Shown here piece after piece: positions 1-64,000 of a stretch of 64,000 nucleotides of DNA. The translations under genes and the position numbers were made by a program. Within the stretch, counting starts at the first letter, position 1. Every line of letters begins with the position of its first letter. The notes below the pieces were generated by a model that saw only the letters and a program-made list of their open reading frames with translations, ran no database searches and was not told the origin of the DNA. Source of the DNA: Malacoraja senta (lineage: Eukaryota); assembly GCA_038087875.1 (NCBI GenBank), contig CM075989.1, positions 2,790,001 through 2,854,000 on the forward strand. Reading direction: 5' to 3'.

Positions 1-12082: not shown

Positions 12083-12539
12083 GATGGAAAGTCACCCCAT
12101 TCCTTCTATCTAGAGATGCTGCTTGTGCCGCTGAATTACTCCAGCATTTTGTGCCGATCCCAGCTCTCAAATGTAAGATAATCCCTCTAATAGATTAATT
12201 CTCAATCTCATCGTCTGCTACTGAAACTTCAACTGAAGCCTTTCCCTCCAGTACATTAGCACAGCCACTGAACCCCAGTCACTTCCTTGCTTTTAATGGC
12301 ATCTATTTTGAATAACTTCAATCCAATCCACTCCACTCTAAACAGATAATTACCTAAGCCATTAACCTTGGTTCTCGTTGCACAGTTGACCTGCTGATTA
12401 TTTTCAGCATTTTCTATTCTTATTTTTCCTCTCAACTCACTGTCCTGCCAATTACACCAAATATTTCCCAGTCTTGGAATAATGCAAATTATTTATTTTT
12501 CCGTTGCTGATTTCCAGTCTTCTCTTCCGTTCCGATTTG

Positions 12540-12709
12540 CTTGATTTGGTTTGAAGTGGCAGCCAAGTGATTCCCTTATCTGTGCCATTTAATACGGTGA
12601 ATATCTTGCTGAGCAGTGCTGTGTTAACCATCTCATTGATGAAGAATCTCAGCTGTAAGCTGTCCTCGTTACACATTGACCTTATACCTGGGGTCAGTCT
12701 TGTTGCTCT
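12540..12709 (-). pseudogene. Very old CR1/L2-type RT C-terminal relic
   Basis: ERATRLTPGIRSMCNEDSL..IFTVLNGTD resembles QRRATRLIPGL..SYEERL..VFKILNG.D. Confidence 0.45.
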
Positions 12710-12717
12710 CTCTACAC

Positions 12718-13124
12718 CAAAGATCCTATAGCAAGCAAGATAGACCACTCCTGCTAAATGCTATGGGCTGACGTGTAGTATGCAACGGAGCGGAACATGG
12801 GCCTTTTTTTCATGCATTTCCGTAACCCGACTCGACCCGACGCAACTCGCAGTATAATCAGCGCTGCGGGGGAACAGTTTGTGTTAATAAATTATAATTC
12901 TGAAAATGAGGAGAAGATTTTTCCCAAATAACTTTTATTTTTACGAGGATGTTTCCGTAACCGGCTTCCGTCTCCGTACGAGTTATCTTTGCTCTACTAT
13001 GGGATCTTTGGTGCGGACGGAAGCCGGTTACGGAAATGGGGCCGAAAATTACCCATGAATCTGCCCATGACCGTACTACGTCTTTTTCATCGAGTGATCT
13101 ATCTTGCTTGCTATAGGATCTTTG
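12718..13124. mobile_element. MITE with 33-bp TIRs and 8-bp TSD (P-element-like or hAT)
   Basis: TIR CAAAGATCCTATAGCAAGCAAGATAGA(C/T)CACTC at both ends (1 mismatch); TSD CTCTACAC at 12710-12717 and 13125-13132. Confidence 0.9.
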
Positions 13125-13143
13125 CTCTACACTCCCTCTAATC

Positions 13144-13857
13144 CAGGGGTCGGCAACTTACGGCCCACGGGCCGAATGCGGCCCGTAACTGGAAATCATC
13201 CGGCCTGCAGTCATATTTTTTTTGCTTAGCGGAACTGATATAATCACACGAACAGGCCAAAAGGTGGACCTAGAACAGAGAGCGTGGCAAAACATCAGAA
13301 ACCATACACTGTGTCAAACTGACTGCTGTGAGACAAACAAACAGACTGACAGAGAGGGGTGAGTCAGTAATGGCCGTCTCGCAAGCTGCCTGTCGTGGCC
13401 CTTCTCTGTTCTTGTTGTTTTGAGTGTGTGTTAAGGGTATGTTTTGGTGTTTCTTCGTGTGTTTTACGTGGGGGAGGGGGCAGGGAATAGGGGGAAACGT
13501 ATTTTGTTGTGTTGCAAACCGTCCCGAGGCCGGAGTTTCGATCATCCCGACGAGAGGGTCTGAAGATCAGGCAGTCTTCACAGCGAGGAATGTTGATTCC
13601 ACCGTAGTCGATGCTTATGTGAAATCGTGTTCAATGGTTGTGTTAAATTAAATAGTTGATTTTGCACAATAAACGTGAAGTTGATCTTAAGATTCTTGAG
13701 GGTTGTTTCAATACCAGTGTCTCCAACTAACTCCTGTGTTCAGTAGACATAATATTTCTTAAATATATAAATATTAACTATGGCGATAGATGTGGCCCTC
13801 CAACCACTCACAGACCCGGGACCCGGCCCCTAGGCAGAACCGGGTTGCTGACCCCTG
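13144..13857. mobile_element. Non-autonomous hAT (Charlie-like) element
   Basis: TIR CAGGGGTCGGCAAC / GTTGCTGACCCCTG, subterminal CGGCCC repeats, perfect TSD CTCTAATC at 13136-13143 and 13858-13865. Confidence 0.92.
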
Positions 13858-14679
13858 CTCTAATCATCATTTACAGCTCAATTAACAGAAGCGAGTTGTC
13901 TCGGACTGACGTCTGGCATTGCTGGTAGATTCTGTGAACTTGAACTCTGCTAGATTTGTTGCGTGACCCCGACATTTTACATTCCTTCTACCTTGCCTCT
14001 TCCAGTTCCCTTTTTGAGTGGCTCCTGCTGACTCTGTGACCAACGCACGTTCAGAAAACATCACCCATACTTGATCTTCCAAATAGTGAAAGGCCTGGAC
14101 AGAGTGAATGTAGAGAGGATGTTTCCACTAGTGGGAGAGTCTAGCACCAGAGGTCAAGTCAATTGATATTTTTAAGGTGGGGATTGACAGATTAAAGGTC
14201 TCGACCCGAAACGCCACCCATTCTTTCTCTCCAGAGATGCTGCCTGTCTCGCTGAGTTATTCCAGCATTTTGTGTCTCCCTTGATTAGTAAGGGTCAGGT
14301 GTTATGGGGAGAAGGCAGGAGAATGGGGTTGAGAAGAAAAGATAGAGAAGCCATTATTGAATGGTGGAGTAGACTTGATGGGCCGAATGGCCTAATTCTG
14401 CTCCAATAACTTATGAACTTCCAGAGAAGCCTCCTCACTCATATTCATTGTGTCAATTGTTGCAGATTCCTGCCGGCCCCTCAGTTGGTGGGTCAATAGG
14501 TGCAGTAAAGGAGAGATGGGAAAATTAAGCTTTTTTTTCTTCTTTTTTTTCTCTCAATTGCCTGATTAGACCATCGATCAGAAGATTCTGTGGCAATCCT
14601 GGCATCACTATATCAGTGACCATTCTTTTGTCTTATCCATCCCTCTCCTTCCATCTCTACAACTTGATTTATTTCATGT

Positions 14680-15362
14680 GCGTAAGGGAATTACAGATGC
14701 TGGTTTATACTGAAGATAGATACAAAGTGCTGGAGTAACTCAACGAATCAGGCAGCATCTCCGGAGAAAAAACAAAGGGCGATATTTCAGTTCAGGACCC
14801 TTCTTCAGACTGAAAGTAGTGGGGCGAGAACTGGTGGTAAGAAAAGGCCAGAACAAAGCAAGACCAGCAACAGATTACTAAGGAGGGGGAAAGCCCATAA
14901 TGGGCCATTGTTGGCTGGGGAAGAGGGGATAATGAAGGGATACAAGGATGCGAACAGTGGAACTAGTAAGATGACCAGGATAGATGACGGGGCGGGGGGG
15001 GGTAGGGGGAATGCAAGGGTTACTTGAAATTGGAGAAATACACGTCCATACCGCTGGGTTATAAGTTGCCCAAGGGAAATATCAGGTGGTGTTCCTCCAA
15101 TTTGCATGTGGCCTCACTCTGACAGTGGAGGAGACCCAAGGCAGAAAGGTCAATGTGGAATGGGAAAGAGAGTTGGGAAAATGTTTGGAAACCAGGAGAT
15201 CGCATAGGCCAGGGCGGACTGAGCATAAGAGTTCAGTGAAATGATTGCCCAGTCTGCACTGGGTCTCGGCGATATATAGGAGACCACACCAAGAACAGCG
15301 CATACAGTAGATGAGGTTGGTGGAGGTGCAAGTAAACCTCTGCCTCACCCGAAAGGACCGTC
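14680..15362 (-). mobile_element. Penelope-like element 3' fragment: GIY-YIG endonuclease plus pLTR
   Basis: ORF 15082..15453 FTCTSTNLIYCMRCSWCGLLYIAETQCRLG (GIY-YIG with CxxC), followed by tail with CTGAAGAAGGGTCC..GAAA at ~14782-14809. Confidence 0.85.
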
Positions 15363-15704
15363 TTCCCTTATTTCTTTCTTCCCCAATTCCAATGAAGACC
15401 CTTGACCTAAAATGTTGATGTTTTTTTCCACGGATGCTGAGTGGTTCCAGCATTGTCTGTTTTTACTTCAGATTTACAGGTCATTGATTTTCACCTGCTG
15501 CGTCTTCATTGCCTCATTGCATAAACTTCAGAATCCTCTTTATTATTTAAACATTCATCTCCAACCCTGTTCTAGCTTCTCAACCTTTCCCCAGATTTCA
15601 GACAACGTTCTTGTCTATCCATTCTACCTGGGCTGGACTACTCTGCAGCTAACTCTTGCAACCATTGCATTGGAGATATCAACCATCTCTACACCCTGGC
15701 ATTC

Positions 15705-15995
15705 CTTCATAAGTTCATAAGTGATAGGAACAGAATTAGGCTATTTGGCCCATCAAGTCTGCTCCAACATTCAATCATGGCTGAACTATCTTTCCCTCTT
15801 AACCCCATTCTCCTGTCTTCTTCCCATAACCCCTGACACCCGTACTAATCAAGAATCTATCTACGTCTGCCTTAAAAATATCCATTGACTTGGCCTCCAC
15901 AGCCTTCTGTGGCAATCAATTCCCTCTCACTAAAGAAATTACTACTCATCTCCTTCTTAAAAGAACGTCCTTTAATCCTGAGGCTATGCCCTCTG
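15705..15995 (-). mobile_element. CR1 LINE 3' fragment
   Basis: RGHSLRIKGRSF coding; (CATAAGTT) tail. Confidence 0.8.
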
Positions 15996-16777
15996 TCTAT
16001 CCTTCTTCTGTCACCATGACCTGTCCCTCTCAGGTTCCCAATATCTATGAAGAAAAGTCCTGTTCGACCATAAGCCACATCCACCTTCTTGACCCAGATC
16101 ATGCCCAGTTTGGCTTCTCCCAAAGCACATTAGAACATTTCATTGAATTAAGGCTCAGTTTTTATGGTAATGTTCCCTCGACTGTGGAAACACAACTCAC
16201 ACTTTCCCGACCAATGTGCAATGATGTTACATGATTTGGTTTAGTTTAGAGATACAGCGCGGAAACAGGCCCTTCGGCCCACCTAGTCCGCACCGACCCG
16301 CGATCCCTGCACACTTACACTATCCTACACACACTGGGGACAATTTACAATTTTACCAAGGCCAATTAAGCTACAAACTTGTACGTCTTTAGTGGGTAGG
16401 AGGAAACCAAAGATCTCGGAGGAGAAAACTCATGCAGGTCACGGGGAGAAGGTACAAACTCCCGTAGTCAGGACCGAACCTGGGTCTCTGGCGCTGTACG
16501 GCAGCAACTCTACCGATAAGCAACTGTGCCACCCAATCTAATGACTTCTCAATCTTAAATCAAAGTCATTCCACGGACTGTGACTGAGTCCTCTATTCGG
16601 ATTCTCTCTGTACTTTTCACACGTACAAACCTGATCTCACCTGATTACCACAGCCCAGTTAAATTACATAAGTTAAAAATACTTGAGGTTTGAGCATTAT
16701 TCCTCAGCAGTATTCTACAATTGCCCTGGACTCACACTTGCCACAATTACGCACTGATTTATTCTTTCTTAAGAAGA

Positions 16778-17098
16778 TACACACAAAATGCTGGAGTAAC
16801 TCAGTGGGACAGGCAGCGTCTCTGAATAGACGGAATGGGTAATGTTTCGGGTCGAGACCCTTCTTCAGACTGAGAGTCAGGGAAGAGGGGAACTAGAGAT
16901 ATGGAAAGGTCAGTTGTGAAAACGAGAGATCAAAGTGGACAAAGTTTAAGGAAAATGTAGAATTTTGTTTTCGAGGGGAAGGTGACAACGAGTTATACAA
17001 TGTAAAATTTAATCAGGAAGACAATCAGACTGGTCGGAGAATTAGGATGGGGAGGGATGGAGAGAGAGGGAAAGCAAGGGTTACTTGAAGTTAGAGAA
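16778..17098 (-). mobile_element. Penelope pLTR fragment
   Basis: Minus strand TCAGTCTGAAGAAGGGTCTCGACCCGAAAC; ends in TTCTCTAACTTCAAGTAA (ORF end FSNFK*). Confidence 0.75.
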
Positions 17099-17935
17099 TG
17101 GATTATTTTAGCCAGCACAATGGTCTATTTGGATTCAGATTGTTTTTCATCACTTTGAATTTGTGCTTCTAAAATGTATAGTGGGATTCATTCAAATAGA
17201 GGCTTTTCATTTTTGGCTGAAGTTCTATTTGTAAATCTGACTTGTTAATGACATTGTTTTGTACTCCAAGGATTCATTGTGGGGAATTATATCTTCTTTG
17301 CCAAGGAAATTCAAACAATTTACATTATGTTTGATTCAGACATAGCGGAGAAAGGGAATGTAAGGTACACAGATATCCCCCTTTCGACAGTCCACTCAGT
17401 TACTTGGAGTAAACAAATGAAATCGCAAATTAACTTGCGTTCCAACTCGCAGGTGCGAACACACTTTAATACATTTCAATTTCCCTAATTAATTAGCTAT
17501 TGGAGTCGGGCTCCACAATCCCTCTTGCATATTAATCAATTAAATCATTTTCAGAATTTTCATAATTGTGTAAAAGGTTACTAATTAATTATCCAAACTG
17601 GCAGACCACAGATGTACAAATAACTCAACACCCAAAATGCAAAACCACCCATTAAAAATCCTTTCACACATTTTAAAATAATATTGGAAGATTTGCACCC
17701 TCCGGCTTTGAATCCAAGAATGTACGAATCACGCTGAGCCAATGAATGATTGTAGCCATTACCAGATGTTATCAGAGCTGCCTCAATGCAAGATTTGGTG
17801 ATGGCAGCGTGAGATGTGAGGTGGGAGGGTGTTCACTATTTGAGTCCTTGAGGGAGTCCTGCTCTTCATGTTGTGTTCACACCTACGCACCAAATATTGT
17901 CTCTTTGCCATATTCTCCAAATACTATCACATCTC

Positions 17936-17990
17936 TGATTGATCGATTGATTGATCGATTGATTGATCGATTGATTGATCGATTGACTGA
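17936..17990. repeat. (TGATTGATCGAT)n 12-bp microsatellite
   Basis: Direct reading. Confidence 0.9.
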
Positions 17991-19147
17991 CAGGATTGAG
18001 CCAGGGTCTCTGGCACAGTGAGGCAGCAGCTCCACCAGTTATGCCACTGTGCTGCTCTAATGCCCCTAATGGGGAAACCATAACTCAGGGTGAGAGGGTT
18101 CGTTCGTTCGTTCGTCTATCGGCAGTGGAATTCCCCGTTGGTTACCAGTGTCAAACGTGCAAAAGGCATCAGCCTGTGCACACATCCCAATGCTGTTCCA
18201 CTGAACCAAATGTCCAGGATGAGTAAAGTGGCGCACGGTGCCACAGCGGTAAAGTTGCTGCCTCACAGCGCCAGAGACCCGGGTTCGATCCAGACTATGG
18301 GTGCTGTCTGCATGGAGTTTGTACGTTCTCCCTGTGACCGCGTGGGTTTTCTCTGAGATCTCCGGTCTCCTCCCACACTCCAAAGACGTACAGGTTAATT
18401 GGCTTGGTATAAATGTAAATTGTCCCTAGTGTGTGTAGGATAGTGTTATGTGTGGGGATCGCTGGTCGGCGCGGACTCTGTGGGCCGAAGGGCCTGTTTC
18501 CGCGCTGTATTTCTAAAGTAAAAAATACGACGGGAGACCAAGAGATGAGCACTGGTAACCTGGGATTAAATTGATCCTCATCATTTATTAACAATCGTAG
18601 TGATTTATTTTGGTCAAAATATATAAACAAGCACTAAATGTGCTAATAAGACAAACCTTCGGAATGTTTAGCAAACAATTCTGGTGCAAATTGCTGACTA
18701 CTACAAAGTGAGGTGCAGAAACAGATGGATGCTGATTCGATGTGATTTTCATCCAGAGCCTGTGAACTCCACACATTGATTCCCACTGGCGATATGTGAA
18801 GTGCTCTTGTTGGCACACTGCAAACACACTGCAGGGCTCGAAGGGTAGAGTGCGCAGACTGCCAGAGGCTCTGGAGGATGAAGAATCCCCTCTACCAGCA
18901 TGTACAAGGTCACCACTTCAGTCTTCTCACCTCGTGCCTTTTACAGTGCCGAAACAGGCCCTTTGGCTCACTGAGTCCGCGCCACCCAGCGATGCACTTA
19001 CGCTAACATCATCCTACACACACTAGACACAATTTACAATTTTTGGCCCATTCAGTCCACACCGACGATCCCGTTCACACTTGGTCTTTTATCCCATTTT
19101 CTCATCCACTTCCTCCTTACTAGGGGCAATTTACAGAGGCCAATTAA

Positions 19148-19478
19148 TAGCCCTGTCCCACGGTACGAGTTCATTCCAAGAGCTCTCCCGAGTTTAAAAA
19201 AAAATCAAACTCGTGGTAAGCACGGAGAATGAACGTAGCGGGTACGTCGGAGCTCGGGGACGTCTCTTAGCGGCTCGTAACGCTATTGGCAGGTACTCGG
19301 GAAGACTCACTAATGGCAGGTAAGCACGGGAAGACTCGTGAAGATTTTTCAACATGTTGAAAAATGTCCACGAGAGCCCCGAGTACCGACGAGTGGCCAT
19401 TACCGTAAATCTCCGAGTTCAAATCAGGGCAAACTCGGGAGAGCTCTTGGAATGAACTCGTACTGTGGGACAGGGGTT
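19148..19478. mobile_element. Harbinger-like MITE with ~45-bp TIRs inserted in a SINE
   Basis: CCCTGTCCCACGGTACGAGTTCATTCCAAGAGCTCTCCCGAGTTT is mirrored at ~19431-19475; flanks TAA/TCA rejoin the SINE motif GCCAATTAA|CCTA.AAACC. Confidence 0.8.
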
Positions 19479-20687
19479 TCACCTAGAAACCCACTTGTCT
19501 TTTGTGATGTGGGAGGAAACCGGAGCACCCAGAGGAAACCCACGTGGTCACAGGGAGAACATGCAAATTCCACACAAACATCACAGAGGTCAGGATCGAA
19601 CCTGGTTCAGTGGGAGGCAACACTTTAGTTCAGTTCAGTTCAGTTCAGTTCATTGTCACGTGTACCGAGGTACAGTGAAAAGTTTTTGTTGCGTGCTATC
19701 CAGTCAGAGGAAAGACAATGCATGATTACAATCGAGCCATTTACAGATACATGATAAGGAAATATCATAGGTACACAAAAATGCTGGAGAAACTCAGCGG
19801 GTGCAGCAGCATCTATGGAGCGAAGGAAATAGGCATTTAGTGCAAGGTAAACCCAGCAATGGATAGTCCGAGGTTCACCAATGAAGTAGATTGTTCAGCA
19901 CTGCTCTCTGGTTGTGGTAGGATGATTTAGTTGCCTGATAATAGCTGGGAAGAAACTGTCCCTGAATCTGGAGGTGGACAAAAAATCTGGGGTAACTCAA
20001 CGGGTGAGGCAGCATCTATGGAGCGAAGGAATAGGCGACGTTTCGGGTCGAGACCCTTCTTCAATTTGGAGTTTTCACATTTCAGCTCCATCACCAGCAT
20101 TGAGGCTTATGGAATGCAGAGGATTCTGGAGAAGATTTCCTCTGCTCTATGCCGCAGTAAAATAGCATACCTGTTGTGGAGATTTCTAACAAATACTGTT
20201 TAGACCAACAAAGTTAAAACCTTATTAGCAGCAGAGAGAGGGGTGTGTGCAATAATTCGAAGAGAGCTGAGGCCTTCAAGAGTCTCTGGGATGGCTGAGA
20301 TGGATCCCATTCTGCAAGTCGTGCATGGATGAGTTGGGCCGGAAGGCCTGTTTCTGTGCTATATACCTCTATGACTCTACATTACAAGTCTGGCTGATGG
20401 TCTGTACAAATTGCCACTTTAGTTAGCATGTTACTGCTTAATAGGGACAGGAATGAGGCATTTTGCTGCTGATCTTTGCTATGTTCTTTTTTCTGTTCAT
20501 TTCCCATAACCTTTTATTCCCTGTGGTCCAACAATCTGTCTCTCTGGACCTTGAGTATGTTCATTGAGTAGAGATTGCAAAGGGCGGTGGATCTCTGGAA
20601 TTCCCTGCCATGGAGGGTTATGAAGGCTGTATCATTGGGGTATTTAAAGCAGGAGGCATATACATTCATCAACAACCAGGGACTTAA

Positions 20688-21190
20688 GGCGAACGTGGAA
20701 CATCGAGGAGTTGGCGGTCTTTGCTGGAGACCAACTTTTGAGAGCTCCACTGCGGGGAGGCTACGGGACTTTAACATCGCGGAGCCCGCGATCCCTTTGC
20801 CAGGCATCGACCTCGGAGCTCCAACCATGGGTGCTTGCAGACTAAACATCACAGAGCTCGCGGCCTCTGGTCAGAGACCGACATCGGGGACTCCAAGCCG
20901 CAGGAGCCGATGGGGGAGCTTCGACTGCCGGCTGTGGGAGCTTCGATCGCCCCGACGGATGGTTCGACTGCCCCCGACCGCGGGAGAATAAAGAGGAAGA
21001 TAATTGGACTTTTTTGCCTTCCATCACAGTGGAGAATGTGGGGAATCCACTGTGGTGGATGTTTATGTTAACTTTTATGTAGTTGTGTGTCTTGTTGCAT
21101 TTATTTTTCGTACAGCTGTATGGTAATTTGCAGATCACTGCACCTTACTTGCTGCATGTGACAAAAAAATACCTTTGAAACCTTTGAACT
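20688..21190 (+). mobile_element. Non-autonomous LINE-derived element, 3' part
   Basis: Same family as 758-1505; (CCTTTGAAA) tail. Confidence 0.65.
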
Positions 21191-21967
21191 GGCACAGAAG
21201 TGGCGATGGAACCTGGGCAGTTCAGCCATGATCATATTGAACATGGGGCAGGCTTGAGGGGCAGAGTGGCCTTCTCCTGCTATTTACTTGTGTTCTTGCA
21301 CATCCACGTCTTCCCATTTTGGGTTGAGAAATCCAAAGATTCACAAGTCTTTAGCAAACTAGAAATTCCTCCATGTCTCATTCTTAATTGGGTCAATTAT
21401 TATCTTGTGTTTCTGGGTTTGAGCACCTGGGGGGTAGATGTTCTCACCGTATCTCCTTTACTAATCTCTCCCACCTCCCTCAGGATCCTATGAACAAGAA
21501 TTTACAGCTTGCATTAGAGTGGTTATCCATGGACCTATTAAACAGCGGAGTACTGTTTAAATCTCCTGCAAGAAGCATCCCCTGAACCAATTAGTTTGGT
21601 GTTGAACTCAATAACGACCGAATGAAATGCCCATGTCAATTACAGATGGAATTTACAAATTTTGAATTTCATTCTGAAAATATCTTGGCATTTGTGGGTG
21701 ATATTAAACATGGGAGACACAGCTACAGAACTGCCAATGACAAAAAAAGTTGTGTCAAGAGCCAAGAGTGTTTTATTGTCATATGTCCCAGATAGAACAA
21801 TGACATTTTCACTTGAAGCAGCACAACAGCATATGTAAACATAGTACTCTGTAAAGAATATAATAACAAAAAATATAGTGTCTGTGTATAATAACGCTAC
21901 ATATATGTGTGCACACACACACACACAAATACACACACACACGCACATATATATATATATATATACA

Positions 21968-22033
21968 CTAGACCAAGTGCAGACCTGTTGGGTCTGCTCC
22001 CCCAACACACCAGTTCCCTACCCGTAGCCCCCA
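21968..22033 (-). mobile_element. Helitron 3' terminus running into the assembly gap
   Basis: A|CTAG at 21967-21971 with hairpin GCAGACC-TGTTG-GGTCTGC at 21979-21997; similar to the 24461 terminus. Confidence 0.6.
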
Positions 22034-22233
22034 NNNNNNNNNNNNNNNNNNNNNNNNNNNNNNNNNNNNNNNNNNNNNNNNNNNNNNNNNNNNNNNNNNN
22101 NNNNNNNNNNNNNNNNNNNNNNNNNNNNNNNNNNNNNNNNNNNNNNNNNNNNNNNNNNNNNNNNNNNNNNNNNNNNNNNNNNNNNNNNNNNNNNNNNNNN
22201 NNNNNNNNNNNNNNNNNNNNNNNNNNNNNNNNN
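22034..22233. other. Assembly gap (200 N)
   Basis: Run of N. Confidence 1.
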
Positions 22234-24460
22234 GCGAAATATGAGGTGCTGTTCCTCCAATTTGCATTGGGCCTCACTCTGACAATGGAGGCGGCCCAGG
22301 ACAGAAAGGTCAGTGTGGGAATGGGAGGGGGAGTTAAAGGGTTTAGCAAGCAGTTCTTGAACCTGGTTCAACCTGGTGGAAATGGTTTTCAGCATGTACC
22401 CTCTTCCCGATGTTAAGAATGAAATGAAAGCAGGACCAGGGTGGTGTTGGCCCTTCATGACATTAGTTATGAGGCAGCCAATATCACCTGCCAGAGGGCC
22501 ACCCTTTCTTGCTCATCTGTCGCTGGCCCTGCTATGTTCTGGCCTTTCCCAACCTCTTTCCTGGCCTTTCCAGTTCCCTCACCTCCTTTTTCAGTCTGAA
22601 GAAGGGTCCTGACACGAAACATCAGCCATCCTTTTTTTCCCCAGAGATGCTGCCTGGCCCGCTGAGTTACTCCAGCACTTTGTGTCTATCACCTGTTAAG
22701 CTTGCTGATCAGAATGTGACGAATGTTTGATTCTCTGGAGTTGTGACTGTTGGGGGAGTTGAAGAAGTGGGCAAACAGTTCCACGTTTCCTGCTTTTCAT
22801 CACCATTCACTGACTCCCTGTGGAACTGCTAGCAGTCAAACAAAGACAACGTGCTTGCAGCTGTGAACATTGATCACATAGATGGCCTTCCCAACTGGTG
22901 ACGTGTACCTGTACAATTACAACAGGATTCAACAGTTCACTGCCAGAGAAAGATGGAGAGACAACAGAATGTGCTACATATAAATGAGCTGGACACAAGG
23001 AAGCCCAAAGAGTCCATTCATAGATTCAGAAAGAAAACCAGCGAGAGGATATCCAAGGGCAGGTCAGAAAAGGCAATGCTCCCACATATGACCAAATCTA
23101 GAGGCTGTTAACCTGGTAGTTACTATTTCATTCAACAGACTGTATGAGAGACACAAGGGACTGCATATGTTTCAATTTTGAGCAAAATTGGAGTAACTCA
23201 GAGGGCCAGGAGCAAGCAATTGTGGAAGGAATGGACAGGTGATGTTTTGGGTTATGGGAACCTTCTTCAGACAATAGGGCAACTCCTTTAGCCAATAGAG
23301 TGGTTAGCAGATGGGACTTGCTACCACATAGAAGGTTTCAAGAGGAAAGTGGATAAACACAAACACAAGAATGACTTTAGTTTGGTTTAGTTTAGAGATA
23401 CAGCGTGGAAACAGGCCGTTTGGCCCACAGAGTCCGTGCTGGCCTGCGATCCCCGCACATTAACACTATCCTACACACACTTGGGACAATGTACAATTTT
23501 ATCAAGCCAATTAGCCTACAAACCTGTACATCTTTGGAGTACGGGGGGGGAAACTGCAGCATCCTGAGAAAACCCACACAGGTCACGGGGAGAATGTACA
23601 AACTCCTTACTGACAGCACCCATAGTCGGGATTGAACCCAGGTCTCTGGTGCTGTAAGGCAGCAACTTTACCTCAGCACCGCTGTCAACTTTAACAGTGT
23701 TATTTCATTACTTCCCTAGTGCAGGACTAGGGTGAGTAGGGTCTCGACCCGAAATGTCACCCATTCCTTCTCTCCGGAGATGCTGCCTGTCCCGCTGAGT
23801 TACTCCAGCTTTTTGTGTCTATCTTTGAGATAAAGAGATACAGGGCATCATAGATGTTAGACCAAATTACATTTTTCTGTGCAGCAGCCTTTATGTAAAA
23901 TGAAGTGCCTGCATTATTAAAGTACTTAAACACGGCAGAGACAAGAGTGAATAAAACACAAGATAGGAAAAATCTGGATCAGCTCATCTAGGACTTAAGC
24001 CACCATAAAGCTCACATTGTTCATAAGAAGATTGATTTATGGCATTTTATTAATATTTTTTTATGACTACTGCCCTGTAAAATTGATAGGCTGCAATAAA
24101 AGCAGAACCACTGGAGGATTAAGTCGCATTATAATGTTTTACGTTACATTGACGGTACTAATGGGTAGTGGTGGAACACAGAGGGAAGGCTGGGCCATTA
24201 CAAGCTATCATGATCTTTCTCACGTTAGAGACCTTTCTGACAATCATTGAGAACTTCAAATAACAGGTTCATTTCAGTCCAATTTTGAGTTGGCTGCTTT
24301 CAATCTTTGGTTTTACAGGAAGCAGATGTGTTGAAACTCTTTTGCTCTGTGAGTTGCAAGAGTTCAATGTGAAATCAACTAGAACTCATTCCAGTATCCC
24401 AATGACACAGCCTCTGGTCCAGCACAGAACTGCTCATTTCAGTTCAGTTTTAGTTAAGTA

Positions 24461-25585
24461 CTAGACGAAGTGGGACCCGTTGGGACCCATTCTCACATGG
24501 GAGGCCTGGTCTCCCAACGCAATATTCCACCACTCACGCATAGCCCCCCAACTGCACAGGTGCGACTGACGGGTTCATGTTGTGACGCCCCTGATCTCCC
24601 CTCACCCCCCCCCCCCACTCCGCCCCTTGCCATTCCCCCCCTGGCACACACTCCATCCCCCCCTCAATCCCCCCCCCATCCACTCTTAGCGTCTCTCCGG
24701 CGGCGTAGACATTCCCTCCCATTGGGTTCCCATAGTGACGTAGAAAATGCAGGTATTACTGTGCAGGCGCAGCCGACAGGCACGGCAAGTGGAAAAGGGA
24801 TTCATTAAAGCTTAAAATGTGAATAACTCTTAAAATATAACAACAATTTAAACGTTAAAGAGGAGATTTATTCAGTCCATTATTTCTTGTTGCATCTCTT
24901 GTTGCGTTCTGCAGTCGGAGGAGGGGGGTCGGCTTCAGGCGGAGGCCGTCGGGGGCCAGTGGGGGGAGTGTCCTGCAGCCTGGGGAGGGGGCACGGCTTC
25001 AGGCGGTGGCCAGTGGGGGACTTTCTGGAGGGCTAGTATGGGTGTTGTGGGCCAAAGGGACTGGTTTCCAGAGGGGCTAGTATGGACATTGTGGGCCGAA
25101 TAGATTCTTGGACTCGCAGTTCACTCACTGATGGCTGGTGGATTCACAGTTCACTCACTCACGGCTGGTGGACTCACAGTTCACTCACTCACGGCTGGTG
25201 GACTCACAGTTCACTCATTCATGGCTGGTGGACTCACACTTCATTCACTCATGGCTGGTGGACTCACAGTTCTGGACTCAACTCTCACTCACGGCTTCCG
25301 GGCTGACTGACTCACACCCGGCCTCCGGGGCTTTATTCTCCTTCATGTTATCTTCATGGTGAATGACAGGCGAGAAGACCAATCTGCTGATCTCATGATT
25401 TTTTTAAACTTCATAACTTTTCTAATATTCCACTGATCGGAACAAAACTTGGTGCACTTGGAGCAGAGGAGAAGGGTGAGTAAGGTGGTGAAAAATCCTA
25501 GCAATATAGAGTACCGTTTTTGCGCATGTGTATAAACAACGCAGACCGGAAGTGGTCAAGATGAGAGTTTTAGTAATAGTATAGA
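24461..25585 (-). mobile_element. Non-autonomous Helitron
   Basis: Minus strand reads A|TCTATACTATTAC....CTAG|T with subterminal hairpin GGGACCC-GTT-GGGACCC (one mismatch, 24472-24488); no TSD. Confidence 0.75.
25111..25271. repeat. 30-bp tandem repeat (~5.4 copies) inside the Helitron
   Basis: GACTCACAGTTCACTCACTCACGGCTGGTG units starting at 25111, 25141, 25171, 25201, 25231, 25261. Confidence 0.95.
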
Positions 25586-25875
25586 TAGAAGATGCCATCA
25601 AACAGAAGAACAATAAGAACGAACAATCACTAAAAGTGGAGAGAGAGGCAGATATGATAGAAGGGATAGATATGATAGATAGAAGGGCCGAGATGGCCTG
25701 TTTCCGTGCAGTAATTGTTATATCATAGTGGCACAAGAGGGTTTACGGGCAGATGGATATGCGGGGAATGGAGGGATAAGGATTATGTGCAGGCAGATAA
25801 GAGATGGTCTTGGCATTATGTTCAGCACAGGCACTTTGAGCCGAAGGGCCTGTTCCTGTGCTGTACTGTTCTATG

Positions 25876-27355
25876 CAGTGTTGCAGTGCTATTTTTTTAG
25901 GTGCCAGAGCTGTCAAACAAGGGCGTCATTTCAGATTTTCCTGAGGAGGGTGCAAGCTCGTCTCCCAACAGGGTCAAAGATGATCATAGCCTATCACTAC
26001 ATCCCAGTGTATAACTAGTGTAATAAAACATATAATACTTAATTTAATAATATGACAAAATATTGCACAGTTGCCCTCACTAATGATCATGAAATATAAT
26101 TATCGAGCAAGTAAAGAACAAGATGGTGATCATGTATTTTTACAGAGGTGGCGGCCCGGCACCAACTCGCCCTGACTCTCCTGCAGAGAGCGAGAGAGAG
26201 AGAGAGAGAGAGAGACACACCACACACACACACACACTCACACACACAATCACCCACCCACTCACCCACTCACACACACACACTCACACACACACACACA
26301 CACACTTACACACTCACCCACTCACCCACTCACTCACCCACACACACACTCACACACACACACTCACACACACACACACACTCACACTCACACACACAAT
26401 CACTCACCCACTCACCCACTCACACTCACACACACACACTCACACACACAATCACTCACCCACTCACCCACACCCACACACACTCACACACACACACACT
26501 CACACACACACACACACACAATCACTCACTCCACTCACACACACACACACTCACACACACACACACACACACACTCACACACTCACACACTCACACACAC
26601 AAACTCACACAACCACCCACCCACTCACCCACTCACACCTGCAATGGACCACAACTGTACCAAGGATCACAAGCTTGCCCACCTCCAGACCGGTTCCTCC
26701 ACCGACACTCCTCGACTCGACCGACCCGCCCGCCCGCAGACCCGGAGCTCCACCGCTGGACCGTGGCTCTGCCTACCTGACCACCACGAGGCCGAGATGG
26801 CCACCATGAGGAGCAGCAACAACATCCACCACATCTCCGACATTCAACGCCTTCCTGGCCAAACCCAGGCCCGGACCACCAAAACTGCCACGGTTGCCGA
26901 CTCTCACCGCCTCCCCTTGGCCACCGCCGCTGTTGCTGACCTTCACTGTCTCCCCGGGGCCACCGATGCTGCTGCCGCCAGCCCGTATCTCTACTCCAGC
27001 CCCCCACGGACCTCCAGCAGCGACTCCGCCGACCCTCGCCTCTCCACCGGCCACCAGCGGGCCAGAGCCGTCACCTCACCAGAGTTGCAGGCTCAGCACC
27101 AGGCCCACAACCTCCACAATGCAGACAGCACATGGTCTGACTCTGCTGCGTCCCTATTGCTCCCCACTTCCTACAGGGAACCTCAGTAGTGATAGGTCTT
27201 CCCCTTCCCCCTCTTGAAATCAGGTTACCCCGACCATACACCCGCTAGTCAAAATTCCCCGCTGTTTATATTGGCTTTTTTTTACAGAGGTGCCAGAACG
27301 CCGCTCCTGTGAGCTCCGGTGAGCTCCGGTGAGCTCCGGCAACACTGCACACCAG
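25876..27355. mobile_element. Putative hAT-like non-autonomous element containing a CA-rich tract
   Basis: Left CAGTGTTGCAGTG..TTTTTAGGTGCCAGAGC, right TTTTTACAGAGGTGCCAG..(GAGCTCCGGT)3..CACTGCACACCAG; TIRs imperfect, no matching TSD. Confidence 0.4.
26186..26640. repeat. (GA)n followed by degenerate (CA)n/(CACT)n low-complexity tract
   Basis: Direct reading. Confidence 0.95.
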
Positions 27356-29334
27356 CTTCAATTGCCCCGACTGCGGATGGTTCGACCGCCCCGACCACGG
27401 GAGAATAAAGAGGAAGAAGTTTAGACTTTATTGCCCTGCCATCACAGTGAGGAATGTAGGGAATCCACTGTGGTGGATGTTTATGTGAATTTTTATGTAG
27501 TTTGTGTGGCTTGTTGCTTTTTTTTTGTATGGCTGTATGGTAATTTGAATATCACTGTACCTTAATTGGTACACGTGATAATAAACTGACCTTGAAACTT
27601 GAAACCTTGAACTGCAGATGCTGGTTTAAACCAAAGATTTATTACAAAAAGCTGGAGTAACTCAGCGTGACAGGCAGCATCTCTGGAGAGAAGGAATGGG
27701 GTGACATTTCAGGCCATTCCGTCTCTCCAGAGATGCTGCCTGTCCCACTTAATTACTCCAGTTTTTTGTGTCTATCTCTGTACTGTTCTATGTTTCGAGA
27801 GAGCGAAACAGAGGAAATTAGTTCTGCTGTTCGTAGGAATGAAATATGTTCGATTGCTGGATTTTTGAGTTAAATATTAAGGGCGATCACTCGTAGGTAA
27901 GGGCGACCTTTGTTTAGTTTAGTTCAGAGATACAGCATGGAAAACAGGCGCTTCGGCCCACCGGGTCCGCACCGACCAGCAATCCCCCGCTTGCTAACAC
28001 TATTCTACACACACAAGGGACAATTTACAATTATACCAAGCTGATTAACCTACAAACCTATACGTCTTAGGAATATGGGAGTAAACCTGAGAACCCAGGG
28101 AAAACCCATGAGGTCACTTGGAGAACGTACATAGAAACATAGAAATATAGAAAATAGGTGCAGGAGTAGGCCCTTCGAGTCAACCCTTCGAAGTCAGCAC
28201 CGCCATTCAATAACACCAAGGCTGATCATCCAAAATCAGTACCCCGTTCCTGCTTTCTCACCATATCCCTTGATTCCGTTAGCCTTAAGAGCTATATCTA
28301 ATTACGTGCAGACAGCACCCATAGTCAGGATCGAACCCGGGTCTCTGGCGCTGTAAGACAGCAACTCTACCGCTGCGCCACCATGCTGGCTTAAACAGTG
28401 TTATTTCATGACTCCCCTCGGCCAGGACTAGGGTGAAATAAAGTCAATTGACTCGGACCTACACAGAGCATCGTAGATGTTAGACCAAATTACATTTTTC
28501 TCTGCTGCGGCCTCTTTGTAAAATGAAGTGACTACATTATTAGAGTACGTCGACATGGCAGAGACAAGAGTGAATAAAACACAAGATAGGAAAAACATAT
28601 ATTACGGGAGCCCCCCATCTGTCGGGCATTTGTACCCAGGATGGTCTGTACATCATGATGTACTCCTTTCATGCCCTTATAATATCATACTAGACAATGC
28701 CCTCGACCCAATAAATACCCAAGGGACAGGGCAGAATACAGAGCTCTCCTTAATCAGCTGTTAAAGACCTCCAGGGCAATTCTAACATCAATTAGCCAGT
28801 ACCTTTTTTCACTACACCGCCACCAGAAGTTGCATAATTCTAAGTAAGAAAGGTTACATACTTCTGTTGTAAATCTCATGTCAGCATTGAAATTAATAAG
28901 ATAGCCACGGGGCTACTGAATGATATGATGAACAACAACACTCCACGGCACTATCACACAGATATGTCATTGTTGCCACTAATCCTGCTCCTCTGGTAGA
29001 ATGTAATTGATTATTTTTCATGGTTCCATAGACTAAATGTGATTGTGGGTGTCTCTTGCTTAAAGCTATTACAATAAAGCCACATCATATCAATGCAGTA
29101 ATGTAAGCAGAAGCCTGTGACCAGAGGCTTTGACACATTACAGCCACTGGACCCAGCGACCGTAATGTGAATGAAAATACAAATTATTTCCTAATCACTG
29201 TTGTTCAGTTGTATAGTTGCTTCTTACACGACATTACCATTCCATCATCACGCATTCTTGCAAACAGAAATATTTGCATAAACGCATTCACAATTTCTGA
29301 ATGAATTAGATACAGCGAGAGTCCAAGTCATAAA

Positions 29335-30254
29335 TAGAGCCAGGATTTTGCCATAAATGCCATAAGTGCCTTTTCATGCCTTTTTTGATGCTTTCACCAG
29401 GATAATGCCTTTTTCACCATCGAGTGCCTAAATCAGCCTTTTTTTGCCGTTTTGCTATAAGGTCGTGCTATTTTCTCTAATTGTACCGTGATCACAATGA
29501 CGTTTTCTATGTTAACGCGTTAATATTAATGTTATTATTAACGTGTTAACATAGTATAAATTACAAGAAAACTTCTACCACCGGGGACAAACCGGGGGGC
29601 GCCACCGTCGGTCGTTCATTCGTTCGTGCCGCTGCCTGCTGGTTCAGTCTTCTCCAAAATCTATTTATTGCTTCCAATTTTGCAAACTTCCCGCAAGCCA
29701 TCACTTCCCTTGAGAAACGTGGCGAAACATTAGTGAATAACTTGCAGGTTTTCAACAAAGTAACTGACGATATTCGTAAAGTTCCTGGCGATGTAGGTAA
29801 AGATATACAAGGAAAATGTGAGAGAGTGATTTTAGCTAACAAAGATCTTGAAGTAATACAAAACATCGCTAAAGTTCTCAAAGGTAGTTGTAATGAACAA
29901 GATATCGACATGAATATAGAGTCTGTAGCTTGTTTCGGGTATGCACCAGTGACCTCAGCTGAGGTAGAAAGAAGTTTTTCACAACTGAAGCATATTCCGT
30001 CTGACAGACAGCACAGTTTAACACCTGATAATTTGAAAAATATGCAAGTAATTATGTGCAATCAGGCAACTTTGGTTATTTAATGTAGTAAGCCTTTATA
30101 TTATCATTTTAAACCATATTTTGGTGGTGGAAATACATGCCTTTTAATCTTTTTTTTGTCAATAAATGGCTTTTTTGTGCCTTTTTTGTAATTTTATTAT
30201 GCCTTTTTGCCTGCCTACTTCAGAGTTTTTTAGAGCCTAAACATCCTGGCTCTA
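29335..30254 (+). mobile_element. Internally deleted hAT transposon retaining the transposase C-terminus
   Basis: TIR TAGAGCCAGGAT / ATCCTGGCTCTA; TSD GTCATAAA / GTCATAAG; subterminal TGCCTTTTT repeats. Confidence 0.88.
29733..30083 (+). pseudogene. hAT transposase C-terminal (dimerisation domain) fragment
   Basis: YAPVTSAEVERSFSQLKHIPSDRQHSLTPDNLK matches the hAT P.TS..VERSFS motif. Confidence 0.85.
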
Positions 30255-30566
30255 GTCATAAGTATAAAATGGTCACCTATAAATAGATCAGGAGAGTCCT
30301 ATTTATCCGGAGAATGGTTGGAATGCAGGATTCCCTATCACCTGAAGAAGTAACAACATGACCTCTTCAGCACAGGGCGGGTGGAGCTTCTGCCTCACAG
30401 CGTCAGAGACCCGGGTTCAATCCTGACCTCATGTGCTAACTGTGTGGCATTTGTACATTCTCCCTGTGACCATGTGGCTTTACTCTGGGTGCTCCGGTTT
30501 CCTTCCACATCCCAAAGGACGTGTGGGTTTGCAGGTTAATTGGCCCTCTGTAAATTGCCCTGGTGT

Positions 30567-30708
30567 CTTCTTCTTCTTGCGTATGGCGTGCACAGCCTAA
30601 AGTTGTAGGACAACTTGTTCTATTTGATCTTATTTGATTGTGCACGCTGGGTTGATTGCATTCGTCGAAACAAGGCGGACCACGTGAAGGTTGCAATCTC
30701 CCACCCCA
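30567..30708 (-). mobile_element. 142-bp short retroelement with (AAG)n tail (RTE-type tail)
   Basis: TSD CCCTGGTGT / CCCTAGTGT inside a SINE; second copy at 51458-51509 plus 56183-56220. Confidence 0.7.
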
Positions 30709-33044
30709 CCCTAGTGTGAAAGGAGTGGATGAGAAAGTGGGACAACATAGAAGGAGTGTGAACTAGTTGCATGGCTCGGTGGGCCAAAGGCTCTGTTTCC
30801 ATGCTGTACCTCTAAGCTAAACTAAACTAAAAGGCAAAAGTGCTATTAAATGTATAGGTAGAAAGGAACATGGAGGGAAAAGGAAAATAAGAAAATATAG
30901 AAAGTTTGATGAAGTAAGGTGGGAGGAGGATTGTAGATAATATGCAGACCACTATGATTTCAGTGCTGAAATTTAAAGGAATTTAATTAAAGTTAAAGAG
31001 TTATAGAGTCCCTTCGGTCCATCGGCCCAACTTGCCCGCAACAGCCAACATGTCCCAGCTATAGTACATTTGTTCTATATCTCCGTACATCATCATCTAT
31101 ATCGTTCCTTTTCCTGTGACTTTCAGTCCAAAGAATGGTCTCGACCTGAAACTTCACCCATTCCTTCTCTCCAGAGATGCCGCCTGTCCCGCTGAGTTAC
31201 TCCAGCATTTTGTGTCTATCTTCGGTTTAAACCAGCATCAGCCGTTTAGTTTATTTAGTTTAGTTTAGTGATACAGCACAGAAATAGGCCCTTCGGCCCA
31301 TCGGGTCCGCGCTGACCAGCGATCCCCGCATATTAACACCATCCTACACCCACTAGGGACAATTTATACATTTACCAAGCCAATTAACCTGCAAACCTGT
31401 ACGTCTTTGGAGTGTGGGAGGAAACCAAAGATCTCGGAGAAAACCCACGCAGGTCACGGGGAGAACGTACAAACTCCGTACAGACAGCACCCGTAGTCGG
31501 GATCGAACCCGGGTCTCCGGCGCTGCATTCGCTGTAAGGCAGCAACTCTACCGCTACGCCACCGTGACTGCTCTAAGTTCCTTCCTACAGTAGCTGCGTT
31601 CGGTCCATATCCCTCCAAACCTGTCCTATCCTTGTACCTGTCTAACTGTTTCTTAAACATTGGGATGGCCCCTGCATCAACTACCTCCTCTGGCAGCTCG
31701 TTCCATACACCCACCACCCTTTGCGTGAAAAAGTCACCCCTCAACTTCCTATTCAATCTTGTCCCCTTCTCTAAAACCTATGTCCTCCGGTCCACGATTC
31801 ACCTCCCTGAGTGTTTCAGGAATTATTTCTGGGATGTTGACAATCATGAAAATTTAGTAAGGTGTCAATTGGAGCTCGCTTGCAATCTCCCCTCCCAGAA
31901 GTGACCACTGACGAGATTCATTTTCCTTCCTGGGCCACTTTCTCTGGCTTTTTTGACGAACATTACATTCATAAATCTCACTTCAGGTAATACCTTCAGA
32001 CCCGACTGCAATACAACATCAGGATATCGCTGTTGGATTAAATGTCAAGCACCAGAGCATAAAGTATCTGAATAATTCAAGCTACAGCCTGTGTTTAGAG
32101 TGACCTCATTAGTAACCCAGAAGTGAGAGAGACGCATTTGAAAAAACCACCGCTCTGCCACCAAGGAATAAAAATATAGAAAGGCAACATTAGAGCATTA
32201 AAGTTGCATTAACATAAAGTACAGCCAGCGAACCTCTGGCATCCACACGCCCGCAATGCTCCGTAGCTAATTGAGCTCATTCCACCGGTTGAGAAAATGA
32301 ACAAAGCAAGTGGTCAAATGATTGTACAGCTGACAGGCCACCAACAAAGCAATTTTCAGAGATTGGGCTTCGCAATTGCTGCCGCCTTGGTGCATTAATC
32401 TACACTAAAAGGCATCCCTGCAATATTATATTTCTGACATTTCTTCAAAGATCCATTGGATAATATTTGAGTGGAAGATTAAATGGATGGGAAAGTCTGT
32501 TAATTGGTATAATTCACGTTGTGAACAGAGCACTCGAGGTGAGGCAGGATTGAAGAGAGTGGAGTTTGCACATGGGTTGTGAGAAGAGATTAAATGGTTG
32601 GATAATTATTGCGTGGGTTGGGGGAAAGGAAACAGGCGGGACGCTGCTGTCTAAATATCTGATCCAGGGTGGCGCAGCGGGGGAGGTGCTGCCACACACC
32701 CGGGTTCGATCTTGACTATGGGTGCTGTCTGTGCAGAGTTTGTACGTTCCCCCCATGACCACGTGGGTTTTCTCCGAGATCTTCGGTTTCCTCCCGCACT
32801 CCCAAGACGTACAGGTGTGTCGGTTAATTGGCTTGGTATAAATGTAAATTGTCCCTAGTGTGTGTAGGGCAGTGTTAATGTGCGTGGATCACTGGTCGGT
32901 GTGGACTCGGTGGGCCGAAGGGCCTGTTTCTGCGCTGTATCTCTTAACTAAACTAAACCTGCTTTGGTTTTTTATGTGTAAATCTCACATGAGTAAATCA
33001 AATATAACAGTCCCTATTACTGGACTGCATTTCCGATTGGACTC

Positions 33045-33148
33045 ATAGATCATAGATCATAGAACTTAGATCATAGATCATAGATCATAGATCATAGAAC
33101 ATAGATCATAGAACATAGATCATAGATCATAGAACAGTACAGCACAAG
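33045..33148 (-). mobile_element. CR1 3' tail with (CATAGAT)n microsatellite; continues at 37918-38620 beyond the DIRS insertion
   Basis: ACAGCACAAG-AAT-GGGCCCTTTGGCCCAC is restored when the DIRS element is removed. Confidence 0.85.
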
Positions 33149-33378
33149 AATAGTAAGATTAAACGAGAACTTACCAGTTTGAAGTTTGATCTTTATTTTA
33201 TGAGGAGTTACGTTGGTGATTACGTGAAGAAGACCCGTCAGGGCGCATGCGCGTCAATCTTCAAAGCAGCGGTATGAAATCACAGACAACACAATAATTG
33301 AAGTAACATATTAAGATGATCAACATGAGAACTACCATTATGACCTTTTTTCTATGAGAGAGGGTTGGGCGTGGCGGG

Positions 33379-33490
33379 CACGTAATCACCAACGTAACTC
33401 CTCATAAAATAAAGATCAAACTTCAAACTGGTAAGTTCTCATTTAATCTTACTATTTTACTTCGGAGTCACGTGAGTGACTACGTGAAGA
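33379..33490. repeat. DIRS internal complementary region (ICR)
   Basis: 33379-33456 is the reverse complement of ~33149-33226; 33454-33490 is the reverse complement of ~37881-37917. Confidence 0.92.
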
Positions 33491-33724
33491 TTTTAAAGCT
33501 CTGTGATTTTTATGCCGCAGATCAAAATCCCGTCTTCTCACTGCATCGATTGACTCTGAGTATCATCAATAATGCTGTAAACATGACATTGCATATCATG
33601 CAAAAACAAAACAGTTTTATTTTAGGTCATAAAACAACCAATAAACCCTCTTAATGTAGGGGCAACAAACGAAACAGAATTAAACAGTATTGAAAACAGA
33701 CTTTAAACAATAGCAACAGCACTC

Positions 33725-34650
33725 AATATTGAGTTGGCAAACAGCCCTCCATCGGCAATCGGCCGATGGTAGTATTGCTGAAACACAAGTTCATTTTTCC
33801 AACCTGCGGCTTTTAATATATGGTCGCGGATGTTGCTACTGCGCTAGTGGAATGAGATGTAAACACATAAATGTTAATTCCTGCCTGAACCAACTCTTGC
33901 TTTAACCACCTTGAGATAGTCTGAACTGCCACTCTTTTATGTTGGCTTCTTGTAACTGACAAATAATCCTGTTTCTTCTTGTCTTAAAGCCCTTCTGGCT
34001 TCAATGTAATGTAAGAAATGTGTCCTTACACATAAACATGGAGCTGTAGGATATGCTGAGAACACAATCTTAAATCCTGTCACACCTGGCCTGCTTTGTT
34101 TGAGCAGGTCAGAAATATAAAACAGAACATTCTCTGTATTCACTTCCATTCTCTCGAACTGAAGTTTTTGCAAAGTCTGCACTCTCTGTACTGACACCAA
34201 TGCCATTAGCATAGCCAATTCAGCAAAGTTATAGACGTGACAGGGACCCAATGACGAAGCATGTTAAGAACAACGCTTACATCGCAGATTACCATATACG
34301 TAGGCTTAGGCGTTTTGGAATTAAAGATTCCTTTCATCAACCTAGATATGAGAGGGTGAGATCCTATACTTTGTGTCCGTGTACCTATTACAAGATATGC
34401 TGACAAAGCACTTCTAGCTGTATTGATAGCACTGTAGCTATGACCCTCATCATAATAAAGTGTAGATAAAACTCTAACACATTTTCAATAACTACAGTAT
34501 CATATTGAATATTCTTTTGAACACAATATTGTTCCCATTTTTTTTTTTTTTTTCCATGTCATATACTGTTTTTGAGTACTCTTTCTCCAGGCTGCAGTGA
34601 GTATATCCACCGTTGGACTAGAAAGTCCTCGACCAATGTAAGGCATTCTT
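33725..34650 (-). pseudogene. DIRS tyrosine recombinase (frameshifted)
   Basis: GHSYSAINTARSALSAY..GSHPLISRLMKGIFN..LMALVSVQRVQTL..LLKQSRPG..LFVSYKKP..ISRWLK..AAGW..FQQYY. Confidence 0.88.
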
Positions 34651-34769
34651 AAAACCTGCAAATTAACAGATCCATACGATCACATAACGGATGAACTTAA
34701 TGCGTTACTGGATGCTCCAGCAAATTCCTACTGTTTGGAATCAGCAAAAAGAGGTTGGATCGCTATCTG

Positions 34770-34975
34770 TAACATCAAAGGGAACCATGGTTGAATCAGG
34801 CAATTTGGTATCACCAAAACCCCTGAAGCGGCATCCTGCTTGATTTTCTCAAACACCGACCTATGAGGCAGAATGATGGGAAAATGTACACAAACATATC
34901 ATCCCAATTTAGTGAAAAAGCATCAATTGCCACTGCCCCTGGATCTGGTGCCTATGAAACATATTTTGGCCTTCC
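34770..34975 (-). pseudogene. DIRS N6-adenine methyltransferase-like domain remnant
   Basis: PKYVS*APDPGAVAIDAFSLNWDDMFVYIFPSFCLIG..VLVIP..QPWFP read on the minus strand. Confidence 0.7.
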
Positions 34976-34999
34976 ATATAGAAGTACTATGTTCTTGAA

Positions 35000-36340
35000 C
35001 ACATCCTGGTTCCACATCCACTCTGTGTTATGACGGAATTTTCGTGAGCTGCCATCTGGTACTACATTAAGTTTCCCTGGCAGATAGATAGCTCCAATCC
35101 AAATCTCTCTATCCCTACTCCAGGTCCAATTGTATTTGCCAACCTGTCACATGATAACGATTTGATTCCACCCATGTGATTTATATCAGCAACTGCTGTA
35201 GTGTTGTCTATTTTGCACTGCACATGCAAACTAGTTTAGTTAGTGCCATAAGCCTTGAGTCCATAAAATATTCTTGGTTAATTCCCCATGTTTGCAGAAG
35301 CAATGTTCATCTGTCTCCACAGCTGGATCTTGTATCAGTAGCACCCTACCCAAGTGCTCTGACATCTGTCTGCAAATCATGGAAGCTTGGTCCAATAACA
35401 CTTTGGAACTACTAGTGGACACATGCTGAATCCACCATTGTACTTCAGCAACAGCCTCTATTGATAGAAGCATAGGTCTATTATAATGACCCCAATGTAT
35501 CCTCAATGCTTGTTCCTTTGACCTTCGTAATTGTAGCTAATAAAGTGGCCATATTGAACTGCTGGAAATGCTGCCAGCCATTACCACAGCAGACTTGTCA
35601 CCTGGCTAATTGAAGGCTGTGTGTCAGCAATTAACTTGATACAGCTCTTAATTAGCTCTACCCTTTTTTGCCTGGGCAAGGTCACAATGATGTTGATTAA
35701 GTCTATTGTGAGCCCAACTAGTCAATTTGTGTCACAGGTATAACTTTAGATTTCTCTGGATAGCTTATGAAGCCCAATTAAAAAATGTTTTTTACCAACT
35801 GCTACGGATGCTTCAGCTGTTTCCTTTGATTGTCCTACAATCAAGATATTATCTAGTTAAGCCATGAGCACATGCCCTCGACTTCTCATCATGCCTAGAA
35901 TAGGTTTTAACAACTTTGTAATCCCTCTAGGAGCTGAAGACAAACTATCAGGCAGTGCATTGTATTGCAATAATTGCCCCATCCAGCTGAATTTTAAATC
36001 TTCTATCCAGCAAATGAACAGACACTGAATCCGTTTCTTTAAGACCTCCTTCACAAACATTTCCATCTTAAAATGTCTATACCCTATAAAAGGGTTAAGA
36101 CTATTCAGGTCCTGTATAATTCTGTATCCCCCATTCTTGCTTGGTCTGGGAAAGTTATTGGACACAAACTGATGACTTTGGTAAACTGCCTTAGCAATTA
36201 CACCTTTATTACATAAGCTTGCAAGTTCCAACTGAACTTCCAATTGTTCAGTGATACTGAAGTCAAACTCCTTTTTGGAACATGTTGCATGGGTAAATCA
36301 GAATTTGCATTAACCTTTGTTCGATATCCTTCTATAACCT
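35000..36340 (-). pseudogene. DIRS reverse transcriptase / RNase H (disrupted)
   Basis: PSKNGGYRIIQDLNSLNPFIGYRHFKME..LPDSLSSAPRGITKLLKP..A*LDNILI; downstream EVQWW and RNase H remnants. Confidence 0.88.
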
Positions 36341-37294
36341 TCAGTATAAACATATCTGAGGTATCACATTAGATCTGTCTACATGCGAACCAGACCCACT
36401 TACCTCCTTACCACCTGGCATTCGTCCCCGGCCCCGAGCTGGATATCTCACCTTCCCTGGCGGTGCTACAGCCAAACGCCAAGTGCGCTGCATCGTAGCT
36501 GGACTCGTCCCTTGCCCGGACCAGTCTCCTCGCTTATAGGGATACTTCCGCTTTGGTGGATATGTGGCTGCCGTCTTAGCCTCCTCCTCCAGCTCCTTCA
36601 CCTGCTGTGCGAAATCCTCGTCAAACAGCTGTGCCGGTTGCACTGTGCCAGGCTGGCAGAGTGAAGCATATTTAGAATTGATGGTTGGTCTAATCGCAGT
36701 CTTGCGAAGGCAGTTGATCTCAAAGTGGGCACTCCACAATAGCGCCTTTTGTTGTAATTTGTCATGGCCTCTCCATCCACCATCCTGGCAAAGCTCGTTA
36801 TACCAGATGCCAGCAACTTTAAAAATATCCTGGAGCTTCACATGCTCCTGGGCTCTCATTAGTATGCCCATCTTGCCCCAATTCTTCCTGTTCCCAACAG
36901 GAACTTTTAACAGTCCACAGTTGATTGGGGCTTCATGCTTCCTTACTGTCTCATCCATTGTCAGCTCCTGTAGCTGATGTGAGACTTGGTAATTTATGCT
37001 GGTGGCAAGTTCCTCACCCAGAGGCTCACCAGCGTCCGACGACGTGGCAAACCGTGCTGCACACGGTGTCAGCTCTAGCAGCTGCATGCCCTCCCTTTGG
37101 AAGTCGTCGTCGGACTCAGGGTCAGAGCGTATCTGCCCTTCTGCACTCACCTCTTGCAAAGAGGGTGCTTTCAAGCAGGCCTCTACCAGTGGAGCCTTCC
37201 CTAAGGCTTCCCGCCTGCACAACTCCTCCTGGAGTTGTGGCTTTGTGAAGCAGGCCTCTCCTAGGCACTGCCAGCGGAGCCGTCCCCACGGCAT
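36341..37294 (-). pseudogene. DIRS gag-like ORF1 remnant
   Basis: PINCGLLKVP..AHFEINCLRKTAIRPTINSKYASLC..LFDEDFAQQVKEL; lies upstream of RT; 84-bp tandem repeats at ~37165-37400. Confidence 0.7.
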
Positions 37295-37917
37295 CCCGCC
37301 TGCACAACACCCCCTGGAGTATGGCTTTATGAAGCAGACCTCTCCTAGGCACTGCCAGCGGAGCCTTTCCTATGGCTTCCCTCCTGCACTACTCCTCCTG
37401 GAGCGTCTCTGTGGAGCAGCCCCTGTATGAGCTGCTCCTTTTGGATAACCGCTGGGGAACGGTATCCTGTCCCCGACGGGACTCTCGTGGCCCGACTCTG
37501 CGGAGTCTATAGCCCTGACAGACTTAGCTTATGTCGACCGCCCGACTGGCGTTGGCTGTGTACCCGGCTGGGCACTTTGCCAAGTCTGTCGCCGCACCGC
37601 TACCGGCTTGCGACTCCCCTGAGGTGACAGGCTGCCTTTCAGAGACTGCGCTCCCGCAGCTCTCTCTCTCCTTGTCGGCAGCAGACCTGCACCTTTTCCT
37701 TGTTCCTGTATGTGGGGAAAAAACACACAGAAACAATTTTTTACTTTTCTCTAACTCCTCCAAAGTCTCCCCAACTTTGGTGGAGCTGTAATTACTCACC
37801 TGCAGAAGGAGCTCCGTCCTCCTGCTGCCGTTCGCGCCAATGCGTCAGACATAATGATGCGCATGCGCCCTGACGGGTCTTCTTCATGTAGTCACTCACG
37901 TGACTCCGAAGTAAAAT

Positions 37918-38620
37918 GGGCCCTTTGGCCCACAATGTTTTTGCCGAACATGATGCCAAGTTAAACTGATCTCACCTGCGTGTACATGATCCATATACAT
38001 CTATCCCTGCACTTCCTTGTACCCATCTAAAAGCCTTGTAGATGCCTCCACCACCACCCCAGCCAATGTGTTCTAAACCCTCACCACTCTTGGCCCACAC
38101 ATCTCCATTAAACTTTCCTCCTCTGACCATATAGCGATGCCCTCTGGTGTTGGACATTTCCACCCTGGGGAAAAAGGTTCTGACTGTCTACCCCATCTAT
38201 GCCTCTCATAATTGTATACACTTTTATCTAGTCTCCCCTCAACCACTGAGGTTCGATAGAAAACAATCGAAGTCTATCCAACCTCTCCCTGCAGCTCTCC
38301 AGGCAACATTCTGGTAAATCTCCCGCTCTGAATCCTCCGCATCTTGTAATGGGACGACCAGAACTGCACGCAATACTCCAAATGCAGCCTAACCAAAGTC
38401 CTAAAGAACTGCATCATGACTTCCTGACTCTTTTATTCAATGCCCCTCCCAATGAAGGCAAGCAGACCATATGCCTTCTTTACCACCCTAGCTACTTGTG
38501 TTGCCACCTTCAGTGAGCTATGAACTTGGACTCCAAGAATCTGCTGCACTTCAATGCTTTTAAGGTTCCATCCAATTAGAAATATTTGCCCCCAGTTTTT
38601 TAACTTCCACACCCTTTACG
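37918..38620 (-). mobile_element. CR1 LINE fragment (host of the DIRS element)
   Basis: LVRLHLEYCVQFWS..TRGHRYMVRGGKF remnants. Confidence 0.8.
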
Positions 38621-38679
38621 CTTCCTGTCAGTATTCACCCGGACATTGATGTCATTTCCCTTGTGGATTTCCTGTACAT

Positions 38680-39280
38680 TGAATTCCTTGGAGCACAGGA
38701 GGCTGAGAGGTGATCTTATAGTGGCCCATAAAATCATGAGTGGAAAAGATAGAGTGAATGCACAGTCTTTTACCCCTGGGGAATCAAGAGCCACGGGACA
38801 TAGGATTAAGGCGAGAGGGGAAACATAGAAACATAGAAACATAGACAATAGGTGCAGGAGGAGGCCATTCGGCCCTTCGAGCCAGCACCGCCATTCATTG
38901 TGATCATGGCTGATCAATAACCCGTGCCTGCCTTCTCCCCATATCCCTTGACTCCACTAGCCCCTAGAGCTCTATCTAACTCTCTCTTAAATCCATCCAG
39001 TGACTTGGCCTCCACTGCCCTCTGTGGCGGAAAGATTTAAAAGGAAGGCCAACTTTGGTATTCAGTTTGTGGTGAGTATGTGGAATGAGCTGCTAGAGGA
39101 GGTAGTTGAGGCAGGTACTATAATGTCATTTAAAGGACCTTTGGACAAGTGCATGGATAGGCAAGGCTTAGAGGAATATGGACCAAATGCAGGCAGGTGG
39201 GATTATATTGGATGTTATCTTGTTCGGCATGGATTAGTTGGGCCGAAGGGCCTGTTTTTGTGCTGTATGACTCCATGATG
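38680..39280 (+). mobile_element. CR1 3' fragment with a nested opposite-strand CR1 tail (38822-39030)
   Basis: SLEHRRLRGDLI..WNELLEEVVEAG; nested (AAACATAG)n tail. Confidence 0.8.
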
Positions 39281-40867
39281 TTATCTGAATACATAGTGCC
39301 CAGTAGGTACTGACTGAATTAAACACTTTATTCTATGTTTCCTGTGCACAAATTTTGCAATTATCTCACATTTCAACAAAGTGTATATCATGATGAAGTA
39401 AGGAGACCAATATGAGTTTAGTTTTTTTTAGTTTAGTTTATAGAAACAAAGTGGAAACAGGCCCTTCGGCCCACTGAGTCCATGCCGACCGGTGCTCAGC
39501 CCGTAACCTATGCTGCACACTAGGGACAATAGATGAAAAGAATCTTATTTATCCGAACAATGGTTGGAGTGCAGAGTTACCTATTATTGGAGTTGCAACA
39601 AAACCTCATGGGCACAGTGCACCCCAGTGAAGCAGCTGGTTCACCTGCTGCCTTACAGTGCCAAAGACCAGGGTTCAATCCTGACCTCGGCTGCTGCCTG
39701 TGTGGCAATTTACAATTTTACCGAAGCCAATTAACCTACAAACCTGCACGTCTTTGGAGTGTGGGAGGAAACCGGAGCACCCGGAGAAAACCCACACGAT
39801 CACGGGGAGACGGTACAAACTCTATACAGACAGCACCCGTTGTCAGGATCGAACCAGGGTCTCTGGTGCTGTACGGCAGCAGCTCTACCGCAGCTGCGCC
39901 ACCGTGCCGGCCCAGCCTGATTTTAAGTTTTCATCTGGAATAATGGAGACCACAGTTGCTATGTTGCAGCCGTAGATTGCAAGAGTGTGGGGCAATCGTG
40001 GCCTCATGGTCTAATCGGCCCAGTCCATGCTCATGAGAGGTCTGTGCCAGGAGACCCACGCAATGTTCACCATGCCTCAGGGTGAGATCACATTGCTATT
40101 TCCCACCTAGTTTGCAGCAATGCTGGTGAAATGGCGGCACAGTGGTGCAGCGGTAGAGTTGCTGCTTTACAGTGGCAGAGACACGGGTTTGATCCTGACT
40201 ACGGGTGCTGTCTGTACGGATCTCCGGTATCCTCCCACATTCTAAAGACTTACAGGTTTGTAAGTTAATTGACTTGGTATAATTGTAAACTGTGGCTGGT
40301 GTGTGTAGGATAGTGGACGTGTGTGGGGATCGCTGGTCGTTGTGGACTCGGTGGGCTGAAGAGCCTGTTTTCACGCTGTATCTCTGAACTATGTGCAGGT
40401 CGGATCTTAATGCTTGGGAAAGAGACTAAACCATGATAATGATTTCTTCATTCAATTTTACAATTACTTATGACTTTCGATTTGGTATTATCCACACACG
40501 TGGAACCAAGTATGGGGGAAATCCAATTTCTAGGCATATTAATAATATGGTAATTTTTGCATGGCATTTGATAAATGTTGGCGTTTAGTTCAGAGATACA
40601 GCACGGAAACATAGAGTCCGCGCCGATCAGCGATCCCCATACACTAACACTATTCGACACACACCAGGGACAGTTTACACATTTTATCAAAGTCAATTAA
40701 CCTAGAAACCTGTACATCTTTGGAGTGTGGGAGGAAACCAGAGCACCCGGAGAAAACCCACGCGGTCACAGGGAGAATGTACAAATTCCATACAGACAGC
40801 ATCCATAGTCAGGATCGAACCCATGTCTTTGGCTCTGTGAGGCAGAAACTCTATCGCTGCGCCCTGA

Positions 40868-41190
40868 GTTCAGATGGCTTGGTTGAGGAGCACCTTCAGC
40901 AACAGACTGGTTCCACCAAGATGCAGCACAGAACGCCACAGGAGATCCTTCTTCCCTGTGGCTATCAAACTGTACAACTCATCCCCCTTCTGTCATGGGG
41001 TAGACTGAGACTGAGACTGAGACTGACTCCCCTCCCCCCCCCATCCCCTCCCCAGTCTTTGCACATCCCCAATCATGGACATTCCTCTCGTCACTTTAAT
41101 TTCATGTTTCATGTATTGTTTTATGACTGTTGGCAGACCAATTTCCCTCTGGGATAAATAAAGTTCTATCTTATTCAATCGTATCGTATT
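40868..41190 (+). mobile_element. Rex1/Babar LINE 3' fragment
   Basis: FSNRLVPPRCSTERHRRSFFPVAIKLYN then GGGATAAATAAAGTTCTATC tail. Confidence 0.7.
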
Positions 41191-42879
41191 GGTTATGTGG
41201 TAAAGATGGCTAAATGATTGACTAGGATACACAGCAGTATCAGCTGTCTATGGCATTCAGAATGAGATCCTTCGAGGAGATTAGAGTCAAAGGCTACTCA
41301 AAGGTACATGATGTATATGAAAAGATTCAGAGTGTGGAATAGATTCAATAGTAATTAAGTTGTACAGGCTCTGTGGAATAAGCAAGTTTGAAAGGGTGAA
41401 TGGCTTTCAGATTTGCATTGTAAGAAACTTGTTTCTGACAACTGGCACTGCCTGTATTTGTCAGAAGATAAGACATGTTATTTTACATGCATTCAGTATG
41501 CTCATTGCCTATTTCTTCTCCAAAAAAACATCAGTAGGTAGATAGATACAACGTGAAAACAGGCCCTTTGGCCCATCGAATTCACGATGACCATGAACCA
41601 CGCAATTCTGCACCAATCCAACCCTACTTTAATTTGATACAAAATGTTATCAATTCCCCTCCTAATTCTACCTCTCACATACAAACAAGGGGCGATTTAC
41701 AGAGCCTATTACATACAAACCTGCACGTCTTTGGGTTGTTGGAGAAAAGGGAGCACTCAGAGGAAACCCAGTCACCTGGGTCACATTGAGAACATGCAAA
41801 CTCCACATACCCAGCACCCAAGTTCAACGATTGAGCCCGAGTCTTTGGCACAACAGCACGGCTGGTGGAGCTGCTTCCTCACAGGCACGGTGGAGACTCG
41901 GTGAAGCCTCGCGGTGGTGGTGGAGCCTCGTGGGTCGACCCGCGGCGTCGGCGGTCGATGAGAGCGTGGGGGGGGACACTGTGGGGGACGGGGAAGAACA
42001 ATGGACAATGGGGACCTGGCACGGGGGAATCACTGTGGGGGAGGAGAACAAAGGAGGAGCCGGCGTACTTTGTAACTTCATCAACGCCGTAGGTGTCCGC
42101 TATTTGCATACCACACGTGACAATAAAGTATTCCATTCCATTCCATTCCATTCCAGAGACCCGCGTTCTATCGTCGCCTCTGGTGCTGTCTGTGTGGAGT
42201 TTGCACGTTCTCTCACGGAACTGAACTGAACTGTATCAGCTGTGCCACTGTGCCACCCCATCTTTCTCTTAAGTTAGTGATGCCTCCCAGTGACGTTAGA
42301 GAACTCCAGGATCTAGGTCGAAAGATCATGAAATAATTTATCAAAATGTCAGTATGATGCATAACTCAGTCTTAGAGTTGGAGGTGTTTCCTCATGATTG
42401 TTAGTGGAGGTAATAATGCATTTTGCTGTTAACACAGTGCACTGGGGAAAGGGTGGAGAGAGTCCATTGTTGTGGCAGTGATGAAGTGAACTCCCCTGAA
42501 TCACTTTGAACTGCATCAATGCAGATATTTTAGCTTGACCCCAGCATGTTAATATTGAGTTGTTTACTTAGGACCTCTTGAGCCTTGAAGGTAATGGAAA
42601 ATGTTTGGAGAAGCACCATTGTGGGATCCAACCTCTTCCAACCGTGGCAATGGCAATGGCTGGTGAGGTTCAGATTTCAGTCATGTCCCTTCCATTGAAG
42701 ACATTGAAGCTAGGCACAGAATGGTGGAATAACTCAGCAAGTCAGGCAGCACATCTGGAGAAAAGGAATTGGTGATGTTTCGGGTTGGAACCAGTCTGAA
42801 GAAGGATTCCCACACATTTCTCCTCTTCCTTTTCTCCAGAGATGCTGCCTGACCCGGTGAGTTACGCGAACATTTTCAC

Positions 42880-43490
42880 AAGCTCATAAGTTCGTAGGTT
42901 CTAGGAACAGAATTAGGCCATTCGACACATCAAGACTACTCCGCCATTCAATCATAGCTGATCTATCCTTCCCTCTCAATCCCATTTTCCTGCCTTCTCC
43001 CCATAACCACTGACGCCCGTACTAATCATCAATCTCAATCTCTAACGTAAAAATGTCTATTGACTTGGCCTCCGCAGCAATAAGTGGCAATGAATTCCAC
43101 AGCTTCACCACCCTCTGACTAAATAAAGTCTTCCTTATCAGCTTTATAAAGGTAAGTCCCTTTATTCGGAGGCTGTGGCCTCTGGTCCTAGACTCTCCCT
43201 ACATCCTCTCTACATTCACTCTATCCAGGCCTTTCACTTTCACTTCAGTAGGTTTCAATGAGGTCCCCCCTCATCCTTCTGAACTCCAGCGAGTATAGGC
43301 CCAGTGCATTCAAATGCTCATCATATGTTAACCCAATCATTCTTTGGTTGACGAGATCATTATTCTCAACCTCCTCTGGACCATCTCCAATGTCAGCACA
43401 TCCTTGCTCAGATATGGGGCCCAAAACTGTGCACAATATTCCAAATGCGGTCTGAACAGTGCCTTATATAGCCTCAGCATTACATCCCTG
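42880..43490 (-). mobile_element. CR1 LINE 3' fragment
   Basis: [33 protein letters not shown]. Confidence 0.85.
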
Positions 43491-44847
43491 TTTTGTGTCT
43501 ATCTTCGGTATAAACCAGCATCTGCAGTTCCTTCCCACACAAGGTCTTGGGAGTGGAGTGGCTGGGCTTGTTTGCAATCCAGTATTTAGGTTGCTACCGC
43601 AGGCTGAATGGAAGGTCAGCCATTGTTCTATTCTCAAATTTCTCCATCTGTTGTACTGTTCGGCTAAATCCACGATTAGATCCGCAGGGATAACAATCTA
43701 TATGGTAGAATCCTTGATGGCAGATAGGGTTGGGATTGCATTATGCAACCATCAGATCATATCTAACTCCACAATGCATGAGCTGCCTAGAAGTTGCAGG
43801 GTTTTAGACACTGAATGTAATTTCATAAAATATCAGTTAGACTCTAACATACAAGGCAAAAAGTGAAATGTTATGCACCTGGCAATGTTTCAAGAGAAGT
43901 TACGTATAAATCACTGATATAATTGTATACATTTCAAAATGTCAATGTGTTCAGTACAGATTCTATGCCATGTTTTTACCCCAACTTCATTCTTCATCTT
44001 TTTTCTTTCATTTTTCAATTTTTTTTGAAAAATCCAATTTTGAAAAGTAAACTGAGCATGATTTGTTTGTTCACTACCTGTGCCTACAAAATGAATAATA
44101 ACCCGAGTTGGAATTTGCAGGTAGGTGACACAGTGTAAACAAATGGTGTAGCACGGGCAATGAGTCAAAGAAGGCTCTCTCCAACGTACACAGGCATGTG
44201 GCAGAGTAGTGCAGCAGGTAGAGCTGCTGCTAGAGATCCAGGCTCGTTCCTGACCTCGGGTGCTGTCTGTGTGGAGTTTGCACGTTCTCCCTGTGGATGG
44301 TGTGGGTTTCCTCCGGGTGCTCCGGTGTCCTCCCACATCCCAAAGACAGAGGGTGGCGGGTATATGGAACGAGTTGCCAGAGGAGGCAGCTGAGGCAGGT
44401 ACAAGCACAGCAATTAAAAGTAACTTGGACAGGTACATGGATAGGAATGGTTTAGAGGGATAATAGCCAAACACAGGCAGGTGGGACAGTTGCAGATGGG
44501 GCATCCTGGTCGGCATGGACAATTTGGGCCGAAGGGCCTATTTCCATGCTGCATGATTCTATGACTCTGACTCTAGGTGCAGGTTTCATGCTTGATTGGC
44601 CTCTGTAAATTGCCCCTAGTGTGTAGGATGTCTCCTAGTGGATTGAAAGGTGAAATAGCATAGAACTAGTGTGAATAGGTGATGGATGGGCGGCGTGGAA
44701 TCGGTTGGCCGAAGGGCGTGTTTCAATCGAAGATACGTAGACACAAAAAACTGGAGTAACTCAGCGGGAGAGGCTGCATCTCTGGAGAGGAATGGGTGAT
44801 GTTTCTCGACCCGAAACGTTACCCATTCCATCTCTCCAGAGATGCTG

Positions 44848-45090
44848 TGTCAGGTCTCACGTTTGATCTAGTTTCTGTTTCTTATTGTTTTTATTATTAT
44901 TGGTTGCATTCTTGTTTTATTTTGGTGTCTCACATCTCCTCTCGTTTCAGGTCCCATTTCCTGTCATGTCGTGGGATTGTTGACCCCGCCCTGATGTGTT
45001 TCACCTGTGTCTCGTTATCCCCTGTTAGGCTGTGTATTTAAGCCCTTTGTGTTTTAGTTCTCATTGCCAGTTCGTTGTGTATGTTACTTT
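44848..45090 (+). repeat. 5' LTR, left part (resumes at 46964-47173)
   Basis: Aligns with 50156-50408; TATTTAA box at 45035-45041. Confidence 0.93.
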
Positions 45091-46958
45091 ACCATATAAC
45101 CATATAACCATAACAGCACGGAAACAGGCCATCTCGGCCCTTCAAGTCCGTGCCGAACACTTTTTTTTTTTTTAAGTTACTTTTTTTTAATATATTTTAT
45201 TTTTTATTTTTATTTTATTTATTTTTTTACTTCCCCCTAGTCCCATCTACCTGCACTCAGACCATAACCCTCCATTCCTTTCCCGTCCATATACCCATCC
45301 AATCTATTTTTAAAGGATAACATCGAACATGCCTCCACCACTTCCACTGGAAGCTCATTCCACACAGCTACCACTCTCTGAGTAAAGAAGTTCCCCCTAA
45401 TGTTCCCCCTAAACCTCTGTCCCTTAATTCTCAAGTCATGTCCCCTTGTTTGAATCTTCCCTACTCTCAATGGGAAAAGCGTATCCACGTCCACTCTGTC
45501 TAACCCGCTCATAATTTTAAAGACCTCTATCAAGTCCCCTCTTAACCTTCTGTGCTCCAAAGAATAAAGACCTAACTTGTTCAACCTTTCTCTGTAACTT
45601 AGTTGCTGAAACCCAGGCAACATTCTAGTAAATCTCCTCTGTACTCTCTCTATTTTGTTGACATCCTTCCTATAATTAGGCGACCAAAATTGTACTCCAT
45701 ACTCCAGAATTGGCCTCACCAATGCCTTGTACAATTTTAACATTACATCCCAACTTCTATATTCAATGCTCTGATTTATAAAGGCCAGCACACCAAAAGC
45801 TTTCTTTACCACCCTATCTACATGAGATTCCACATTCAGGGAACTATGCACAGTTATTCCTAGATCCCTCTGTTCAACTGCATTCCTCAATTCGCTACCA
45901 TTTACCATGTACGTCCTATTTTGAATTGTCCTGCCGAGATGTAGCACCTCACATTTGTCAGCATTAAACTCCATCTGCCATCTTTCAGCCCACTCTTCCA
46001 AATGGCCTAAATCTCTCTGTAGACTTTGAAAATCTACTTCATTATCCACAACACCCCCTACCTTAGTATCATCTGCATACTTACTAATCCAATTTTCCAC
46101 ACCATCATCCAGATCATTGATGTACATGACAAACAACAGTGGACCCAACACAGACCCCTGAGGCACCCGACTAGTCACCGGCCTCCAATCTGACAAACAG
46201 CCATCCACCATTACTCTCTGGCATCTCCCATTCAGCCACTGTTGAATCCATCTTGCTACTCCACCATTAATACCCAACAATTGAATCTTCTTAACCAACC
46301 TTCCATGAGGAACCTTGTCAAAGGCCGTACTGAAGTCCATATAGACAACATCCACTGCTTTACCCTCATCAATTTCCCTAGTAACCTCTTCGAAAAATTC
46401 AAGAAGATTAGTCAAACATGACCTTCCAGGCACAAATCCATGTTGACTGTTCCTAATCAGACCCTGCTTATCCAGATGCTTATATATATTATCTTTAAGT
46501 ATCCTTTCCATTAATTTGCCCACCACTGACGTCAAACTAACAGGTCTATAATTGCTAGGTTTACTCTTAGAACCCTTTTTGAACAACGGAACAACATGCG
46601 CAGTACGCCAATCCTCCGGCACTATTCCCGTTTCTAATGACATTTGAAATATTTCTGTCATAGCCCCTGCTATTTCTACACTAACTTCCCTCAATGTCCT
46701 AGGGAATATCCTGGAGACTTATCCGTTTTCATATTGTGAGATTCAAAGCACCTCCTCTTCTTTGAATCTCACAGTTTCCATTGCTACTCTGCTTGTGTCC
46801 CTTACCTCACATAATTCCATATCCTTCTCCTTGGTGAATACCGAAGAAAATAAATTGTTCAATATCTCCCCCATCTCTTTTGGCTCTGCAGATAGCTGTC
46901 CACTCTGACTCTCTAATGGACCAATTTTATTCCTTGTTATCCTTTTGCTATTAATATC
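45091..46958 (-). mobile_element. Young 5'-truncated CR1 (HER1-like) LINE inserted in the 5' LTR
   Basis: (ACCATATA)n tail; ACTTT duplicated at 45086-45090 and 46959-46963; absent from the 3' LTR. Confidence 0.93.
45237..46694 (-). CDS. CR1 ORF2 reverse transcriptase domain (485 aa open, N-terminally truncated)
   Basis: NYRPVSLTS, QHGF, DFSTAFDKVPH, VPQGSVLGP, YADDTK motifs. Confidence 0.92.
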   Translation of the reverse strand: MREVSVEIAGAMTEIFQMSLETGIVPEDWRTAHVVPLFKKGSKSKPSNYRPVSLTSVVGKLMERILKDNIYKHLDKQGLIRNSQHGFVPGRSCLTNLLEFFEEVTREIDEGKAVDVVYMDFSTAFDKVPHGRLVKKIQLLGINGGVARWIQQWLNGRCQRVMVDGCLSDWRPVTSRVPQGSVLGPLLFVMYINDLDDGVENWISKYADDTKVGGVVDNEVDFQSLQRDLGHLEEWAERWQMEFNADKCEVLHLGRTIQNRTYMVNGSELRNAVEQRDLGITVHSSLNVESHVDRVVKKAFGVLAFINQSIEYRSWDVMLKLYKALVRPILEYGVQFWSPNYRKDVNKIERVQRRFTRMLPGFQQLSYRERLNKLGLYSLEHRRLRGDLIEVFKIMSGLDRVDVDTLFPLRVGKIQTRGHDLRIKGQRFRGNIRGNFFTQRVVAVWNELPVEVVEACSMLSFKNRLDGYMDGKGMEGYGLSAGRWD

Positions 46959-47175
46959 ACTTTGTATCACCTCGTGCCAGCTCTAGAAATCTTTTGACCT
47001 TGTTATCTCGACCAGTGCCTGTTTTCGACCACTGTTTTTGCCTGCTCCTAGATTGTACTGTTGCCTCCGTTTTTGCTTACCTGTGTACCGACTTGGACCG
47101 ATTAAACTCTGAAAACTGATCTGCCCTGTGTCTGAGCCTGCATTTGAGTCCTCCTCCTCGTTCAGTTCTGATATT

Positions 47176-47185
47176 ACGAACTGGC
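47176..47185 (+). promoter_or_regulatory. Self-priming primer-binding site
   Basis: ACGAACTGGC is the exact reverse complement of LTR GCCAGTTCGT (45066-45075; 50384-50393). Confidence 0.8.
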
Positions 47186-47190
47186 CAACA

Positions 47191-48153
47191 ATGGACTCAG
47201 CGGGCTCTGATCTTTTTCATGCAGCGCTCCATAAGCAAGAGGAGCGCATCTCGCATTACGAGGGTCAACTCACCTCAATCTTCGCCGGGTTCCGGGATCT
47301 CGGCGAGCGTCAGCAGGGGTTCCAGGCGGACATCGGCTCACAGGTGAACACTTTAAGTTCCCGGTTTGAACACCTGGTTGCTCGGCTGGATTCTTTTTTC
47401 CCTGCCGCGGCTCCCGTGCCGGCCAAGTCTGTTTCCTTGTCTGTGTCTCCAGGAGCTCCGATGGCCACGGCTGCCGCAGCATCTCCATTCGTCCGCCTGG
47501 CAAGACTGGAACACTTTTCGGGGGAATCGGAGAAGTGTAGACCTTTTTTGATTCAGTGTGGACTGCATTTCGAACTTCAAGCGGCTTCCTTTCCATCAGA
47601 ACGCTCAAGGGTAGCCTTTATCATCACGCACATGTCGGGCAGAGCGGAGGCTTGGGCCACGGCGGAATGGTCTCGGAATTCTCCTGTTTGCCAGGCGTCG
47701 GTCCTGTTCATGGAAGCTCTGTCCCGCACGTTTGATCACTCCAATCCTGGCCGAGAGGCTTCGCAGAACCTGGTCTCCATGAAACAAGGTAATCGCACAG
47801 TTATGGATTTTGCTATTGACTTTCGAACTGTTGCTGCTAAGAGTGGATGGAATGAGGCTGCTTTGTTGGATGCTTTTCGCAATGGATTGTCTGAAGCTAT
47901 CAAAGATCAGTTGGCTCCACTAACTCTGCCTTCCGACTTCGAGTCTATGATTTCCCTGGCTGTCCAGATTGACGCTAGGCTCAGAGAAAGAGAGCGAGAG
48001 AGGAGATCGGCTGCAGTTCGGTCCTCCTCCCAGCAGGGGCGGCAGCATCGCCCTTCGCCTTCCGGTCGGGACTTCTTCCCTCTCCACCGGTCCAGTCAGC
48101 CTACAGCGCCACCTGTCTCTTCGGAGGAGCCCATGCAGGTGGGACGAGCCTAA
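47191..48153 (+). CDS. Sushi/PEG10-like Gag (320 aa; premature stop before the zinc knuckle)
   Basis: FSGE..CRPFLIQC..F..ERSRVAFII..GRAEAWA..QGNRTVMDFAIDFR..GWNEAAL..EEPMQVG; CFYCGELGH...C follows out of frame. Confidence 0.88.
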   Translation: MDSAGSDLFHAALHKQEERISHYEGQLTSIFAGFRDLGERQQGFQADIGSQVNTLSSRFEHLVARLDSFFPAAAPVPAKSVSLSVSPGAPMATAAAASPFVRLARLEHFSGESEKCRPFLIQCGLHFELQAASFPSERSRVAFIITHMSGRAEAWATAEWSRNSPVCQASVLFMEALSRTFDHSNPGREASQNLVSMKQGNRTVMDFAIDFRTVAAKSGWNEAALLDAFRNGLSEAIKDQLAPLTLPSDFESMISLAVQIDARLRERERERRSAAVRSSSQQGRQHRPSPSGRDFFPLHRSSQPTAPPVSSEEPMQVGRA

Positions 48154-48258
48154 CTCAGCCCGGAGGAGCGGCAGCGCCGCCTGTAAGGGGAGGTGTTTTT
48201 ACTGTGGTGAACTGGGACATTTGTTGAACAGCTGTTCAGTAAAAGATAAAACTCACCA

Positions 48259-48600
48259 ATGAAAGAGAGGACATTGGTGAGTTGTACCGCTCCTATGAGC
48301 CTTTCCTCTCATCAACTCACGGCTGTACAATTGTTGGTGCATTCCCAGCGTCACTCCCTGCAGGCTTTGGTTGATTCTGGGGCAGATGAGAACTTCTTGG
48401 ACATTCGCTTGGCTGATGAATTCAAGCTGGAACGTGAACAGCTTCAAAATCCTCTGGAGGCTAGTGCACTGGATGGGCGCCTACTGTGCAGGGTAACTCA
48501 CCGAACTCAACCTGTTCAACTCGTCGTGGCAGGTAATCACATTGAGACCATCAGGTTTCACCTCCTCGACTCTTCTCTTCATCCTCTGGTTTTGGGGCTC
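48259..48600 (+). pseudogene. Aspartic protease of the sushi element
   Basis: ALVDSGADENF..ALDGR..PLVLG. Confidence 0.85.
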
Positions 48601-50155
48601 TCTTCTTTAATCGGTTTGATTTTGTACTTTCTTACCGCCCTGGTGCCAAGAATGGCAAACCTGATGCTCTCTCCAGACAGTTTGATCCTGACCCGGCCCC
48701 TAAAGTTTCAACTCCCATTCTGCCTGCTTCCTGTGTTGTTGGGGCGGTTACTTGGGAGATTGAGAAGAGAGTTTCCGAGGCTACTGCTGGTAGTCAGTCC
48801 CCGCTAGGGTGTCCCTCTAATCGTCTGTTTGTTCCCGAGTCTCTTCGCTCACAGGTGATTCACTGGGCTCATACGTCCCGGATCTCCTGTATTCCCGGTG
48901 TCGGCCGAACCCTGTTTGTGGCCAAACAGCGGTTTTGGTGGCCTTCCATGGAGAGGGGGATTAAGGAGTACTTCGCCGCCTGCAGTATTTGTGCTCAGAA
49001 CAAGACCTCACGTCGGCCTGTCTTTGGCCTCTTGAGTCCGCTGCCTGTCCCCTCACGCCCCTGGTCAGACATCTCCATGGACTTTGTCACGGGCCTGCCC
49101 TCTTCTGAAGGTAACACCAGTCATGACTGTATTGGACAGATTTTCTAAGATGGTCCACTTCATTCCATTGCACAAGCTTCCCTCCGCCAAGAAAACGGCG
49201 GAGGTCATGTTGTCTCATGTTTTTCGAATTGATGGATTTCCCAGAGACATTGTGTCTGACCGGGGGCCTCAGTTCGTGTCCAGGTTTTGGAAGGAGTTTT
49301 GTACTCTGTTGGACACCACGGTCAGCCTTACATCTGGTTATCACCCGGAATCCAATGGACAAACTGAACGCCTTAACCAGGAATTGGAGACAGGACTGCG
49401 GTGCTTGGTGGCACAGAACCCTTCAACTTGGAGCAAACACCTTATTTGGGTGGAGTATGCACACAACACACTTCCTTGCTCATCCTCTGGTCTCTCTCCA
49501 TTCCAGTGTGCCTATGGTTATCAACCGCCATTGTTCCCTGCTGTGGAGAAGGAGTCCAGTGTGCCCTCCGCTCAGGCTCTCGTCCGTCGCTGTCACAAGG
49601 TTTGGAATGGGGCTCGTCAGATGCTGTTGCGCAGTTCTGCGCGTTACAAGAGGATGGCTGACCGTGGAAGAACGCCGGCTCCAGTATACTCGCCTGGCCA
49701 CAAGGTGTGGCTCTCCACTCCAGACTTACCTCTGAGAGTGGAATCCCGGAAGCTGGCTCTTCGTTTTGTTGGTCCTTTCCCCATATCGAAGGTCATCAAT
49801 CCTGTGGCGGTTCGTCTCCAGCTCCCCCATGCCATGAGGGTCCACCCTACTTTCCATGTCTCCCGACTGAAGCCATTTAAGGAGAGTCCTCTGGTCCCTG
49901 CCTCCAAACCCCCTCCGCCTCCCCGGCTCCTTGATGGGGGTCCAGTGTTTACGGTAAGCCGGTTGCTGGGGATGAGCCGGCGTGGTCGTGGTCATCAGTA
50001 TCTTGTGGATTGGGAGGGTTATGGACCCGAGGAGCGGTCTTGGGTGCCGACTCGCTACATATGCAACCCTGAACTTATCAGGGAATATCGGCGCCAACAT
50101 CCTGAAGATCCTGGGCCATCAGGAGCCGGCCGTGGATGGTGGGGGGGTGGGGTAC
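48601..50155 (+). pseudogene. RNase H tail, integrase and chromodomain (frameshifted)
   Basis: YRPGAKNGKPDALSR; H..C..C zinc region; [49 protein letters not shown]. Confidence 0.9.
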
Positions 50156-50618
50156 TGTCAGGTCTCATGTTTGATCTAGTTTCTGTTTCTTATTGTTTTT
50201 TATTATTATTGGTTGCATTCTTGTTTTATTTTGGTGTCTCACATCTCCTCTCGTTTCAGGTCCCATTTCCTGTCATGTCGTTTCCCCTCGTGGGCCCTGC
50301 TGGCCCTGCCCTGATGTGTTTCACCTGTGTCTCGTTATCCCGTTAGGCTGTGTATTTAAGCCCTTTGTGTTTTAGTTCTCATTGCCAGTTCGTTGTGTAT
50401 GTTACTTTGTATCACCTCGTGCCAGCTCTAGAAATCTTTTGACCTTGTTATCTCGACCAGTGCCTGTTTTCGACCACTGTTTTTGCCTGCTCCTAGATTG
50501 TACTGTTGCCTCCGTTTTTACCTACCTGTGTACTGACTTGGACCGATTAAACTCTGAAAACTGATCTGCCCTGTGTCTGAGCCTGCATTTGAGTCCTCCT
50601 CCTCGTTCAGTTCTGATA
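50156..50618 (+). repeat. 3' LTR (463 bp)
   Basis: Matches the reassembled 5' LTR (453 bp) apart from a ~10-bp indel and a few substitutions. Confidence 0.95.
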
Positions 50619-51725
50619 TGCTGCCTCTCCCGCTGAGTTATTTCAGCTTTTAGCATCTGCAGTTGCTTTCTACTTGGGCTTGTTTTAACAGTGTATCTTT
50701 CTTTTTTAATTCTCCTGGAGGTGAGACTAGTGTAGGTGCGCCATCTTGACTGGCACGAGTAAGTAGGGCCGAAGGTCCTGTTCTGTTTCCATGCTGTATG
50801 ACTCCAGGACTCAGGATAACAGCTCAGAACTGACGCACTGCATCTGTATAGATGCCACCTACTCAAGGCCATTTCAGGTGAAGTTATTAAAAGTTAGCTT
50901 TACCAGTGACACCTACACCTCGATGGTTCAATGGATCAATGGTCCTTTATTGTCACGTGTATCGAGGTACAGTGAAATTGATTTACCATACAGTCATACA
51001 AAAAAACAGAAGCTAGATACAAAACTACATAGAGATTAAACAAAAACAGCCCCCACAGCGGCATGTGAGAATCCCCAGGGCACACAGCATAAGCGGAGAC
51101 CCACAGCCATCAGTTCAATGTCTGGGACACACACACGCTCCGTCACCGTGATGTGACCAGAGTTGTACCGACCGCCGCCACGCTCTCCGCAGTCCCCCAC
51201 CCCCCCCCCCCCGCACCCCCCACCCCCCAAGTAACATGGGACCAGTGTGAATGGGTGATCAATGGTCAGCATGGATTTAGTGGGCCGAAGGGCCTATTTC
51301 TATTCTGTATCCCTAACCTAAACTAAACAGATCATTGATCATGTGAATCTGAGGTTAATCGGGACTTTTCCTCACATAGGTTGGGGAAAGTTTAGAATGC
51401 TCTGGTGCAGAGGGATGTGGAGGTTACGTCATTGCAGGTGTTTCAAGAAGAAGTTGAATCTTCTTCTTCTTGCATATGGCGTGCACAGCCTAAAGTTGTA
51501 GGACAACGTTGTAGATGGTTTATGCATGCAACCAATAATATAGCTACCTCAGTACCACTAACCACGCCTTAGTTATCAAGTATAAGAACTCTATCTCCCG
51601 TGTGCTCCTCCCTTGGTTCCAGCATGATGACAGACTGGGTGCAGTCAGTGCTGGAAAGTGTTTAACCTGTCTTATTATTAAACGTCAAGTAAAGTTACAA
51701 GTGAGTCAGACTCAGCTTCTTTACA

Positions 51726-51738
51726 TGGTGTTAGCAAG
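51726..51738 (+). promoter_or_regulatory. tRNA primer-binding site (tRNA-Leu-like, degenerate)
   Basis: TGGTGTTAGCAAG directly after the LTR; resembles TGGTGTCAGAAG. Confidence 0.6.
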
Positions 51739-51819
51739 TTTAAACGCGTGCCTCCTGTATATCATGGGGGGGTTTTCTTTGAAAGTGTTGCTTTATCGGA
51801 GTTTTGTGACTTTTTGGCC

Positions 51820-54800
51820 ATGGCATCCTCGTGCCGCCAACCCTCGCCCCTGGTCTTTGATGCTGACATAGCTGAACGCTGGGCGACTTTTGAAATGGAC
51901 TTCACTCATTACATCAATATCGTGCATCGCAACGATCCCGATATTGTTAAAGCTTCTCTCCTACTGAACCATGCGGGTCCAGATGCCATGAGGAGAGCGC
52001 GAGCCTTTGCCTATGATCCCGAGGTCCAGGATGCGAACGACCTGATTCAGGTACCTGCGGAGTCTGCAAACGACCCAATATGTCTATTGCGAAAATTTGC
52101 CGAAATTTGCGACTTGCCCTCGAACCGTATTTTAGAGCGAGCAAAGTTTTTCACGAGAAAGCAACAGCCCGACGAACATGTTGAATGCTTTATTGTGGAT
52201 CTGCGCTATCTCGCACAGCGATGCCGATTTGAAAACATGACTGACCAGCTAACCAGGGACATTTTAATGACAGGTATGCTGGATCAGAAACTGCGATCCG
52301 AGCTACTAAGGAGGCCGGATCTTACACTGACAGACGCAATGCATGCATGCAGGTTGGCTGAAGTCGTTGACCCGTTGTTCGGACAAAGGGGCACTGATGG
52401 TCGATCGGTCAATTTAACTGGTCTCAACAGACCACGTCCCAAAATAGATAACGCTAGACCCGCGCCGCGGGCAGGTTATGTCCCCGGAGGACGGGTGGTT
52501 ATAAGGTGCCCTAATTGTAACTATGTACATTCAATGCAATCGCAGTGTCCGGCTTATGGTAAATCATGTAATTTCTGCAAGAGATTGAATCACTTCTCGG
52601 CGGTTTGCCGTTCCCGTGGGAACCTGCCACCTGTTCCTAGACAAGTATTAAACAACCTAGCACAAGTTGATAGCGATTTTGGTTCCCAGTCCTCTCTCGA
52701 CACTGCCCACGACTCTGAGGCAATTAGTTCTCAAGGAGATGCTAGTATATTTACACTCCTACACGCACCTGCTCGCCTCCCCGATCCATCGGTCCTCGTT
52801 ACCGTCAACAACTGTCCGTTCACAGCCAAACTCGACACGGGGGCAAAAGTCAATGTTATGTCAACAAACCTGTTCAGAAAGATTAGACACAATGAACCAC
52901 TGACTTCAGACCGTTCGACCTTACGTGCCTATGGGGGCGAGGTACTGAAACCTGTGGGAAAGGCAACTTTTAATTGTGTGCTGCAGAGGTCATCGCGGCC
53001 CCTCATGTTTTATGTTCTGGATTCCGATTGTGTGACTCTGTTGGGCAACCAGGCATGCCAAGACCTGGGACTAGTGTCCTTCGATCGTACTGTCCACGAA
53101 ATACGGTTGCCAATGGATCCGTTATCCGAGTACCCGGATCTGTTTGATAATGAGCTGGGCAAACTGCCCCTTGTCTACAAGATTGTCACCGACCCCAAAG
53201 TGGTGCCAGTGGTCCGTGCACCACACAGAGTATCCCTCGCTTTAAAGGATAAAGTGGAAGCGATGCTGAAGAGCATGGTTACAATGGGGCTGCTGGAAGC
53301 AGTGAGCGAGCCCACCGAGTGGGTCTCCACCATGGTTGCTACCCTGAAAAAGGACAAAAATGAGATACGGGTGTGTATCAACCCCAAAGACCTGAACCTC
53401 GCGATCAGGCGGCCACACTACCCCATGAGAACCGTAGAGGACGTCGCAGCTCAGGTCGGCCAGGCTACGGTGTTTTCTGTCCTTGATGCAAAAAGCTCTT
53501 TCTGGCAAATACCACTCGATAGGCGCTCCTCCGACCTGACAACTTTTTCCACTCCTTATGGCAGATTTAAGTTTCTACGGATGCCATTCGGTATTAACTC
53601 TGCCAGTGAAGTGTTTCAGCGATCCATGGAACAGCTGTTCGCTGGCATGCCTTGCGCCATCATCGTTGACGACATCCTAGTTTATGGGGAGAATGCCACC
53701 GAACATGATAAGAACCTCCGCAGAGTCCTGGACCGTGCCCAGCAGATCAACTTAAAACTGAACAAGAACAAATGCCGGTTCCGTGTCTCAGAGGTGCCGT
53801 ACGTCGGGCACATCTTCACTTCCAATGGACTGAAACCCGACCCGCAAAGGACTATTGCAATATCCGAAATGCCAGCCCCAACTGACGTGCTTGGTCTACA
53901 ATGATTCCTGGGCATGGTCAACTACCTCGGGAAGTTTGTACCGAATCTCAGTGAGCTGAGCTCATCCCTGAGACAACTAACTAAGAAAGGCATCGCCTGG
54001 TCCTGGTTTCCACAACACCAGCAGGCTTTCGAATGTCTGGGTGCTGCTTGCCTGCAGCTCTACGGCGACGGCTCCCTGCTACCGGTCTCGTATGCCTCTC
54101 GGACCATGACCGACACGGAGCAACGATATGCTCAGATCGAGAAGGAGCTCCTGGCTGTGGTGTTTGCTTGTTCCAAATTCAAAGACTTTCTCTTTGGCTG
54201 TAGATTCACAGTCGAGACCGACCACCAGCCACTGGTGACCATTCTTAACAAACCCATACATGTTGCCCCTGCCAGACTACAACGTATGATGCTGCAACTC
54301 CAGCGTTTTGATTTTGAAATCACATACAAGAAAGGAACGGAGATGCATGTTGCTGACACACTTTCTCGCGCCCCACGGGCATCCTGTGACCGCCACCCTT
54401 ATGAGCAGGAAAATCTACTCGTACTTAATGTCAACTTTGTTCCAACCAAGCAGCTACAGAGCCTGATCGAGCACACCGCCGCGGACCCCGCACTGCAGCA
54501 GCTGGCTGCCATCATCAAGCGCGGGTGGCCCGTCAAACGTACCAATTTGCCATCGGGCGCACAACCGTTCTTCCTGGTCTGCGACGAGCTGGTGATCCAG
54601 GATGGGGTTATCGTCAAAAGCCACAAAGTTGTGGTCCCAGCCTCTCTATACGATCTATACTACAACGCAGCCCACATTGGTCATCCTGGAATCGAGGCCA
54701 CTGTTTCTCATGCCCAAGGACAGTTCTACTGGCCTGGCATGGCCAACTACATCAGGAACCGGGTGTCCTCCTGTGCCTCCTGCAACAACCTTACCCCACA

Positions 54801-55894
54801 CCAGCAGCGTCAACCTCTTCTGCAGCAGCCGGCGCCAGCCATGCCTTGGACATCGCTGGCTGCTGACATATTCGAATGGCGGGGTAAGCACTTTCTTGTC
54901 CTGGTGGACTCATTCTCCAATTGGTTCGACATTGACCACCTTCCGTCCGCCACCTCCGGGAGGGTCATCGCAAAGATGCGTCAGCATTTCGCCGACCACG
55001 GCGTCCCTGTCCGCTTACAGACCGACAATGGACCGCATTTCACAAGTGCCGAGTTCAAAGCTTTCGCTGCAAGGTGGAACTTCCATCACTACACCAGCAA
55101 TAACGGCCTGGCCGAACGGGCCGTGCGGAGTGCTAAGGGCCTGATGGAGCAGTCCCGCCTGTCAAACAGCGATATTTACCTGGACTTACTTAACATACGT
55201 AACGTTTCACGGGACCCGTTTATGGGTTCCCCTGCCCAACGTCTGATGTCCAGAGTGACAGGACAACCCATGCCCATCGCCCAGCAGTCCCTGATGCCCA
55301 AAGTGTTCGATCCTGCCACAGTCCAAAGACGGATCGATCATAAACATGAAGTTCAACGGCGTTCCCACGACAGGTCCTGCCGCCCTCTGCTGCCTCTGCT
55401 ACCCGGGCAGGTCGTTCGGATGCGGACCGCCACCGGCTATTCCCGCCTCGCGACGGTGACTGGCGTGGACGACTCTCCAAGATCGTACCTGGTGGATTAC
55501 GAAGGGACTACCTACCGACGCAGCCGTCAGCATCTGTTGGCCGTCAACGAGTCAAAGCCTCCTCCTGCGCCTCCTTATGCTCCTCCGTTGTCGTTTCCAC
55601 CTGCTGCCGCTGATCACCCTGCTGCTCCATGCATGCCCCATTCCCCTCGCTTATTGCGGTCTCCTGTTTCGCTGCCTCCTGGTCTTGGCCGGTCGCTGTC
55701 ACCTCCTGCACGTCCTTCCCCTCCTATCTCTCCCGCTCCTGCTCTGGCTGCATCTCCCCCTCCCTTGCCGTTCCTGCCTGCCTCCGCTACGGCTTCTCTT
55801 CTTTCTGATGGGGGGGGGGGGGGGGGAAGGTGCTGTACGTACGCGTTCGAGTCGCATTGTTAAGCCGCCTGTCCGTTACGGCGACTTTGTCTAA
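51820..55894 (+). pseudogene. Gag-pol: two CCHC knuckles, PR, RT, RNase H, IN; stop at 53902-53904 and in-frame deletions
   Basis: CPNC..H..C and CNFC..NHF..C; LDTGA; LDAKSSFWQ, RMPFG, IVDD; YAQIEKE, ETDHQPL; HIGH..CASC, ADIFE, TDNG, GLAER. ORFs 51748..53904 and 53914..55863 are in the same frame. Confidence 0.93.
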
Positions 55895-56339
55895 ATTCGC
55901 ACGTTTATTGTAATAACACTATCCTGATTGCCTCCATGTGCATTTGATTCTAAGGGGAAGGATGTAGATGGTTTATGCATGCAACCAATAATATAGCTAC
56001 CTCAGTACCACTAACCACGCCTTAGTTATCAAGTATAAGAACTCTATCTCCCGTGTGCTCCTCCCTTGGTTCCAGCATGATGACAGACTGGGTGCAGTCA
56101 GTGCTGGAAAGTGTTTAACATGTCTTATTATTAAACGTTAAGTAAAGCTACAAGTGAGTCAGACTCAGCTTCTTTACATGGTGTTCTATTTTAATCTTAT
56201 TTGATTGTGCACGCAATCAAGTAGAATAGTTTTTGAAAGATCAGGGAATTGCAGGCAGTAGGGAATGGACGTGGGTGGATATAAGGTGTGCGGCAGGGTC
56301 CATGTGACCTCATCCCTGCTCCTGCTACAGTACATGTTG

Positions 56340-56545
56340 CTCTTCATATGTTGCCCGCCATCGAAGGAATCTATAGGAGGCGTTGCCTCAAAAAGGCAGT
56401 CAGTATCAACAAAGACCCACACCACCATGTTCTCATTTCACCCCTGCCATCAGGAAGAAGACACAGGAGCCTGGAAACCATGACTACCTGGTTCGAGTAC
56501 AGCTTCTTCCCAACAACCATCAGGCTCTGAAACACCACACGACAC
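56340..56545 (+). mobile_element. Rex1/Babar LINE ORF C-terminal fragment
   Basis: RCLKKAVSINKDPHH..LPSGRRHRSL..SFFPTTIRL; related 3' UTR pieces at ~56657 and ~57218. Confidence 0.75.
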
Positions 56546-59500
56546 AAACCTCAAGTCTGAACCGAAGATAGACACAGAATGCTGGAGTAACTCAGCGGGC
56601 CTGGCAGCATCTCTGGAGATAAAGAATGGGTGACGTTTCTGGTCGAGACCCTTTGAACTATGGGCTGTCTTTGGTTGCACTAAGGTCTTCAGGTTTTCCA
56701 AATTAGTATTGGGGTTACTAACTTATTGAATTTGTCTTCATTATATATTATCTGTGTATCGTGCCGACATTCCTGTTACGCTGATGCAAATAACAATTCC
56801 ATTGCTCTGTTGCAGAACAATTGGACACTCTTGATGGATTCCCTCCTTGTTGTAGAGTTCACTGGCTTGGGGATTGTTGCAGGTAGTCAAGGGAATAATG
56901 TTTGGCTGTGCCAATGTATTATTACACAACAGCAATAGGCAGCCCAGTGGCGCAGACAATAGAGCTGATACCTCTCAGTGCCAGAGACCCCCAGTCAATC
57001 CTGACCACGGGTGCTGTCTGTGCGGAGTTTGCATGTTCTCCCTGTAACCGCGTGGGTTTCCTCCAGGTGCTCCGGTTTCCTCCCACACCCCAAAGGCATG
57101 CGGGTTTGTACGTTAAGTAGCTCAGTAAATTGGCCCTAGTGTGTAGTGAGTGGATACAAAAGTTAGATAACATAGACCTCGTATGAACGGCTGATCAAAA
57201 CTAATCTTAACGATGATCTATGGACTGTCTTTGGTTGCACAAAGGACTTTGTATTTTTTTGTACTAGTATTGGGGTTATTAATCTATATAATTTAGTTGA
57301 TTATACATTATCACTGTATTATAGGCCTATATTAGTACAGTAAGCAAGATTTTCATTGTTCAATTGTCAATATGTATGACAATGAGACAATCTTGATTCT
57401 TGACTCTTGATTCATACTATCTTGTAGATAGAGTCTGAAGTCTGAAGAAGGGTCTCGACCCAAAACGTCACCCATTCCTTCTTTCCAGAGACACTCCCTG
57501 TCCCGCTGAGTTACTCCAGCTTTTTGTTCCTATCTTATAGATCAGTGATGAAAAACCCAGGAAGATAGTTCTTGCTCTTACTAATGGATTAGGGTGAACA
57601 ACCCCAAGACGTGCTCTCTCAGTATCTGCAGCTTATCACTTCTAAATTGAAAAGCAAATCTATCCTCTAGTCAGCATTGGCATTCAGTTTATTGGAAGAT
57701 TCATTGCCTTATCTCATTGACTTTCACACAAACCACGTGCCTGTTCTCTCTCCAATTTAACATTTCTATTCTTTCTCAAATTGTGTTCCTTTTTCTTTCC
57801 TGAATTGCAGTTTGTAGGTTTAGTTTTCGTTTTAGTGAAACGGGCCCTATTGGCCCACTGAGTCCGTGCCGGCCAGTGATCCCTGCACACTAGCACAATC
57901 CTACACACTTGGGACAATTTACAATCTATAATGAAGCCAATTAATGCTACAAATCTGTACATCTTTGGAGTGTGGGAGGAAACCAGAGCACCCGCGGAAA
58001 ATCCTTGCGGTCACGGGGAGAATGAACAAGCTTCCTCAGTTATAGATGTACTGATGATCTCAGAAATGGACCACAGGGGTGTCCACCGAGCAATGAGTTC
58101 CTGGGGTTACAATAATCTTTTCTTTAGTTCGTCTTTTCCAATGATTCCATATTGCCCCTGGCATCTTGCACTCCCTATTCAACATATGCTACACCTTCCA
58201 ATGGTATCTCTGACAAATGCCAACCCATTTGACCCAAACCTTTTCCTGAATCCGTCAACTATCAATGTATTTCCCAATGTATGGGAACAGGTAATGTTCC
58301 CATACCTGCCATTGCAGTAACTTTCCAAATATTATATTTTATTATGTGATATAAGTTATAGATGTAAGTAACATATATACATTATAACGTGTAATATATA
58401 ATATATAATGTGGAGTATATAACATAGCATATATAATAATATATGATTATAAAATATATGTTATATATAACCTGGTTTACCTGCAATTCTGAGCAAAGTA
58501 CAAAGCATTGGAGGGATTAAACAGGTCATGCAGCATCTCTGGAAGTTGACTGGATAGGCGATAGTGACTGGTGGTCATGGGGGGGAGAAAGCTATAAAGA
58601 TGGTGGTTGTGAGGCAAAGTCAGGTATGATAAGGGGTGTTTGCTTAGCAGATGGGTAGACAACAGGCTCGTGACGAAAAAGAGACAAAAAGGTGTCAGAT
58701 AAGCAGAGAAGAGGACTGAAAGGTAAAGTCAGTGGGAGGAATATAGATGGTTGGGGACGATTATTGATGCGCACAGTGCTAGGTCCAACCATTTTCCAAC
58801 TTTCTGACCCCTACGACAGTCAGGCTGCAGAAGGGTCTCGGCCTGAAACGTCACCCATTCCTGCTCTCCAGAGATGCTGCCTCACCCGCTGAGTTAATCC
58901 AGCTTTTTGTATCTATCCAAGAGTTCCTCTTGTACTTTGTGTATTGCTCAAGATTCCAGTATCTGCAGTTAATTGTGGCTTTTCCTGAAACAATGCTGAT
59001 TCTCTTTCACCCACACAATTCCTTTACATTTTAATTTTTCCAAATTCACATTTAATTTTTGCTGGAGCATTCGCCTCCAATTAAACGTCATGCACAAAGT
59101 GGTTGGCTTTCTAACCTTTCCAAGAACTATAGGGTGGCACAATGGCACACTTCTGTTCCATCCTGACCTTGGGTGCTGTCTGTGTGGAGTTTGCAAGTTC
59201 TCCCTTTGACCTCATGGGTTTCCTATGGGTGGGCCGGTTTCCTCTCACATCCTAAAGACATGCAGGTTTGTAAGTTAATTGGTCTCTGTAAATTGCCCAT
59301 AGTGTGTAGGGAATGGATGTAAACTGGGATAATATAGAACGAGTGTGAATGGGTGAACAATGGGTGGCGTGGACTTGATGGGCCGAAGGGCCTGTTTCCA
59401 TGCTGTGTTCAATGATTCAATGGTTCAATGAACTTTATTGTCAAGTGTACAGTGAAATGCTTTGTTTTGCGTACACCCCAGTAAAATCATACAGCAGACC

Positions 59501-62244
59501 TTACCTGGGCAGTACACAAGTGTCACCATGTTTTTGGGCCGACAAAGATACTACTATTTGTCGAATAGTAGTATCTTTAGCTCCCAGGATTGCCGCTACA
59601 CATGACCACAGGCAGCCCCCTCGCCGGCCCCTCCCCTCCCTCCCCCCCCTTTCAATCTTTCAATCCATTCAATTAAACTTACATTTTTTATTGGGTGGGA
59701 AGGAACAGCAGATGCTGGTTTAAACCCAGACTGAAGAATGGTCGCGACCTGAAACATCACCCATTCCTTCTCTCCAGAGACGCTGCCTGTCCCGCTGAGT
59801 TACTCCAGCCTTTTGTGTCTGTCTTACCTTTTCAATTCCTCTGGTGATATCTTGTATGCAACACTGCTTGTCATCCATTTCAAATTGTGTTTGCTTTTTT
59901 AGATAATCTTTCCCTTTAACCATTTTGTTGCCCCAGACAAGTTACGATTAATAATTGTAAGAAACCAGAATGAATTATAGAGACAGATCACTGCCCCCTT
60001 TCCCCATCAGTGAGTAGCCACTTTTGGCCAGTTAATTGTTTCAAACATCTGGAGATGTAGCTTTCAATTTATTCACCAGTGTTTTATGGCCCATTTTCTC
60101 ATGTGCTCCATATGTATCACAGTGGACCAGAGAATCTCTAAGCCCATTCATTAACTCCATTTACACAGAATTTGACATGATCTTTGCTTTCTGTAAACAT
60201 TGGGCTCATTGCTAAAACGCTTCCTTTAAGTTATTCTATTTTTTTCCATAGTAATACGACAATAACTACCAAGGGAATGCCCCGGGCATTTTTATTCCAA
60301 ATGGGATCTCATCAGTCTTCCTGGAGCTCCAGCCTCTTAATGAGCCTTGGAGTTTCCGCTGCTGCACCTCCTATTCCTGGTTTTCGTTTAGTACCCTCCA
60401 GTGAATATCCATCCCAGCCCTAGTTATGAATATTTTACAAGTTTACATTTATGTCTCTTTGGCCCTTTAACCACTGGGTTTTTTGTGGGGGGGGAAGGAC
60501 TTAAATGCCTGCTTCATCATCTCAGTTCCCAGTTTGATAGATTTTTAATGTATCAGGTACTGATCTAGGTTCCTACCTCTGTAACGTCATCATCCTTAGA
60601 TGCTTGACTCATCATTCATCACCTGTTTCAATTTCATTTTGCAATTTCCCCTTTTCCATCTAATTACTTCTGCAGTTGATTTTCAAGTTTCTAGTCTCCC
60701 TCCTCTCTCCACTTTCCTCCCACATCTCCTCCACACCCGCAAAGTGGCTTAAAATATATTTTCCTTCCTTCCCTGAATTAGTCACTTGGCTGTTTGTTTT
60801 ACCGTTGATTTCCATCTGTTTCAAAAGGTCAGCACTCTAAATGTCAATAGACAATAGACAATAGGTGCAGGAGTAGGCCATTCGGCCCTTCGAGCCAGCA
60901 CCGCCATTCAATGTGATCATGGCTGATCATCCCCAATCAGTACCCCGTTCCTGCCTTCTCCCCATATCCCCTGACTACGCTATCTTTAAGTCCCAGAACG
61001 TCACCAAGGTTTGTTGAAGTGCACACCCCTAAACCAGCGAAGTGCAGAAACTCCGACCTCAACAATTAGCAGCAAGGGAGGCTTCGACATCTTACGAGAA
61101 TACACTGGTCTATGGTTCCCCATTCCCATTCTTCTGTAAGCAGTGGGAACCTCTCATGGGAAATATTATCCAGAATCATATCATAACTAGATCATAAATC
61201 ACTCAAGATGGACACAAAATGCAGGAGTAACACAATGCTATACCGTACTGTCTGTAGTGCTCATGTGGGTTTCCCCCGATGCTCCAGTTTCCTCCCACCT
61301 CCCAAATACATGCATGTTTGTAGATTAATTGGCCTCTGTAAATTGCCCCTAGTGTGTAGGGAGTTCATGCTAAGGTGGAAACGGGTGATCAATGGTTGGC
61401 GTGGACTCGCGATGAAGGGCCTGTTTCTATGATGTATTTCTAAACTAAATGAAATAAAGTGGCGCAGCGGTAATGAATTGGGCAGCTACTTGTTGCAAAT
61501 CACAGGTTTAAAGGGATATGGGCCGGAGCAGAGAACAGAGGGTTAAGGCAAAGGAGATTAGTTTACCTTGGCATCATGTTCACCATGGACATTGTCGACA
61601 GGAGGACCTGATCCTGTGCTGTATTCAAAGATACTTTATTGTCACATGTACCTAGGTACAGTGAAATTCTTTGTTTTACATATAGTTTAGTTTAGTTTAG
61701 AGATACAGCGCGGAAACAGGCCCTTTGGCCCAACGAGTCTGCACCAACCAGTGATCCCCGCACGTTGACAGTTCCCGACACACACTAGGGACAATATTAC
61801 ACATACACCAAGCCAATTAACCTACACACGGTTTTATCCCACGTCTTTGGACTGTGGGAGGAAACCAAAGATCTCGGAGAAAACCCACGCAGGTCACGGG
61901 GAGAACGTACAAACTCCTTACATATAACACCCGCAATCGGGATCGAAATCAGGTCTCTGGCGCTGCAAGTGCAGTAAGGCAGCAACTCTACTGCTGCGCC
62001 ACCTTGCCGTCCGTCCTATATAACCCAGTAAAATCTTGTAGTAGACCTCACCTCAGCAGTACACAAGTGTTGCCACACTACGTTCTATGTAAACCCAGCT
62101 GACTAAGACTACCTTAGATGGGGCATTTTGGTTTTGATTAGCATGGACAGGTTGGATTGAAGGGCATGTTTCTGTTCTGTACTGTTCCATCTTCAATGTT
62201 CTATGTAAACGTGGGCAAAAAGGTTGACATGGACATTGGGCAGT

Positions 62245-62680
62245 CGTAGAGTCATAGAGGGATACAGTGTGAAAACAGGCCCTTCAGCCCAACTTTCCCA
62301 CACTGGCCAACATGTCCCAGCTACACTAGTCCCACCTGCCTGTGTTTGGCCTGTATCCCTCCAAACCTGTCATATCCATGTACCTGTCTAACTGTTTCTT
62401 AATGGTTGGGATAGTCCCAGCCTCAACTACCTGCTCTGGCAGCTTGTTCCATACACCCACCACTCTTTGTGTGAAAAAGGTACCTCTCAGATTCCTATTA
62501 AATCTTTTCCCCTTCACTTTAAACCTATGTCCTCTTGTCCTCAATTCGCCTACCCTGGGCAAGAGACTGGGCATCTACCCGACCTATTCCTCTCATGATT
62601 TTATACATCTCTATAAGATCATCCCTCATCCTCCTGCATTCCAAGGAATAGAGTCCCAGTCTACTCAATCTCTCCCTTTA
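62245..62680 (-). mobile_element. CR1 LINE 3' fragment
   Basis: ORF 62326..62574 RTRGHRFKVKG..FFTQRVVGVWNKLP. Confidence 0.85.
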
Positions 62681-62704
62681 GCTTATTTGTCTCGATCTCA
62701 GCAA

Positions 62705-63372
62705 AGCATTCAACAAGGTTCCACATGTTAGGCTGCTCTGGAAGGTTAGATCTCATGGGATCCAAGGAGAGATAGCTGAATTTGCTTCATGGAAGGAAGG
62801 AGAGGGTGATGGTGGAAGGTTGCTTCTGTGACTGGAGGCCTGTGACTAGTGTAGTGGTGTGCCTCGGGGTTCGGTGCTGGGTCTGTTACTGTTTGCCATC
62901 TCCATCAATGATTTGCATGAGAACGTAAATGGCAATATTAGCAAATTTGCAGATGATCCAAAAGTGGGTGGTTTTGCAGAAAGTGAAGATGGTTGTGAAA
63001 AATAGCAGCAGGGTATTGATCGGTGGGCTGAGGAATGGTTGATGGAATTTAATACAGAGAAATGTGAGGTGTTGCATTTTGGTACGTGTAATATGGACAG
63101 GACCTACACGGTGAAGAGTAGGGATCTGGGGAGTGTTGTAGAGCAGAGGGATCTAGGAGTGCAGGTGCATGGTTCCTTGAAGGTCGAGTCGCAGGTGGTT
63201 AGGGTGGTCAAAAAGGCTTTTGGCACATCGGCCTTCATCAGTCAGAGTATTGCATAAAGAAGTTGGGAGGTCATGTTGCAGTTACAATATATAAGACATT
63301 GATGAGGCTGCTTTGTGTTCAGTTCTGGACACCATGTTATAGGAAAGAGGTTGTCAAGCTGGAAAGGGTACT
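62705..63372 (+). mobile_element. CR1 RT internal fragment, opposite orientation to its neighbour
   Basis: AFNKVPH..GSVLG..KFADD..MEFNTEKCEVLHFG..EQRDLGVQVH. Confidence 0.85.
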
Positions 63373-64000
63373 TTTCAGTACGAGCTCCTTTTAAGTACTT
63401 TTATGTGCTCCTCCTGTTTCCGTGCTGTATCTCTAAACTAAACGAAACTAAACTAATCACGGACATTGTGAGGCAAAGGGCCTGTTCCTGTGCTGTACAT
63501 AAAACACTAGGTGTCGGAGTAACCCAACAGGCCAGGCAGCATCTGTGGCGGGAATGAACAGCCGACATTTCAGGTCGGAAGCATTGGATTTCCCAAGAAG
63601 CAGATAGCGGGTTGCAGTTTAACCTTGTTGATTGTTACGGCTGCTGCACACTCATCTCCAGTTTACAGGAGCTTGTTGTATTTTCTACAGGAGCTGGGGA
63701 ACTACTTTGTAATGAAGACAGACACAAAATGCTGGAGTAACTCAGCAGGAGAGGCAGCATCTCAGGACCTGAACCGTCAGCCATTACTTCTCTCCAGAGA
63801 TGCTGCCGGTGCTGCCGAGTTACTCCAGCATTTTGTGTCTACCTTTGGTGTAAACCAGCATCTGCTGTTCCTTCCTAGACAAGTACTTTGTAATCACAGA
63901 GGGGGAGCAGCAATTTTACAAAAAAGCTGGAGTAACTCAGCGGGACAGGCAGCATCTCTGGAGAGAAGTACTTTGTAATGTGGTTCAAAAGTTAGCCAGT

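Follow-up and report, generated by a model that had tools for sequence, protein, structure and literature searches.

A DIRS1-like element in the tail of a CR1-like LINE: a probable young insertion of a long-dead template

The window, i.e., the whole stretch of 64 kb of DNA that was analysed, contains a DIRS1-like element of 4,769 bp that spans positions 33149-37917 on the minus strand, inside the tail of a CR1-like LINE. The element has nearly perfect correspondence between its ends and its internal complementary region (ICR), and its genes for gag, pol and tyrosine recombinase (YR) are all broken. A previous sequence-only reading had described this state as cis signals near intact and ORFs broken. 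The observation stands, but in our opinion the most fitting explanation is that the insertion is young and came from a template that was already dead. It is probable, in our view, that this template had been dead for long and was mobilised in trans. The case made by the sequence-only reading was that of a clean textbook DIRS, and it is real, correctly read and largely known: every testable defining feature of the DIRS1-like superfamily is present, and we are close to certain of the DIRS identity combined with a crossover within the terminal triplet.

Read in its own orientation, the element has ATT at its start and at its end. Comparing the ICR with the ends places the 5' triplet at 37915-37917 and the 3' triplet at 33149-33151. 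The coordinates proposed earlier were right, and the flanks AAG-AAT|AGTAAG and GTAA-AAT|GGG read exactly as claimed, but the element lies on the minus strand: what had been called the left end is its 3' end, and its triplet reads ATT. The left (5') inverted terminal repeat (ITR; 37855-37917) has a divergent outer part of about 33 nt and a conserved inner part of 30 nt, which is identical to the right ITR at 29/30 positions. The right (3') ITR (33195-33256) is 86% identical to 37855-37917 over 63 columns and is followed by a right extension of about 46 nt (33149-33194), whose sole counterpart is the ICR. The ICR (33379-33490, also on the minus strand, as are all the features of the element) had been described as the complement of the right end joined to the left end. 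Reverse-complemented, it indeed corresponds to 37881-37917 (37 nt, the 5' end) followed by 33149-33226 (78 nt, the 3' end), with a single AAT in common (33454-33456) and 110 of the 112 positions identical. Both mismatches are at CpG, where two of six sites are discordant. The overlap is exactly 3 nt, and on either side of AAT the host letters differ from those of the element; AAT makes up 1.9% of the trinucleotides in the window.

These are the features expected of DIRS1-like elements: ITRs in which a divergent part and a conserved part can be told apart, together with an extension; an ICR near the 3' end that complements both ends, with halves overlapping on 3 bp; and an NTT triplet at each end, with a conventional target site duplication (TSD) absent in this one copy. 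A conventional TSD was rejected, each end having one ATT triplet. Ngaro, PAT and VIPER were rejected as well: split direct repeats are absent and the terminal repeats are inverted. The sole terminal direct match (27 nt, 33204 versus 33464) is a consequence of the symmetry between ITR and ICR. Contig joints from 33490 to 33234 were considered as circles and discarded, the 5' end of copies being aligned there to the ICR and then to the ITR.

The interrupted LINE lies on the minus strand, with its 3' tail at 33043-33148, including (TCATAGA)x13 at 33043-33133, and its body (the 3' part of ORF2 and the 3' UTR) at 37918-38573, recognised by its match to the RT ORF of the window. Specifically, the right flank (38573-38168) corresponds to the C-terminal half of this CR1-like RT ORF (amino acids 274-416, E 1.7e-30). 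An ORF2 encoding an RT, followed by a 3' UTR with a microsatellite tail, is what is found for LINEs of the CR1 group, and we take the host repeat to be CR1. Our literature search found no description of the host repeat motif. The contigs of four of 24 sequencing runs (X1, X2, X3 and X6) were aligned to the window. Among 15 of the 1,453 joints, 7 skip the element. An exact read-through from 33148 to 37915, in which three letters fit both sides, is found in 6 contigs of X1 and 9 contigs of X2, in agreement with the claim that the empty site keeps one AAT; its short side has only 28 letters, which makes a paralogue and an empty allele indistinguishable in these contigs. The remaining joints that skip the element have different letters, the CpG form among them. 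The window includes 32 other copies of the host motif at the place of insertion, none with the four letters of the insertion copy. Because 22 of these 32 copies have GTT and 3 have ATT, the target triplet probably represents a form of the host repeat that arose by CpG decay.

The crossover had been placed within a shared AAT. This holds, but it is already the published model, and its position inside the 3 nt is not resolvable from one copy. We therefore turn to the relatives of the element, taken from 71 metagenome loci with pol relatives that are 38-58% identical to the query P0153. The best relative, P0001, is only 56% identical, and a protein of Mytilus edulis that shares 44% identity with P0001 falls outside the clade of the window element. 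The element is complete in eight of the 71 loci, where the two halves of the ICR measure 35-41 and 80-86 nt and overlap on or around AAT; 32 loci have a readable ICR together with one or both ends. Among 24 distinct 5' flanks, 22 have ATT and 2 have GTT, both of the latter in mirror-assembled contigs. The 3' flanks (n=14, once 2 of 16 rows had been removed as mirrored ICR copies) have ATT in 12 cases, ACT in one and ATA in one. In PMC3266345, too, DIRS most commonly have ATT at their ends and AAT at the junction; the rows of Table 3 with 3-nt junctions have a mismatch once at the 5' end, at base 1, and seven times at the 3' end, at base 2 in six cases and at base 3 in the other. When our relatives are pooled with these rows, 3/3 of the 5' mismatches are at base 1 and 9/9 of the 3' mismatches are at bases 2-3. 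Because the end mismatches have a fixed polarity, the pooled sequences suggest, in small numbers, a net crossover A|TT that would tolerate imperfect targets. The relatives tolerate mismatches, so full sharing of the triplet is unnecessary. This register may already have been stated in the papers of Goodwin, Poulter and Cappello. Scans of metagenome and viral contigs for the terminal motif gave 0 matches.

Could the target have been GTT, i.e., a CpG, at the time of insertion, and have been deaminated to ATT later? The perfect match would then be partly coincidental. The 6 and 9 contigs in which host copies have AAT and lack the element make this very improbable, even if host-repeat contigs with the CpG form are present (X1, depth 194), the counts of the motif in the window lean toward GTT, and the base that would have been deaminated is the one regarded as derived from the target. 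The relatives give a similar picture: GTT does occur at the 5' end in 2 of 24, but the ratio of ATT to GTT is 22:2 and both exceptions lie in the mirror-assembled contigs. Furthermore, the comparison with the ICR puts CpG decay at only the two of six sites mentioned above.

The right extension is itself conserved, with 41-42 of 47 columns identical to those of the relatives L011 and L017. It includes a GGTAAGT motif (33169-33175, minus strand), which lies 24 nt from the 3' triplet and is conserved in relatives. In the ICR, this motif is found 22-24 nt from the junction in 8/8 complete relatives, a set chosen without the motif. The letters (C/A)AG precede GTAAGT in 16 of 19 distinct junctions of relatives, which were selected by the motif and come from related families, and are thus not independent. 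GGTAAGT resembles a 5' splice site, and we take it to be a candidate signal. A literature search for a splice-donor motif in DIRS found no paper, and a motif search of the Piednoel supplements (23,637 characters, from which element sequences may have escaped) gave nothing.

The claim that all three ORFs are broken was borne out by frameshift-aware alignment to relatives, a procedure that gave 0 lesions on three intact relatives used as control. The gag remnant (36341-37403) has a core (36563-37060) that is 25-35% identical to the gag of four relatives and that, in the alignment to them, has a compensating pair of frameshifts near 36820 and at 36746-36773. It also has 84-bp repeats (x2.6) at 37186-37403, and gag scores only 0.77 in the Atlas comparison. 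The pol remnant (RT-RNase H-methyltransferase-like; 34652-36362) was aligned to six relatives. The alignments place about 9 frameshifts and 7-8 stops in it, as well as 2-3 deletions: 13-16 aa near 36000, ~8 aa near 35300 and 14 aa near 34969. The YR remnant (33718-34670) is 38-44% identical to the YR of relatives; aligned to four of them, it has 5 frameshifts and a deletion of 8-9 aa adjoining the HSTR motif. The intact gag, pol and YR of an autonomous copy are thus not found here. Pfam gave no significant family for the window's own coding fragments, and a search for homologues of the RT frame gave 0 of 1,067 candidates. Relatives of the RT fragment number 1,916 at E <= 0.001; they have RVT_1 and some also Dam or RNase H. 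The third ORF of the relatives encodes a protein of the phage-integrase family (PF00589 in two of them, E 4e-12 and 1e-9). The order gag, RT/RNase H/MT and YR, with a YR instead of a DDE integrase, is recognised via these relatives.

How can such well-matched ends belong to such a decayed element? In the model of Cappello, as given in PMC7192593, each cycle rebuilds the ends from the ICR. Because the ends are re-copied in this way, their match to the ICR dates the last jump and is no proof of selection. The mismatch of 2/112 has a pairwise 95% confidence interval of 0.2-6.3%, and adding the conserved ITR gives 3/142. LTR-LTR dating similarly uses two sequences that were identical at insertion to give an age; compared with it, the ICR clock has only 112-142 nt, which are CpG-rich, and is hence coarse. 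The sequence-only reading had proposed to compare the divergence of termini and ORFs, and this is informative. Against 2/112 for the ends and ICR, 22 of 103 aligned invariant residues of pol are changed, and 12 of 115 are deleted or frameshifted. The four intact relatives have 1, 2, 2 and 7 of 115, a baseline lowered by the fact that three of them lie within the clade that defines the invariant set. In simulations, 21% change is reached at d = 0.10, and the 97.5% bound is 11% at d = 0.03. Hence, pol needs about 10% neutral drift and looks much older than the ends and ICR. In a quick tree, the branch of the window element measures 0.88 and that of P0001, its sister, 0.30. If the ICR clock is taken at its upper bound of 3% per copy, with an assumed indel ratio of 1:6, the 11 indels of pol are still compatible with it (P = 0.24), which speaks against the older age of pol.

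Many of the lesions are present in other contigs. Gap-free over 34646-35641, a stretch with 6 frameshifts and 2 deletions, X3 contig 20 differs there by 9 substitutions, and X3 contig 23 crosses the pair of gag frameshifts with a sole gap of 3 nt, located elsewhere. Six gap-free X6 contigs cross the lesions near 33939, 34461, 34747, 34848, 34969, 35129 and 35300. Distances come to 36/2,776 for five of the eight X3 pieces listed and 28/1,491 nt for these six of the eight X6 pieces listed, leaving out three distant X3 contigs (28/168, 34/205 and 32/701 differences) and two gapped X6 contigs. Other contigs are less similar. Relative to the YR region, X3 contig 17 has 41 gap letters; X3 contig 21 shows 16 gap letters in addition to 32 substitutions, and contigs of X1 and X2 have extra letters at 35373, 35551 and 36271. 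There are also internally deleted derivatives in X1 and X2, e.g., from 36671 to 36993 (4 and 2 contigs). Because X3 contigs 17 and 21 and some contigs of X1 and X2 are without several of the indels, the family comprises subfamilies that have decayed to different degrees, and some lesions are private.

An old functional insertion could instead have decayed in place, if gene conversion or hairpin repair kept the ICR equal to the ends and if the contigs were orthologues in related species. We consider this improbable. The rICR and the 3' end are only 152 nt apart and form a hairpin of very high stability (-103 kcal/mol, z -19), but the far pair, 4.4 kb apart, is matched as well (1/37 mismatch) as the near pair (1/78). 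The interval around 2/112 is wide, which gives this explanation some room. Between 22 and 41% of words are found in organisms B and C, and the contigs of X3 and X6 could represent the orthologous locus of related organisms. Yet, the numbers of aligned contigs (169 in X3 and 246 in X6 versus 258,346 in X1 and 146,150 in X2) suggest that X3 and X6 contain traces of this repeat content, and favour multi-copy pile-ups, even if depth is no copy number. Moreover, none of the eight pieces listed per run bridges flank and element, and in X6 two loose ends with unrelated flanks, whose triplets are illegible, adjoin the element's 3' end. It is even harder to believe that a dead element was multiplied passively, by segmental duplication or within a larger carrier repeat. 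Common lesions alone are silent on how copies arose, but passive copying would not preserve a 98% match between the ICR and the ends while about 10% of drift accumulated, the empty site is precise and the flanks at the 3' end are unrelated.

We thus favour the young insertion of a long-dead template. In this scenario, the 3' UTR of a CR1-like LINE would have received a DIRS1-like element in recent times, the divergence per copy being about 1%. As in the published model, its ends would have been rebuilt on the ICR during reverse transcription and then joined over ATT. The recombination of this ATT junction with the target ATT would leave one triplet per end and no true TSD. The gag, pol and YR of the template would have been long dead beforehand (about 7-10% neutral drift), and because of this the RT and YR would have been supplied in trans by less-decayed relatives; neither an intact helper nor a second full copy with flanks was found among the sequences analysed. 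The anatomy, the lesions, the empty site and the lesions in common with other contigs are observed. We infer the mobilisation in trans, the age of the insertion and the A|TT register from sequence. The sequence-only reading had taken the formation of circles via the ICR as established. The ICR does equal a circle junction, but circle formation is not established: in PMC7192593, the cDNA of DIRS-1 is mostly linear and single-stranded, and inverse PCR of the junction failed even in this active system. The double-stranded circle and the recombinase step belong to the published model in that paper.

The terminal geometry of the element is closer to that of the mollusc rows of Table 3 in PMC3266345 than to that of the rows for fish, frog and lizard. 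The mollusc-type LgDIRS1, LgDIRS3 and AcaDIRS1 have ATT/ATT ends and an AAT junction, as here, and both they and our element are without a long ORF overlap. LgDIRS1 measures 4,680 bp (divergent ITR 35, conserved ITR 31, right extension 48, ICR 39-86), against 4,769 bp (~32, ~30, ~46, 37-78) here, a comparison of geometry and not of sequence. Unlike in these rows, all ORFs are dead here. The host of our element is presumably a vertebrate, unlike those of the mollusc-type rows; the repeat tails of the window would fit a cartilaginous fish, for which the literature search on the host repeat motif gave no confirmation. The DIRS of Anolis, stickleback, Tetraodon and Xenopus share with it the ITR, ICR, right extension and gag-pol-YR order, but carry CTT/TTT/GTT at their ends; their conserved ITRs measure 102-148 nt, their extensions 26-34 nt and the whole elements 5.3-6.2 kb (PMC3266345 and PMC9210276). 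DIRS are among the ancestral vertebrate elements, chondrichthyans included (PMC4350176); our literature search found no description of a cartilaginous-fish DIRS. In Dictyostelium DIRS-1, the ICR complements both ends, as here, and is essential, whereas the triplet is TTA/TAA and the ITRs are much longer. The action in trans of its proteins and RT was shown on constructs (PMC7192593), whereas here it would be read from natural copies. TOC1 of Chlamydomonas is a non-autonomous element of the DIRS order (10.1101/2022.06.16.496473), as we propose for ours, but TOC elements have split direct repeats instead of ITR and ICR (PMC3266345), and the element here keeps full-length decayed ORFs. A literature search on non-autonomous DIRS found no matching description. 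Hence, the element follows the published DIRS pattern, and the additions, the ICR clock with the dead template and the A|TT register, are modest.

Finally, these elements can be joined in a broader reading, which we put forward as tentative and rather doubtful. A vertebrate genome may have harboured, for ~10x the age of the insertion, a coding-dead, full-length DIRS lineage with high copy number and mollusc-type ends that was propagated in trans. DIRS integration would have a fixed A|TT register (A from the 3' end, TT from the 5' end), would prefer certain targets and would not demand strict homology over 3 bp, and (C/A)AG|GTAAGT would be required as a signal, either for U1 or as a recombinase site. 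If this were true, the many copies in one genome would reveal both the register of the cut and which cis signals are minimally needed. The polarity of end mismatches provides a testable register for the DIRS recombinase, whose specificity was called experimentally unexamined in 2020 (PMC7192593). The match between ICR and ends could be used as an insertion clock. Natural copies such as this one suggest that the entire DIRS cycle, integration included, may run in trans on dead templates.

The 3'-terminal 46 nt or so of the DIRS1-like element are conserved between this copy and its metagenomic relatives far above the level seen for the proteins. Near the 3' end, the minus strand carries the motif GGTAAGT (window 33169-33175), and the same motif was observed in the relatives L006, L011, L014, L016, L017, L041, L046, and L069. 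In all complete relatives the distance from GGTAAGT to the 3' end is 22-24 nt, and in most cases (C/A)A directly precedes the motif.

Among the relatives with an A before ATT at the junction (L029, L031, and L040-L071), A also precedes ATT in most of the 5' flanks. Comparison of these sequences hints at a candidate 4-nt preference for AATT in this clade. The only GTT 5' ends that were counted sit in L002 and L053. The contigs of these two loci are perfect mirror images across 4.6-4.8 kb, and they are probably fold-back artefacts of assembly.

Outside the DIRS1-like element, on the plus strand of the window, lie a 177-aa frame matching the hAT dimerisation domain (29550-30083), a Ty3/Gypsy-like element whose broken frames carry capsid, integrase, SH3, and chromo domains (47113-50346), and another with RT, RNase H, and integrase in two long frames (51682-55863). 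On the minus strand, a CR1-like ORF2 fragment matching RVT_1 is open for 493 codons (45237-46718). A 16-bp minisatellite of about 100 copies (8593-10240) gives rise to spurious long ORFs, and a gap of 200 Ns spans 22034-22233.

Within the element, the 5' part of gag contains an 84-bp tandem repeat (37186-37403; 2.6 copies, 85% alike). Contigs from the sequencing runs X1 and X2 skip 320-340 nt each (window 35996-36336, 36657-36992, and 36671-36993); they are derivatives of the DIRS family with internal deletions. Loose ends in runs X6 and X3, at 33212 and 33393, mark a variant with a shorter segment of the terminus or internal complementary region. At another loose end in X3 (33231), the inverted terminal repeat differs, and sister families therefore exist.
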